Of a stretch of DNA of 64,000 nucleotides, positions 1 through 64,000 are shown piece by piece. The DNA is from Pseudomonadota bacterium (GTDB lineage Bacteria > Pseudomonadota > Alphaproteobacteria > Caulobacterales > Parvularculaceae). The notes below the pieces were generated by a model, which ran no database searches, was not told the DNA's origin, and saw only the letters and a program-made list of their open reading frames with translations. Position 1 is the first letter of the stretch. The number at the start of each line of letters is the position of its first letter. A program made the translations under genes and the position numbers. The DNA is taken from NCBI GenBank assembly GCA_038522735.1, contig JBCBJX010000003.1, positions 20,685-84,684 on the forward strand, read 5' to 3'.

Positions 1-1
1 G

Positions 2-1627
2 AACGCAGCAGGCCCGGGTCTCTCGCCGGAACAGACCGTCGCCGCCAACACACTGCGCGCCGCGGTCGCGCGGCCGGTTTTCACCGCGACGCTGATCGAC
101 GGCGTCACCGGTTCCGGCAAGACCGAGGTCTACTTCGAGGCCGTTGCGACGGCGCTCGCGCAGGACCCGTCCGCACAGGTCCTGTTGATGATGCCGGAAA
201 TCGCGCTCACCCAGCCCTTCGTGAAGCGGGTGGAGGCGCGCTTCGGCGCGGCGCCGGCGCTCTGGCATTCCGATGTCGGCGAGGCGGGGCGCCGGCGCGT
301 CTGGCGGCGCGTTCTCGACGGGACGGCGCGGATCGTCCTCGGCGCCCGCTCCTCGCTCTTGCTTCCGTTCCGGAACCTTTCTCTCGTCGTCGTCGATGAA
401 GAGCATGAGGGCGCGTACAAGCAGGAGGAAGGCGTCCTCTATCAGGCGCGCGACATGGCGGTCGCCCGCGCGGCTCTTGGCGGGTTTCCGATCGTCCTGG
501 CGACCGCGACGCCGTCTCTCGAAACGCTCCAGAACGTCGAGGACGGAAAATACGGGCGCGTCCTTCTGCCCGCCCGCCATGGGGGCGCCGCGATGCCCGG
601 CGCAGCCGCGATCGACCTCCGGGAGACCGGGCCGGACGCCGGGCGCTGGCTCGCCCCGCCCCTCGTCGAAGCTGTCAATCAGACGCTGGCGAAAGGCGAG
701 CAGTCGCTCCTGTTCCTGAACCGCCGCGGCTACGCGCCCCTCACCATCTGTCGCAAATGCGGCCACCGCATGCGGGCGCCCGGGTCCGACACTTGGCTGG
801 TCGAGCACCGCTACGAGAACCGCCTCGTCTGCCACCATACGGGCTTCTCCATGCCGAAGCCGGAAAAATGCCCGAACTGCGGGGCGAAGAGCGGGCTCTC
901 GGCCGTCGGGCCGGGGGTCGAGCGCGTCGCTGAGGAAGCGCGGGCCCTCTGGCCGGAGGCTCGGATCGCGGTCTTCTCCTCCGACACGACCGCCGCGCCC
1001 GGCGCGGCGAAAACCCTACTCGAAGCCATGGCGGCGCGCGAGATCGACATCCTCGTCGCGACCCAGGCGGCCGCGAAGGGTCACCATTTCCCCGACCTCA
1101 CCCTTGTCGGCGTCGTCGACGCTGATCTCGGGCTGGGCGGCGGAGACCTCCGGGCCGGCGAGCGGACCTACCAGGTGCTGACCCAGGTCGCCGGCCGAGC
1201 GGGCCGGGGCGCGAAGCCCGGCCGCGTTCTCCTCCAGACCCACCAGCCGGACCACGCCGTCATCCGAGCCCTTCTCTCGGGCGACCGAGACGCCTTTCTG
1301 CGGGCTGAAGCGGCCGAGCGGAAAACCTTCGGCTTCCCCCCTTTCGGGCGCCTCGCGGCGGTGCTCCTCACCGGCGAAAACGAGCAGCGGGTGAACCGGG
1401 CCGCCCGCGACCTCGTCCTCGCAGCGCCGGAAGCCGACGGCGTCGAGGTCTGGGGTCCCGCGCCTGCGCCGCTCTACCGCCTGCGCGGACAGGTGCGGGT
1501 TCGGCTCCTCCTGAAGGCCCGCAAGGACGTTCACGTCCAGGCGTATCTGAAAGACTGGCTCGCCGCGGTGAAAACGCCCTCGGGGGTGCGCCGTTCGGTC
1601 GATGTCGATCCCTATTCGTTTCTCTAA
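2..1627 (+). CDS. priA: primosomal replication protein N' (PriA helicase), 5'-truncated by the window edge
   Basis: The frame is open from the window start. Translation shows Walker A 'GVTGSGKTEVY', the DEEH box 'VVVDEEHE', the Cys-rich zinc insert 'CRKCGH..CHHTG..CPNCG' and C-terminal helicase motifs. Confidence 0.9.
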   Translation, partial: NAAGPGLSPEQTVAANTLRAAVARPVFTATLIDGVTGSGKTEVYFEAVATALAQDPSAQVLLMMPEIALTQPFVKRVEARFGAAPALWHSDVGEAGRRRVWRRVLDGTARIVLGARSSLLLPFRNLSLVVVDEEHEGAYKQEEGVLYQARDMAVARAALGGFPIVLATATPSLETLQNVEDGKYGRVLLPARHGGAAMPGAAAIDLRETGPDAGRWLAPPLVEAVNQTLAKGEQSLLFLNRRGYAPLTICRKCGHRMRAPGSDTWLVEHRYENRLVCHHTGFSMPKPEKCPNCGAKSGLSAVGPGVERVAEEARALWPEARIAVFSSDTTAAPGAAKTLLEAMAAREIDILVATQAAAKGHHFPDLTLVGVVDADLGLGGGDLRAGERTYQVLTQVAGRAGRGAKPGRVLLQTHQPDHAVIRALLSGDRDAFLRAEAAERKTFGFPPFGRLAAVLLTGENEQRVNRAARDLVLAAPEADGVEVWGPAPAPLYRLRGQVRVRLLLKARKDVHVQAYLKDWLAAVKTPSGVRRSVDVDPYSFL

Positions 1628-1808
1628 CCAGCCTGCGGCGCAGCGGAGCGTTGCCCTTCCGGCGGGCCGCGTGCTAGAGGCCCGCGAAATCAATCGGGCG
1701 ACCGCCGATCCAGGGTCCCAGCCGCCCGTTTCCGTTTGAAAATCTTGAGATTTGGCGCGCCTCCCGCGCCGCTCAGTTCAAGGAGAGCCGGTCCGCCGGC
1801 TTGCTCTT

Positions 1809-2363
1809 ATGGCCAACGCCCAAGCCGCCGCAGGCGTCGCCGGTCGCTATGCGAGCGCGCTCTTCGATCTCGCGCTGGAAATGAACGCCCTCGAAGCCGT
1901 GGAGGCCGACCTCGCGCTCTTCTCCGAAGCGCTGACGGCTTCCAACGACCTCCGCCGGCTGACGAAAAGCCCGGTCTTTTCCCGCGACGAGCAGGAGAGC
2001 GCGGTCGCGGCTGTCGCGGAGAAGCTCGGCGTCGGCGCGCTTGTTAAAAACTTCCTCGGCGTCCTCTGCGCGAACCGCCGGCTGTTCGCGATCGAGGGCG
2101 TGATCAGGGCCTTCGCCGAGCTCGCCGCCGACCATCGCGGCGAAGTGCGCGCGGAAGCCGTGACGGCCCAGGCTCTCGATGAGGAGCGCCTCGCCCGCCT
2201 CAAAACCGAAATCGAAGCGGCCGTCGGCCGCGCCGTGCGTCTGGAAACCAGGGTCGATGAAAACCTTCTCGGAGGCGTGATCGTGAAGATCGGCTCCCGG
2301 ATGATCGACAATTCCCTGCGCACGAAACTGAACGCCATGAAAACCGCCATGAAAGGGGCCTGA
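1809..2363 (+). CDS. atpH: F0F1 ATP synthase subunit delta (OSCP)
   Basis: The N-terminus '[22 protein letters not shown]' and the C-terminus '..[20 protein letters not shown]' are typical of AtpH. It is first in an atpHAGDC order. I used the internal ATG at 1809 rather than the track's TTG at 1752. Confidence 0.85.
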
Positions 2364-2368
2364 GCCAG

Positions 2369-3898
2369 ATGGACCTCAACGCCGCCGAGATCTCCTCGAT
2401 CCTCAAAAGTCAGATCAAGGACTTCGGCAAGGAAGCCGAAGTCTCCGAGATCGGACAAGTTCTTTCCGTCGGCGACGGCATCGCCCGCGTCTACGGCCTC
2501 GACAACGTGCAGGCCGGCGAGATGGTGGAGTTCGACAACGGGGTGAAGGGCATGGCTCTCAACCTCGAAGCCGACAATGTCGGCGTCGTCATCTTCGGCG
2601 ACGACACGGGCGTCAAAGAAGGCGCGACCGTCAAACGGACCCAGGCGATCGTCGATGTGCCGGTCGGCAAAGGCCTCCTCGGCCGCGTCGTCAATCCTCT
2701 CGGCGAGCCGATCGACGGCAAGGGCCCGATCGACGCCACCGAGCGCCGGCTCGTCGACGTGAAGGCGCCCGGCATCCTGCCGCGCAAGTCCGTCCACGAA
2801 CCGATGCAGACGGGGATCAAGTCGATCGACGCGATGATCCCGATCGGCCGCGGTCAGCGCGAGTTGATCATCGGCGACCGTCAGACGGGCAAAACCGCCA
2901 TCGCCATCGACGCGATCCTCAACCAGAAGGACGTGAACGCCCAAGGCGACGAATCGAAAAAGCTTTACTGCGTCTACGTCGCGATCGGCCAGAAGCGCTC
3001 CACTGTGGCGCAGATCGTGAAAACGCTCGAAGACAACGGCGCGCTCGACTATTCGATCGTCGTCGCCGCCACGGCGTCCGAGCCTGCGCCGCTCCAGTTC
3101 CTCGCCCCCTTCGCCGGCTGCGCCATGGGCGAGTACTTCCGCGACAACGGCATGCACGCGATGATCGTCTATGACGATCTTTCCAAGCAGGCCGTCGCCT
3201 ATCGTCAGATGTCGCTGCTTCTGCGCCGCCCGCCGGGGCGCGAGGCTTACCCGGGCGACGTTTTCTATCTGCACTCCCGCCTCCTGGAGCGCGCCGCTAA
3301 GCTGAACGAGGATTTCGGCGCGGGCTCCTTGACGGCGCTGCCGATCATCGAGACCCAGGCGAACGACGTTTCGGCCTACATCCCGACCAACGTCATTTCG
3401 ATTACGGACGGTCAGATCTTCCTGGAGACGGACCTTTTCTACCAGGGCGTCCGTCCGGCGGTGAACGTCGGCCTCTCGGTGTCGCGCGTCGGCTCCGCCG
3501 CCCAGATCAAGGCGATGAAGCAGGTCGCCGGCAAGATCAAAGGCGAACTTGCGCAGTACCGTGAGCTTGCGGCCTTCGCCCAGTTCGGCTCGGACCTCGA
3601 CGCGGCGACGCAAAAACTCCTCAACCGGGGCGACCGCCTGACGGAGCTCTTAAAGCAGGGCCAGTACTCCCCGCTGCAGGTCGAAGAGCAGGTCTGCGTG
3701 ATCTTTGCGGGCGTGCGCGGCTATCTCGACAAGATCGCCAAAGACAAGGTGCAGGAGTTCGAAGCGGAGTTCCTGCGCCTCCTTCACGGCGAGCACGCCG
3801 ATCTCCTCACGACCATCCGCGAAGAGAAGAAGCTCTCCGACGATCTGGAGACGCGGCTCGCCGGAATTCTCGACGAATTCGTGAAGCGGTTCGCGTAA
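2369..3898 (+). CDS. atpA: F0F1 ATP synthase subunit alpha
   Basis: 509 aa with the P-loop '[11 protein letters not shown]' and full-length similarity to AtpA ('[21 protein letters not shown]'). Confidence 0.97.
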
Positions 3899-3907
3899 GG
3901 AGCGGGC

Positions 3908-4078
3908 GTGACGGTCGAAGGCGACAATAAGCCCGAAGGCGAAACGGACTGGTTCGGACGGCTCAACGAGACCGAACGGACCGCGGTCGTCATCGGCGGC
4001 GTCTTCGTCGCGCTGGTCGTCTTGCTGATCGTCGGCGTCAGCCTCACGCAGGCGCTGCTCGCCGTTCGGGCGGGGTAG
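3908..4078 (+). CDS. 56-aa single-pass membrane mini-protein between atpA and atpG (unknown function)
   Basis: It is not in the ORF track because it is under 60 aa. The GTG start lies 6 nt after the SD-like AAGGAG that overlaps the atpA stop. Translation: VTVEGDNKPEGETDWFGRLNETERTAVVIGGVFVALVVLLIVGVSLTQALLAVRAG, with one clear hydrophobic helix and mostly G/C third codon positions. Confidence 0.5.
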   Translation: MTVEGDNKPEGETDWFGRLNETERTAVVIGGVFVALVVLLIVGVSLTQALLAVRAG

Positions 4079-4100
4079 AGGAAAGATAAGGCGCTCATAA

Positions 4101-4982
4101 ATGCCGAGTTTGAAAGACCTCAAAAACCGCATCGGTTCGGTGAAGTCGACGCGGAAGATTACGAAGGCGATGCAGATGGTTGCCGCAGCGAAGCTGCGCA
4201 AAGCGGAGCAGGCGGCGAATGCGGCCCGTCCTTATGCGGAGCGCATGGAGGCGGTGCTCGCCAACGTCTCTGAAGCCGTGAAGGGCGACCCCTCCGCGCC
4301 GAAGCTGCTGACCGGCACGGGCGAGGACAAGACCCACCTGCTCGTCGTCGCGACGGCTGACCGGGGGCTTTGCGGCGGCTTTAACTCCTCCATCGTCCGC
4401 AAGGCGCGCGAGGCGGTCGTCCGCCTGCAGGGCGACGGCAAGACGGTGAAAATCCTCTGCATCGGCCGGAAGGGCCGCGACCAGCTGAAGCGCCTCTATG
4501 GCGACCTCATCCTCGACACGATCGAGCTGATGGACGTGAAGTCCCTCGACTTCTCCGTCGCCGACAGGATCGCGGGCCGTGTCCTCAAAATGTTCGAGGA
4601 CGGCGAGTTCGACGTCTGCACGCTCTTTTTCGGCGAGTTCAGGTCGGTCATCTCCCAGGTGCCGACGGCGAACCAGATCATCCCTGCGACGCCGCCCGGG
4701 GGCGTCGAGACGCCGGACCTTCAGGGCGCCGTCTACGTCTATGAACCGGACGAGGAAGAAATCCTGAAAGCCCTGCTGCCGCGCTATGTCGGCGTGCAGA
4801 TCTTCCGGGCGCTGCTTGAAAACGCCGCGTCCGAGCAGGGGGCCCGCATGTCGGCCATGGACAACGCCACCCGCAACGCCGGCGATATGATCGACAAGCT
4901 GGAGCTTCAGTACAACCGCGCCCGCCAGGCGCAGATCACCAAGGAACTCATCGAGATCATCTCGGGCGCGGAAGCGCTCTGA
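4101..4982 (+). CDS. atpG: F0F1 ATP synthase subunit gamma
   Basis: The N-terminus '[35 protein letters not shown]' and the C-terminus '[25 protein letters not shown]' are canonical for AtpG. Confidence 0.97.
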
Positions 4983-4992
4983 TCTGCTAGCA

Positions 4993-5021
4993 TTGACAGC
5001 ACGTTTCGCAATCGACATATC
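4993..5021 (+). promoter_or_regulatory. candidate sigma70-type promoter for the vapB-like gene, implying a leaderless or near-leaderless mRNA
   Basis: A perfect TTGACA (4993-4998) is followed by a 17-nt spacer and CATATC (5016-5021). The ATG is at 5028, only 6 nt downstream, and no SD sequence is visible. Confidence 0.4.
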
Positions 5022-5027
5022 CCGCTC

Positions 5028-5350
5028 ATGAAAACGATCACCATCAGACAGGTCCCCGACGAGGTGCACGAGGCGCTCCGCCTGCGCGCCGCCGCGGACG
5101 GCTGCTCGATGGAGGAAGAGGCGCGCCGGCTGCTTGCGCAGTCCCTGCGGCCGGCCGCCAAGCCTGATTTCAGCGGCGTGCGGGCCATTCAGGCGCGCAT
5201 CAGGACACGACGCGAGCGGACCGGCGATGCGCGAACTGCTGCGGAAATCGTCCGCGACATGCGGAACGAGGATCTCGCTGCGACGGATGCGAAATGGGAA
5301 CGGATCGACGCCGACGCGAAGCGGCGGCGTGAAGAGGGCGGGGGAGGCGT

Positions 5351-5354
<4 letters not shown>
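5028..5354 (+). CDS. type II antitoxin, ribbon-helix-helix (FitA/VapB-like)
   Basis: The N-terminus 'MKTITIRQVPDEVHEALRLRAAADGCSMEEEARRLL' matches the beta-strand plus two-helix RHH pattern of plasmid-stability/FitA-type antitoxins. It overlaps the downstream PIN gene by 4 nt (ATGA). Confidence 0.75.
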
Positions 5355-7214
<1,860 letters not shown>

Positions 7215-7218
7215 ATCG

Positions 7219-7419
7219 GTGGCGGACGGGCTTCGCCTTGAGGACTGCGTCAACGACGTCTGTCCATGGTCGGGCGATCCCGTCTCGGCCGACAGCCTGA
7301 CGACCTATCGCGGACGGGTCGTCGGGTTCTGCAATCCAAGGTGCCGCGACAAGTTCGAACGCGCTGTCGTCGCCTTTGACGACGTGCTCCAGGCAAGCGA
7401 GCCGACCGATGGCCGATAA
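7219..7419 (+). CDS. 66-aa Cys4 (C-x4-C-x22-C-x3-C) putative zinc-ribbon / TRASH-YHS-like mini-protein
   Basis: The GTG start is 4 nt after the atpD stop. The core is 'CVNDVCPWSGDPVSADSLTTYRGRVVGFCNPRCRDKFE', with four Cys in metal-binding spacing. Third positions are mostly G/C, and the 3' end overlaps the atpC start by 11 nt. Confidence 0.5.
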   Translation: MADGLRLEDCVNDVCPWSGDPVSADSLTTYRGRVVGFCNPRCRDKFERAVVAFDDVLQASEPTDGR

Positions 7420-7801
7420 ACTCCACTTCTCCCTCGTCTCGCCGGAGCGCGAGCTCATGTCCCGCGAGGTCGATCAGGTGATCGTTCCGGGAACGGACGG
7501 CCGCTTCGGCGTTCTCGCGAACCACGCGCCCTTCATGTCGACCCTGACGGCGGGGCTGCTCTCCGTCATGGACGGCGGCAAGGAAGAGAAGGTGTTCGTG
7601 CGCGGCGGGTTCGCGGACGTGACGCCCGCGGGCCTCACGGTTCTGGCGGAAGAAGCGACGCCCGTCTCCGAGCTTGTCGGCGACGCCTTCGGCGCCCGGT
7701 ACGCGAAAGCCGAAGACACGCTGAAAGCCGCGGAAACGGACGAAGAGCGGCTCGAAGCGCAGAACGCTCTCACCGCCCTCCAGGCTGTCCGCGACGCGTA
7801 A
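7409..7801 (+). CDS. atpC: F0F1 ATP synthase subunit epsilon
   Basis: It starts 'MADKLHFSLVSPERELMSREVDQVIVPGTDGRFGVLANHAP', typical of AtpC, and is last in the operon. Confidence 0.93.
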   Translation: MADKLHFSLVSPERELMSREVDQVIVPGTDGRFGVLANHAPFMSTLTAGLLSVMDGGKEEKVFVRGGFADVTPAGLTVLAEEATPVSELVGDAFGARYAKAEDTLKAAETDEERLEAQNALTALQAVRDA

Positions 7802-7804
7802 GGC

Positions 7805-9613
7805 CTAAGCCTGCACGTCGACGCCGGCCTCGTCATCGGCGCCGCCGAAGGTCAGCGTTTCCTCGCCGAGCCGGAACTCGACCGTCGCCGCGTCCGCGCC
7901 TTCGACGGTGACGGACTCGCCGCTTTCAAATTCGAGAACCACCGTTCCATCCTCGCCTTCGGTGATGTCGACCTCCTGGAAGCTTTCGGCGAGCTCCTCG
8001 CCCAGCGTCACCACATAGGTTCCGCCGGCCGCGACGCTGACGACGTCGTTCCCGTCGCCGCCGCGGAAGGAGACGCCCGCTTCGGCTGCGTCGATCGCAA
8101 TCACGTCGTCCCCGCGGCCGCCTCTGATGTCGGTCGCTTTCTCCGCGCTCACCGCAATCACGTCGTCGCCGAGACCGCCGAAGACGCCGGAGACATAGCC
8201 GCCCTCGACCGCGACCGTATCGTCCCCGCGGCCGCCGCTGATCGAATAGGCGCGCTCGGCGCGGACGATCACCTCGTCGTCGCCATAGCCGCCGCCGATC
8301 CCGCCGACGCGTTCGCCCGCGACGTCGACCACGTCGTCCCCCCGTCCGCCGGAAACGCCGTAGGCGTACTCCGCCGTGACGGTCACCGCATCGTTCCCGG
8401 AGCCGCCCGCGATGCGTTTGGCGCTCAGGGCTTCGACCGCGATCGCATCGTCGCCCGATCCGCCGGAGATGCGGCGCGCTTTCTCCGCTGAAACGGCGAG
8501 GGCGTCGTTTCCGGAGCCGCCCGAAACCCGGTTCGCACGGACGGCGTCGATCGCGACCGCATCGTCGCCCGATCCGCCGCGCACCCGCGAGACGCGATCG
8601 GCCGCGATGGTGATCGCATCGTTCCCGGAGCCGCCGCCGACGCGACGGACGCGCTCTGCAGCGATCGACAGGGCGTCGTCGCCGGCGCCGGTGAAGAGGC
8701 GACGGACTTTCTCAGCTTCGAGCGTCGCGGAGTCGTTCGCGGCGCCCGTGTAAAGCCGAGACACCCGCGCCGCCGCGATGGCGATCGCGTCCCTTTCGTC
8801 CGAAGGCGCGGCTTCTGTTTCGCCAGCGGCGCGGCCGGCTTCGGCGGCGTCTTCCACCAGCTCCAAGACCGCGTCGTCCGTCGCTTGGGTTTCGACGGGC
8901 GCGTCGAGGCGGTAGCGCTGGATCAGCGAAGCGACGAGAGCGTCGAAATCGGCGTCGCTCAGGAGGCCGCCGGTGCGCTCTGCATCTTCAAGAGAAAACG
9001 AGGACGCGGGGTCCGTTGAGGTGATTTCCGCCGGAGCAGCGTCGGTCGACGGAGCCGCCGGCGCGTCCTCCGCAACAGGCGTTGCAACCGGCGCGCGCTC
9101 GGCGACGGTTGGCGTCGCCGGGGCAAGCGTTTCGGGCGCCTCCGGCCGGGCCGGGGCCTCGACGACCGCGGCCGGGGCTGTCTTCGGAACGAAGCGGAAG
9201 GCGCCGAAGCCTTCGGCGGTCTCGAAATAGGCCGTAAAGCCCGCCGGCGCGGCGGTCCGCTCGTTCGCAACGTAGACGGATGCTTGGCCGTCCTGAACGA
9301 CGAGCGCGCCTTTCTCGCTCGCAACCGCGAAGCGCGCGACGCCCGCGTCCTCAAGCCGGCCCGTCAGCTCGCCGAGGGCGTCGGCGATCCGGTCGAGGCG
9401 CTCTGCGAGGCCGCCAACGGCGCCGCGACGGGCGGAACCGCTGTCGCCGCCCGAAGCGCTCGTTTCAGCGCGAACGCCGCCGACCGAGGCGCGCGGACCG
9501 TCGGCCGTCACCTCGGCCGACAGCGCCGGCGTCGCCGTTTCACCCCCCGCGGGCGTACGGAATTTCTGGAACAGGATGGCCGCCGATGCGGCGCTGGAGA
9601 TAGCTGACGTCAT
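7805..9613 (-). CDS. large acidic secreted-type repeat protein with RTX-like GGxGxD calcium-binding repeats
   Basis: 602 aa with no obvious N-terminal signal peptide. An Ala/Pro/Glu-rich linker is followed by 13 tandem GG(S/R)G(N/D)D repeats and an acidic C-terminal ~75 aa ('..EFRLGEETLTFGGADDEAGVDVQA'). Confidence 0.8.
   Translation of the reverse strand: MTSAISSAASAAILFQKFRTPAGGETATPALSAEVTADGPRASVGGVRAETSASGGDSGSARRGAVGGLAERLDRIADALGELTGRLEDAGVARFAVASEKGALVVQDGQASVYVANERTAAPAGFTAYFETAEGFGAFRFVPKTAPAAVVEAPARPEAPETLAPATPTVAERAPVATPVAEDAPAAPSTDAAPAEITSTDPASSFSLEDAERTGGLLSDADFDALVASLIQRYRLDAPVETQATDDAVLELVEDAAEAGRAAGETEAAPSDERDAIAIAAARVSRLYTGAANDSATLEAEKVRRLFTGAGDDALSIAAERVRRVGGGSGNDAITIAADRVSRVRGGSGDDAVAIDAVRANRVSGGSGNDALAVSAEKARRISGGSGDDAIAVEALSAKRIAGGSGNDAVTVTAEYAYGVSGGRGDDVVDVAGERVGGIGGGYGDDEVIVRAERAYSISGGRGDDTVAVEGGYVSGVFGGLGDDVIAVSAEKATDIRGGRGDDVIAIDAAEAGVSFRGGDGNDVVSVAAGGTYVVTLGEELAESFQEVDITEGEDGTVVLEFESGESVTVEGADAATVEFRLGEETLTFGGADDEAGVDVQA
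8033..8749 (-). repeat. 13 tandem coding repeats of about 57 nt (19 aa) inside the RTX-like gene
   Basis: Hand count: the units 'GGSGNDAITIAADRVSRVR', 'GGSGDDAVAIDAVRANRVS', 'GGSGNDALAVSAEKARRIS' and others are each 19 aa. At the DNA level, 'gcatcgt..cc(c/g)ga(g/t)ccgcc' recurs at a 57-nt spacing (for example 8388 and 8445). Confidence 0.8.
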
Positions 9614-9721
9614 GTACGTCTCCCGACACGTTGTTCTTCTTCAACGGCCGGATTCTCCAGCGGATCGCGCAAGCGATATCTGGGGACGGTAGTGCGACAG
9701 GGTTAACCTGCACTTACCTTG

Positions 9722-10225
9722 TCAGGACTTCGATTTTAAGAACTCAGTAAGGGGATGGAAGCAGGCGGCGACTTCCAGATAGACGTTCCGCTTGAAGGGC
9801 ACGATCAGGTCCGGCGTGTCGGTCAGGGGCGCCCAGCGCCACTGGTCGAACTCGGGCGTGTGCGTATCGAGGCGGATCTCGTCGTCCGCCCCGTCGAACA
9901 GCATCGCCACCCATTTCTGCCGCTGGCCGCGAAATCCACGCGAGTTAAGGCCCGAGGGAAAGTCGTAAGTGAGCCAGCCGGGCGTCACGACGAGAGGGCG
10001 GGCGTTCTCGACGCCTGTCTCCTCCGCAAGTTCGCGCCGCGCCGCGGCGAGGATGCTCTCGCCCTCGTCGACGCCGCCCTGGGGCATTTGCCAGGCGTAG
10101 CGCCCTGCAGCCTCGGCGCTGTCGCCGAAATCGCCGACCCGTCGGCCGATCCAGACGTCCCCGTCGCGATTGAAGAGCGCGACGCCGACATTCGGCCGGT
10201 AGCGGGCGAGGTCGGTTGAACTCAT
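9722..10225 (-). CDS. rppH: RNA pyrophosphohydrolase (Nudix)
   Basis: 'YRPNVGVALFNRDG' is followed by the Nudix box 'GGVDEGESILAAARRELAEETGV'. I chose the start at MSSTDLARY, which forms a 4-nt ATGA overlap with the upstream gene's stop. Confidence 0.9.
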   Translation of the reverse strand: MSSTDLARYRPNVGVALFNRDGDVWIGRRVGDFGDSAEAAGRYAWQMPQGGVDEGESILAAARRELAEETGVENARPLVVTPGWLTYDFPSGLNSRGFRGQRQKWVAMLFDGADDEIRLDTHTPEFDQWRWAPLTDTPDLIVPFKRNVYLEVAACFHPLTEFLKSKS

Positions 10226-11277
10226 ATCGAGCGCTCCGCAGCCTCGACGAGGTGCGAGGGCGGCGTCAGCACGACGCCGCGTGCGGGAAGACCCGCCGCC
10301 CACGTGCGGATCGCTGCGATCCCCTGAACGCTCGCCGGCGCCTTAACGAGCATGAAGCCGTTTTCGACGGCCTGTTTCTCCAGCGCCCTGAGGCTCTCCG
10401 CGGAGACGTCCGTCAGCACCATGTCGATCCGGCGATAGGGCGCCCGCGTGCCAGAGTAGACGGCGGGCGCAGCGCTTTCGGCGGGGTTCGGATCTTCAAG
10501 GAAAGCGAGGTTGCGCTGCTCCAGCCGCGCTGCGATCGGCGCCATCGCCGCTGCGTTCGTGCGAAACGCGTCGCCGAGATAGGGCGTCGCGAAGGTGAAC
10601 GCATCGGAGCGCGAGAGCATCCAGTCAAGGCGCTTCAGATTGTCCTTCGGCGGACGGCCGGTGAGGAGCACCGCCGGGCCAAGGGTCTCGGCCGGGATGC
10701 GCTTCGCCTCCATGGGCAGCTCGACGCCCGTCTCATGGCCGCGCGCAGCGGCGGCCGCAGCCCATTCGCCCGTCTTCGCCCCGTAAGGCACGAAGCTGAA
10801 CGCGACCTCCGGCGGCGCGAGGCGGATCGCCTGCTCGGTGAGGTCCGGATCAAGGCCGAGACCTGCGAGCAGGATAGCGATGCGCGGCGCGGGTTTCGCC
10901 GCCACGACGTCGACTTTCTGAGCCGGCTGCGCGGCGCGGGTTTCCGGTTTGACTCGCGGCGCGGGCGGCGGGCTCGGCGCGATGACCGTCGGAGCCCGAT
11001 CGTCGGCGAACGTCTCCTCGCCGGCCTGTCGAGCGTCGAGGAGCGGCGGCGGCGCGAAGCGCTCCGCGGCGGATGAGAGATCGGCCTTTGCGATGCGGAC
11101 AGGCTCGGGCGCCCGGTTCGGAAGCTGCATCTCGGCGAGCACGACGACGCGCGGCGGCGTCGGGCGGTCCAGCGCCGCGGACACGACGAAGCCGCCGGCG
11201 ATCATCGCGATCAAGCCGATCCAGGCCCGGGAAAGAAGCCCGAACGCCGGTCGCGCGCGGTGGTTGGTGCGGGTCAT
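10222..11277 (-). CDS. divergent polysaccharide deacetylase family protein (YibQ-like), N-terminal membrane anchor
   Basis: It has an N-terminal TM segment 'AWIGLIAMIAGGFVVSAAL' and a Pro-rich linker. The C-terminal domain contains 'IAILLAGLGLD..FSFVPYG..', as in YibQ/DUF610 proteins. It sits in the conserved ctpA-neighbourhood position. Confidence 0.7.
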   Translation of the reverse strand: MTRTNHRARPAFGLLSRAWIGLIAMIAGGFVVSAALDRPTPPRVVVLAEMQLPNRAPEPVRIAKADLSSAAERFAPPPLLDARQAGEETFADDRAPTVIAPSPPPAPRVKPETRAAQPAQKVDVVAAKPAPRIAILLAGLGLDPDLTEQAIRLAPPEVAFSFVPYGAKTGEWAAAAAARGHETGVELPMEAKRIPAETLGPAVLLTGRPPKDNLKRLDWMLSRSDAFTFATPYLGDAFRTNAAAMAPIAARLEQRNLAFLEDPNPAESAAPAVYSGTRAPYRRIDMVLTDVSAESLRALEKQAVENGFMLVKAPASVQGIAAIRTWAAGLPARGVVLTPPSHLVEAAERSI

Positions 11278-11376
11278 GGCGTCTCGTTCAAATTGGTTAC
11301 CACATCTGCAACGCTTAGGGTTATCAAGACGCTAACGCGCCTAGCGATCGATGCGCGCAAGACGGGCGGGCGGGGC

Positions 11377-12645
11377 GTGCCGGAGTTTTCAGACGACGAA
11401 ATCGAGACGCTGCAGGCCGCGGCGGCCCTGATCCTCGACGCGGAATCGCGCCTGCCGGTCCTGAAGACGCTGGCCTGGGACCGGGCCCTCGCGGACCGGT
11501 TCTTTGCAAGCGGCGAGACCGAACCGCCGGCGCCCGAGTACCCGAAAATCGATATCGGACCGGCGCTTGAAGCAATCGTTTCCGCTCGCGCGCTCATCTC
11601 GGGATCGAGCCCGGTCCACGACTGGCTGCGGCGCACCGCGGACGTCGTGGAGGAGACGGCGGCGCTTCTTTCGTGCGTCGGAACCTCGGCTTTTCACGGC
11701 CACTCCGTCGCGCTCTACGGCGCGCCCGACGCGCCGCTCGCCGACGGGAGGACGACGGCCCTCGCCCTCGCCGACAAGCTCGACGAGCTTCTGAGCGATT
11801 TCGACATCGGCGGCGCGAAGCTGGAGCCGCCTGCGCGGATGACGGCGAGGGACCTGAAGATCGAGCTCGACGCGCGGCTGCCCGACCTCTTCGGCGATCA
11901 GGCGCCGCGGGTGGAGGTCACCCAGAACGTGTCGGCGAAGGCGGCGGCCGGGTCGGATTACATCAAGCTGCGCGAGGATGCGGGCTTCTCCGATCTCGAC
12001 GCCGATCAGCTCCTTCAGCACGAGGCTTATATCCACATCGCGACCGGGTATAACGGCCGCGCCCAGAACCGCTTCCCGATCCTCGCTGAAAGCCATCCGG
12101 GCAACGCGCGCACCCAGGAAGGCCTCGCGGTGTTCGCCGAATTCATTTCCGGCAGCCTCGACCCGCGCCGCTTCAAACGCCTTGCGGACCGGGTGATCGC
12201 GATCCAGCTTGCCGCGGAAGGCGCCGACTTCCTCGATCTTTATCACTTCTTCCGGGAGCGGAACGCCGCGGATGCGCCCTTCGAGGCGTTTGAAAGCGCC
12301 CGGCGCGTGGTTCGCGGCGGCCTCGTCAACGGCGGGGCGCCGTTTACGAAAGATTCGGTCTATCTCGGCGGCCTCCTCGAGGTGCACAGCTATCTGCGCG
12401 CCGCCGTGCAAGCGGGCGACGCGGAATTCATCCGGCTTCTGTTCGTCGGGAAGATCGACCTTGAGGACCTCCGCGCCATGAAGGCTCTGCGCGATGCGGG
12501 CCTCATCGCCGAGCCGCGCTACCTGCCGCCTTGGGCGAAGGATCTGCGGTTCCTTCTCGCTTATCTCGCCTATTCGACCTTCCTCAATCAGATCGATCTG
12601 CGCGGCGTGACGGCCCGCTATCAGGCGCTGTTCGCCGAGGCTTGA
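11377..12645 (+). CDS. flavohemoglobin expression-modulating QEGLA-motif protein (DUF1704, MATCAP-type metallocarboxypeptidase family)
   Basis: It contains the literal 'NARTQEGLAVFAEF' and 'HEAYIH' (HExxxH). The start is uncertain. The track gives a GTG at 11260, which would overlap the divergent yibQ-like start. The GTG at 11377 gives a family-typical length of about 420 aa. Confidence 0.7.
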   Translation: MPEFSDDEIETLQAAAALILDAESRLPVLKTLAWDRALADRFFASGETEPPAPEYPKIDIGPALEAIVSARALISGSSPVHDWLRRTADVVEETAALLSCVGTSAFHGHSVALYGAPDAPLADGRTTALALADKLDELLSDFDIGGAKLEPPARMTARDLKIELDARLPDLFGDQAPRVEVTQNVSAKAAAGSDYIKLREDAGFSDLDADQLLQHEAYIHIATGYNGRAQNRFPILAESHPGNARTQEGLAVFAEFISGSLDPRRFKRLADRVIAIQLAAEGADFLDLYHFFRERNAADAPFEAFESARRVVRGGLVNGGAPFTKDSVYLGGLLEVHSYLRAAVQAGDAEFIRLLFVGKIDLEDLRAMKALRDAGLIAEPRYLPPWAKDLRFLLAYLAYSTFLNQIDLRGVTARYQALFAEA

Positions 12646-13523
12646 AGCATCCGCGCGATCGTCTCACCGATCGGCGGCTGGTCCAGGCCGCAGCTAAGAG
12701 ACGTGAGTAGCGCTGGATCGCCGACGATGAGAGGCGGGTCGTCGGCGCGTAGGCGGGCGGGATCGCTGGTCGCGGTCAACGGTCGGCCCAATACTTGAGC
12801 CGTCGCATCCACAAGATCCTGTATGGAGAGAGCCCGGCCCGAAGCGATGTTCACCGGTCCTTGATGGTCCGTTTCAGCGAGGTGGACGAGGCTCGCCGCG
12901 ACGGCCTCGACGTCGTTGAACTCCCGCCGCGGCGTCAGGGCGCCAAGGACGAGGGTCGTCGCGCCGCGCGCCGCCTCGCCGGCGATCCGGGCGGCGACGA
13001 AATATTCGCTCTGTCCGGGTCCGGTGTAGTTGAAGGGGCGGGCGATCGCGATGGAGAGATCAGCTGCAAACCCTGCGGCGCGCTGCTCCATTTCCAGCTT
13101 CGATCGTCCGTAGGGAGATACGGGGCGGAGTGCCGCTGTTTCGGACAAAATTCCGTCAGCTGGCGGCGCGTACACCGCGGCCGAGCTCATCAGAACGAGG
13201 CGTGCGCCTACGCGACACCTGGCCAGCGCCGTTAGCAGCGCCTCCGTATCGAGAACGTTGGCGCGGCGATAGGCTTCGAGATCCGGTCCGTAGGTCCGGG
13301 CGAGTCCTGAGAGATGAAAGACGACGTCCGGCGCCGCGTGCTCGAGAAGCGCTGTCGCGGCCTCTCCATCTGAGAAATCGAGCCGCGCCCACGCGTCATC
13401 GACGCTCCGGCGGCGCGACGTTCCGGTAACATCGTATCCGCGGCGCTGCAGTTGTCGAACGAGAGTGCGGCCGGTGAAGCCGAGCGCGCCGGTGACGAGC
13501 GCCCGCCGCCCGTCACCGGGCAT
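12621..13523 (-). CDS. NAD-dependent epimerase/dehydratase, probably a GDP-4-dehydro-6-deoxy-D-mannose reductase (Rmd-like)
   Basis: It has the Rossmann motif 'ALVTGALGFTGRTL' and the SDR catalytic 'SPYGRSK' (YxxxK). Its start overlaps the end of gmd by 11 nt. Confidence 0.6.
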   Translation of the reverse strand: MPGDGRRALVTGALGFTGRTLVRQLQRRGYDVTGTSRRRSVDDAWARLDFSDGEAATALLEHAAPDVVFHLSGLARTYGPDLEAYRRANVLDTEALLTALARCRVGARLVLMSSAAVYAPPADGILSETAALRPVSPYGRSKLEMEQRAAGFAADLSIAIARPFNYTGPGQSEYFVAARIAGEAARGATTLVLGALTPRREFNDVEAVAASLVHLAETDHQGPVNIASGRALSIQDLVDATAQVLGRPLTATSDPARLRADDPPLIVGDPALLTSLSCGLDQPPIGETIARMLQASANSA

Positions 13524-14550
13524 AGGGCTTCAGGCGCTTCAGGTCCGCGTCCACCATCATCACGGCGAGGTCGTCGAGCGTGGTCTTCGGCCGCCAGTCG
13601 AGGAGGTCGCGGGCGCGGCTCGCATCGCCGAGGAGAGTATCGACCTCGCTCGGCCGGCGGAGCGCCGGGTCGATGCGCACCAGCGTCCGGCCCGTGGCGC
13701 GGTCGACGCCGATTTCGTCGAGCCCCTCGCCTTTCCAGATCAAGTCGAAGCCCGCCGCTGCGAAGGCGAGGCCGGCGAAATCGCGCACGGAGTGTTGTTC
13801 GCCCGTAGCGAGAACCACCGTCTCCGGACGATCGAGGCGCATGAGGGCGTAGACGCCCTCCACATACTCCTCGGCAAATCCCCAGTCGCGTCGCGCGTCG
13901 AGGTTTCCGAGGCGCAATTCGTCGGCGAGTCCGAGACGGATGCGCGCCGCCGCATCGGTGATCTTGCGAGTGACGAACTCGCGGCCGCGCAAAGGGCTTT
14001 CATGGTTGAACATGATCGCGGTCGAGATGAACGCGCCGTGCGCCTCGCGATAGTTCGTCGCCATCCAGTAGGCGTAGGCTTTGGCCGCGCCATAGGGGCT
14101 GCGCGGATGAAAGGGCGTCGTCTCTCGCTGCGGCGTCTCGGCGACCTTGCCGAACATCTCCGAGGTGGAGGCCTGGAACACCCTGATCGGCGCGCCTGAC
14201 GCGCGCACCGCCTCGAACAGGTGAACGGCGCCAAGGCCCGTCGCATCGGCAGTCGCGACCGGCTGGTCGAAGGACGCGCCGACGAAGCTCTGGGCGGCGA
14301 AGTTATAGATCTCCGCCGGCTCGAACTTGTCGATCAGCAGCCGGATCGAGCCGGCGTCCGTCGCATCGTAGGCGGCGAGTTCGAGATCGGGGTGGTCGTA
14401 GGCGCCAAGTTCCTCCAGCCGCCAGAAGCTGCCGGAGGACGTCCGCCGGTGCGCGCCGACCACCCGCCAGCCGCGATCAAGCATGAGGCGCGCGAGATAC
14501 GCCCCGTCCTGCCCGGTCACGCCGGTGATGATGGCCGTCGAAGTCGTCAT
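13513..14550 (-). CDS. gmd: GDP-mannose 4,6-dehydratase
   Basis: 'AIITGVTGQDGAYLARLML', 'STSEMFG', 'SPYGAAKAYAYW' and 'ILFNHESPLRG'-type blocks ('IMFNHESPLRGREFVTRKIT') match Gmd along the full length. Confidence 0.92.
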   Translation of the reverse strand: MTTSTAIITGVTGQDGAYLARLMLDRGWRVVGAHRRTSSGSFWRLEELGAYDHPDLELAAYDATDAGSIRLLIDKFEPAEIYNFAAQSFVGASFDQPVATADATGLGAVHLFEAVRASGAPIRVFQASTSEMFGKVAETPQRETTPFHPRSPYGAAKAYAYWMATNYREAHGAFISTAIMFNHESPLRGREFVTRKITDAAARIRLGLADELRLGNLDARRDWGFAEEYVEGVYALMRLDRPETVVLATGEQHSVRDFAGLAFAAAGFDLIWKGEGLDEIGVDRATGRTLVRIDPALRRPSEVDTLLGDASRARDLLDWRPKTTLDDLAVMMVDADLKRLKPYAR

Positions 14551-14564
14551 GCGCGCGCGAATTG

Positions 14565-14594
14565 AAAAAGCGCGGCCGATGGGATCAGCCGCGC
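14565..14594 (-). terminator. rho-independent terminator after ctpA
   Basis: On the minus strand, a GCGCGGC / GCCGCGC stem with an 11-nt loop is followed by TTTTT. It lies between the ctpA stop (14645) and the gmd start (14550). Confidence 0.55.
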
Positions 14595-14644
14595 CGGCGG
14601 GGAGGACGCCTCGCCTTCAGGAAGGTCGAGCCGGAGCCCGGCCG

Positions 14645-16036
14645 CTAGTTCGCGGACGCGAGCGTGCGCGTATATGCCTGCTGATCGCGCAGAAGTTCAA
14701 TGGCGCGTTCCAGCTGGCAGTCCCGGCCGATCGGGCATTCGACGGGCTCCACATCGGGACCGGCGAGCGGGTCGTCGAGGTCGCGCGTCTCGGCGGGCAG
14801 TTCCTCGACATCGGACGGAACGTCGAGAGCGTTCGGCAGGTCGGCTTCGGACCGGCGCTCCAGCGGCTCCGAGCCGGGTCGGACGATCGGCATCCAGATA
14901 TCCGGCTCGATGCCCGTCGCCTGAATGGAGCGTCCGTTCGGCGTGTAATAGCGCGCTGTCGTCAGTCGTAGGGCGCCGTCGACGCCGCCGCGCAGCGGCA
15001 GGACCGTCTGGACGCTGCCCTTGCCGAAGGAGCGGGTGCCGAGAACGAGACCGCGCTTCCTGTCCTGAATGGCGCCGGCGACGATTTCCGACGCCGACGC
15101 GCTGCCGGCGTCGATGAGGACGACGACAGGGCGGTTGTCGAACTGGTCGCGGGTCGAGCCCATCTCGCGCATCGTGTCCTTCGCCCGGCGGCCGCGCGTC
15201 GAGACGATCTCGCCGCGGTCGAGGAAGAAGTCGGAGACCGCGACGGCCTGATCGAGGAGACCGCCCGGGTTCGAGCGCAGGTCGAGCACGAGGCCCCGGG
15301 GCTCCATGCCGATTTCCTTGCGGGCATCCTTCAGCGACTTCTTCAGCTGCGCGAAGGTCTGTTCGGAGAACGTGTTGATCCGCACATAGGCGTATTCGTC
15401 GCCCTCGACGCGGCTGGTGACGGAGGGCACTGTGATGATGTCGCGGGTGAGCGAGACGTCGAAGCGTTCGTCCTCCCCCTCGCGCATGATCGTAAGCGTC
15501 ACGTCCGTGCCGCGCGGGCCCTTCATTTTGGAGATGGCGTCGTCGAGCGTGCCGCTGCGGACAGCCTCTCCGTCGATCGCCGTGATGAGGTCGCCGGCGA
15601 CGATGCCGGCGCGCGCGGCCGGCGTGTCCTGGATCGGCGAGACGACGCGCACGAAGCCCTCCGCCGGACCTTCGGTGTCCATGGTGACGGAGATGCCGAG
15701 GCCGGCGAACTGGCCGCGGGTCGCATCCTGCATCGACCGGTAGTCGCCAGGCGAGAGATAGCTCGAATGGGGGTCGAGGCGGGCGAGCATGCCGTCGATC
15801 GCGCCTTCGATGAGCTCGGCGTCCTCGGGTTCCATCACGTAATTGGCGTGCACTTTCTCGAAGACTTCGCCGAAGAGGTCGAGCTGGCGGAACGTCTCCC
15901 GATCGACGGCGCTCGACGTGGCGAACCCCGCCGACAGGGCCGCCGCCGTAGCGAGGGAGCCTGCGAGCGCCGCGCCCCAGACGGCGCCGGCGTTTCCGCG
16001 GCTGCGCCGGGCTTTCGCTTTCACGCGTTTCGTCAT
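14645..16036 (-). CDS. ctpA: carboxy-terminal processing protease (S41)
   Basis: It has a PDZ region, the S41 catalytic Ser in 'DAGSASASEIVAGAIQD' and the catalytic Lys in 'SFGKGSVQTV'. I chose the ATG at 16036, which has GAGGAG 7 nt upstream, over the track's TTG at 16051. Confidence 0.9.
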   Translation of the reverse strand: MTKRVKAKARRSRGNAGAVWGAALAGSLATAAALSAGFATSSAVDRETFRQLDLFGEVFEKVHANYVMEPEDAELIEGAIDGMLARLDPHSSYLSPGDYRSMQDATRGQFAGLGISVTMDTEGPAEGFVRVVSPIQDTPAARAGIVAGDLITAIDGEAVRSGTLDDAISKMKGPRGTDVTLTIMREGEDERFDVSLTRDIITVPSVTSRVEGDEYAYVRINTFSEQTFAQLKKSLKDARKEIGMEPRGLVLDLRSNPGGLLDQAVAVSDFFLDRGEIVSTRGRRAKDTMREMGSTRDQFDNRPVVVLIDAGSASASEIVAGAIQDRKRGLVLGTRSFGKGSVQTVLPLRGGVDGALRLTTARYYTPNGRSIQATGIEPDIWMPIVRPGSEPLERRSEADLPNALDVPSDVEELPAETRDLDDPLAGPDVEPVECPIGRDCQLERAIELLRDQQAYTRTLASAN

Positions 16037-16106
16037 GTCCGGTCTCCTCAACTGTCGCCGGTGCGGGGCGCGCCTTGGACATAGTGCGCCGGGCCCGCGC
16101 GGGTCG

Positions 16107-17306
16107 TTAAATCCTCGAAAGCCAGCCCGCCGGGTCTACAGGCTCGCTGTTCTTTCTGATTTCCAGGTAAAGGTCGGAGGCAGAGCCGCCCCCCGCCATC
16201 GCGCCGAGGGGTTCGCCCGCATCAACCGTCGCGCCTTCGCGCGCCATGAAGCTTCCGACGCCGATCACGATCAGATGGTAGCCCCCGCCGACGTCGAGGA
16301 TCAACACGTTGCCGACGGTGGTCCAGTCGCGCGCGAAGACGACCGAGCCGCTGAAGGGCGCCGTCACCAGAGCGCCCGGCGCGGTGCGGAAGACGACGCC
16401 TTCATAGCGCCCGCCCCCGGCGTCCCGCCGTTCGCCGAACCTCGCGACGAGGCGGCCCGAAACGGGCGTCGGCAGCCGGCCCCGGGCGTCGACGAAGCGG
16501 GTCTCCGGCGTGAAGGCGGCGAGCGGGGCGGGCTTGCGCCGCGGCGAAACGTCGACCGTGCGCGGCTCGCGCGCCGTCGGCTTCACCCGGGGCGTGACCG
16601 CGCGCTTCACCCGCTCCAGCCGCTCGACAAGCTCCGACAGGGTCGAGGCGCGCGCGGCGAGACGAGAGATTTCAGCCTGCGTTTCCTCGGCGAGACGGCT
16701 CGCCGCGTCCCGCTCGGCGACCTTGCGCTGGAGGAGGGCGTCGAGGGCGTCGCGCCGCGAGGACAGCTCGACCTGCGCCGTCTGCAAAGCCTCCTGCTCC
16801 GCGCGGGCCGCCTTTTCGAGCGCCCGCAGGCGGTCGAGCGCGAGTTTCAGCGCCTCTGCGCGCTCTGCGAGCACGGGCGCGGCCTCGGCGAGGAGAAGTC
16901 CGATCCGGGCGGCCTCCGCCGCATCGTCCGGGCGCACCGCGATCGCCGGCGGTCGCGACATCTCGAGGGCCTGGAGAGCGGAAAGAACGTTTGAATAAGC
17001 CGCGCGGCGGGCGGCGAGATCGCGCTCGGCGTCTTTTTCCTGGGACAGAATACCTTGCAGCCGCGCTTCGACCTCCGCGACGGCGGCCTCCTGAGCCGTC
17101 AGGGCGTTCGCCGCAGCGATCACCTCGCTTTTCAGAAGCGCCGCTTCTTCGGCCTTTTCGGCGGCTTCCGCCGCGAGACGTTCGCTCTCGGCGCGGCGGG
17201 CCTCAATGCTTTCCTGCAGCGCTTCCAGCTCGCCGGGGTCGATCTCCTGCGCCGCCGCCGGGGCGGCGGCTGAAAGCGCCAGAACTGCGGCGAGTACGGA
17301 TTTCAT
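16107..17306 (-). CDS. murein hydrolase activator EnvC-like protein (coiled coil plus M23/LytM domain)
   Basis: It has a signal peptide 'MKSVLAAVLALSAAAPAAAQE', a long Ala/Glu/Arg coiled coil and a C-terminal LytM-like domain ('GNVLILDVGGGYHLIVIG'). Confidence 0.8.
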   Translation of the reverse strand: MKSVLAAVLALSAAAPAAAQEIDPGELEALQESIEARRAESERLAAEAAEKAEEAALLKSEVIAAANALTAQEAAVAEVEARLQGILSQEKDAERDLAARRAAYSNVLSALQALEMSRPPAIAVRPDDAAEAARIGLLLAEAAPVLAERAEALKLALDRLRALEKAARAEQEALQTAQVELSSRRDALDALLQRKVAERDAASRLAEETQAEISRLAARASTLSELVERLERVKRAVTPRVKPTAREPRTVDVSPRRKPAPLAAFTPETRFVDARGRLPTPVSGRLVARFGERRDAGGGRYEGVVFRTAPGALVTAPFSGSVVFARDWTTVGNVLILDVGGGYHLIVIGVGSFMAREGATVDAGEPLGAMAGGGSASDLYLEIRKNSEPVDPAGWLSRI

Positions 17307-17782
17307 GAACGGTGATAGGGATGGCCGGCGAGGATGGAGAGGGCTCTGTAGATCTGTTCCGCGAGCATCGCCCGCACCAGCATGTGCGGCCAGACGGCGC
17401 GGCCGAAAGAAAGAGCGAGGTCGGCGTCTTTCACGATCTGCGCTCCGTGCCCGTCGGCGCCGCCGATGAAGAACGCCGTCGCCGGCGCGCCGGACCCGGC
17501 CCAGCGATCGAGATAACTAGCGAAGTCGTCAGTTCGGAGGGAGTCGCCGCGCTCGTCCAGAACCACCCGTTTCGCGCCCGTCGGCGCGGCGGCGGCGAGC
17601 TTCAGGGCTTCGTCGTCGCGCCGACGCGCCGGGTCTTTTGATTTCGCCTCGACCTCGACGAGGTCGGGGCCGGACATGCCGAGCCTGCGGGCGAGAGGTG
17701 CGGCGCGCCCGGCGTACCGCTCGACCAGATCGGCTTCGGGACCGGATTTCAGCCGACCGACGGCGAGGACGACCAGCTTCAC
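17303..17782 (-). CDS. rlmH: 23S rRNA (pseudouridine1915-N3)-methyltransferase
   Basis: 159 aa. It begins 'MKLVVLAVGRLK', ends '..FGRAVWPHMLVRAMLAEQIYRALSILAGHPYHR' and is adjacent to rsfS. Confidence 0.9.
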   Translation of the reverse strand: MKLVVLAVGRLKSGPEADLVERYAGRAAPLARRLGMSGPDLVEVEAKSKDPARRRDDEALKLAAAAPTGAKRVVLDERGDSLRTDDFASYLDRWAGSGAPATAFFIGGADGHGAQIVKDADLALSFGRAVWPHMLVRAMLAEQIYRALSILAGHPYHRS

Positions 17783-17794
17783 GCCGTGTCGGGC

Positions 17795-18193
17795 CTATCG
17801 GCCGAGCGCCGCGGACTCCGAAAGCGCTTCCGGCGACCAGATCCGCTCCAGATTGTAGAAACGGCGCACTTCCGGACGGAACAGATGGACGATCACGTCG
17901 CCGGCGTCGATCAGCACCCAGTCGCAGGCGGGCGCGCCCTCGATCTGCGCCGTCCCGCAGCCAAGCTCTTTGACCGCCCGCATCACCTTGTCCGCCATCG
18001 CGCCGACATGACGCTGGGAGCGGCCTGAAGCGATAACCATCGCGTCGGCGAGTTCGGTTTTTTCAGCGAGATCGATGACGACGACGTCTTCGGCCTTGTC
18101 GTCCTCCAGCTGCGTCAGAACTCTCTTCAGCAGCGCTTCCGGGGATTGTGCAGCCTCGTCGGCCGGATCGCCGGGGAACAAGGGCGCGACCAC
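17795..18193 (-). CDS. rsfS: ribosome silencing factor
   Basis: 'KAEDVVVIDL..ADAMVIASGRSQRHV.A.A' and 'DWVLIDAGDVIVHLFRPEVRRFYNLERIW' match RsfS/iojap. Confidence 0.88.
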   Translation of the reverse strand: MVAPLFPGDPADEAAQSPEALLKRVLTQLEDDKAEDVVVIDLAEKTELADAMVIASGRSQRHVGAMADKVMRAVKELGCGTAQIEGAPACDWVLIDAGDVIVHLFRPEVRRFYNLERIWSPEALSESAALGR

Positions 18194-18370
18194 CGGGCCG
18201 CTCTCCCTCGCAATTGTTTCGGAACTCAGATCGAGCCTCCAATCGCGGCGCGGACACGACGTCCGCGATTTCGATCTAACACCGATCCGCCGCCGCCGCC
18301 AACGGCCGCATTCTTGTCAGTCGCAATGGGCTGGTGTCAGGTTCGCAATTGCAAAACGGGGGACGGCGTA

Positions 18371-19939
18371 ATGGCGTGGACGCGACGGGGGATCGTGCGG
18401 CTCTTTGGAGCCGCCGGCGGGTTCGGGGCGGCGACGGCCGCCATGGGCGCGCTCGATATGAAGGCGGTCGCGGCCGCCGGCGCCGGGCGGCTCGATCTCG
18501 GGCGGATCGGCGGCGGCCGGAAAGTCCTTATTCTGGGCGCGGGCGTCAGCGGCCTCTCCGCGGCCTATGAGCTGGAGCGGGCCGGCTTCTCCTGCCAGGT
18601 GCTGGAGGCGCGCACCCGGGCCGGCGGGCGCAACTGGACGTGGCGCGACGGGACGAAAGTTCCGCACCGGGACGGCGAGCAGACGGTCCGATTCGATGAA
18701 GGCGACTATTTCAACGCTGGGCCGGCGCGCATTCCGGGTTTCCATGAAACGGTCCTCGGCTATTGCCGGGATCTCGGCGTCCCCCTCGAACCCTTTTTCT
18801 ACGAAAACAAGAACGCCTTCTTCCTCAGCGACAAGATCGCCGGCGGCGAACGGGTGCGCCATCGCCGGGTGCGATATTCCGTACAGTCCGCGATCGAAGA
18901 GCTGATGATGAAGTCCCTCGACCGCCGGGCCCTCGACGCGCCGGTCTCGGACGAGGACTTTGAAAAGCTGAAAGAATTCTTCCGGCTGACGACGGGGCGG
19001 GGCGACGCGCCGTTCCCGTCGGAGCTGCGCCTCGGCTTCACGCACCATCCGGGCGCCGGGCTCGACGCGGGGGAGCTCGACACGCGGATCCCGATTTCGG
19101 AAATCGCCCAAAGCGACGTTCTCTCAATCGTCCTGTCGACCTACGATTTCCATGAATGGCAGGCGACGCTGATGCAGCCCGTCGGCGGCATGGACCAGAT
19201 CCCGAAAGCGTTCCTGCGCAACATCACCTCGCCCGTCGCGTTCGGCTTCGAGGCGCGCTCCATGACGCAGACGGACGATAAAGTCGTTGTCGGCGGCGTC
19301 GATCGGGCGAGCGGCGAGGCGCGGACCTTCGAAGGCGATTTCGTCATCTGCACGCTGCCTCTGCCGATCGTCGACAAGATGGAGACGGCGTTCTCTCCGA
19401 AGGTCGCGAAAGCCGTGGCGGCGGCGGCCGAATACTGGGAGCCGACGTCCAAGATGGCCTGGCGCGCCCAGCGGCGTTTCTGGGAGGAGGATGACGGCGT
19501 CTATGGCGGGGCGAGCAGCGTCGAAGGCCCGATGATGCAGTACTGGTATCCGAACCAGGGCTTCGGCGGCGCCGGCGGGGTTCTGCTCGGTGCGTATACG
19601 GCGGTGGAGGCGGCGGAGTTCTGGACGAGGCTGCCGCTGGCCGAGCAGATCGCCATGTCGCGCCGGTTCGGAACCCGCCTTCATCCGGCCTTCGCGAATG
19701 AGGCGATCGATCCGGTGGGAGTAGACTGGCTCGACCAGACCTACTCCGCAGGCGGATGGGCCTGGCTCGCCGATGATCTTTCCGAGGGCGGGCCATACCA
19801 GACGCTGATGAAATTCGACGGTCGGATCGGCTTCGCGGGCGATTATCTCTCCCATCTGCCGGGCTGGCAGGAGGGGGCTCTGCTTTCCGCCCGCCATGCA
19901 ATGAACGCCCTCGCCGGCCTGGTTCAATCAGACCTTTGA
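18371..19939 (+). CDS. flavin-dependent amine / L-amino-acid oxidase family protein with a twin-arginine (Tat) signal
   Basis: 'MAWTRRGIVRLFGAAGGFGAATAAMGA' looks like a Tat leader. The FAD dinucleotide fold is 'KVLILGAGVSGLSAAYELERAGFSCQVLEARTRAGGR', and the C-terminal 'GFAGDYLS..GWQEGALLSA' is typical of the amine oxidase family. The track ORF at 18146 is an upstream extension. Confidence 0.8.
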   Translation: MAWTRRGIVRLFGAAGGFGAATAAMGALDMKAVAAAGAGRLDLGRIGGGRKVLILGAGVSGLSAAYELERAGFSCQVLEARTRAGGRNWTWRDGTKVPHRDGEQTVRFDEGDYFNAGPARIPGFHETVLGYCRDLGVPLEPFFYENKNAFFLSDKIAGGERVRHRRVRYSVQSAIEELMMKSLDRRALDAPVSDEDFEKLKEFFRLTTGRGDAPFPSELRLGFTHHPGAGLDAGELDTRIPISEIAQSDVLSIVLSTYDFHEWQATLMQPVGGMDQIPKAFLRNITSPVAFGFEARSMTQTDDKVVVGGVDRASGEARTFEGDFVICTLPLPIVDKMETAFSPKVAKAVAAAAEYWEPTSKMAWRAQRRFWEEDDGVYGGASSVEGPMMQYWYPNQGFGGAGGVLLGAYTAVEAAEFWTRLPLAEQIAMSRRFGTRLHPAFANEAIDPVGVDWLDQTYSAGGWAWLADDLSEGGPYQTLMKFDGRIGFAGDYLSHLPGWQEGALLSARHAMNALAGLVQSDL

Positions 19940-19956
19940 TCTGCAACAGGAGCTTG

Positions 19957-20454
19957 ATGATGAAACGCTTCCTCGCCGCGGCGCCGCTTGCGGCGCTGCT
20001 CGCCCTCGCAAACGCCGCCGCGCATGATCAGGTAAAGCGCAACAAGATCCCGGGGTCCAATTTTCCGATTGCGGAATCTGTCGAGGTTACCGCCGATACG
20101 GGCCTCGTCTTTGTCAGCGGCGCCGTGCCGTCGCCGATTGTCGAGGACGGCGACCCCGAGGCGATCGCGACCTACGGCGACACGGAAGCCCAGACCCGTT
20201 CTGTTCTCGCGGCTATCGAGGCGCGGCTGCAGCGCATCGGCCTCGGCATGGGCGACGTGGTGATGATGCGGGCTTATCTGGTCGCTGATCCCGAGTTGGG
20301 CCGGATGGACTTCCCGGGGTTCATGCGCGGCTATGTCGAGCACTTCGGGACGGAGGCGCAGCCGAACCTGCCCGCCCGCTCTGCGATTGAGATCGCGGGG
20401 CTCGCCCGGAACGGCTGGCTCGTCGAGATCGAAGTCGTCGCCGCGCGACAGTAA
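19957..20454 (+). CDS. RidA/YjgF-family imine deaminase with an N-terminal Sec-type signal peptide
   Basis: The signal peptide is 'MMKRFLAAAPLAALLALANAAAHD'. The RidA core is 'GLVFVSGAV..', '..DVVMMRAYL..' and 'PARSAIEIAGLARNGWLVEIEVVA'. An AGGAG SD is present, and the gene starts 17 nt after the oxidase stop. Confidence 0.8.
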   Translation: MMKRFLAAAPLAALLALANAAAHDQVKRNKIPGSNFPIAESVEVTADTGLVFVSGAVPSPIVEDGDPEAIATYGDTEAQTRSVLAAIEARLQRIGLGMGDVVMMRAYLVADPELGRMDFPGFMRGYVEHFGTEAQPNLPARSAIEIAGLARNGWLVEIEVVAARQ

Positions 20455-20462
20455 ATCGCCGC

Positions 20463-21440
20463 TCAGACGAGGAGGGCGACCGCGAACCAGCCGCGGGCGT
20501 CCTTCCAGATTTCCGAGACGCTCCAGCCGCCCGCCTCGGCGCGTTCGCGCAGGCGCGCCTCTGTGTACTTGTGCGAGCTTTCCGTATGGATCGTTTCACC
20601 CTCGGCGAAGGCGAACGAGCGGTCGTCTAGAACGATCTCCGTCGCCCGCGTCGCCTCAAGATGCATCTCGATGCGTTCGAGATCGGCGTTCCAGATCGCG
20701 CGATGGCGGAAAGCGCCGATTTCAATCCTCGCGTCGAGCTCCGATTTCATGCGCAGAAGGACGTTCGTGTTGAAGTCCGCCGTCACGCCGGCGGCGTCGT
20801 CGTACGCCGACAGCAGGATATCTTCGTCCTTTACGAGATCGACGCCGATGAGAAACTCCGCACCGGGACCGAGGTTGCGGCGCGCGCGGGCGAGGAAGTC
20901 GATCGCCTGGCGCTCCTCGAAATTGCCGAGGGTCGATCCCGGAAAGTAACCTGCATTCCTTGATCCGCGGAGGTGATCCGCCGGGAGCGCAATTTCGCCG
21001 AAAAAGTCGGCGCAGATCGCACCGACGGCGAGGTTTGGGCGCTCCTCGGCGACCCGGCCCGCCGCGGCGAGGAGGGCTTCCCGGGAGATGTCGATTGCAA
21101 CGTAATCGGCGACTGCGTCGCATGCGTCGAGAAGGAGCGCGATCTTCTCGCTCGCGCCGGAGCCGTATTCGATGATCGACGCGTCGCGTCCCAGCGCCGC
21201 CGCCATATCCGTGGCCGCCGAGCGCATGAGAGAAAGCTCAGTACGGGTGACATAATATTCCGGCGTCTCGCAGATCGCTTCGAAGAGCGCTGAACCGCGC
21301 GCATCATAGAAGTACTTCGGCGCGAGTTTTTTCGGCGACGCCGCGAGGCCGGCGAGGGCGTCGGCCCGGAAGTCGGCGGCCTTCGGCTCCTGGTCGAGAA
21401 AGAAGGAAAGCGCCCCGTGCGGCGCGGTCAGCTTGGCCAT
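20463..21440 (-). CDS. egtD: L-histidine N(alpha)-methyltransferase (EgtD family)
   Basis: 'YFYDARGSALFEAICETPEYYVTRTE', 'FPGSTLGNF', 'LIGVDLVKD..LSAYDDAAGVTADFNTNVLLRM' and 'ESSHKY' match EgtD. I chose the ATG at 21440, which has a GGAGG SD. Confidence 0.85.
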   Translation of the reverse strand: MAKLTAPHGALSFFLDQEPKAADFRADALAGLAASPKKLAPKYFYDARGSALFEAICETPEYYVTRTELSLMRSAATDMAAALGRDASIIEYGSGASEKIALLLDACDAVADYVAIDISREALLAAAGRVAEERPNLAVGAICADFFGEIALPADHLRGSRNAGYFPGSTLGNFEERQAIDFLARARRNLGPGAEFLIGVDLVKDEDILLSAYDDAAGVTADFNTNVLLRMKSELDARIEIGAFRHRAIWNADLERIEMHLEATRATEIVLDDRSFAFAEGETIHTESSHKYTEARLRERAEAGGWSVSEIWKDARGWFAVALLV

Positions 21441-21474
21441 TCTGGCCTCCGGTAACTTTTTAGAGGGGGAGCGG

Positions 21475-22038
21475 TCAGGCGCGTCTCGCGCGCAGTGCTG
21501 TCGAGGATGCGGGGTTTCTGGTGCGGGCGAAATAAACCCAGCATGGCGGGTCGGTCTCCGCAAGGGTGCGCGCGGCGCTGGACGGTAAGCGACGATTACG
21601 GAGGACTTGCGCGGCTGGCGACAGCGGCGCCTTCAGGACGGAGCCTGGGCGGGAGAACACCGCGATCGGCGTGCGGTCAGCGATTTCCCGCCAGCCGCGC
21701 CAGCGGTCGAATGTCGCAAGATTGTCCGCACCCATGATCCAGATGAATTTGACGCCGTGATAGCGTTCCGTCAGCCGACGAACGGTGTCGAGCGTATAGC
21801 GCGAGCCGAGGCGCGCCTCGATGTCCGTGACGTCGAAGCGCGGGTGGCGGGCGAGGCGGCGAGTCGCCGCGAGCCGGTCGGCGAGCGGCGCATATTCGCC
21901 GTTGGATTTCAGAGGGTTGCCCGGCGTCACCAGCCACCAGACGGCGTGGAGATCAAGGCGGCGGAGCGCGGCGAGGGCGATTTCGAGGTGGCCCTCATGG
22001 GGCGGATTGAACGAGCCGCCGAAGAGGCCGACGCGCAT
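21475..22038 (-). CDS. nadD: nicotinate-nucleotide adenylyltransferase
   Basis: It begins 'MRVGLFGGSFNPPHEGHL', the (H/T)xGH nucleotidyltransferase motif at the N-terminus. Confidence 0.88.
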   Translation of the reverse strand: MRVGLFGGSFNPPHEGHLEIALAALRRLDLHAVWWLVTPGNPLKSNGEYAPLADRLAATRRLARHPRFDVTDIEARLGSRYTLDTVRRLTERYHGVKFIWIMGADNLATFDRWRGWREIADRTPIAVFSRPGSVLKAPLSPAAQVLRNRRLPSSAARTLAETDPPCWVYFARTRNPASSTALRARRA

Positions 22039-22175
22039 GCCGTCCCCGGCGATAGGGCCGCCCGATCTTGTCAGATGAAACACAATCGCGTCCGTCGTCG
22101 CGAACGCGCGCCGCGTTCATGGAAGGAGGAGCGTAGGCAGCGGCCGCGACGGGTTCAACCGCGCCCGCGCGGCGG

Positions 22176-23742
<1,567 letters not shown>

Positions 23743-23746
<4 letters not shown>

Positions 23747-24306
23747 GCGGCTCGCGCTTTCGCAAAATCGAGGACGGTCTCGACATGGGGCAGGTCCTCG
23801 CCGCGCGCGAGGGCGTGGGCGACGCCCTGTCCGCAGACGGTGAAGCCGTGCTTCTCCTGAATGCGCGCTGAGGCGGCGTTTTCGACGAAATAGCCCGAGA
23901 GAATGCGGGTCGCGCGCAGGGCGTCGCGAGCGAAGGCGATCGCCGCGCCGACCGCCTCGCTCATGAAACCCCGCCCCCAGTAAGGCTCGCCCAGCCAGTA
24001 TCCCAGCGTCGGCGGCGTGTCCGGCGCGCCTCGTTCAAGGCCGATGATCCCGATGAGGCCGGAGCGTTCGCCCCGTGCGTCGATGGCGAAGACTGAAGAT
24101 GCGCCAGATGCGCATTTGACCGGCAGGTCTCCGAGGAAGCGCTGCGCGTCCGCGAGACCGTACGGGTGCGGAATGCGGGCGAGGGACCGCGCGACGGCGC
24201 CGTCGGCGAGGAGTTCGGCGATCCGCGGCGCGTCCCTGAAAGTCGGCGCGCGCAGGACGAGGCGCTTCGTCACGAAGAGCGGGTCGAGATCAGTTGTGTG
24301 CGTCAT
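23743..24306 (-). CDS. GNAT family N-acetyltransferase
   Basis: 'YWLGEPYWGRGFMSEAVGAAIAFA' is GNAT motif A. It overlaps the downstream GNAT gene by 4 nt. Confidence 0.75.
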
Positions 24307-24341
24307 GTCTGGGCTCCGCTTCCGCTTCGGGAGGACGCAAC

Positions 24342-24366
24342 AAAAAAGGAGGCGCGGCGGCCTCCT
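24342..24366 (-). terminator. rho-independent terminator after rpmA
   Basis: On the minus strand, GGAGGC-CGCCGC-GCCTCC is followed by TTTTTT. Confidence 0.65.
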
Positions 24367-24423
24367 TCCTTCCCTCGCGGGGCCTTGCGGAGGTTCGCCG
24401 CAGAACGCGGCGAACGGGCCGCG

Positions 24424-24687
24424 TCAGGCGTCTTTGGGACCGTCGACCGATACGATATTGCGGTCGCCGGACGTCTTTTTGAAGGCGACGACGCCTTCAC
24501 AGAGCGCAAACAGGGTGTGGTCCTTGCCCATGCCGACATTGTCGCCCGGGTGGAACTGGGTGCCGCGCTGGCGGACGATGATGTTGCCGGGAACGACCTG
24601 CTCGCCGCCGAACTTCTTTACGCCGAGGCGCCGGCCGGCGCTGTCGCGTCCGTTGCGGGATGAGCCGCCTGCTTTTTTATGAGCCAT
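24424..24687 (-). CDS. rpmA: 50S ribosomal protein L27
   Basis: '[28 protein letters not shown]'. Confidence 0.97.
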
Positions 24688-24707
24688 CTCGTACTCCTCC
24701 GGATCCG

Positions 24708-25034
24708 TTACCGGGCCGCCGCGCCGGCGACGATGTCCTTGATTTTCAAGGTCGTCAGCAGCTGGCGGTGGCCCTTCTTGCGGCGATAGTTCTGACGGCG
24801 GCGCTTCTTGAAGACGATGATCTTTTCGCCGCGGCCCTGTTCGACGATCTCCGCGGAGACGGTCGCGCCCTCGACCGTCGGCGCGCCGATCGTGACCGTT
24901 TCGCCCTCGCCGACCATCAGGACGGTTTCGAGCGAGACAGTGTCGCCGGCTTCGCCTTCGAGGCGCTCGACATCGATCACGTCGTCGGCGGCGACGCGGT
25001 ATTGCTTGCCGCCCGTTTTTACGACTGCGTACAT
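24708..25034 (-). CDS. rplU: 50S ribosomal protein L21
   Basis: '[14 protein letters not shown]...[16 protein letters not shown]'. Confidence 0.97.
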
Positions 25035-25166
25035 GGCGGGTCCTTTTTCATATCCGCGTCTTTTGCGCGGTTGTCGGTTTCAAAAAGAGCGCGGGGAGTA
25101 GCCTCCGCGCGCTCTTCAGTCAATCGTTTTTCCGGCTCGCTCGACGAGGCGTTCGAGCCGCTGCGA

Positions 25167-27698
25167 TCAGATCCCGGCGACCAGCGCCCGGATGTGCGCC
25201 CGGTGCGCCTTCTGCTCGCTCGACATGCCGAACTCGAACATGCCGAGGCGGGATTTTACGTCCTGCAGGGCGGCGAGCATCGCGCTTTCGGCGGACGGCT
25301 CGTAGGCGCCCGACAGGAGGAGTTCACGCAGGGCCTCGACATAAACAATCTGCAGGTTGCGCCGGTAGACGTTCGGGGTCCCGCGCAGATCGCCGCCGAT
25401 GATCTCGTCGTTGAGGTCGAGGAGCATTTCGAGCGGCGTGTAGGTCCCGCCGTACTCCGCGGAGTTCGACAGCCGCCCAAGGGTGTTCGGGTGCAAAATG
25501 TGCTGCAGGCTGTCGATCTGCGAGAAGAGGACGAGGTCGCGGAACTTCGGATCCTCGGTCACGCCGAAGAAATCATAGCCGCGGCGCTGGGGCTGGATGA
25601 AGGCCGCGATGTCGTCGGCGGTTTCAAAAGCGTCCGCAGCGTAGATACGCTCGCCGAGGAGCCTGATCGCCGCTTTCTGCTTCGCTTCTGGAACCGGAGA
25701 ATAGGGTTTTTTGCCTTCGGACCCCGGCTGGCCGGCGTCGAAACGCTCGACATAGACGCCGCCGACATAGCGCGAGACGCCGCGGGCCATGCCGCGTTTC
25801 TGCCCGACCAACGCATAATAAGAATCCCGGAGCATCTGCCAGCTTTCGCCTTCCTCCGTAAACTTCGTTTTGAGGTCGCCCATGATGTAGTCGACGAGAT
25901 CGAAGCGCTGCTCCGCGTAGACGACCATATCGCTCGACATGTCGCCGACATTCACCCGCGGGTCGATGCCCCAGAACGAGGTGCGCATATCGTCGGCGTC
26001 GTTGCCGAAAGTCAGCTGCGGCTCCAGCGAGCGATAGAGGTGCGCCTTGCGATCAAGGTCCGGCCGGTAGCCGAACTCGATCGCCCAGTCGTCATAGGGA
26101 CCAGGACGGTAATCGATCCAGTCGCCCTGTTCGACACCGACGGGCGCGGCGTTGATCGCGTGGTAGTCCATGACCGAGCCGGTGAGCTGGCCGTCGGTGA
26201 TCGACGCGTCGTGCACGTCGTAGGGATCGCGCCAGCTTGACGCTTTCATATTGTGGTTGAGGCCGAGGGTGTGGCCGATCTCGTGGAGGATCAGGAGGCG
26301 GAGTTCCTGGTCGATTAGGTCCGCGATCTCGTCGTCGCCCATCCCCTGCGCCCGTCCGAGCGCGGCGGCGAACATGATGTTCTGGTGCATCGTGCGGCCG
26401 GCGGAGCAGGCGTGTGTGCGATGGTTCGTGTGGGCCGCATTCTCGGTATCGAGACTCGCAAGGATGTTTTCGGCGAGTTTCGGGGAGTTCGTTTCGCCGT
26501 AAATCTCGTCCTGGAAGATGCGGTTTGTGAGGTAGACGTATTCAAGCATGACGTCGGCGGCGAGGATTTCGCCTGTGCGCGGATGGGCGAGGCTCGGCCC
26601 GTAGCCGCCGAAGGGCGGAACGGGCGACGACGTCCAGCGGAGGACGTTGTAGCGAATGTCGCCCGCGTCCCAGTCGGCGTCGTCAGGCTGCACTTTCACC
26701 TGGATCGCATCTTTGAAGCCCGCCGCCTCGAAGCTCTGGTTCCAGGCGAGCGCGCCTTCCTTGATGATGTCCCGGTACGCTTCCGGCGTCGTGTTTTCAA
26801 TCCACCAGACAATCGGTTCGACCGGTTCGGAAAGCTCCGCATCCGGGTCTTTCTTCACGAGGCGCCAGCGGGTGATGAGGTCGCGATAGGGCGTGCGGGA
26901 CGGCGTGGTCTGATCGGTGATCCGACTGGTGAAATATCCGACCCGGTAATCGTCGAAACGCGGTTCGAACGCCTCGTCCGGCGTCTCGATGAAGGTGTGC
27001 TGCACGGTGATGGTCACAGCACGGGCGTCCGTCACCGCCGCGCTCGCGCCGCGCGGGCGACCATCATAGACATAATCCACCCGGACATCCGTGTTTTTCG
27101 GATAATTGCGGATCTGATTGAATTTCGTTTTCGATTTCGACAGCCCGCCGAGAATGCCGCCATTGCCCGGGCCGCCGGCCGGCTTGATCGGGGTGAGGTC
27201 TTCGGTGAGGAATAGCGGTCGCGCATCGATAAGGTACCGCGCCTCTTCCCCTTCCCCGCTGACCGCCTCGATGCCGATGCTGGAGACGATCGCCGGGGAC
27301 ATGTTGGCGTTCGCCGCGCGCGAAAGGGCGTTCTCCGGATCAAAGTAGAAAGATGTGTTCTCCTCTACGAACTCGATCCGGTTGTAGTGCTTGTTGAGGG
27401 AAATCACCCGCTCGTCGCGGTACTGGCCCCGGAAGTGGCCCGCCTCGAGCACGCCGTTCTCCGTATAGGTGAAGACGACGAATTCTTCGCCGATCTGGCC
27501 GGCGCCGATCTCGATGAAGACGGCGCCCGTTTTCGGGTCCGTATAGACAGGAAAAAGCCCCTCCTGGACGTCGAAGCCCTCGGTCTTTTTCTCGATCGTC
27601 GGCGGTTTTTTATCTTTGTCCTGAGCCGCAGCGCCCGTCGCGAAAGCGCCGAACGAAAGCCACGCGACTGCCATCGCGGCGATCCGAATCCCTTGCAT
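25167..27698 (-). CDS. large secreted zinc-dependent metalloprotease (HExxH..N type, DUF5117/DUF4953-like)
   Basis: It has a signal peptide 'MQGIRIAAMAVAWLSFGAFATGAAAQ' and the zinc motif 'LILHEIGHTLGLNHN'. 843 aa. Confidence 0.75.
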   Translation of the reverse strand: MQGIRIAAMAVAWLSFGAFATGAAAQDKDKKPPTIEKKTEGFDVQEGLFPVYTDPKTGAVFIEIGAGQIGEEFVVFTYTENGVLEAGHFRGQYRDERVISLNKHYNRIEFVEENTSFYFDPENALSRAANANMSPAIVSSIGIEAVSGEGEEARYLIDARPLFLTEDLTPIKPAGGPGNGGILGGLSKSKTKFNQIRNYPKNTDVRVDYVYDGRPRGASAAVTDARAVTITVQHTFIETPDEAFEPRFDDYRVGYFTSRITDQTTPSRTPYRDLITRWRLVKKDPDAELSEPVEPIVWWIENTTPEAYRDIIKEGALAWNQSFEAAGFKDAIQVKVQPDDADWDAGDIRYNVLRWTSSPVPPFGGYGPSLAHPRTGEILAADVMLEYVYLTNRIFQDEIYGETNSPKLAENILASLDTENAAHTNHRTHACSAGRTMHQNIMFAAALGRAQGMGDDEIADLIDQELRLLILHEIGHTLGLNHNMKASSWRDPYDVHDASITDGQLTGSVMDYHAINAAPVGVEQGDWIDYRPGPYDDWAIEFGYRPDLDRKAHLYRSLEPQLTFGNDADDMRTSFWGIDPRVNVGDMSSDMVVYAEQRFDLVDYIMGDLKTKFTEEGESWQMLRDSYYALVGQKRGMARGVSRYVGGVYVERFDAGQPGSEGKKPYSPVPEAKQKAAIRLLGERIYAADAFETADDIAAFIQPQRRGYDFFGVTEDPKFRDLVLFSQIDSLQHILHPNTLGRLSNSAEYGGTYTPLEMLLDLNDEIIGGDLRGTPNVYRRNLQIVYVEALRELLLSGAYEPSAESAMLAALQDVKSRLGMFEFGMSSEQKAHRAHIRALVAGI

Positions 27699-27968
27699 CC
27701 CACCGTCCCCAGAAAACCCTAAGCCTCCGCACCGTGGCCCGAGCAGGGCGGCGGGGCAAGCGCGGCGCGGCGTCGCCGGGCGACTGTGTCCGTTTCGTCA
27801 CGGCGGAGCGCTGCTGATCCCGCGAACTCTCGCAGTCCTGCGGCGCGGCGGCGAGATCCGTTCAACCCCAGGGCGCGCGCCGCCGCCGTCCTCTTCTTCG
27901 CTTGACCGCTGCGAGCGCTTTTGAGATGACGCCGCCTCCCCGCGCGGCCGCCCGCCCGCCGGGGCTGC

Positions 27969-28058
27969 GGAGAGGTGCCGGAGTGGTCGAACGGGGCGGT
28001 CTCGAAAACCGTTGTCCTCGCAAGGGGACCGAGGGTTCGAATCCCTCTCTCTCCGCCA
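27969..28058 (+). tRNA. tRNA-Ser (anticodon CGA), CCA encoded
   Basis: Hand fold: the acceptor is GGAGAGG/TCTCTCC with one G-U pair. The anticodon loop is CT-CGA-AA, the variable arm TGTCCTCGCAAGGGGAC is long, the T arm is GAGGG-TTCGAAT-CCCTC, and the 3' end is GCCA. Confidence 0.92.
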
Positions 28059-28118
28059 GTTTCATTCAGTCTCTTACGTCTGCGGGCTTCGCTCAAGCGT
28101 CGAAGGGGAAAACGCAGC

Positions 28119-28772
28119 ATGCGTATTTTCATCGACACCGCTGACATCGACGAGCTGAAGACCGCCTTCAAGACCGGTCTCGTCGACGGGGTGACGACCA
28201 ATCCGAGCCTGATCGCCAAATCGGGCCGCGACTTCAAAGAAGTGATTGCGGAAATCTGCGCGATGACCGACGGAGCCGTCTCCGCGGAGGTGGCGTCGAC
28301 GGACGCGGAGACTATGCTGAAAGAGTCCGATGTGCTCGCCGCGATCGCGCCCAATGTCGTGGTGAAGCTGCCGTTGACCTGGGACGGCCTCAGGGCGTGT
28401 CGCGTCCTGAGCGACAAAGGCGTGCAGACGAACGTGACGCTCTGTTTCTCCGCCAATCAGGCGATGCTCGCGGCGAAGGCGGGCGCGACATATGTCTCGC
28501 CGTTCATCGGCCGCCTCGATGATCTCGGCCTGGACGGCATAGAGCTTATCCACGACATCAGAGCGATCTACGACCGGCAGGCCTTCGAAACACAGATCCT
28601 CGCCGCTTCGGTCCGTACCCCGAACCATGTTCAGCATGCGGCGATTGCAGGGGCCGACGTTGCGACGATCCCGCTCAAGATTTTCGACCAGCTCGCGCGC
28701 CATACGCTCACGGACAAAGGTCTCGCCGCATTTGTGAGCGATTGGGCTGAAACCGGACAATCGATCCTTTAA
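28119..28772 (+). CDS. tal: transaldolase, short fructose-6-phosphate-aldolase-like type
   Basis: It begins '[22 protein letters not shown]' and has the Schiff-base Lys in 'VVVKLP'. 217 aa. The track ORF (27975) runs over the tRNA and is an extension. Confidence 0.9.
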
Positions 28773-28795
28773 GAGCAGATCCAGGCGAAGCGGGG

Positions 28796-29185
28796 TTACC
28801 CCGCAGGCGTGAACATGGGGACCGGCGGGCCGCCGTCGGTCTCAGCCCATGCAAGGCGCACCCGGTCGCCCGCTTTGAGAGCGCCCAGGTCGTCAGCCAG
28901 AATGTTCGTCAGGATCGACGGGCCCTCGTTGAGGGTCACGTAGGCGACGGCATACGGGGCGTCCTCGCCGCGGCGCATGACGGAGACGGAGTAGATCTCG
29001 CCTTCGCCACTGCTCTGGAGCGCTTCCGGCTCCATCGCGCCGCAGGCGGGGCAGACGATGCGCGGATAATAATGGACGCGGCCGCACTTCTTGCATCGGT
29101 GAAGAAGGAGGCGGCCCTCGGCCGCCGCCGCCCAAAATTTCTCTGTCTCCGGATCGGGCTTCGGCGCGGGAAGCGTGCGGCTCAT
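28796..29185 (-). CDS. Zn-ribbon / OB-fold protein (DUF35 family)
   Basis: It has the zinc ribbon 'CKKCGRVHYYPRIVCPACG' followed by an OB-fold-sized C-terminus. It overlaps the upstream thiolase-like gene by 4 nt. Confidence 0.75.
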   Translation of the reverse strand: MSRTLPAPKPDPETEKFWAAAAEGRLLLHRCKKCGRVHYYPRIVCPACGAMEPEALQSSGEGEIYSVSVMRRGEDAPYAVAYVTLNEGPSILTNILADDLGALKAGDRVRLAWAETDGGPPVPMFTPAG

Positions 29186-30339
29186 GAGCGGCGCTCCAGA
29201 ACAAGCGTGGCGGCGGCGTGCCGGGCGGCGAGAGAGCCTCCGATGCCCGTGGCGACGGCGAGATCGCAGTTCGGAACCTGAACAGCGAAGTGCGCCTCGC
29301 TCCGCAGCTGACGGACGGCCTCGACGACCTTGGTCATGCCACCGCGGAACATCGGATGGTTGTTGCAGAGCCCGCCGCCGTCGGTATTGAAGGGGAGCCG
29401 CCCCGATCCTGAGATAAGGCCGCCGTCGACGACAAACCGTCCGCCTGCGCCCTTTTCACAAAAGCCGAGGTCTTCGAGCTGCAGGAGGACGGTGATTGTA
29501 AAGCTGTCGTAGATCGAGGCGTACTTTATGTCGGCGGGTTCGACGCCCGCCTCCTCGAAGGCCCGGGGACCCGACTGGGCTGCAGCGGTGGTCGTCAGAT
29601 CAAGATCGAGACCGCCCCGCGGCCCTTTCATCGCTTCGCCCGCGCCGAGGACGGAGACAATCGGCCGGCCGAGAGATTTCGCGATTTCCGGCCGGACGAC
29701 GACGAGCGCGCCGCCGCCGTCGGTCGTCACGCAGCAGTCGAGCCTGTGCAGCGGATCGGCGATCATCGGAGAGGCGAGCACGTCCTCGACCGACACTTTG
29801 TTCGGCAAAAGAGCGTTCGGATTATGCTGCGCGTGTTCCGAAGCGGCGACCTTGATCCAGGCGAGCTCTTCCGACGTCGTTCCGTACTCATTCATGTGTC
29901 GCGCCGCGCACATGCCATAACTCGTATGATTGGTGAGCCCGACCCACGCCTCGAACTGTTCTTCCGGCGCCCTGGGTCGCATCCGCTGCACGGGCTCCGA
30001 CAGCGGACGGCCGGCCAGGGTGATGAGCGCGACGTCGCACTTGCCCAGCGCGATCGCCGCTGCGGCGTGGCCGACATGGGCGATGTAGGAGCAGCCGCCG
30101 AGCTCGGTCGAATCAAGGTGGCGGAGCGTCAGCCCCATATAGTCGGCCATCGACAGGGGGCCGAAGCCCGGCGCGTCGGTGGCGCAGAAATATCCGTCCA
30201 CGTCTGAAAAGGAAAGCCCGGCGTCGGCGAGAGCGCCGGCGGCGCATTCGGCGTGCAGCTCCGCAAGCGAATGGTCCGGCGCTTTACGCAGCGGATGCTC
30301 GAAGGCCCCGGCGATGCAAGCCGCGTTCTTGATCGTCAT
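29182..30339 (-). CDS. thiolase-fold protein (SCP-x / lipid-transfer-type, DUF35 partner)
   Basis: It is of thiolase-like length and has thiolase-like blocks ('NTDGGGLCNNHP', 'GIGGS'). I chose the start at MTIKNAACIAGAFEHP (30339). Confidence 0.7.
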   Translation of the reverse strand: MTIKNAACIAGAFEHPLRKAPDHSLAELHAECAAGALADAGLSFSDVDGYFCATDAPGFGPLSMADYMGLTLRHLDSTELGGCSYIAHVGHAAAAIALGKCDVALITLAGRPLSEPVQRMRPRAPEEQFEAWVGLTNHTSYGMCAARHMNEYGTTSEELAWIKVAASEHAQHNPNALLPNKVSVEDVLASPMIADPLHRLDCCVTTDGGGALVVVRPEIAKSLGRPIVSVLGAGEAMKGPRGGLDLDLTTTAAAQSGPRAFEEAGVEPADIKYASIYDSFTITVLLQLEDLGFCEKGAGGRFVVDGGLISGSGRLPFNTDGGGLCNNHPMFRGGMTKVVEAVRQLRSEAHFAVQVPNCDLAVATGIGGSLAARHAAATLVLERRS

Positions 30340-30570
30340 TATCGCTCCGTCACTGCGCCGTTCGGATCGATAACACCTCATCGCCGGCTGAAAAGGCGGG
30401 CGGGCAGGCGTCGGCGCAATCGCCCGCCATGATCGCCGGCGTCGCCGCCTGGGAGGGCCGAATCCACCATCCGCAGGGTCGGCGGCCCGCTTCCGAAAAA
30501 CGATTGTTACAAGCGCTTCATTTTTGCGACAGAGCTGTTAACGTTTGGTCGGAATTCGAGGGGTTCAACC

Positions 30571-31683
30571 ATGAAACTGAAGTTTGCGTGCGCGTCGCTG
30601 GCGCTTTTCCCGGCTGCTGCTTTTGCAGCTCCGATCACGACGGATCTGACATTCGCCGAAGTCGGCGAGCACGTAGCGGGGAACGCGCAGAGCACCCTCG
30701 CCACGGTCGGCGATCCGGACGGCGCGATCTCCAACGATCCGATTTTCAACGGCGTCGGTTCGCTATTTGTCGGCGGCGGTCTTTGCACCGCGACGCTCGT
30801 GAACTCGTTTCAGGCGATCACCGCCGCCCACTGTTTCGGCGACGGCGCCGGCGACGGCAGCCTCACCAACATCACCACAGACAACGTCGTCCTCGGACTC
30901 GGAGACGTCTTCATCGACGGCGCGACTGCGTTTTTCGAAGACGTCATCAATATCGCGGAGGTGATCATTAATCCGCTGTGGCTCGGGCCGACGGGCGGGG
31001 TGGACGTGCTGCCGGACGGATCGCTCGTCCAGGACGTCTTGGGCGACGGCGACATCGCCATCATCAACCTCGCAACGGAGGCGGTCGGCTTCAACACATA
31101 CGACGTGCTGCTCGAGCAGACCTTCGACGAACTGTTCCAGCCGCACATTCGCGTCGGTCGCGGTTCCAACAGCCCGCTCGGCGATCCGAGCGATGTCGGG
31201 AGCGATCTTGAAATCCGCGTCGGAGCCAACGAATACGATCTGTTCCTGAGCAACGTTCTCGCCACGGACACGGTTCTGCCCGGCTCGAAGCTTCTTTACG
31301 ATTGCGACAGCGGCGCCGTCGCCGACAATTTCCTCCCGAGCTTTTCGACCGCCGGACCGGGTGAGGTTTTCGGGCCTGGTTCCCTCGGCCTCGGCGACAT
31401 CGAAGCCTGCGCGACGCCTGGCGATTCCGGCGGCGGCAACTTCATAATCGATCCGTTCACGGGCGAACTCATTCTCGTCGGCGTGACGTCTTTCGGCTCC
31501 AGCCCGCAGCAGTTCGGCGGGTTCGGCGGCGACACCAGCACCGCCGCCCACGGCGACTGGCTTGCGCAAAACCTGTTCGTCACCGGGGGCGGACCGATCC
31601 AGCCGGTGTCGGCGCCCGCGCCGCTCGGTTTGCTAGTCCTCGGCCTTCTCGGCATCGGAGCGGCGGCCCGTCGCCGCAGCTGA
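30571..31683 (+). CDS. secreted trypsin-like (S1) serine protease with a PEP-CTERM-like C-terminal sorting tail
   Basis: The signal peptide is 'MKLKFACASLALFPAAAFA'. The catalytic His is in 'ITAAHCF', the Asp in 'GDIAIINL' and the Ser in 'PGDSGGG'. The C-terminus is 'VSAPAPLGLLVLGLLGIGAAARRRS'. Confidence 0.75.
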   Translation: MKLKFACASLALFPAAAFAAPITTDLTFAEVGEHVAGNAQSTLATVGDPDGAISNDPIFNGVGSLFVGGGLCTATLVNSFQAITAAHCFGDGAGDGSLTNITTDNVVLGLGDVFIDGATAFFEDVINIAEVIINPLWLGPTGGVDVLPDGSLVQDVLGDGDIAIINLATEAVGFNTYDVLLEQTFDELFQPHIRVGRGSNSPLGDPSDVGSDLEIRVGANEYDLFLSNVLATDTVLPGSKLLYDCDSGAVADNFLPSFSTAGPGEVFGPGSLGLGDIEACATPGDSGGGNFIIDPFTGELILVGVTSFGSSPQQFGGFGGDTSTAAHGDWLAQNLFVTGGGPIQPVSAPAPLGLLVLGLLGIGAAARRRS

Positions 31684-31871
31684 TTTCGGAGCGTCAGGCG
31701 CGGCGTCCAGCCGCGCCTGAACCCGCATTCGACAAGTCGCCCCTGAAAAGCACTTCCTGAAAAGTAATTCGGGGCGGCGCGACGCACTCCTTTCGCTGCG
31801 CCGCAGAAACGGGCTCGCTTTCCACGTCGTTATCGGCTTTAAGGCGGGCTCCGTTTTCCCCGAGACATCCA

Positions 31872-33707
31872 ATGGACATCCGCAACATCGCGATCATCGC
31901 GCACGTCGATCATGGCAAGACGACGCTGGTCGATCAGCTTCTGAAGGCGTCGCTCTCCGAGCGCGAGGCGGCCGCCCTCGCCGAGCGGGCGATGGACTCC
32001 AATGCGCTGGAGAAAGAGCGGGGCATCACGATCCTCGCCAAGGCGACCTCCGTCGTCTGGGAGGGAACGCGGATCAACATCGTCGATACGCCGGGCCACG
32101 CGGATTTCGGCGGCGAGGTGGAGCGCATCCTCTCCATGGTCGACGGGGTCGTGCTGCTGGTCGACGCTGCTGAAAGCGTCATGCCGCAGACGAAGTTCGT
32201 CCTCTCCAAGGCGATCGGCCTCGGCCTCAAACCCATCGTCGTCATCAACAAGATCGACCGCTCCGACGCCCAGCCGGACGTGACGATCGAGGAGATCTAC
32301 GATCTGTTCCTTTCTCTAGAGGCAAGCGACGATCAACTCGACTTCCGGGTGCTCTACGCATCGGGGCGACAGGGCTGGGCCGTCGAAGATCTGGATAAAG
32401 AGGAGCGGATCTCGCTGGAGCCGCTTTTCCGAGCCATCGTCGAGACCGTGCCAGAGCCGAAGGCGACCGCGAACCGGGGCGCCGAGAAGCCCTTCAAGAT
32501 GCTGGCGACGACGCTTGAGGCCGACCCCTTTCTCGGCCGCATTCTTACGGGCCTTGTCGAATCCGGCGAGATCGCGACCAACAAAGCGATCAAAGCCATC
32601 TCCCGCGAGGGGAAGTCGGTCGAGCAGGCGCGAGTCTCGAAGATCCTCGCCTTCCGCGGCCTGGAGCGCCAGCCGATCGAGCGGGCCGAAGCGGGCGACA
32701 TCATCGCCATCGCCGGGCTGCAGACCGCGACGGTCGCCGACACCTTATGCGATCTTTCCGTCTCCGAACCGATCGCGGCGACCCCCATCGATCCTCCGAC
32801 GCTCTCCATGACGGTCGGCATCAATGATTCCCCGCTCGCGGGCCGCGAAGGCGACAAGGTGCAGAGCCGGGTGATCCGCACCCGCCTCCTGCGCGAGGCG
32901 GAAGGCAATGTCGCGATCCGCATCTCCGAAACGCCGAGCGGGGAAGCCTTCGAGGTCGCCGGGCGCGGCGAGCTGCAGCTCGGCGTCCTCATCGAGACCA
33001 TGCGCCGCGAAGGCTTCGAACTCGCCATTTCGCGGCCCCGCGTTCTCTATAAAGAGAACCCGGAGACCGGCCAGCGCCTCGAGCCCTATGAAAGCGTCAC
33101 GGTGGACGTGGACGAGGAGTATTCCGGCGTCGTCATCGAGAAGATTTCGCTGCGCAAGGGCGAAATGCAGGACATGCGCAATACGGGCGCCGGCAAGCAG
33201 CGCCTCGTCTTCCGCGCCCCGTCCCGCGGCCTCATCGGCTATCACGGCGAGTTCCTGACGGACACCCGCGGCACCGGCGTGATGAACCGCGTGTTCGAGA
33301 CCTATGGCCCTTACGCCGGCCCGATCGAGGGACGCGGCAAAGGCGCTCTTATCTCCTCAGAAGACGGAGAGGCGGTCGCTTTCGCGCTCTTCGGGCTTGA
33401 AGATCGCGGCAAGCTTTTTGTCGAGCCGCAGACGAAGGTCTATCAGGGCATGATCATCGGCGAGCATTCGCGCGACAATGATCTCGACGTGAACCCGATC
33501 AAGACGAAGAAGCTGACCAACATTCGCGCCGCCGGCAAGGACGATGCGATCAAGCTCTCGCCGATCACGCCGATGACGTTGGAGCAGGCGATCGCCTATA
33601 TTCAGAACGACGAGCTGGTGGAGGTGACGCCGAAATCTGTCCGTCTAAGGAAGAAAGCGCTCATCCCGCACGAGCGCAAGAAGCTCGCGAAGCTGGAGGC
33701 GGAGTAG
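31872..33707 (+). CDS. typA: translational GTPase TypA/BipA
   Basis: '[22 protein letters not shown]' and '[14 protein letters not shown]', with full-length BipA architecture (611 aa). Confidence 0.95.
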
Positions 33708-33738
33708 CCTCCAGCGTCGTGCATTCTGTTTCCGGCGA

Positions 33739-34131
33739 TCAGTCCCCGTTCCGGTCTCGGCGAATGAAGATCCGCGAGATAATCAGAACAAGGCCGATCG
33801 CGCCGGGGATCGCGGCGACACCCGCAAGGATGACCGGAACTTCATCGTCCCCGGACGCGTAGCCGATCGCCTGGCCGAGAACGACAAGCCCGAACGCAAC
33901 GCCGAGAAGCACGGCGCCGCCGACGCCGATGCCTGATCCGGATTCGGTGTCGGCGAGGCCGAGCGCCCGGATCGTCTCCGGCGAGAGTCCCTTGCCCGAT
34001 GCGGCGAGCTCGCGGATGGTTTTCTGGCGGTCCCGGTTGCGCTGAACGGAAAAGATGTTCCCGATCAGGATGATGGCGATAACGAAGGCGAAGACGAGCA
34101 AAAGGTCTCCGTCAAAGTTGAAAAAGTCCAT
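33739..34131 (-). CDS. hypothetical membrane protein (about 3 TM segments)
   Basis: I chose the start at 'MDFFNFDGDLLLVFAFVIAIILIGNIF'. Hydrophobic segments are separated by a charged loop. I recognised no family. Confidence 0.5.
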   Translation of the reverse strand: MDFFNFDGDLLLVFAFVIAIILIGNIFSVQRNRDRQKTIRELAASGKGLSPETIRALGLADTESGSGIGVGGAVLLGVAFGLVVLGQAIGYASGDDEVPVILAGVAAIPGAIGLVLIISRIFIRRDRNGD

Positions 34132-34317
34132 GGCGAACCCCCTGTCATTGTTATTCGCTTGAAGTATCGGGCTTTTCCGCCCGCCTGTCATCGGCGCCCG
34201 CCGCATGGGGCCGACGGCTCGTCGCAAAGGGGGCGTTTACCCTTGGCCGTCATCATCCTTGCCTCTAAACTTTAACGGCTTGCGCGATCGGGCGACGCGC
34301 GAACCGGGGAGCCGGAC

Positions 34318-34536
34318 GTGACGCGCGATCGATCCATATACGACCCCGTCGCCGTCGAGATCGACGGCGAAACGGTATTTATGCCGCGCTGGATGACGCG
34401 CACTGTCGGCCGCCGCCGGCGCGACGCCGAAGGTCCCGAACGCCGCGTTTTCATCAGCCGGTTCGACGCCCCGCCGCCGGTCGGCGCAAAACCTCAAGGC
34501 GTTCCCGCGGGCCCGCGCGAGCCGTCGACGCACTGA
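34318..34536 (+). CDS. candidate 72-aa ORF in the long intergenic region upstream of the MBOAT gene (weak)
   Basis: The GTG start has GGGGAG about 8 nt upstream. Hand-counted GC by codon position is about 74/60/78%, which is only a weak coding signature. I recognised no motif. Confidence 0.25.
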   Translation: MTRDRSIYDPVAVEIDGETVFMPRWMTRTVGRRRRDAEGPERRVFISRFDAPPPVGAKPQGVPAGPREPSTH

Positions 34537-34602
34537 CCGGCGTAGCGCGCCGATTGACGTCCGCGTCCGGCGCACGCAACAGGAGGGAAAGCGGGTCCCT
34601 CC

Positions 34603-36117
34603 ATGCTCTTCAACTCATTCGTCTTCATCGGCGCGTTCCTGCCGCTCTGCCTTCTCGTTTATTACGCGACGGGGAAGGCGGCGGGCTTCGGACCCGTCCA
34701 GAAGGCGATCCTCGTTCTCTTCTCCCTCTTCTTCTACGGCTTCTGGAAGCCGATTTATCTGGGGCTCCTCTTCGCCTCGCTGGTCGTCAATTACGGGGCG
34801 TTCAAATGGATGCGCGCCGCGCCCGACCGGGGGCGGACGATCATGGTCCTCGGGATCGCCTTCAATCTCTGCCTACTCGGATACTTCAAATACGCCGGCT
34901 TCTTCGCCGAGAGCCTTTCGCTTCTGCCAGGTCTTGAGTTTCCCGCTCTCAACATCGCCCTGCCGCTCGCGATTTCTTTCTTCACATTCCAGCAGATCGC
35001 TTTTCTGGTCGACGCGCGCAAAGATCAGACGTTCGACTATTCAATTATCGACTACTCGTTTTTCGTTACGTTCTTCCCGCAGCTTATCGCCGGGCCGATC
35101 GTCCATCACAAGGAGATCATCCCGCAATATGCGAGCCTTGCGGAGCGCTCCAACATCCTCCGCAATCTGCATATCGGGCTCGCCGTTTTCACGCTCGGCC
35201 TTGCAAAGAAAGTGCTGCTCGCGGACAGCTTCGCCCAGTACGCAACGCCGGTGTTCGCCGCTGCCGACGGCGGCGCGTCGATCGGGTTTCAGGACGCCTG
35301 GACCGGCGCGCTCGCCTACACCCTGCAGCTTTATTTCGATTTCTCCGGCTACAGCGAAATGGCGATCGGCCTTGCGGCCATGTTCGGGCTGAAGCTGCCG
35401 GTCAATTTCTCCATGCCCTATAAAGCGCGGAACATTTCCGATTTCTGGCGGCGCTGGCACATCACCCTGTCGGAGTTCCTGCGCGACTATCTCTATATTC
35501 CCCTCGGCGGGAACCGGAAGGGACGCGCCCGGCGTTATCTCAATCTCTTCATCACCATGCTCCTCGGAGGGCTCTGGCACGGGGCGGGGTGGACCTTCGT
35601 CTTCTGGGGCGGGCTTCACGGCGCTTACCTCGCGCTCAATCAGGCGACGAACGATTTCGCGCCGCGCCTCGCCGAGGCGGTGAGGAGGGCGCCGCTCCTG
35701 CCATACGTCCTCACTTTCGGCGCAGTGGTCTATGCATGGGTGTTCTTCCGGGCGGAAACGTTCGGAGGCGCCCTCGCCATCGTCGCGGCGATGAGCGACG
35801 TTCCGTCTTACGCCGAGCCCGCCGCCATCGCGCCAGCGATACGTTCGGGCCTCGCCGCCGATCTTCCGGGCGGGGCTGTCCTTCATCTCGCGATCGGCCT
35901 TGCGATCGTCTTCTTCGCGCCCTCGACGCTCGAGATCGCGGCCGACAACGACACGGCGCTGAAGCGCGGCGCCGTCTATCAGCCGCCGGCTGGCCCGCGC
36001 TTCGCTCTCGCTCGCGCGGTTTTGGCGAACCCCGTCGTGATTGCGGCCCTTTTCATTCTCTCGCTCTACCAGGTGCTGCTCGCCGGCGCCGGCGAATTTC
36101 TCTACTTTAACTTCTGA
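34603..36117 (+). CDS. MBOAT family O-acyltransferase (AlgI/PatA/DltB-like)
   Basis: It begins 'MLFNSFVFIGAFLPL' and contains the MBOAT signature 'FWRRWHITLSEFLRDYLYIPLGGNR'. It has multiple TM segments. Confidence 0.88.
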   Translation: MLFNSFVFIGAFLPLCLLVYYATGKAAGFGPVQKAILVLFSLFFYGFWKPIYLGLLFASLVVNYGAFKWMRAAPDRGRTIMVLGIAFNLCLLGYFKYAGFFAESLSLLPGLEFPALNIALPLAISFFTFQQIAFLVDARKDQTFDYSIIDYSFFVTFFPQLIAGPIVHHKEIIPQYASLAERSNILRNLHIGLAVFTLGLAKKVLLADSFAQYATPVFAAADGGASIGFQDAWTGALAYTLQLYFDFSGYSEMAIGLAAMFGLKLPVNFSMPYKARNISDFWRRWHITLSEFLRDYLYIPLGGNRKGRARRYLNLFITMLLGGLWHGAGWTFVFWGGLHGAYLALNQATNDFAPRLAEAVRRAPLLPYVLTFGAVVYAWVFFRAETFGGALAIVAAMSDVPSYAEPAAIAPAIRSGLAADLPGGAVLHLAIGLAIVFFAPSTLEIAADNDTALKRGAVYQPPAGPRFALARAVLANPVVIAALFILSLYQVLLAGAGEFLYFNF

Positions 36118-36128
36118 AGGAGAGGCGC

Positions 36129-37181
36129 ATGCGGACGGGCGGGCACGGGATCTGGATCAGCGTTTTCATCGGCGTGCTGGTCGCCGCGCTTTCGAGCGTC
36201 GAAGCCTTCTACCGCCATGTCGGCTGCCATTCGATCACCGCCTGCCGGCGCGTCGACGTCGTCTCCAGCGTCGTTAAAGAGAAGACGACGGCGGTTTTCG
36301 GCGCAAGCGTCACTTACGGCGCTTTTTACTATATGCCGGCGATCGATCCGCAGACGCTTAATCTGACGTCGAACGGCGCGACCACCTTCACCGGCAACGC
36401 GATCCTGTTTGAAGACATGCTCACGCGCACAGACGATCTTCAGCGGATGTTTTATTTCACGCCTGCGGAGCTTTTTACGAAGCAACCGCTGAAGGACGAC
36501 GCGCGGCAACGCAATTACTTTTCGAACGTGTTCGACGCGCCTCATGACGTCGTTCGCGCGACCGCCATGTACGAGGCGCGCGAGCGCGACATTTACCTCC
36601 CGGCGCCGCGGCGTTTTCTGGAGAAGCGCTCCGCCGCCCTCATCGAACCGCGCGCTCGGCTCCGCGAGGCGGCGGCGCGCGCTCGCTCGATCGACGGCGC
36701 CTCGCTTCGATGGTGGATCGAACGCAATGCAGGTCTGGAGCAGCCGCCAGTCGCCGGCGAAGCCTGGCGGTCGTCCGTGGGGCGTCAGCGGGCGCGATTG
36801 ATTTCGCCTTTCAGGCCCTCCGTACAGGCAGGAAACGCCCTTCGGCGCATTTCGGACGTGTGCGCCGCACGCGGGATCGCTTGTCACATAGTGCTCGCGC
36901 CGACCCATGAGATCGCCGCCGAGGCGCTGGCTGCCGATCCTGCATGGGCGGCGTTTCGCGCCGAACAGCCCGGTTTCTGCTGGCTCGACATGAACGGTCC
37001 GCGCGCGTGGCCGAGCGGCGCTTTCCGCGATGATCTGCACCTCATCCGTCCGTGGGAGCTTTACTACCGCAAGATGCTGATGACCGAGGTCCTTGGAGCA
37101 GCGACGGCGGACGAGCGCGCGCCATACGTCATGCCTGGCTCCGAAGCGGCCTGTGCAGGCTTTGTCGAAGATCAGTCGTAG
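36129..37181 (+). CDS. membrane-anchored partner of the MBOAT, possible SGNH/AlgJ-PatB-like O-acetyltransferase
   Basis: It starts 11 nt after the MBOAT stop and has an N-terminal TM 'IWISVFIGVLVAALSSV'. 'VFGASVTYG' near the N-terminus and 'FRDDLHL' (DxxH) near residue 305 match the SGNH block I and block V layout. The family assignment is inferred. Confidence 0.5.
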   Translation: MRTGGHGIWISVFIGVLVAALSSVEAFYRHVGCHSITACRRVDVVSSVVKEKTTAVFGASVTYGAFYYMPAIDPQTLNLTSNGATTFTGNAILFEDMLTRTDDLQRMFYFTPAELFTKQPLKDDARQRNYFSNVFDAPHDVVRATAMYEARERDIYLPAPRRFLEKRSAALIEPRARLREAAARARSIDGASLRWWIERNAGLEQPPVAGEAWRSSVGRQRARLISPFRPSVQAGNALRRISDVCAARGIACHIVLAPTHEIAAEALAADPAWAAFRAEQPGFCWLDMNGPRAWPSGAFRDDLHLIRPWELYYRKMLMTEVLGAATADERAPYVMPGSEAACAGFVEDQS

Positions 37182-37699
37182 GGTTCGACCTTGGTCAGAT
37201 CGAGGGTGTAGGCGGCGTCGCCGAGGCCGTTCAGGTTCTTCTCCGTCGAAAGAACGCCTTCGATCCAGACCGGCGCCCAGAGCTCTTTGATCTGAACCGG
37301 TTGCTCCGTCCGTACATAGACGACCTGGTTGGGCGGCGGGGGCGGCGTGTGGATGCAGGCGCCGAAATAGGGAACCAGCAGGAACTCCGAGATCGATCCC
37401 TTTGGGTTGTAGTCGAACGGGAGAACGTATCCGGGCATGCGGATAAACGCGCCGTCGAGCTCCTCCACCACATTGAAGGTGCCGATCTGCGGCACGGGCG
37501 GATCGTCGCCTGGGAAACCGCTCTGGCCCAGGAGGTTCTTCTGCTGTTCCATGTAAAGCTGCGCCAGCACCTCCTCTTCGCCCTCCGGCAGAAGATCGGT
37601 CCACTTGATCTCCTGCGGCCCATCCTCAGCGCCGGCGAGCGAAACGAGGAGGAGCGTCGCCGCGACGGCGAAAACGCGAAGCAAAGTCTGCAGCATCAT
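37172..37699 (-). CDS. DUF3299 domain-containing periplasmic protein
   Basis: The signal peptide is 'MMLQTLLRVFAVAATLLLVSLAGA'. The signature 'FLLVPYFGACIHTPPPPPNQVVYV' is present. The track ORF to 38146 is a same-frame read-through into a different gene region. Confidence 0.7.
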   Translation of the reverse strand: MMLQTLLRVFAVAATLLLVSLAGAEDGPQEIKWTDLLPEGEEEVLAQLYMEQQKNLLGQSGFPGDDPPVPQIGTFNVVEELDGAFIRMPGYVLPFDYNPKGSISEFLLVPYFGACIHTPPPPPNQVVYVRTEQPVQIKELWAPVWIEGVLSTEKNLNGLGDAAYTLDLTKVEPYD

Positions 37700-38130
37700 G
37701 ATTTTCTCAAGACGGCGAAAACGAGCCCGCCAAGGGCGCCGGCGGCGAGCTGCGCGACAAGTCCGGGCGTCGACTGGGCGCCGATGATCGGGACGACGTC
37801 GAACTGGCGGTACATGAGAAAGAGGGCGAGCCCGATCGCCGCCGCGCCCGCGGCCGGAAACCGCAGGAAGCGGATCGGCGCCAGAACCTGTCCGACGAGC
37901 CATCCGACGGGTAGGGCGACCCCGAAACCCGCCGCGATCACCGCGCCGTAGGCCGGCGCGACGCCGACAAGGTCCTTCCAGGTCTGCGAAAGCCGTTCGG
38001 AGAGCGTTACGTCTGCGCCGAGGTCCTGCAGTCCCGCGAGCACGAAATGGGTTGAAGCGGCCGAGGCGGCGACGAGCGCCGTCGCGGCGGCGAGAAGATA
38101 GGCGACGATAAGACGGGCCGCGGCGCCCAT
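37696..38130 (-). CDS. hypothetical integral membrane protein (about 4 TM segments)
   Basis: 144 aa and very hydrophobic ('LIVAYLLAAATALVAASAA', 'VIAAGFGVALPVGWLVG', 'AAGAAAIGLALFLMY', 'LAAGALGGLVFAVL'). It overlaps the downstream DUF3299 gene by 4 nt. Confidence 0.55.
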   Translation of the reverse strand: MGAAARLIVAYLLAAATALVAASAASTHFVLAGLQDLGADVTLSERLSQTWKDLVGVAPAYGAVIAAGFGVALPVGWLVGQVLAPIRFLRFPAAGAAAIGLALFLMYRQFDVVPIIGAQSTPGLVAQLAAGALGGLVFAVLRKS

Positions 38131-38247
38131 GGACGAGACCTTTCAAGAGGCGGTTTGACAGCTATCTAACGCAGCGGCCCGGCGCGGTAAAATTGGGTCC
38201 GCGCCGGTTTCGCGTTAAAGAGCCGTCGCCCGCCAAGGAGATCGCCC

Positions 38248-39390
38248 ATGCGCACCTGTTTTGCAGCTGCATTCGCCGCCGTCGCCGCGAGCCCCGTGCT
38301 CGCCGCCGACCCGTTTACGATCGAGGAGCCCGCTCCGCGGGAGGACGTTTCCGTCGAAGTGCTGGTCGACGGTCTCACCCAGCCCTGGGGCCTCGCTCTG
38401 CTGCCGGACGGCCGCATGCTGGTGACCGAGCGCCCCGGCCGATTGCGCCTTGTCGACGCCGACGGCGCACTCGCGCCGACCCCGGTGACGGGCCTTCCTC
38501 CGATCTATGTCGACAATCAAGCGGGGCTCTTCGACGTCGTTCCGCACCCGGACTTCGCAGACAACAGTCTCCTCTATATTTCATACGCCCACGGCGACAA
38601 GGATGCGAACGCCCTGCGGATCGCCCGCGCCGGCTTCGACGGCGCCGCCCTTCAGAATTTCGAGGTGTTGTTCGAAGTCGATCCTCTGAAGAAAGGCGGC
38701 GCCCACTACGGCGCGAAGATCGCCTTCCTCCCCGACGGTACGTTCATGGCGACGACCGGCGAGGGTTACGGCTATCGGGAAAAAGCCCAGAAGACGGACA
38801 ATCACTTCGGCAAGACGATCCGTCTCAACGCGGACGGCTCCATCCCTGCCGACAACCCCTTCGTCGGCGAGGACGGTCTGGACGCGATCTACAGTTACGG
38901 CCACCGCAACCCTCAGGGCCTCGCCTATGACGCAGTGCGCGGCGTCATCTTCGAGCACGAGCACGGGCCGAAAGGCGGCGACGAGATCAACGTCATAAAG
39001 GCGGGTCGGAATTACGGCTGGCCGCTCGCGACTTACGGCGTCGATTACTCCGGCGCCCAGATCTCGCCGTATCAGGAGTATCGCGGCACGACCCAGCCCG
39101 TCCTCCAGTGGACGCCGTCCATCGCGCCCTCAGGGCTCGCGGTTTATTCCGGCGACCTGTTCGCCGAGTGGGAGGGCGACCTTCTTGTCGGCGCGCTTTC
39201 CTATCGCGAGCTCCGCCGGGTCGAGATGGAGGGTGATGAGCCGGTCGCCCAGTACTCGCTGCTGAAAGATCGCAAGGAGCGGGTCCGCGATGTGCGCGTC
39301 GGCGAGGACGGCGCGATCTACGTCGTCAGCTCCGAAGAACGCAAAGGCGGCGAGCGGGGCAAAGTGCTGCGTCTGACGCCTGCGAAGTGA
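38248..39390 (+). CDS. PQQ-dependent soluble sugar (aldose) dehydrogenase, YliI/sorbosone dehydrogenase family
   Basis: It has a signal peptide, 'PWGLALLPDGRMLVTERPGRLRLV' and 'HGPKGGDEINVIKAGRNYGWP'. Confidence 0.82.
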   Translation: MRTCFAAAFAAVAASPVLAADPFTIEEPAPREDVSVEVLVDGLTQPWGLALLPDGRMLVTERPGRLRLVDADGALAPTPVTGLPPIYVDNQAGLFDVVPHPDFADNSLLYISYAHGDKDANALRIARAGFDGAALQNFEVLFEVDPLKKGGAHYGAKIAFLPDGTFMATTGEGYGYREKAQKTDNHFGKTIRLNADGSIPADNPFVGEDGLDAIYSYGHRNPQGLAYDAVRGVIFEHEHGPKGGDEINVIKAGRNYGWPLATYGVDYSGAQISPYQEYRGTTQPVLQWTPSIAPSGLAVYSGDLFAEWEGDLLVGALSYRELRRVEMEGDEPVAQYSLLKDRKERVRDVRVGEDGAIYVVSSEERKGGERGKVLRLTPAK

Positions 39391-39565
39391 CGATGGGAAG
39401 CAACGGGTGGATTGCGGCGTTGCGGCAACACTCCCGCCGCCGCTCTCCGCCGAACGGCGCATCCCGGGGACGACCGCTATAATTTCGACATAGAGAAGTC
39501 GTAAACACTAGATGAATCGCGGCCAGCCGCTATCATTCCGCGCGATATCCTAGAGGAGGGGAACC

Positions 39566-40666
39566 ATGCTTCGCACCACGGCTCTTACCGGCGTCATCGC
39601 CATGCTGATCGCGGCCCCGGCCGCCGCCCAGAACTACAAAGGCTTCTATGGCTCCGTGCTCGCCGGCCTCAACATGGCCGACGAACAGGACGCCGATTAC
39701 CTGTCGAACGGCGAGTTCGATTATGAAGGCGGGTCGGCTGTCGGCGCGGCGATCGGCTACGCCTATGGCGGGGGCCTGCGCGGCGAGCTCGAGCTGATGA
39801 ACCGTTCTAACGACGTCGACAGCGTTCTCGGCCTTGGCGCCGTCGACGGCGAGACGGACGTCACATCGCTGATGGTGAACGCGGTCTACGACCTCGACAT
39901 CGCCGGCGGCGCGATCGTTCCCTTCATCGGCGCCGGCGTCGGTTACGCCCGCGCTAAAACCGAAATCTCCGCCGGCGCGGGCGACACGCTCACCGCTCTC
40001 GGCGTTTCCGAAAGCGACGGCTCCGGCGCCTGGCAGGCCTTCGCCGGCCTCGCGATCCCCCTCGCCGACAATCTCTCGATTGCGGCCCAGTACCGCTATT
40101 TCTCCGCGATGGACGGTTTCGATTACGACAATTCCGGCGTCATCGGCGCACCGCCGGCCGTCACGGTGAACGGCGACTACGACGTCCAGACGATTCTTGC
40201 GAGCATCACCTGGAATTTCGGCGCGGCCGCTCCGGTTCGCCCGAAAGTCCGCGAAGAAATCGCTCCGGCGCCCGTCGCGTCCGCAGCCCCGGTGGCCCCG
40301 GTCCTCCTTGAAGAAGACGAGGCGCTCGAAGACATCGAACTAACGATCTACTTCGACCTCAACTCCTCCGCCCTGACCAACGCCGCCCGCACCCTGATCG
40401 CGAACGCCGCGGCGCAGGCGCAGGACGGCGAGATCTCCTCGGTGACCATCGAAGGCAACACGGACTCCTCCGGTTCGTCCGCCTACAACCAGGTCCTCTC
40501 ACAGCGTCGCGCCAACGTCGTCCGCGAAGCGCTGATCGCCCAGGGCGTTCCGGCGTCCCTGATCTCGGTGAACGCCTTCGGCGAAGGCCAGCCGGCGACG
40601 CCGACGCCCGACGGCGCCCGCGAGCCGCTTAACCGGCGCGCCGACGTGACGATCCGCTTCCAGTAA
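39566..40666 (+). CDS. OmpA-family outer-membrane protein (N-terminal beta-barrel plus C-terminal OmpA domain)
   Basis: A strong SD (GAGGAGGGG) and a signal peptide are present. The barrel-like N-terminal half ends in 'ILASITWNF', followed by an Ala/Pro linker. The C-terminal 'NTDSSGSSAYNQVLSQRRANVV' is the OmpA peptidoglycan-binding motif. Confidence 0.85.
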   Translation: MLRTTALTGVIAMLIAAPAAAQNYKGFYGSVLAGLNMADEQDADYLSNGEFDYEGGSAVGAAIGYAYGGGLRGELELMNRSNDVDSVLGLGAVDGETDVTSLMVNAVYDLDIAGGAIVPFIGAGVGYARAKTEISAGAGDTLTALGVSESDGSGAWQAFAGLAIPLADNLSIAAQYRYFSAMDGFDYDNSGVIGAPPAVTVNGDYDVQTILASITWNFGAAAPVRPKVREEIAPAPVASAAPVAPVLLEEDEALEDIELTIYFDLNSSALTNAARTLIANAAAQAQDGEISSVTIEGNTDSSGSSAYNQVLSQRRANVVREALIAQGVPASLISVNAFGEGQPATPTPDGAREPLNRRADVTIRFQ

Positions 40667-40690
40667 GTCTCCGAGGCGTCAGAACGACGA

Positions 40691-40719
40691 ACGGCGCGCC
40701 TTCGGGCGCGCCGTTTTTC
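40691..40719 (+). terminator. rho-independent terminator after the OmpA-family gene
   Basis: ACGGCGCGCC-TTCG-GGCGCGCCGT is followed by TTTTT. Confidence 0.75.
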
Positions 40720-40744
40720 TGTTCAAGGGGGTGATGAGCCGTCG

Positions 40745-41386
40745 TCAGTCGACGAGATTCGGGCCGCCATACGCCTTCAGAAAGACGTCGACACCGGTGC
40801 GGACCTGGATGTCGATCGCTTCCTCCAGATCGTCGGGCTCCGCCCCCATTGAGAGTTTCGTTTCAAGCGGTTCGGTGATGAGCGCGCCAAGATGCATGAT
40901 GGCGCGCGGCACGTCGTCGATCACCAGCACTCCGGCGTCGGCGAGCGCACGCATGTGCGGCTCCAGCGCGCCGATGAGGCGGAACATCCCATTGTCGAGA
41001 TAAGCCCGGCCGAGTTCCGGAAACCGCACGGATTCAAACGCTGTGATGCGCCGGAGCGCGATGCTTTCGGGCTTTGTCGCCTCCCGCAGGAAGTCGCAGG
41101 CCGTCGCCGTCAGCTCTTCGCGGATCGACCGTTCGCCGGTGAACCCGACGTCGAGGATGGCGAGGAACCGCCCGCAGAACGTGATGATCACCGCCTCGAA
41201 CAGGGCGTCTTTGGACTGGAAGCGGTTGTAGACCGTGCGCTTGGAGACCGCCGCCTCGGACGCGATCTCGTCCATGCTCGCGCCGGCGAAGCCTTTCGCG
41301 AGGAAGACCCGGCGGGCGGCTTCCACGATGGCGGCGTGTTTTTCGTCGGGCGCGTCGTCGCGCGTCAGGTCTGCGGCTTCCATCAT
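40745..41386 (-). CDS. TetR/AcrR family transcriptional regulator
   Basis: The HTH is 'IVEAARRVFLAKGFAGASMDEIASEAAVSKRTVYNRF'. Confidence 0.88.
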   Translation of the reverse strand: MMEAADLTRDDAPDEKHAAIVEAARRVFLAKGFAGASMDEIASEAAVSKRTVYNRFQSKDALFEAVIITFCGRFLAILDVGFTGERSIREELTATACDFLREATKPESIALRRITAFESVRFPELGRAYLDNGMFRLIGALEPHMRALADAGVLVIDDVPRAIMHLGALITEPLETKLSMGAEPDDLEEAIDIQVRTGVDVFLKAYGGPNLVD

Positions 41387-41495
41387 CTTATTCTGTCGTC
41401 GTTTTTTGATGAACGGAACCGTCGGCTTAGCACTCGCTAAGTCGCGCCGTCACGCGTTCACCCCCCGTTAACCATAGGGGCGCGACGACCGTCCC

Positions 41496-43466
41496 ATGGC
41501 GAGCGCCCGCAAACATCGATCGACCGCGCAAAACGCGCCTTTCGCGCGCAAAAAGGGGCGTAAAGGAGCGCACGCGCGCTTTCGCACGCAGGCGCGGCGC
41601 TGGGGCCGATTGCTGGCGATGCTCGGCGGCGCGACCTTCGCGCTGCTCGCCGCGGCGGTCGCGGGAGCGGCTTATCTCGTCGCGTCCTCGCCGGCGCCGG
41701 AGGGGCGGATCTGGACCGCAAACCGGCCGCCGGTGGTCGTCGTGCAGGCCGCGGACGGATCGGAGATCGCCGCCTTCGGCCGCACCGCGGGCCGCGCGGT
41801 GAGCCTAGGCGATCTGCCGCGCCATGTTCCGGACGCGGTGCTCGCGGCGGAGGACCGCAATTTTCACCACCACTGGGGCTTCAACCCGGTCGCCTGGGCG
41901 CGGGCGGCGATCGTGAACATCCGTTCCGGATCTGTCCGCCAGGGCGGCTCGACGATCACCCAGCAGCTCGCAAAGAACCTCTTCCTGTCGCCGGAGCGGA
42001 CCTTCGAGCGAAAGCTCCGGGAGCTGATCTACGCCATCTGGCTTGAGACGCGCTTCTCCAAGGACGAGATCCTCACCCTCTACCTCAACCGCGTCTATTT
42101 CGGCGGCGGCGCCTACGGCATCGACGCCGCCGCCATCCGCTATTTCGATAAGTCCGCACGGGATCTTTCCGTCGCCGAGGCCGCCACCCTCGCGGGGCTG
42201 TTGAAAGCGCCGGCGCGGTATTCGCCGAGCGCGCGGCCGGGGAACGCCGGCGCCCGCGGCGCAGAAGTGCTGCGCAACATGGTGCGCGCCGGCTTCCTCA
42301 CCCGCGCTGAAGCCGAAGCCGCCGCCCGCGAACCCCTCTATCTCGCGCCGCCTGATAATCCGACTGCGCCTTATTTCGCCGACGCCGCCCTCGCTGAGGC
42401 CGAACGCCTCCTCGGCGGGCTCGAAATCAATGTTGTCGTCGAAACGACCCTCGAGCCGCGCCTGCAGGGCGCGCTCGCCGCGGCCGTCGCGGGCGGCTTC
42501 GACGGCGGCGAGGGCGAGCCCGCCGATCTTGAGGCGGCGGCCCTCGTCCTTGATGAGCGCGGCGCCGTCCGCGCCCTCGTCGGCGGGCGGGATTACAGGC
42601 GCAGCCAGTTCAACCGGGCGGTCGCGGCGCGCCGCCAGCCGGGGTCGGCCTTCAAGACCTTCGTCTACCTCGCCGGGCTTGAGGCGGGGTACGATCCCTA
42701 TACGACGGTTCTCGACGCGCCGATCCGCATCGCAGATTGGGCGCCTGGCAACTATAAAGACCGCTATTACGGCGAGGTGAGCCTTGAAGAGGCCTACGCC
42801 CGCTCCCTCAACTCCGCCGCTGTCCGCGTCCAGCAGGCCGTCGGCGTGCGTCATGTTCAGCAGGTCGCCGAACGCCTCGGGGTCGTCTCGCCCCTCGACA
42901 AATCAGCCGCCCTCGCACTCGGCGTTTCAGAGACGACGCCGATCGAACTCGCGGGCGCTTACGCCGCCGTCGCGAACGGCGGTTTCAGCGTCGAGCCGCA
43001 TCTCGTCGCCGCCATCCGGACGCCGGAGGGCCGGCCGATCTATGAGCGCGCGGCTGCGTCCGACCGCGTCCTCGACCCGCGCGTCGCCTTCGAGATGAAG
43101 GAGATGATGCGCGCGACGGTCGACTACGGCTCCGGCTTCCGGGCCCGCGCCGCCGCCGTCGATGTCGGCGGCAAGACCGGAACGACCCAGAGCGGCCGGG
43201 ACGGCTGGTTCGCAGGGTTTGCGGACGATTACACGGGCGTCGTCTGGGTGGGCCGCGACAGCGGCGGCCCGGTCGCCGATCTTTCCGGCAGCCGGGAGCC
43301 GGCGGCGATCTGGGGCGCTTTCGCTCGCATGCTGAGCGACCGGCCGCGGACGCCGGCGGGGGCGCCTGCGGTCCTCGTCGAGGCCGCAGCGGCGCCCGGC
43401 GATCTCGACGCGCTCCTGATCTCTCTTGAGACGGAGGACCCGGCGCTCGCGCCTTATGATCCGTAG
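41496..43466 (+). CDS. bifunctional class A penicillin-binding protein (glycosyltransferase GT51 plus transpeptidase)
   Basis: The GT51 motif is 'EDRNFHHHWGFNP'. Transpeptidase motifs are SxxK in 'GSAFKTF', SxN in 'SLNS' and 'KTGTT'. An N-terminal TM anchor is present. Confidence 0.88.
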   Translation: MASARKHRSTAQNAPFARKKGRKGAHARFRTQARRWGRLLAMLGGATFALLAAAVAGAAYLVASSPAPEGRIWTANRPPVVVVQAADGSEIAAFGRTAGRAVSLGDLPRHVPDAVLAAEDRNFHHHWGFNPVAWARAAIVNIRSGSVRQGGSTITQQLAKNLFLSPERTFERKLRELIYAIWLETRFSKDEILTLYLNRVYFGGGAYGIDAAAIRYFDKSARDLSVAEAATLAGLLKAPARYSPSARPGNAGARGAEVLRNMVRAGFLTRAEAEAAAREPLYLAPPDNPTAPYFADAALAEAERLLGGLEINVVVETTLEPRLQGALAAAVAGGFDGGEGEPADLEAAALVLDERGAVRALVGGRDYRRSQFNRAVAARRQPGSAFKTFVYLAGLEAGYDPYTTVLDAPIRIADWAPGNYKDRYYGEVSLEEAYARSLNSAAVRVQQAVGVRHVQQVAERLGVVSPLDKSAALALGVSETTPIELAGAYAAVANGGFSVEPHLVAAIRTPEGRPIYERAAASDRVLDPRVAFEMKEMMRATVDYGSGFRARAAAVDVGGKTGTTQSGRDGWFAGFADDYTGVVWVGRDSGGPVADLSGSREPAAIWGAFARMLSDRPRTPAGAPAVLVEAAAAPGDLDALLISLETEDPALAPYDP

Positions 43467-44176
43467 GCGTGAAGCCGCGCGCCGTTCTCCCGCAGCCAGG
43501 CCTTCGCCGGCTCCATATCCTCGACCAGCCGGCCGACCGTCCGCCAGAAGGCGGGAGAATGATCCATGTGGACGAGGTGCGCGCACTCGTGGGCGGCGAC
43601 ATATTCAAGGACGTGGGGCGGCGCCATGACGAGGCGCCAGGAGAACGAAAGATCCCCCTTGGCGTTGCACGAGCCCCAGCGCGAGCGCGGATCGCGCAGG
43701 CTGATCCGTCCACGTCGTTGATTGAGAATTTCGGAAAACTCCGACGTCCAGTAGGTGAAATCCACCCGGGCCTCACGCACCAAGCGTTCGCGCACCCGCC
43801 GCGCGATCTGACCGGCGTCGCCGCCGACATGGATCGTCGGGCGCGGGGCGGCGACGATCTGCGCGCTCCGCAGGACCGGGTTGTCGGCCCGCCGGATGAG
43901 GTGCTTCACGCCCCGCACGGGGATCTCGAAGCCCGGCGCGAAGGGCGCGGGACAGGGCGCGGTTTTCAGCTGTTCGCGGATCCAGTCCTTGCGGCTCTCC
44001 GCAAAAGCGAGGGCCTTCGGGAGCAGCCGCTTCGAGGGCGCGGTGACGACGACGGCGCCGGACCGGTCGATGCGCACGATGAGGCGCTTCGCGCGGGCGT
44101 TCGCCACCAGCCGCAGGGGGACCGGGCGACCGTCGATCATGAAGGATGTCGCAAGGGGTTGAACGGTGTTTGTCAT
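43454..44176 (-). CDS. M48-family / YgjP-like (DUF45) metal-dependent hydrolase
   Basis: 'YVAAHECAHLVHMDHSPAFW' carries the HExxH motif plus the family-typical context. 240 aa. Confidence 0.8.
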   Translation of the reverse strand: MTNTVQPLATSFMIDGRPVPLRLVANARAKRLIVRIDRSGAVVVTAPSKRLLPKALAFAESRKDWIREQLKTAPCPAPFAPGFEIPVRGVKHLIRRADNPVLRSAQIVAAPRPTIHVGGDAGQIARRVRERLVREARVDFTYWTSEFSEILNQRRGRISLRDPRSRWGSCNAKGDLSFSWRLVMAPPHVLEYVAAHECAHLVHMDHSPAFWRTVGRLVEDMEPAKAWLRENGARLHAYGS

Positions 44177-44325
44177 GGAAGCCGCCGTCGGAAGTCGCCG
44201 CGACCTGAGCCCGGCCGGCCCGCCGGGTCAACGCCGAATTCTCCCCATGACGCCGCCCGATTTCGACGCTTCGACTCGCCCGCCCGACGCCCGCTATAAG
44301 CCGGGCTTCGCAAGGAAGACGACCG

Positions 44326-47052
44326 ATGGACGGATCGCCCCGCATCGATGAGGACCCCTCGCCCGAGGCCGCCCGCGCCCGCGCCGAAGCGCGCGCGGCG
44401 GAGACGCCGATGATGCGTCAGTTCTGGGAGGTGAAAGCCGACGCCGGCGACGCCCTTCTCTTCTTCCGTATGGGGGATTTCTACGAGCTTTTCTTCGAGG
44501 ATGCGGTGAAAGCCGCCGCCGCCCTCGACATCGCGCTGACGAAACGCGGCAAGCACCGGGGCGAAGACGTCGCCATGTGCGGCGTGCCCGTCCACGCCTA
44601 TGAGCGCTATCTCGCGACATTGATCCGCAAGGGGTTCAAAGTTGCGATCTGCGAACAGATCGAGGACCCGGCTGAGGCCAAGAAACGCGGGGCGAAGTCC
44701 GTCGTCGCGCGCGGCGTCGTGCGGCGGGTGACGCCCGGCACGCTGACGGAGGAGGCGCTTCTCGAAGCGCGGGCCTTCAACCATCTCGCCGTTCTCTCCG
44801 TCACCGGAAAAACTGCAGCCCTCGCCTGGGCGGACCTCTCCACTGGCGACCTCGCCGTGCGCGAGACAGGCGCTGACCGGCTCCCGGGCGATCTCGCCGA
44901 GATCGCCCCGCGCGAAATCGTGCTGCCGGACGCCCTGCTTGAAGACCCGCTCTGGGGGACCGCGATCGACGGCGCGAACGCCGCGACGACGCCGCTCCCC
45001 GCCCAGCGCTTCGAGGCGGCGGGGGCGGAGCGCGTCCTGAAAGAAACGTTCGACGTCTCGACCCTGGACGGATACGGATCGTTCTCGAAGGCGGAAATCG
45101 CCGCCCTCGGCGCTCTCGTCGACTACGCGGTCCTGACCCAGGTCGAGGCGCGGCCGGCCTTCAAGGCGCCGAAGCGCGTCGCGACCGGCGCGGCGATGGC
45201 CATCGACGCGGCGACCCGCGCCTCCCTCGAGCTTGTCGCCGCCCGCGAAGGCGGGCGCGCCGGTTCGCTCCTCGCCGCCGTCGACCGCACGGTGACCGGG
45301 CCGGGCGCCCGGGAGCTCGCCGCGCGCATCGCCGCGCCGCTGACGGATGTTTCCGCAATCCGCTGCCGGCTCGACGCCGTCGAACGGTTCGTCGCCGATC
45401 GCGATCTGCGCGAGGGCGTCCGCGCCGGCCTTAAGGCGACGCCCGACGCTGCCCGCGCCCTCTCGCGTCTCGCCCTCGGCCGCGCCGGGCCGCGCGATCT
45501 TCTCGCGATCGCTGCGGCCGTCGCCGCCGCCGCGGATATCGCCGGGCGGTTGACGGACGCGGCGCAAAGCGCGCCGCTCGGCGACGCTCTCGACCTGGCG
45601 CTCGCCCGTCTCGCGCCGGGCGACGGCGTCGCTGATCTCCGCTGCGAGATCGACCGGGCGCTGACGGACGCGCCGCCGCTCCTCGCCCGCGACGGCGGCT
45701 TCGTTGCGGGCGGCTATGACGAGCGCCTCGACGCCGCCCGGGCCCTCTCCGAAGACGCCCGTCGGGTGATCGCCGAGATGCAGGCTGCGCTCTCCGAAGA
45801 AACGAACGTGCGGACCCTGAAGATCAAGCACAACAACATGCTCGGCTATTTCATCGAGGTCCCGGCTGCGGCGGGCAAGGCGCTCGCCGAACCGCCGCAT
45901 TCGGAGCGGTTCATCCACCGCCAGACCATGGCGAACGCCATGCGGTTCACGACGCCGGAGCTCTCCGAGCTCGCCGGACGCATCGTCCGCGCCCGGGACG
46001 AGGCGCTGGCGCTGGAGCTGACGATTTTCGGGGCGCTGCGCGAGCGTGTGCTGGACGTGCGGGCCGATATCTCCGCTCTCGCCGAAGCCCTCGCCGAAAT
46101 CGACTGCGTCGGGGGGCTTGCGGAGTATGCGGAGGAGCGCTCCTGCGTCCGGCCGGCGGTGGAGGAGGGGCTCGCCTTCAAGATCCGCGAGGGGCGCCAT
46201 CCGGTGGTCGAGCAGGCGCTCGCGGGCGGCGCGCGGTTCTCGCCGAACGACTGCGTCCTCTCTTCGGGCGAGGAGGCGCGGCTGAAGCTCGTCACCGGCC
46301 CGAACATGGCGGGTAAATCGACCTATCTCCGCCAGAACGCGCTGATCGCCGTCCTCGCCCAGGCGGGCGCTTTCGTGCCCGCGGCGGCCGCGCGCATCGG
46401 CGTTGTCGATCGGCTGTTCTCGCGGGTCGGCGCGGCGGACGATCTCGCGCGGGGCCGCTCGACCTTCATGGTGGAGATGATCGAGACCGCCGCTATCCTC
46501 AATCAGGCGGGGCCGAAGTCCCTCGTCGTCCTCGACGAGATCGGCCGCGGCACGGCGACCTTTGACGGCCTCTCCATCGCCTGGGCGGCGCTCGAACATC
46601 TTCATGATGCGAACAAATGCCGGGGGCTCTTCGCGACGCACTATCACGAGCTGACGCAGCTCTCGGAACGCCTCGCCCGCCTCGACAACGTCTCCATGCG
46701 GGTGCGCGAATGGAAGGGCGAGATCGTCTTTCTCCACGAGGTCGCCGACGGCCCGGCGGATCGCTCCTACGGCGTCGCCGTCGCCCGCCTCGCCGGCGTG
46801 CCGGCGCGGGTGGTGAAACGCGCCGCGGCGGTCCTGAAAGATCTGGAGGCGGAAAGCGCCGGCGGCGGCGCCCTGCCGCTCTTCTCGGCCGGGTTCGCGG
46901 AAGCGGAGCCCGCCCCGAGCGAGCCCTCGGACGTCGAGCGACGCCTCGCCTCCCTCGACGTGGACGGACTGTCGCCGCGCGAGGCGCTGGAGGCGCTCTA
47001 TGAGTTGAAAGCCGCGTTGGAGACGGGAGAAGAGGGTTCATGGCCCTCCTGA
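44326..47052 (+). CDS. mutS: DNA mismatch repair protein MutS
   Basis: 'TPMMRQFWEVKA...LFFRMGDFYELFFEDA' and Walker A 'GPNMAGKSTYLRQ'. 908 aa. Confidence 0.97.
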   Translation: MDGSPRIDEDPSPEAARARAEARAAETPMMRQFWEVKADAGDALLFFRMGDFYELFFEDAVKAAAALDIALTKRGKHRGEDVAMCGVPVHAYERYLATLIRKGFKVAICEQIEDPAEAKKRGAKSVVARGVVRRVTPGTLTEEALLEARAFNHLAVLSVTGKTAALAWADLSTGDLAVRETGADRLPGDLAEIAPREIVLPDALLEDPLWGTAIDGANAATTPLPAQRFEAAGAERVLKETFDVSTLDGYGSFSKAEIAALGALVDYAVLTQVEARPAFKAPKRVATGAAMAIDAATRASLELVAAREGGRAGSLLAAVDRTVTGPGARELAARIAAPLTDVSAIRCRLDAVERFVADRDLREGVRAGLKATPDAARALSRLALGRAGPRDLLAIAAAVAAAADIAGRLTDAAQSAPLGDALDLALARLAPGDGVADLRCEIDRALTDAPPLLARDGGFVAGGYDERLDAARALSEDARRVIAEMQAALSEETNVRTLKIKHNNMLGYFIEVPAAAGKALAEPPHSERFIHRQTMANAMRFTTPELSELAGRIVRARDEALALELTIFGALRERVLDVRADISALAEALAEIDCVGGLAEYAEERSCVRPAVEEGLAFKIREGRHPVVEQALAGGARFSPNDCVLSSGEEARLKLVTGPNMAGKSTYLRQNALIAVLAQAGAFVPAAAARIGVVDRLFSRVGAADDLARGRSTFMVEMIETAAILNQAGPKSLVVLDEIGRGTATFDGLSIAWAALEHLHDANKCRGLFATHYHELTQLSERLARLDNVSMRVREWKGEIVFLHEVADGPADRSYGVAVARLAGVPARVVKRAAAVLKDLEAESAGGGALPLFSAGFAEAEPAPSEPSDVERRLASLDVDGLSPREALEALYELKAALETGEEGSWPS

Positions 47053-48638
47053 AGTCCCTCGCCACGGTCTCCGGGCTCACCATGTCGAGCCGGGTGCTCG
47101 GTTTCGCGCGACAGGTGCTGGCGACAGGCGTGATCGGCGCCGGCGGCTCGCCGGTGGCGGACGCGTTCTGGGCGGCGTTCCGCTTGCCGAACCTGTTCCG
47201 CCGGCTCCTCGCCGAAGGCGCCTTTCAGGCGGCGTTCATCCCGCTCTTTCAGGCCGCCCGGGTCGAGGGCGGCGACGGTTCGGCGAAGCGGTATGCGGAG
47301 GAGATCCTGTCGGCGCTCGTCGTCGCGCTCAGCGTCCTCATCGCGCTGGTGCAGGTCTTCACGCCGGCGTTCGTGACGCTGCTCGCGGGCGGGTTCGCCG
47401 ACGAGCCGGAGAAGTTCGATCTCGCCGTCCTCTATACGCGGATCATGTTTCCCTATCTCGCCTTCATGTCGGGGGTGGGGCTCCTGTCAGGGGTCCTCAA
47501 CTCCCTCGGCCGGTTCGCGGTGGCGGCGGGGGCGCCGCTTCTCCTCAACATCCTGATGATCGGGGCGGTGCTGTTCGTCGCCGGCGACGGTCCGGAAGCC
47601 GCCGGGAGCGCGCTTTCCTGGGCGGTCGCGGCGGCGGGCGTCGCGCAGCTCGCCGCGCTCTACTGGGGCGCCGCGCGGGCGGGATACGCCGTCAGGCCGC
47701 GGCTGCCGCGGCTCACCCCGGGCGTGAAGCGCCTCCTCGTCCTCGGCGCGCCCGGGTTTCTCGCGGCGGGGTCGGCGCAGATCAATCTCATCGTCGGGAC
47801 CAATATCGCGAGCCGCGAATCAGGTGCCGTCAGCTGGCTGATGAACGCCGATCAGCTGCACCAGCTGCCCGTCTCCCTCATCGGCATCGGCCTCGGGATC
47901 GTCCTTCTCCCGACGCTCTCGGCGCGGGTGAAAACGGGCGACGAGGCGGGCGCCCGGCGGGCCCTCAACCGGGCTGTCGAGCTCTCGCTCCTCCTTGCTC
48001 TGCCGGCGACGGTCGCGCTCGTCCTCATGGGGCCGCTCCTCTGCGACGCGCTCTTCCGGGATTTTGCGGGCGACGCCCTCGCCCTCGTCGGCGCCGGCGG
48101 CTCGGCTTTCACCGAGGACGACGCGCTGCGGACTGGGGCCGCGCTCGCCTGGTTCGCGGTCGGGCTCCCCGCCTTCATCGCCCAGAAGGTCTTCTCGCCC
48201 GCCTTCTTCGCGCGGGAGGACACGACGACGCCGATGGTCTTCGCCCTCGTCGGGATCGCCGCCAATATCTTCATCTCCGTGGGCGGATTTCCGTTCGTCG
48301 GCTTCTATTCGGTCGCCATCGGCACCTCGGTCGCGGCGATCCTGCAGGCGCTCCTCCTCTGGCGGACGGCGGCGCGACGGCGCCATTTCGAGGCCGACGC
48401 GCGCCTGAAAGCCCGCTGGGCGCGCATCGTCGCGGCGACGCTTCTCATGGGCGGCGCGCTCTGGGGGGCGCTGCAGGTCGAGCCGCAGATGACGGCGGTC
48501 CTCTTCGAGCAGTCCTGGCTGACGGCGATCGCCCTTTCCGTCGGCGGCCTCGCGGTCTATGCCGTCGCCTCCATTCTGACCGGCGCCGTCAGCGTCGACG
48601 ACCTCAGGGCCGCGCTTCGCCGCGGCGCGCCGGCCTGA
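47040..48638 (+). CDS. murJ: lipid II flippase MurJ (MviN)
   Basis: '[17 protein letters not shown]', '[25 protein letters not shown]' and about 14 TM segments. The start overlaps the mutS stop by 13 nt. Confidence 0.92.
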
Positions 48639-48657
48639 ACGACACGAACGGGACGAA

Positions 48658-49692
48658 ATGACAGACGATCAGCCCCCCGCCTATCAAGGCCCGAAACGCG
48701 TTCTCTCCGGCGTCCAGCCGACGGGCGCCCTCACCCTCGGCAACTATCTCGGCGCGATCCGCAAGTTCGTCGATCTGCAGGGCGACTGGGACTGCATCTA
48801 TTTCATCGTCGATCTCCACGCGATCACGGTCTTTCAGGACCCGGACGAGCTGCGCCGCAACACCCGCGAGATCGCCGCGACCTACATCGCCTGCGGCGTC
48901 GATCCTGAACGCTCGATCATCTTCAACCAGGCGGCCGTGCGCGAGCACGCCGAGCTCGCGTGGATCCTCCAGTGCGTCGCGCGCATGGGGTGGCTGAACC
49001 GCATGACCCAGTTCAAGGAAAAGGCGGGCAAAGACAAAGAGCGCGCAAGCGTCGGGCTCTTCACCTATCCCGTCCTTCAGGCCGCGGACATTCTCCTCTA
49101 CCGCGCGACCCACGTGCCGGTGGGCGAGGACCAGAAGCAGCACCTTGAGCTCGCCCGCGACGTCGCCGCGAAGTTCAACCACGATTACGCAAAGCCGAAC
49201 TTCTTCCCGCTACCGGAGCCGCTGATCGAGGGGCCAGGCGCGCGGATCATGTCGCTCCGGGACGGGACGGCGAAGATGTCGAAATCGGACCCGTCCGACA
49301 TGTCGCGCATCAACCTCGTCGACGACGCCGGGACGATCGCGAAGAAGATCAAGAAGGCGAAGACCGACCCCGAACCCCTGCCGGAGACGGTCGAGGATCT
49401 CGAGCCCCGTCCGGAGGCGAACAATCTCGTCGGCATCTACGGCGCCCTTGCGGGCCTGACGAAGGCCGAGGTGCTCGCCGAGTTCGCCGGCCAGGGCTTC
49501 GGCGCCTTCAAGCCCGCCCTCGCGGACCTTGCGGTCGAAAAGCTCGGACCGATCACGGAAGAACTCGCCCGCATCCGCAAGGACGAAGCCGAAATCGACC
49601 GCATCCTCGCCGCCGGCGCGGAAAAAGCCCGCGCCATCGCCGCGCCTGTGCTCGCGGAGGTGAAGGAGACGGTGGGATTGTTGCAGGTCTAG
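48658..49692 (+). CDS. trpS: tryptophan--tRNA ligase
   Basis: The HIGH-type motif is '[13 protein letters not shown]', and 'KMSKS' is present ('[10 protein letters not shown]'). Confidence 0.95.
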
Positions 49693-49720
49693 GACGGCGC
49701 CGAAGCGCCGTCCTCTTTAT
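49692..49720 (+). terminator. hairpin terminator between the convergent trpS and desaturase-family genes
   Basis: GGACGGCGC-CGAA-GCGCCGTCC is followed by the T-rich TCTTTATT. It overlaps the last nt of the trpS stop. Confidence 0.6.
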
Positions 49721-50478
49721 TCCGCCGGTGCGAGCCCCGGCCCTTTCCGCCCCGAGGGCCTTTCAAGATCGCGGCCTATGAGGAGCGACCACCAGCGGTC
49801 CGAGCCGCCCGGAACGATTCCGGCCTCTTCGGGGAACTCCCGCGGGTTGCAGAACGTGCCCATCAGCATGTCGATCAACGGAAAATCGCAGTAGTTCCGT
49901 CCGTGCACGCCCCGCTCATGGTGCGCGGCGTGGGACTCCGGCCGGGCGATGATGTAGCCGAGCCAGCGCGGCGTTTTCAGATTGGCGTGCGTGAACATGG
50001 CGAGAAAGGTTGTCGCGAGGGTGACGACCAGCGCCGCCTCCGGCGCGACGCCCACGAACCCGACGAGCGCCAGACTTCCCAATAGCGTCCAACCCAGCAT
50101 ATCGAGCGGGTGGAAGAAAAACGCGCCGAAGACGTCGATCCGTTCCGCGGAGTGGTGGGTCTGGTGGAAGTGCCGCCACAGGAACGGAACGCCGTGCAGC
50201 GTCCGGTGCCAAGCCCACATGCCCACCTCGATCGCGAGAAAGCCGATCGCGACGCCAGGCCAGAAGCCGAGGGCCTCCACATTAAAAAGCTGGCGTTCCG
50301 CGAGCCAGCCGTCCCACAGGAACGGGGCGGTAAGGGCGATCGCAAAGTAGCCGGCTGTCATGAGAAGGCCTTTCAGCCGCCAGCCGCGCACGCGCGGCAG
50401 AACCCTTGCGGGCGCAAACGCGTCCAGAAGGGCGAACGCCGCGAACATCGCGGCGACGATTGTCAGTAGTCCTAGCAT
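49717..50478 (-). CDS. sterol desaturase / fatty acid hydroxylase superfamily membrane protein
   Basis: The histidine boxes are 'HRTLH', 'HQTHH' and 'HAAHH'. Four hydrophobic segments are present. Confidence 0.8.
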   Translation of the reverse strand: MLGLLTIVAAMFAAFALLDAFAPARVLPRVRGWRLKGLLMTAGYFAIALTAPFLWDGWLAERQLFNVEALGFWPGVAIGFLAIEVGMWAWHRTLHGVPFLWRHFHQTHHSAERIDVFGAFFFHPLDMLGWTLLGSLALVGFVGVAPEAALVVTLATTFLAMFTHANLKTPRWLGYIIARPESHAAHHERGVHGRNYCDFPLIDMLMGTFCNPREFPEEAGIVPGGSDRWWSLLIGRDLERPSGRKGPGLAPAE

Positions 50479-50732
50479 ATTGGTTCTCCATCTCTCTCCA
50501 GTCCGCCGGGCGAGGTCTTGAGGCGCCCTGCGCCGTGCGGAGCAGGTGGAGTAGCGAACCGAGGGGGCGCCCGCCCACCGAGCGCGCGGTCAAGCGCGTC
50601 TAAAAAGCGGCGAGCCGGATTTACTTTTGTGTTTCAAACTGTTGGCTAGGGGGCGTCGCAGGCGACGCTCTCGTGCGGTATGGTTCGGCGACGGAAAACC
50701 ACACCGCTGGTGCGGAAACCGGAAGACGCGCC

Positions 50733-51368
50733 ATGTCCAATACGCTGACAAAACCGACGCCGAAGGGTGCGCGCACGCGCGACCGCATCTTGGACATCGC
50801 CGAAGCCTCGGTGCTCGCGAAGGGATTCGCGGCGACCTCGATCGAAGAGATCATCGCTGAAGCAGAGATCACCAAGAGCGGCTTTTTCTATCACTTCCGG
50901 GACAAGACGCAGCTTGCACGGGCCCTGCTGCAGCGCTTTCTTCAAGCCGACGACGTTCTGCTCGATGATCTTTTCGCACGGGCGCGGGAGCTGACCGACG
51001 ATCCGCTTCACGCCTATCTCGTCGGCTTTCGTCTCTTCGCCGAAGCGATGGAGGAGATGGAGGACGTCCATCCCGGCTGCATGGTCGCCGCCGTCGCCTA
51101 TCAGGCCCGGCAGTTCGACGCCGAAGTCCGCACGCTCGCCCGGGACGGCATGGTCAACTGGCGCCTGCGCTTTCGGGAGATGCTCGATGCGATCGCCGTC
51201 AAATATCCGCCCCATGAGGAGATCGACCTTGACGCTCTCGCCGACCAGGCGAGCGTGCTCGTCGAAGGCGGCATTGTGCTCGCAAAGCTCTTCGAGGATC
51301 AGACCCTTCTCGCCGGCCAGATCCTTCTGCACAGAACGTTTGTGAAGACGCTCTTCTCGCCGCGCTGA
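50733..51368 (+). CDS. TetR/AcrR family transcriptional regulator
   Basis: The HTH is 'TRDRILDIAEASVLAKGFAATSIEEIIAEAEITKSGFFYHF'. I chose the start at MSNTLTK. It is divergent from the desaturase-family gene. Confidence 0.85.
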   Translation: MSNTLTKPTPKGARTRDRILDIAEASVLAKGFAATSIEEIIAEAEITKSGFFYHFRDKTQLARALLQRFLQADDVLLDDLFARARELTDDPLHAYLVGFRLFAEAMEEMEDVHPGCMVAAVAYQARQFDAEVRTLARDGMVNWRLRFREMLDAIAVKYPPHEEIDLDALADQASVLVEGGIVLAKLFEDQTLLAGQILLHRTFVKTLFSPR

Positions 51369-51369
51369 C

Positions 51370-51810
51370 TCAGGCGTATCCGCCGAGGCGCGGTTCGACC
51401 CAGCCGAGGCGGGCGACGGGGCTTTCCAGAAGGGCGCGCTCATAGGCGCGTTCGGGAAAGTCCTTCGCGCCGATGGGCGAAGCGAGGACCGCGGCGCATC
51501 GCTCCGCAAGCGGCGCGTCGCCGAGGGCGGCGAGAAACTCCTCAATGCTCCGCAGGAAGAAGACCGTGATCGTGTGGTGGTAGCCGCCGTCGGCGGTGTT
51601 GGAGACGCCCGTCGCCTCGTTATAGAGCCGGATGAGCCGGGGCGCGGTCTCCTCGGCTTCCTCCAGCGTCATGCGGCCGAGGAGCGCGACGGCGAATACG
51701 ACGTGGGCGGCGTGGTTCCAGCGCGCCTTCGGCAGGGTGCGTTCGATGACCCCGTCGAGGATCGCGTCGCAGTCGGCGTCGCTCGGCGCCCGGTCGAAAA
51801 CCCGTCTCAT
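51370..51810 (-). CDS. hypothetical protein (146 aa, no family recognised)
   Basis: The ORF has high G/C at third codon positions. It lies tail-to-tail with the TetR gene, with a 1-nt gap. Confidence 0.5.
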   Translation of the reverse strand: MRRVFDRAPSDADCDAILDGVIERTLPKARWNHAAHVVFAVALLGRMTLEEAEETAPRLIRLYNEATGVSNTADGGYHHTITVFFLRSIEEFLAALGDAPLAERCAAVLASPIGAKDFPERAYERALLESPVARLGWVEPRLGGYA

Positions 51811-51897
51811 TTCACCACCCCCGAAACATGCGCATAAGTTGTTTTGGAAATATAGAAATGAAAGTCTGGCCGGCCCGGCGCGCCCCGTAAAGGGGGG

Positions 51898-52794
51898 TCA
51901 GAAGGTGAGGGCGAAGGGTTCGAGCGCCGCGCCGGCCGCGGCGCGCTTCAAGCCCCTGGAGTTCCACGACAAAGCGATGCGCCCGCCGGCGTCGACGGCG
52001 ATGACGCCGCCATCGCCTTTCAGGGCGGCGACGTCCGCGAGCATGCCCGCGCAGGCGGCCGAGAGATCCTCCTTCGCATAGCGGACCCGGCTCGCAACGT
52101 CCTGGGCGCCGCCGGCGAGAATGAACGCCTCGCCGATGCCGGTGCACGAGGCGGCGACGTCGGCGTCCGCCCAGGTGCCGGCGCCGATGAGGGGCGTGTC
52201 GCCGACCCGGCCTTCCATCTTGCCGAAGACGCCGGCGGTGGAGGTCGCCGCCGCAAGGCGGCCCTCCCGGTCGAGAGCGACGGCGCCGACGGTGCCGTGG
52301 GCGATGTCCGTCGCCGTCATCTCCTCCGGGTCGACGCCGACGGGCGTGCGGTAATAGGCCTGCGGCTCGCCGACGAAGGGAAGGCCCTCGGCCCGGGCGA
52401 ATTTCGCCGCGCCCTCGCCGGCGAGGAGGACGTGGGGCGTTCCCTCCATCACCCGCCGCGCGGCGGCGACGGGGGAGACGAGATCGCGCACCGCGGCGAC
52501 GCCGCCGCCCCGCCGTTTCGGGCCGTCCATGATCGAGGCGTCAAGTTCGACGAAGCCCGAGCGGTTCGGCGCCCCGCCGCGTCCGGCGACATAGAGGCCG
52601 GAGGCTTCGAGCCCGGCGACGGCGTGCTCGACCACGTCGAGAGCGCTCTCGCCGGCGTCGAGCCTGTCCCGGCACATGGTCGCGAGGGCGAGCATGTGGG
52701 CTTCGGTCTCGGCGTAATCGCGGCCGGGCCGCGGGCCCGCGCCGCCATGGAGGGCGATCGCGTAGCCGCCCGCCTCGAAGGTTTCGCCCATCAT
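51898..52794 (-). CDS. isoaspartyl peptidase / L-asparaginase (Ntn hydrolase)
   Basis: 'ALHGGAG', the autoprocessing site 'HGTVGAVALD' and 'GRVGDTPLIGAGTWAD'. Confidence 0.88.
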   Translation of the reverse strand: MMGETFEAGGYAIALHGGAGPRPGRDYAETEAHMLALATMCRDRLDAGESALDVVEHAVAGLEASGLYVAGRGGAPNRSGFVELDASIMDGPKRRGGGVAAVRDLVSPVAAARRVMEGTPHVLLAGEGAAKFARAEGLPFVGEPQAYYRTPVGVDPEEMTATDIAHGTVGAVALDREGRLAAATSTAGVFGKMEGRVGDTPLIGAGTWADADVAASCTGIGEAFILAGGAQDVASRVRYAKEDLSAACAGMLADVAALKGDGGVIAVDAGGRIALSWNSRGLKRAAAGAALEPFALTF

Positions 52795-52865
52795 CGGCCT
52801 CCGTCCATCTGACTTTTCGACCGCGAGCCTATAGCGTCCGCGCTCCGCATCCAGAGAGCCCTTCC

Positions 52866-53816
52866 ATGTCCGCCGCCGCGCCCGCGAAACGATCCGCCGC
52901 CCGCCTCGCGCGCATCTGGGCCGCCGCGCCGGCGAACGCCCGGGGCGCGGCGTGGCTCTTCATCGCCGCCATGGCGGTGACGGTGATGTTCGTCGGGGTG
53001 AAGCTGATCGACGGCGACCTGAACGCCATGCAGGTGACGTTCCTGCGCGCCGCCGCCGGGGCGCTCCTTCTCGCGCCGCTTTATCTGCGGCGCGATCCCA
53101 TGCGGCTTTTGAGGCCGAAACGTCCGTGGGCGGTCCTCTCCCGCTCGGTGACGGCGACCATCGCGATCACGCTCGCCTACGTCTCCCTCTCGCGGCTGCC
53201 GCTCGCGGACGCTCAGGCGCTCTCTTTCGCCAACACGCTCTTCCTCGTGCCGATCGCGGCGATCTTCCTCGGGGAGAACGTGGGCGTGCGGCGCTGGTCG
53301 GCGGCGGGGGCGGGGTTCCTCGGCGTCCTGATCATGCTGCGGCCGACGGGGGCGGTGAATGTCGGCGCCCTCGCCGCCGTCGGCGGGGCGTTCATGATGG
53401 CGATCACCATCGCCCAGGTGAAGGCGCTGTCGCGCGACCACGCCGCAAACGACGTCTATTACTGGGGGCTCTCGCTGATGGCGCTCCTCGCCCTGCCGCC
53501 GGCGCTGTTCGTCTGGCGCGCGCCGCAGGCGGAGCATCTCCTCCCCCTCGCCATGGTCGTCCTCGGCGGGGCGCTCTCGCAGTTCTGCTATGTGCGCGCC
53601 TATTCGATCGCCGAGGCGGGGGCGATCGCGCCGGTCGAATACACCCGCCTCGTCCTCGCGGCGATCGTCGGCACCCTGTTTTTCTCAGAAGCGCCCGACG
53701 GCCTCGCCTATGCGGGCGCGATCCTCATCGTCATGGCGACCCTCTACATCACCATCCGCGAGGCGCAGCTGGGGCTGAAGGCGCGCGCGGAGGAGACGGC
53801 GCGAAGCGTGCGGTAA
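52866..53816 (+). CDS. DMT (EamA-type) family transporter
   Basis: It has about 10 TM segments with two EamA-like halves. It is 316 aa and very hydrophobic. Confidence 0.75.
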   Translation: MSAAAPAKRSAARLARIWAAAPANARGAAWLFIAAMAVTVMFVGVKLIDGDLNAMQVTFLRAAAGALLLAPLYLRRDPMRLLRPKRPWAVLSRSVTATIAITLAYVSLSRLPLADAQALSFANTLFLVPIAAIFLGENVGVRRWSAAGAGFLGVLIMLRPTGAVNVGALAAVGGAFMMAITIAQVKALSRDHAANDVYYWGLSLMALLALPPALFVWRAPQAEHLLPLAMVVLGGALSQFCYVRAYSIAEAGAIAPVEYTRLVLAAIVGTLFFSEAPDGLAYAGAILIVMATLYITIREAQLGLKARAEETARSVR

Positions 53817-53893
53817 AGGGCGATGCAATTTGCCGACAATCGAAAGGTAGGCCATCCTTCGAGCTCATCCTTCCGGCAACGAGGGAGGCGTCG

Positions 53894-54340
53894 GTGAAAC
53901 GCTTGATTTTCGGTCTTTGCGGGCTGTTTTTGACGGTGAACGCCGCCGCCGAGGAGGCCGCGCCCGATCTCGGCTGGCTCTCGGGCCACTGGCGGGCGGA
54001 GCGCGAGGGGCGGGTGTCGGAGGAGATCTGGACCGACGCCGAGGGCGGGCTGATGCTCGCCGTCAACCGCTCCGTACGGGACGGGCGGGCGCGCGGCTTT
54101 GAATTCCTGCGCATCCAACTTTTCGGCGAGCCGGCGCTCTACGCCCAGCCGGGCGGCGGCGCCGCGACGCGCTTCGCCCTCGTCGAGGCGGGCGCGGCGT
54201 ACGTCGTCTTTGAAAATCCGGACCATGATTTTCCCCAGCGCGTTCTCTACCGCCGCGAGGGCGACCGGCTGACGGCGACGGCGTCCGACCTCGACGGGGG
54301 AAACCCGCAGGTCTTCCGCTGGGCGCTGAAAACGGAATGA
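53894..54340 (+). CDS. small secreted hypothetical protein (possibly DUF6265-like)
   Basis: The GTG start has a GAGGGAGG SD. The signal peptide is 'VKRLIFGLCGLFLTVNAAA'. 'LSGHWRAE...EIWT' and 'FENPDHDFPQRVLY' are present. The family name is from memory only. Confidence 0.5.
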   Translation: MKRLIFGLCGLFLTVNAAAEEAAPDLGWLSGHWRAEREGRVSEEIWTDAEGGLMLAVNRSVRDGRARGFEFLRIQLFGEPALYAQPGGGAATRFALVEAGAAYVVFENPDHDFPQRVLYRREGDRLTATASDLDGGNPQVFRWALKTE

Positions 54341-54368
54341 GCGATCCGCGTCAGTGTCGGGCGTCTTC

Positions 54369-54503
54369 CGTCATCCCGGGCGAGCGCAGCGAGACCCGGG
54401 ACCCAGGGGCTGCGGGCGCCGCGCCTGAGGCCCTGGGTCCCGGCTCTGACAAGCGTTCGCCGAACCCTGACGGGTTCGGACGCTTGTAGCGGCCGGGATG
54501 ACG
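54369..54503. repeat. REP/MITE-like nested palindromic element
   Basis: The outer inverted repeat is CCGTCATCCCGG (54369-54380) / CCGGGATGACG (54493-54503). The inner inverted repeat is CCGGGACCCAGGG / CCCTGGGTCCCGG. A further hairpin is CCGAACCC-TGA-CGGGTTCGG (54460-54479). The 'RPGMT'-type pseudo-ORF sequence is typical of alphaproteobacterial repeats. Confidence 0.65.
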
Positions 54504-54532
54504 AAACAGGTGTTGGTTTGAAGGGGTGATCC

Positions 54533-54931
54533 ATGCCCGAGCTGAAGACCCGCCCGACCGGCGCCGCGATCGAGACGTTCCTCAACTCGGTCGAGAACGA
54601 GCGCCGGCGCACGGACGGGTTCCGGCTGCTTGAAGTCTTCCGGGAGATCACCGGCGAGCCGGGCGAGATGTGGGGCGCCTCCATCATCGGCTTCGGCCGC
54701 AAGATGATCGCGTATGCGGACGGCCGCGAGGAGGAGTGGATGCGCACGGGCTTCTCCCCGCGCAAGCAGAACCTCGTCTGCTATCTGATGGACGGCGCGA
54801 CGAAGCGCCCGGAACTCCTCGAAAAGCTCGGCAAGCACAAGACGGGCAAGGCCTGCCTTTATGTGAACAAGCTGGCGGATGTGGATAAGGCGGTGCTGCG
54901 GGAGCTGGTTCAGAACAGTTACAACGGGTAG
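54533..54931 (+). CDS. DUF1801 domain-containing protein (YdhG-like)
   Basis: 132 aa. 'TGAAIETFLNSV..' and '..MWGASIIGFG..' resemble the DUF1801 family. The assignment is from memory. Confidence 0.6.
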   Translation: MPELKTRPTGAAIETFLNSVENERRRTDGFRLLEVFREITGEPGEMWGASIIGFGRKMIAYADGREEEWMRTGFSPRKQNLVCYLMDGATKRPELLEKLGKHKTGKACLYVNKLADVDKAVLRELVQNSYNG

Positions 54932-54966
54932 CGCCGGCTCGCCTGCTCCCTAGGGTCGAGCCTCAA

Positions 54967-55900
54967 TCAGACTGACCGGATACGGCCCAGTTCTAACACG
55001 CAACAAAGCAGAACGACCGTCCTAAAACGCCCCAAATAGGACGCTCACAACGTTTTCTGTGCAGGTGGACATGGGTTTGACGAAAGCCGTCTCGTGTGGC
55101 GATTAGTGGCCAGACCACTTCAACAACGGCTCAATCGTCTATGGAGAACAAACCCAAAAAACAGCGCTCTGCGATCAGAGAGCGCGCAAACGCAATCAAA
55201 GAGTTTCGTTGCAAGAACCTCGTCGCTGTCATTGAGAACCCTACTGATATAGGCAACATCGGCACAGTTATCAGGAACGTGAACGCCTTGGGGGTCGAGA
55301 AAGTCTATGTAATCGATTTCCGGGGCTCGCTTCCCGATGACTGGGAAGAAATGAGAGACAGACGCTCTCTGACCAAGACATCTGCATCAGCAGTGAAATG
55401 GACTTTTGTGAAGCGTTTTGAAAGCACAGAGCTTTGCCTAGATCACTTGGAGAATAATAGTTTTGTTTCCATTGTCACATCACCCCATGTGAAAGGCAAG
55501 CAGAGCATTTACTTGCATGAGGGCGACTACACGAAGCATGCAAAGCTTGCGGTATGGTTCGGGAACGAGTCGCGCGGCATCAGCGACTTAGCTGTCGAAC
55601 GGAGCGAAATGTGCGTCGCGGTTCCTATGTTCGGAATGATAGAAAGCCTGAACTTGGCGACTTCATCGGGTATTGTTTTGTATGAAGTGACCAAACAGCG
55701 GCGTGCGTATCAAAGTAAATATCGACGCAGTAATCAGAGAAGACCTCGCGAAAAACCGCTTCCAACGGTTATGCCGCGAGACGACTGAAAACACCGCCCA
55801 CAGCGGGCCTTGGCTCAGCGTCCTTTCCTCGCCCAAAACCGCCGCTCGCCAAAATCCTTGTGAGTGGCGGCCAGTGTCAAATGCCCGTGGTTCAGACTGA
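54967..55900. mobile_element. low-GC single-gene islet bounded by the 9-bp direct repeat TCAGACTGA
   Basis: Hand counts give 48% G+C for 55261-55320 and 40% for 55441-55500, against 72% for 56521-56580. TCAGACTGA occurs at 54967-54975 and 55892-55900. No recombinase gene is present. Confidence 0.45.
55141..55788 (+). CDS. SPOUT (SpoU/TrmH family) RNA 2'-O-ribose methyltransferase, foreign composition
   Basis: SpoU motifs 1-3 are 'DIGNIGTVIRNVNALG', 'AVWFGNESRGIS' and 'VAVPMFGMIESLNLATSSGIVLYE'. It has a basic C-terminal tail. An alternative GTG start lies at 55096. Confidence 0.8.
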   Translation: MENKPKKQRSAIRERANAIKEFRCKNLVAVIENPTDIGNIGTVIRNVNALGVEKVYVIDFRGSLPDDWEEMRDRRSLTKTSASAVKWTFVKRFESTELCLDHLENNSFVSIVTSPHVKGKQSIYLHEGDYTKHAKLAVWFGNESRGISDLAVERSEMCVAVPMFGMIESLNLATSSGIVLYEVTKQRRAYQSKYRRSNQRRPREKPLPTVMPRDD

Positions 55901-55909
55901 GTATGGAGT

Positions 55910-56413
55910 CTAAGAGCACGCCTTCCGCGCGGCTTCCAGCGCTTTCGTGATGCCCAGAAGTGAAATCTCGTAGTTCGTCCGGGTGCCGCGCTTCGAGGTG
56001 GCGCTGACGCGCAGCTCCGAGCCGCGCTTCATGGCGCTGACGAGGGCCTTTTCCTGGCCGTCGCTTTCGATGAAGGCCTCGTTGCCGGCGACGAACATCG
56101 GCCAGTCGTCGGAGCCGACCTTCGCGGTCGGGGCCGAGCCGTCCTTCATGTCGTAGCCGGCCGTCATGAAGCTCGGCTGCTCGATCGCCGCGCCGGAGCG
56201 CCAGGTGGAGACGAGCATGAAGACGTCGCCGTGGTTCACCGATTTCGGCTGTTTCTCCCGCGCCTCGGCGACGGCGTAGCAGATGAGGTCCCCCCCGACG
56301 TCGCGCGTGAAGACCGTCCAGTCGCGATAGGTCGCGACGGATTTCGGCTCGGCGGCGAGGGCGGGCGAGCCGAGGGCGGAGAGGGCGAGGAGGAAGAGAA
56401 CCGTGCGGCGCAT
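55910..56413 (-). CDS. invasion-associated locus B (IalB) family periplasmic protein
   Basis: The signal peptide is 'MRRTVLFLLALSALGSPALAAEP'. 'YRDWTVF....CYA' and the C-terminal 'SLLGITKALE..RKAC' resemble IalB-like proteins. Confidence 0.6.
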   Translation of the reverse strand: MRRTVLFLLALSALGSPALAAEPKSVATYRDWTVFTRDVGGDLICYAVAEAREKQPKSVNHGDVFMLVSTWRSGAAIEQPSFMTAGYDMKDGSAPTAKVGSDDWPMFVAGNEAFIESDGQEKALVSAMKRGSELRVSATSKRGTRTNYEISLLGITKALEAARKACS

Positions 56414-56490
56414 GGACGAACCTTCGAAGGGCTTGGGACGCAAGTTGAACGGGAATTAGCGCGAGTCTGTGACGGATCGAAGGCGGCGCT

Positions 56491-57168
56491 TCAACTCATA
56501 TGGAGGCGGAGGCCGGCGGCGGCGGCGATCGGTCCGGCGGCGATCGCGAAGAGGGCGTAGGCGCTTAGGAAGAGGAGCGGCTGGGCGGGGTCCGCGCCCT
56601 GGTCGGCGAGGCGGGCGCTCGCCGCGCCGAAGACGAGGGCGGGCGCGGCGAGGGGCGCGGCGATGACGGCGATGAGGACGCCCCCGCGCCGCACCCCCGC
56701 CGTCAGCGCCGCCGCCGCCGCGCCGATGAAAGCGAGGCCGAGCCCGCCGATCGCGACGCCGACGGCGAGGACGAGCGCCGCCCCGTCGGTCATCCGGTAG
56801 GCGAGGCCGACGGGCGCCGCCGCGAGGGCGATCGGCCCGATGGTCGCGATGTGGAAGGCTGCGGCCTTGGCGGCGGCGATGAGTTCGAGGGGCGCGTCCG
56901 CCGCGGCGAGGAGGTCCATCTCGCCCGCTTCCAGATCGTCCTGAAACAGACGTTCGAGCCCCGCAGCGACAGCGAGGAGCGCCGCGAGCCAGACGACGCC
57001 GGGGGCCGCCGGGCGCAGAACCGAGGCTTCGGGCCCGAGCCCGAGGGGCGCGAGGCCGGCCGCGGCGAGGAAGAAGGCGAGGGCCGCGGGGCCGCCGCCG
57101 CCCTGGCGAAGGCTCAGGCGAAGCTCGCGCATGAAGACGGCGCTGAAGACCGTCAGCGCACGGCTCAT
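56491..57168 (-). CDS. ccmB: heme exporter protein CcmB
   Basis: It has six hydrophobic segments, the 'FMRELRLSLRQGGG' N-terminus and 'LLFLSAYALFAIAAGPIAAAAGLR' C-terminus typical of CcmB. It overlaps ccmA by 4 nt. Confidence 0.88.
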   Translation of the reverse strand: MSRALTVFSAVFMRELRLSLRQGGGGPAALAFFLAAAGLAPLGLGPEASVLRPAAPGVVWLAALLAVAAGLERLFQDDLEAGEMDLLAAADAPLELIAAAKAAAFHIATIGPIALAAAPVGLAYRMTDGAALVLAVGVAIGGLGLAFIGAAAAALTAGVRRGGVLIAVIAAPLAAPALVFGAASARLADQGADPAQPLLFLSAYALFAIAAGPIAAAAGLRLHMS

Positions 57169-57779
57169 GCGGCGAGGAGGGTGGCGGTCGCGGCGGCTTC
57201 CGGCTCGAAGGCGTCATGGGTCGCGACGACGGCGATCCCGCCATCGGCCCGGTGCTCGGCGACCATCCGCGCGACCAGCGCGGCGCCGGCTGCGTCGAGG
57301 GCGGCGGTCGGCTCGTCCAGGAGCCAGACGGGCCGGTCCGCGACGAGGAGCCGCGCGAGCGCGAGACGGCGGAGCTGTCCCGCCGAGAGGGCGCCGGCCG
57401 GCCGGTCGCCTTCGGCCGCAATGCCGACCCGCTCGAGCGCCGCCGCGATCGAGGCTTCGCCGCCGAGGACGGCCCGATGAAAAGCGAGCGTCTCCCGCGC
57501 CGTCAGAGACCCGCGGGCCCCCGGCCGGTGGCCGATATAATGGGTGAGGCGCGCCCGCCCGCGCGCATCCGCCTCGCCGCCGATCGCCGCGCGGCCTTCG
57601 GAAAACCCGCCGACGCCGGCGATGGCGCGCAGAAGGCTCGATTTCCCCGAGCCGTTCGGGCCGCGCAAGGTGAGGGCGTCTCCCGGCGCGAGGCGGACGG
57701 TGAGGGGCGCGGCGACGGCGCGGCCGGCGCGCGCGGCGGCGGCCTCGTCAAGGAGGAGATCGACGGCGTATCGAGTCAT
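57165..57779 (-). CDS. ccmA: heme ABC exporter ATP-binding protein CcmA
   Basis: Walker A is '[12 protein letters not shown]', the signature is '[14 protein letters not shown]' and Walker B is 'VWLLDEP'. Confidence 0.9.
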
Positions 57780-57948
57780 GGAACCCGCCTACGCCGACGC
57801 GGGCGGCGGGATCAATCGAACAAGTTGCGGCGCCTGCGAATTGCGCCCGCGGGGCGCTTCGGCGATAACGCGCGGGCATTCCTCAGCGCGCGCCCCGCGG
57901 CCCAAAGCCCGCGCGCCCGCCGCGCCCACGCCAGCAACGGAGACCGCC

Positions 57949-60633
<2,685 letters not shown>

Positions 60634-60639
60634 ATCTGA

Positions 60640-60802
60640 CCCCCGGCCCCTCTCCCTGTGGGAGAGGGGCCGGGGGTGAGGGGGCGCAGCGGTTCCACTC
60701 GCGCTGAAGGTTGCGAAACGCTTCGGCGCATTAAGCTGACGGTTTTTGCAGGTGAAGAGATCGTCCCCCCTCACCCCAAACCCCTCTCCCGCGAGAGAGG
60801 GG
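60640..60802. repeat. structured G/C-tract element downstream of acnA (hairpin plus an inverted-repeat pair of about 24 nt)
   Basis: A 16-bp hairpin (CCCCCGGCCCCTCTCC at 60640-60655 pairing with GGAGAGGGGCCGGGGG at 60661-60676) starts 7 nt after the acnA stop. GGAGAGGGGCCGGGGGTGAGGGGG (60661-60684) is an imperfect inverted copy of CCCCCCTCACCCCAAACCCCTCTCC (60765-60789). A second small hairpin is CCCCTCTC-CCGC-GAGAGGGG. Confidence 0.6.
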
Positions 60803-60822
60803 TCTTTCAGGGGAGCTGAATA

Positions 60823-61479
60823 GTGACCGACATCAAGGCCGTCATCTTCGACGTCGGCGGCGTTCTGACGACCGCGCCCTATGACAACTTCCATGTCTAT
60901 GAGCGCGAGAACGGCCTGCCGGAGAACTTCCTCAATCATGTCTGCGGGTTCGATCCCGCAGGCGGCGCCTGGGCGCGGTTCGAGCGCTCTGAGATCACGC
61001 CGGAAGAGTTCGACGCCGCCTTCGCCGAGGACAGCCTCGCCCACCCGATGAATACGGAAAAACGCGAGGTGCGCGGCGCGACGCTCCTCTCCCTCATGCA
61101 AGTGAAAATCCGTCCGGAGATGATCGCGGCCGTGCACGCCTGCAAGGCGCGCTTTAAGGTCGGCTGCATCACCAACACGACCGCCGTGCCCGTCGCGAAG
61201 ATGGGCGCGGGCGACGAAGGCGCGGCGGAGATGTTCGCCGCCTTCGACCACGTCATCGAGAGCCACAAGGCGGGCGTGCGCAAACCCGACCCGCGCATTT
61301 ACGAGATGATGTGCGAGGCCCTCGGCGTCGCCGCGGCCGCGTGCGTCTTCCTCGACGATCTCGGCGTCAATCTGAAACCCGCCAAGGCGATGGGGATGCG
61401 CACCATCCGCGTGCGCGAGCCGGCGGCGGCCCTCGACGCGCTTTCTGCAGTCACCGGCCTCTCGTTCACCAAAGCGTGA
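60823..61479 (+). CDS. HAD-superfamily hydrolase (subfamily IA, epoxide-hydrolase-N-terminal-like)
   Basis: Motif I is 'VIFDVGGVL'. 'VGCITN' and the C-terminal 'FLDDLGVNLKPAKAMGM' are also present. The start is GTG. Confidence 0.75.
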   Translation: MTDIKAVIFDVGGVLTTAPYDNFHVYERENGLPENFLNHVCGFDPAGGAWARFERSEITPEEFDAAFAEDSLAHPMNTEKREVRGATLLSLMQVKIRPEMIAAVHACKARFKVGCITNTTAVPVAKMGAGDEGAAEMFAAFDHVIESHKAGVRKPDPRIYEMMCEALGVAAAACVFLDDLGVNLKPAKAMGMRTIRVREPAAALDALSAVTGLSFTKA

Positions 61480-61581
61480 TCAAACTCCGCCGATCGTGCT
61501 GCGGCCGGTAGCGGATTTTCAGGGCTGTTCGGTCTATCACTCAGGCTGGTGTTGTTTTGTAGTTTTCCTGAGGGTCGGCCC

Positions 61582-62271
61582 ATGTGCAGCACAGGCGTCA
61601 GCCTTCTCGCCCTCGCCGCGATCGCCGCCCAGCCGGCGGACGATCCGACGGTCGTCGAGCTGTTCACAAGCCAGGCGTGCTCCCTCTGCCCGGCGGCGGA
61701 CAAGCTGCTCGCCGAGCTCGCCGCGCGCGAGGACGTCATCGCCCTCAGCTATCCCATCACCTATTGGGACACGGACCAATGGATGGACACCCTCGCGCGG
61801 CCGGAGCATGTGGCGCGCCAGAAGGCCTACGCCGATATCCTGTCCAACAAGCGCGTCTACACCCCGCAGATGGTGGTCGACGGGGTGGCGGACGTGAACG
61901 GCTCCCATCCGGACGAGGTGCTGGACGCGATCGCCGCGGCGCCGGCGGATACGGTGGAGCTTGACCTCGACTGCGGCGCCGGATCGGTCCGCGCCCGCCT
62001 GTCGGGCGAGGTCGGGGGCCGCGCGACGGTGCTGCGGGTCTCCTTCGAAAGCGCCCCGACGGTCGTCAATGTCGGCGGCGGCGCCAACGGCGGCCGGAAG
62101 CTCACCTACACGAACGTCGTTCGCGATGCGGCGCGGCTCGGCACTTACGCCGGCGGCGAGACGGCCCTGTCCGGCGCCCTGCCGTCCGGCCCGTCCCTCG
62201 ATCACGCCGTCATCGTCCAGATCGGCGAACCCGTCGGCCGCGTCGCGGCGGCGGCGCGCTGCCCGGCCTGA
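61582..62271 (+). CDS. DUF1223 domain-containing (thioredoxin-like) secreted protein
   Basis: 'VVELFTSQACSLCPAADKLL', 'YWD' and 'YTPQMVVDG' are DUF1223 hallmarks. I chose the start at MCSTGVSLLALA. Confidence 0.75.
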   Translation: MCSTGVSLLALAAIAAQPADDPTVVELFTSQACSLCPAADKLLAELAAREDVIALSYPITYWDTDQWMDTLARPEHVARQKAYADILSNKRVYTPQMVVDGVADVNGSHPDEVLDAIAAAPADTVELDLDCGAGSVRARLSGEVGGRATVLRVSFESAPTVVNVGGGANGGRKLTYTNVVRDAARLGTYAGGETALSGALPSGPSLDHAVIVQIGEPVGRVAAAARCPA

Positions 62272-62363
62272 ACGCCCGCGGCGCCATGGCGATGGACGCG
62301 CAGCCCGGCGGCCGCTAGGGGAAGCGGCTCTTTCCGCTTCGCCCGGGACGCTGATCGCGCCGC

Positions 62364-64000
62364 ATGACCGACCTCAAGCACATCCGCAATTTCTCGATCG
62401 TCGCCCACATCGACCACGGCAAGTCGACGCTCGCCGACCGTCTCATACAGACGACCGGCGGCCTCACCGACCGGGAGATGAAGGAGCAGGTGCTCGATTC
62501 GATGGAGCTCGAGCGCGAGCGGGGCATCACCATCAAGGCCCAGACCGTCCGCCTGAACTATCAGGCGAAAGACGGCGAGACCTACGTCCTCAACCTCATC
62601 GACACGCCGGGCCACGTCGATTTCGCCTATGAGGTGAACCGCTCGCTCTCGGCCTGCGAGGGCGCGCTGCTCGTCGTCGACGCCTCGCAAGGGGTCGAGG
62701 CCCAGACCCTCGCCAACGTCTACCAGGCGATGGAGGTGGATCTCGAAATCTTCCCGGTCCTGAACAAGATCGATCTGCCCGCCGCCGACCCGGACCGGGT
62801 GAAGGCGCAGATCGAGGACGTGATCGGCATCGACGCGGCGGACGCGATCCCCATCTCCGCGAAGACCGGCATGGGCGTGCCGGACGTTCTGGAGGCGATC
62901 GTGAAGCGCCTGCCGCCGCCGCAGGGCGATGCGGAGGCGCCCCTGAAGGCGCTCCTCGTCGACAGCTGGTACGACAGCTATCTCGGCGTCGTCGTCCTTG
63001 TACGCATCATCGACGGGCGGCTGAAGAAGGGTCAGAAGATCAAGATGATGCGCGCCGGCGCCTCGTACACGGTCGATCAGGTCGGCGTCTTCTACCCGAA
63101 GAAAACGAATGTCGACGCCCTCGGCCCCGGCGAGATCGGCTTCCTCACCGCCTCCATCAAGGAAGTCGCCGACACCCGCGTCGGCGATACGGTGACGGAC
63201 GAAAAGCGCTCCACCTCCGCGCCGCTGCCGGGCTTCAAGCCGGCCCAGCCGGTGGTCTTCTGCGGGCTCTTCCCGGTGGATTCGGCCGATTTCGAGGACT
63301 TGCGCGACGCCATCGCCAAGCTCCGCCTCAATGATGCGAGCTTCGAATATGAGATGGAGACGTCGGCGGCCCTCGGCTTCGGCTTCCGCTGCGGCTTCCT
63401 CGGGCTCCTCCACCTCGAAATCGTCCGCGAGCGGCTGGAGCGCGAATTCAACATCGATCTCATCACGACGGCGCCGTCCGTCGTCTATCACGTCTTCAAG
63501 ACCGACGGCGAGATGATCGAGATGCACAACCCGGCCGACATGCCGGACCCGGTGAAGATAGACCATCTGGAGGAGCCGCGCATCAAGGCGACCATTCTGG
63601 TGCCGGACGAATACTTGGGCGGCGTCCTGAAGCTGTGCGAGGACCGTCGCGGAATTCAGCAGGACCTCACCTACGCCGGAACGCGCGCCATGGTGGTCTA
63701 TGATCTTCCGCTGGCGGAGGTCGTCTTCGACTTCTATGACCGGCTGAAATCGATCACCAAGGGCTACGCCTCCTTCGATTATCAGATCACGGGCTATCGC
63801 GAGGACAATCTCGTGAAGATGCAAATCCTCGTGAACGAGGAGCCGGTCGACGCCCTCTCCATCATCGTCCACCGCAACCGGGCGGAGGCCCGCGGCCGCG
63901 CCATGTGCGAGAAGCTGAAGGACCTGATCCCGCGGCACATGTTCAAGATCCCGATCCAGGCGGCGATCGGCGGCCGGGTCATCGCCCGCGAAACCATCGC
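62364..64000 (+). CDS. lepA: elongation factor 4 (LepA), 3'-truncated by the window edge
   Basis: '[28 protein letters not shown]' and '[16 protein letters not shown]'. The frame is open to the window end. It is missing from the supplied ORF track because there is no stop codon. The 578-aa minus ORF at 62202..63938 is its antisense shadow. Confidence 0.95.

Follow-up and report, generated by a model that had tools for sequence, protein, structure and literature searches.

A low-G+C islet with a TrmH-like RNA methyltransferase gene in a Parvularculaceae genome is probably a transposase-less, IS5-derived mobile insertion cassette

We analyzed a 64,000-nucleotide stretch of a Parvularculaceae genome (the window), centering on a single-gene islet that a first-pass annotation had singled out by its low G+C content. 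We consider it probable that this islet is a non-autonomous mobile insertion cassette (MIC) derived from an IS5-family insertion sequence (IS), and that its TrmH-like passenger, whose most likely activity is tRNA methylation, came from a relative of Henriciella-type bacteria. We favor an IS5-derived MIC because sister elements carry no transposase and a relative encodes one of the IS5 family. Specifically, the islet would be a 958-bp, transposase-less IS derivative made up of imperfect 27-nt terminal inverted repeats (TIRs), end modules of ~95 nt, and one passenger. A transposase supplied in trans would have placed it at TA within a C-TA-A target, the stop codon of an IalB-like gene; TA would have been duplicated in the process, and the cassette's terminal base would restore the TAG stop. 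We infer this event at the window locus by analogy with a sister cassette. The passenger would be a promoter-plus-ORF unit, acquired by horizontal transfer from a lineage of lower GC that is allied to Henriciella-type bacteria, members of another family. The encoded enzyme most likely 2′-O-methylates tRNA, at G18 judging by homology, and would thus give the host a modification that it does not make natively.

The region from 54932 to 55909 is 51.7% G+C versus 66.1% for the 3.19-Mb genome; among 1-kb segments across the genome, just 0.7% are under 52%. This bears out the abrupt drop that had been described between a DUF1801 and an IalB-like gene, and Pfam confirmed the family of both neighbors (Table 1). 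The methyltransferase gene, the sole ORF of any size in the islet, is 48.9% G+C with GC1/GC2/GC3 of 0.505/0.407/0.556; GC3 is 0.91 in both neighboring genes. Homology with the congener G001 fades at ~54910 on the left and is back at 55916 on the right, and the islet proper comprises 54953-55910 (958 bp). The TAG stop of the IalB-like gene (55910-55912) consists of the last cassette base plus TA. We rejected a phage, plasmid, or defense origin: PHROGs and PADLOC gave no match, and methyltransferase homologues in phage and plasmid collections were all below 32% identity. An Rfam search over 54300-56000 gave no credible match.

Table 1. Coordinates of the islet, its parts, and its neighbors within the window
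Feature	Position	Strand	Evidence
DUF1801-family gene, native left neighbor	54533..54931	+	Pfam PF08818; 83% identity to congener G001 orthologue, synteny conserved
Native intergenic spacer, 19 nt, 84% G+C, from DUF1801 stop to putative insertion point	54932..54950	.	Composition boundary at TA; predicted empty site
Left end module, common to second cassette of the genome, contains hairpin 55018-55042	54950..55044	+	83% identity (79/95) to G000:C28 (L232 4135-4228)
TA target-site duplication, left copy, target C-TA-A	54951..54952	.	Junction table of 10 elements; sister-cassette empty site
Left TIR, GGGTCGAGCCTCAATCAGACTGACCGG, holds left 9-mer (54967-54975)	54953..54979	+	22/27 vs C28 left end; 14/18 vs termini of transposase-bearing relative
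Promoter-like block TTGACG-N17-CGATTA, travels with gene	55076..55104	+	Conserved upstream of six/six closest gene copies, in six contexts
TrmH-like SPOUT RNA 2′-O-methyltransferase gene, passenger, 215 aa	55141..55788	+	Pfam SpoU_methylase 6.6e-26; best NCBIfam model TrmH
Right end module, common to second cassette, contains stem-loop 55839-55870	55822..55914	+	83% identity (78/94) to L232 6309-6402
Right TIR, reverse complement GACTCCATACTCAGTCTGAACCACGGG, holds right 9-mer (55892-55900)	55884..55910	-	21/27 vs C28 right end; 16/27 vs own left end
IalB-family gene, native right neighbor	55910..56443	-	Pfam PF06776; junction analysis
TA duplication, right copy	55911..55912	.	Junction table; sister-cassette empty site

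The non-coding DNA on either side of the gene is found again, at 83% identity, on another contig (C28) of the same genome, where these end modules bracket an unrelated S15-peptidase gene. The TIRs of this sister copy match at 19/22 positions, and G001 holds the exact empty site for it, ggttc-TA-gg versus ggttc-TA-[2261 bp]-TA-gg: a single TA within CTAG in G001, two after insertion. The first-pass annotation had seen no terminal inverted repeat around the islet, which was a mistake; degenerate repeats resembling those of an IS do exist, with 16/27 matches between the window's own ends, and the passenger lies between them with no transposase. They are too degenerate to be noticed by eye and are evident only from the sister copies. 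With TIRs this weak, the window copy may be a fossil element. The left TIR has five mismatches to a 29-nt family consensus, and a 29-nt TIR probe run over the whole 3.19-Mb genome found only four true termini and one marginal site. The hairpin previously described at 55018-55042 was found as drawn.

We found at least seven further TIR-bounded elements (0.8-2.85 kb), spread over five more family genomes (G533, G023 x2, G460, G559 x2, and G537). These carry unrelated passengers (LysE, FGE-sulfatase, antidote plus T6SS immunity, TPR, and unknowns), and none of the seven encodes a transposase; nine elements in all have unrelated passengers and no transposase domain. TA flanks most copies in a junction table of 10 elements. 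Nine of these 10 sit at stop codons, which is only mildly unusual after a preference for CTAG is allowed for (P about 0.01), and stop-codon targeting as a special mechanism was rejected on this count. TIR-core matches outside the family lacked full termini and were put down to chance, and TIRs were found at 0 of 90 other loci with this methyltransferase. The empty site described above belongs to the sister cassette on C28; we found none at the window's own DUF1801/IalB locus, where the sole congener, G001, has other DNA (an SF0329 ORF, an IalB 3′ fragment, an SDR gene, and a TetR gene). Metagenome contigs held no DUF1801 relative above 59% identity, and the 152 family genomes none above 54% except that of G001.

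The element carries no IS5-type DDE transposase and is therefore classed as an IS derivative rather than an IS. The annotation had reported no integrase or transposase in the islet, and indeed no recombinase is left there. A 1287-bp element in another family genome (G537, contig C22, L330) shares the outer 18-nt termini of the cassettes and is likewise flanked by TA. Its two reading frames, ORFA (DUF4096) and ORFB (DDE_Tnp_1), both pass the NCBIfam IS5-family model NF033580 (118.9 and 122 bits; cut-off 110), cover profile positions 3-118 and 138-258, and make up a complete split transposase; the element, presumably IS427-like, also carries a DUF3806 passenger. Because the shared part of the termini is limited to the outer ~18 nt, we regard it as a related IS and as a candidate only for the role of mobilizing partner. 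By analogy, a cognate transposase would have mobilized the cassette in trans. The 170-contig assembly of the window's genome contains no matching transposase, only a decayed ORFB-like remnant on contig C12; repeated IS copies are often lost from assemblies of this kind. IS630-type transposases were considered as the cognate enzyme and rejected: they occur in 41/152 family genomes, with resolved copies whose termini read TA followed by GAGCG, and in neither the window's genome nor G001.

The passenger is, as had been proposed, a lone SpoU-family gene with all three motifs (Pfam SpoU_methylase, 91.6 bits). In sequence and predicted fold it is closest to the tRNA Gm18 methyltransferase TrmH, which makes tRNA its predicted substrate. 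In a sequence search of the PDB it is most similar to 1zjr (1e-17), 1v2x, and 7edc, the three solved TrmH enzymes, and the same three rank first by predicted fold (AF2 pLDDT 89). The alignment is nearly full length, spanning TrmH residues 5-14 through 169-180. In a 35-sequence alignment, R45 does not vary, and conservation is at least 90% at N39, E143, S169, and N171; N39, R45, E143, S169, and N171 align to TrmH N35, R41, E124, S150, and N152. The AF2 model places helices 7-20 and 172-196 on either side of the core, leaving, within 215 aa, a catalytic domain extended by short helices. TrmH likewise consists of a catalytic domain that short helices extend at its termini and to which no further domain is joined (PMC1829167). 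The passenger scores 77.2 bits against the 227-bit cut-off of the TrmH equivalog model NF008295, so Gm18 specificity is an extrapolation and we call the enzyme TrmH-like rather than TrmH. With this qualification, we consider 2′-O-methylation of tRNA G18 the most likely activity. The window's genome and 30 relatives contain no native TrmH; RlmB, TrmJ, and TrmL-like genes are present in them. The passenger has no N-terminal L30e-like domain of RlmB and reaches 65.8 bits against TIGR00186 (cut-off 160.15), over profile positions 85-240 only, whereas the genome's own RlmB on contig C13 scores 160.8 bits.

The first-pass annotation had suggested a resistance or RNA-immunity determinant, for which we found no support in the single-domain TrmH architecture. 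As a rival reading, the gene would be a resistance determinant of the Tsr/NshR or AviRb type that methylates 23S rRNA. It belongs to the same SpoU superfamily, is mobile and accessory, shows a weak NshR/TsnR match (44 bits), and resembles 3gyq, 3nk6, and 1x7o in structure. The scores, however, are far under the cut-offs (44 vs 425 and 37 vs 500 bits), and the matches are confined to the C-terminal catalytic domains, starting at residue ~118-121 of the Tsr/NshR-type proteins; the passenger has no equivalent of the region before that. At 215 aa it is too short for the ~100-aa N-terminal RNA-binding domain of those enzymes or for that of RlmB, and an antibiotic-resistance role is therefore unlikely. 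TrmH ranks first by both sequence and fold and aligns nearly end to end, and no thiopeptide or other biosynthetic genes were found nearby. We consider this rival quite improbable.

The annotation had also pointed to a 9-bp direct repeat, TCAGACTGA, as a possible target-site duplication. Both exact copies are where it placed them and occur nowhere else in the window. A duplication does exist, but the duplicated unit is TA, not the 9-mer. The alternative would be that a circular or linear fragment integrated by illegitimate or microhomology-mediated recombination, in which TCAGACTGA was the crossover or the duplicated unit; its attraction is that the exact 9-mer lies close to both composition boundaries and that two of its eight genomic copies (both strands counted) are at the islet. 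Nevertheless, the 9-nt direct match alone is not significant, since eight exact 9-11-nt pairs lie within 54700-56200, 4.6% of shuffled flank segments yield such a match, and so do 20% of genomic segment pairs of the same geometry. The two copies are located inside the imperfect TIRs, oppositely oriented and not in register (TIR positions 15-23 vs 11-19), and the right end of the sister cassette reads TCTGATTGA at the 9-mer position. We conclude that the pair is a by-product of the near-palindromic TIR core. Moreover, the composition breaks exactly at the left TA (54951), 16 nt ahead of the left 9-mer, and the sister-cassette empty site records a TA duplication. We therefore regard such recombination as very improbable.

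That the gene was acquired horizontally, as had been proposed, is supported by its GC3, its pattern of identities, its patchy presence, and its differing loci. It occurs in 10/152 family genomes (6.6%) and 4/400 other genomes of the class (1%), always at different loci. The passenger shares 89-94% identity with its counterparts in Henriciella-type genomes, where the flanking proteins are 53-65% identical and ribosomal proteins L13 and S9 are 64.5% and 62.9% identical to those of the window genome. It reaches only 75% identity with the copy in G001, which occupies a different locus and has flanks of 83-92% identity. Because relatives lack the gene at this locus and its closest homologues are not those of the congener, the "foreign" reading stands. 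Window-specific substitutions comprise 31 GC>AT and 16 AT>GC changes, with no AT>GC excess. The closest homologues did not serve as a guide to the mobile unit: homology stops at the promoter-like block and ORF and gives no element boundary, because neutral flanks are saturated at 83-85% nucleotide identity. That block putatively acts as a promoter, although it does not pass a simple sigma-70 scan.

The rival here is an old, vertically inherited housekeeping trmH whose low G+C is intrinsic to the family. The gene is indeed GC-poorer than its flanks in 78/79 alphaproteobacterial loci (mean -8.6 points), a deficit that persists even with host-like GC3 (GC3 0.93, still -7.6 points), and taxon labels cluster on the gene tree, with synteny kept in some clades. 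An intrinsic deficit is thus valid as a partial explanation, but it accounts for about 7-8 of the 17 points here, and a GC3 of 0.556 against 0.91 cannot be intrinsic. The rarity of the gene, the divergent congener copy elsewhere beside closer out-of-family copies, and the location inside a transposon-derived cassette also argue against vertical descent, which we find extremely unlikely. Least probable of all is the capture, at a secondary site, of a gene cassette of the integron type. The islet's single promoter-proximal ORF, followed by a structured 3′ flank, would suit this reading, yet that flank is no more stably folded than shuffled sequence (z -1.1 and -0.3), shows neither significant attC-like structure nor, on inspection, an RYYYAAC...GTTRRRY pair, no integrase or cassette array was found nearby, and the ends are inverted repeats common to IS5-type elements.

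With the islet read as an IS5-derived cassette, an apparently mechanism-less single-gene islet becomes a defined mobile element with base-level boundaries, and its arrival by a mechanism that left no recombinase, as the annotation had envisaged, fits a transposase-less derivative. Such IS derivatives could ferry ordinary cellular genes, in this case one for a putative tRNA-modification enzyme, between families of marine Alphaproteobacteria, landing at stop-codon CTAG sites where little harm is done. When islands are called from composition, caution is due, as a GC deficit can stem in part from the conserved protein family itself. A lineage without TrmH may gain a Gm18-type enzyme as accessory DNA, which would make the physiological value of the modification testable by presence/absence comparison. 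A bolder joint reading, which we think unlikely, is that the IS5-derived cassettes of the family form an active, general single-gene shuttle and that the TrmH-like passenger is selected through tRNA protection. If so, the shuttle would amount to a transposon-borne equivalent of integron cassettes, its constant end modules repeatedly taking up units of promoter plus gene, whichever way they face, and bringing them to stop-codon CTAG sites that lie between convergent genes, and D-loop 2′-O-methylation would shield host tRNAs from tRNA-targeting toxins or phage nucleases. The protection part fits because a sister cassette carries antidote and T6SS-immunity passengers.

The element is of a known kind; its passenger is unusual. 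MIC231 of the Bacillus cereus group is a mobile insertion cassette with the ends of IS231, an IS4-family element. The window element instead has IS5-family (NF033580-type) ends and a TA duplication at CTAG-like sites. MICs as defined in the literature (PMC3129680), such as the qnrS2 MIC of Aeromonas plasmids (PMC5444012), share with it IS-type TIRs, a target-site duplication, one or few passengers that vary by copy, no transposase, and a related transposase-encoding IS in the same bacterial group. It differs from them in its marine alphaproteobacterial hosts, its low copy number (1-2 per genome), and its tRNA-methyltransferase-like passenger, and mobilization in trans is only putative here. 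The G537 element, with ORFA plus ORFB, the 18-nt termini common to the cassettes, TA flanks, and a passenger, fits a split-transposase IS5 element of the passenger-carrying "transporter IS" kind (PMC3129680); the window element, by comparison, lost its transposase or never had one, and its termini match those of that IS over the outer ~14-16 of 18 nt only. Like TrmH, the tRNA (guanosine18-2′-O)-methyltransferase of COG0566A (PMC1829167, PMC11640301), the passenger has a single SPOUT domain, short basic N- and C-terminal extensions, three motifs, and equivalent catalytic residues; it is 22-27% identical to the solved TrmH enzymes and belongs to a tight, patchily distributed alphaproteobacterial subfamily whose members are 70-94% identical. 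The acquisition of trmH by thermophilic Synechococcus from Thermus (PMC11456837) likewise involved a single TrmH-type gene, a large taxonomic distance, and purifying selection. There, GC3 has come to match the host's and no mobile element was reported as the vehicle, whereas the window gene has an unameliorated GC3 and an identifiable vehicle.

The low-GC islet between the DUF1801 and IalB-family genes is a mobile insertion cassette (MIC) derived from an IS5-family insertion sequence (IS), and its passenger is a foreign methyltransferase gene. The window was taken from C3:20685-84684 of a 3.19-Mb genome (170 contigs, 66.1% G+C). From the stop of the DUF1801 gene (54931) to that of the IalB-family gene (55910), G+C drops to 51.7%, a level as low as this being reached in only 0.7% of the genome's 1-kb windows. 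Family searches returned both neighbours as named in the first-pass annotation and assigned the product of the sole sizeable ORF (55141-55788, 48.9% G+C) to SpoU_methylase; for this 215-aa ORF we used the ATG that agrees with homologue lengths. The annotated low-GC islet is thus real, and the GC3 of its ORF is 0.556, as compared with 0.91 in each neighbouring gene.

In part, low G+C characterizes this methyltransferase family. Across 80 loci (L047-L126), the gene was GC-poorer than its flanks at 78/79 (mean -8.6 points), and gene and flank G+C were correlated (r = 0.75, slope 0.65). The deficit persists even where GC3 is fully host-like, so about half of the islet's 17-point dip is intrinsic to a conserved Lys/Asn/Ile-rich protein; the true foreign signal is the GC3 gap. 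The loci L069, L076, L092, L109, L123 and L126, and L080, L086 and L090, show conserved gene junctions: in several Sphingomonadales the methyltransferase start meets or runs into the stop codon of a conserved gene upstream, and in Sphingomonas it follows a different conserved gene end. This suggests that in those clades the gene descended vertically and became integrated into an operon.

Within the GTDB family to which the window belongs, only 10 of 152 genomes have an orthologue (67-77% amino acid identity), as do 4 of 400 further genomes sampled evenly over the class; the neighbourhoods are unrelated in every case, including that in G001, the only congener. A one-genome-per-species scan yielded 348 relatives at a flat 70-78% identity from Rhodobacterales, Sphingomonadales, Hyphomicrobiales, Caulobacterales and other orders. 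A small clade from MAGs, including Henriciella-named ones, reaches 89-94% identity to the window copy, one metagenome contig carries an additional copy at 92%, and the gene tree groups the window copy with its six closest copies (SH-aLRT 98). Copies in family genomes do not exceed 77%, so the hosts of the 89-94% copies lie outside the window's family; proteins flanking the closest copies are 53-65% identical to their window-genome orthologues (ribosomal L13 64.5%, S9 62.9%). In G001 the pattern is reversed, with flanks 83-92% identical to the window's and a methyltransferase at 75%, and this incongruence between gene and flank identity demonstrates horizontal exchange. Together with the GC3 gap and the patchy distribution, it bears out the horizontal acquisition proposed in the first-pass annotation. 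The closest copy, L047, matches the window gene in composition (G+C 0.49, GC3 0.55) and resides in a genome of 49% G+C. The window copy has 52 substitutions of its own, of which 31 are GC>AT and 16 AT>GC, a ratio equal to that of copies in low-GC hosts; almost none of this divergence arose under a 66% G+C regime.

The six closest copies (83-85% nucleotide identity) have in common a promoter-like block (TTGACG-N17-CGATTA, 55076-55104 in the window), the leader, the ORF and about 10 nt past the stop; this conserved upstream block may be the promoter of the gene. The remaining islet DNA (54932-55069 and 55801-55909) has no counterpart at these six copies. Short-query BLAST of both pieces against their own genome found both again on contig C28, 2.1 kb apart, as the end modules of a sister cassette. 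Its terminal inverted repeats (TIRs), CTAGGGTCCAGACTCAATCAGA and CTAGGCTCCATATTCAATCAGA, match at 19/22 positions, and the passenger, encoded on the opposite strand, is an S15/PepX-type peptidase gene with no relation to the methyltransferase. The cassette is flanked by two genes that converge on it, one for a TonB-dependent receptor and one for a glyoxalase-family protein; in G001 the same two genes abut and the cassette is absent. The empty site reads ...gcgcggttc-TA-ggctaccagc... in G001 and the filled site ...gcgcggttc-TA-[GGGTCC...2261 bp...GGAGCC]-TA-ggtcaccagc... in the window genome, so that the C28 cassette has a base-level empty site with TA duplicated in a CTAG target. The window copy probably inserted as its sister did. 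Its IalB stop codon (plus-strand CTA, 55910-12) consists of the final cassette base and TA; the target would have been CTAA, with the TAG stop already there on the minus strand, between convergent genes 19 nt apart.

These boundaries replace the 9-bp target-site duplication that had been proposed earlier. The 9-mer TCAGACTGA does occur at 54967 and 55892, with no other copy in the window, and the annotated hairpin is present at 55018-55042. Taken alone, a 9-nt direct match is unremarkable: eight exact 9-11-nt pairs lie inside 54700-56200, and such a match turns up in one of every five genomic segment pairs with this geometry. The two 9-mers fall within the TIRs (positions 15-23 of the left, 11-19 of the reverse-complemented right), out of register and in opposite orientation, and the duplication in this element family is TA. 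Apart from its central base, TCAGACTGA equals its own reverse complement; the 9-mers are identical because the TIR core (consensus TCAATCAGA) is nearly palindromic and has decayed.

The joined end modules had no further full-length match in the 152 family genomes, but their termini do recur. A 29-nt consensus probe (TA + GGGTCCATACTCAATCAGAACGACCGG) hit four true termini and one marginal site, and nothing more, in the whole window genome. Combined with visual junction checks in loci taken from five other family genomes, it yielded seven more TIR-bounded elements and three solo ends; the passengers of these elements are mutually unrelated and include no transposase. At most junctions the base outside TA varies (left A/C/T, right G/A), whereas the G and C on the inner side do not; the duplicated sequence is therefore TA rather than CTAG. 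In 9/10 elements one terminus is fused to the TAG stop codon that ends a gene pointing toward the element (P = 4e-8 versus random TA sites). CTAG is rare in the genome (1,022 sites), and half of its sites already close long open frames; a CTAG preference and selection against intragenic insertion therefore account for most of this fusion (P about 0.01 once CTAG preference is allowed for). TIRs of this kind were not found within 4 kb of the methyltransferase at any of 90 other loci, and thus the cassette took up the gene either in this lineage or in a donor that has not been sampled.

IS630-type (DDE_3) elements, present in 41 genomes of the family, were rejected as the cognate IS: resolved copies end in TA followed by GAGCG..., and the window genome and G001 have none. 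Among IS4/IS5-type matches in the genomes with cassettes, a single element combines cassette termini with flanking TA (G537:C22, L330 1034-2320, 1287 bp), running from TA and GGCTCCAGACTCAATCA... to ...TGATTGAGTTTGGAGCC and TA. Its two ORFs, scored against the NCBIfam IS5-family equivalog NF033580 (cut-off 110 bits), make up a complete split transposase and, with the passenger, a "transporter IS." An IS5-type transposase of this kind would have mobilised the window cassette in trans. The window genome has no intact counterpart, an absence of little weight because fragmented assemblies easily lose IS copies; it has only a decayed ORFB-like remnant with in-frame stops (C12:44547-44894, 52.5% identity over 120 aa to G537 ORFB), near which there is no ORFA and no cassette-type terminus. 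In the complete genome G023, a single IS with termini of the AGAGCCTGATCCAAAAGT type accounts for about 23 of 54 DDE_Tnp_1 matches, all of them identical copies; its expansion has no connection with the cassette termini.

Features of the window cassette, its sister on contig C28 of the same genome, and related elements in other genomes (G-numbers)
Element	Feature	Position or size	Details
Window	Native spacer	54932-54950	84% G+C
Window	TA, left copy	54951-52	
Window	Left TIR	54953-54979	
Window	Left end module	54950-55044	Contains hairpin; C28 (L232) 4135-4228, 79/95 identity
Window	Passenger segment	55045-55821	777 nt: promoter-like block, leader, ORF
Window	Right end module	55822-55914	Stem-loop 55839-55870; C28 (L232) 6309-6402, 78/94 identity
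Window	Right TIR	55884-55910	
Window	TA, right copy	55911-12	
C28	Sister cassette	C28:17634-19901 = L232 4135-6402	Same end modules
G537:C22	ORFA	144 aa	DUF4096; 118.9 bits, NF033580 positions 3-118
G537:C22	ORFB	120 aa	DDE_Tnp_1; 122 bits, NF033580 positions 138-258
G537:C22	Passenger		DUF3806 gene, inside inverted repeats
G533	Element	805 bp	LysE-type translocator
G023 (a)	Element	1.42 kb	381-aa protein, no family match
G023 (b)	Element	2.85 kb	FGE-sulfatase-domain protein
G460	Element	1.30 kb	HI1420-type antidote, upstream partner ORF, T6SS Tdi1 immunity domain
G559 (a)	Element	1.25 kb	TPR protein
G559 (b)	Element	1.94 kb	298-aa protein, no family match
G537:C2	Element	0.84 kb	170-aa protein, no family match

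The DUF1801/IalB gap is a foreign-DNA hotspot with more than one route of entry. In G001 (L031, G001:C40, 2650-5001) it is occupied by another single low-GC ORF, of the SF0329 family (156 aa), together with a duplicated IalB 3' fragment, an SDR gene and a TetR gene, with no cassette termini. A REP/MITE-like palindromic element lies between the DUF6265 and DUF1801 genes (54366-54447); it is multi-copy in the window genome (at least 10 contigs, 80-92% identity), and another copy lies directly 3' of G001's methyltransferase gene. The DUF6265 gene (53744-54340) is missing from the otherwise syntenic EamA-DUF1801 interval of G001. About a dozen further strongly GC-poor patches, down to 28% G+C, are found in the window genome, at sites including C52:16250-17500, C18:29750-31500, C79, C112, C71 and C26.

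NCBIfam ranked TrmH first for the passenger protein (77 bits) and RlmB second (66 bits). The top three PDB matches by sequence, 1zjr (1e-17), 1v2x and 7edc, are the three solved tRNA Gm18 methyltransferases and align nearly end to end; they were again the best fold matches of the AlphaFold model (pLDDT 89, pTM 0.84). An alignment of 35 sequences, with identities as low as 27%, shows full or almost full conservation of the equivalents of TrmH N35, R41, E124, S150 and N152. These residues and a single-domain architecture define COG0566A (PMC1829167), which the protein matches in catalytic residues and fold type; it scores under the 227-bit equivalog cut-off and its activity is a prediction, so we call it TrmH-like. 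The window genome has native RlmB and TrmJ-family genes that exceed their cut-offs, along with a TrmL-like gene and an SpoU-like gene of no assigned class; a native TrmH is absent from it and from 30 relatives. Given the TrmH-first matches, the residues and the lack of a native TrmH, the gene most likely gives its host tRNA 2'-O-methylation, which by homology would fall at G18, the enzyme then making Gm18. There is precedent for single-gene trmH transfer, from Thermus to Synechococcus (PMC11456837). The antibiotic-resistance role suggested earlier is unlikely: alignments to Tsr, NshR, AviRb and RlmB are confined to their C-terminal catalytic domains, the protein is without the N-terminal domain that defines resistance enzymes, its NshR/TsnR score is far lower (44 versus a 425-bit cut-off), and biosynthetic context is absent around the gene.

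MICs are IS-related objects that lack a transposase gene but can be activated when a cognate enzyme acts on them (PMC3129680; example PMC5444012). The islet is an element of this known kind, from a new family and carrying an unusual passenger, and its sister copy has a demonstrable empty site.
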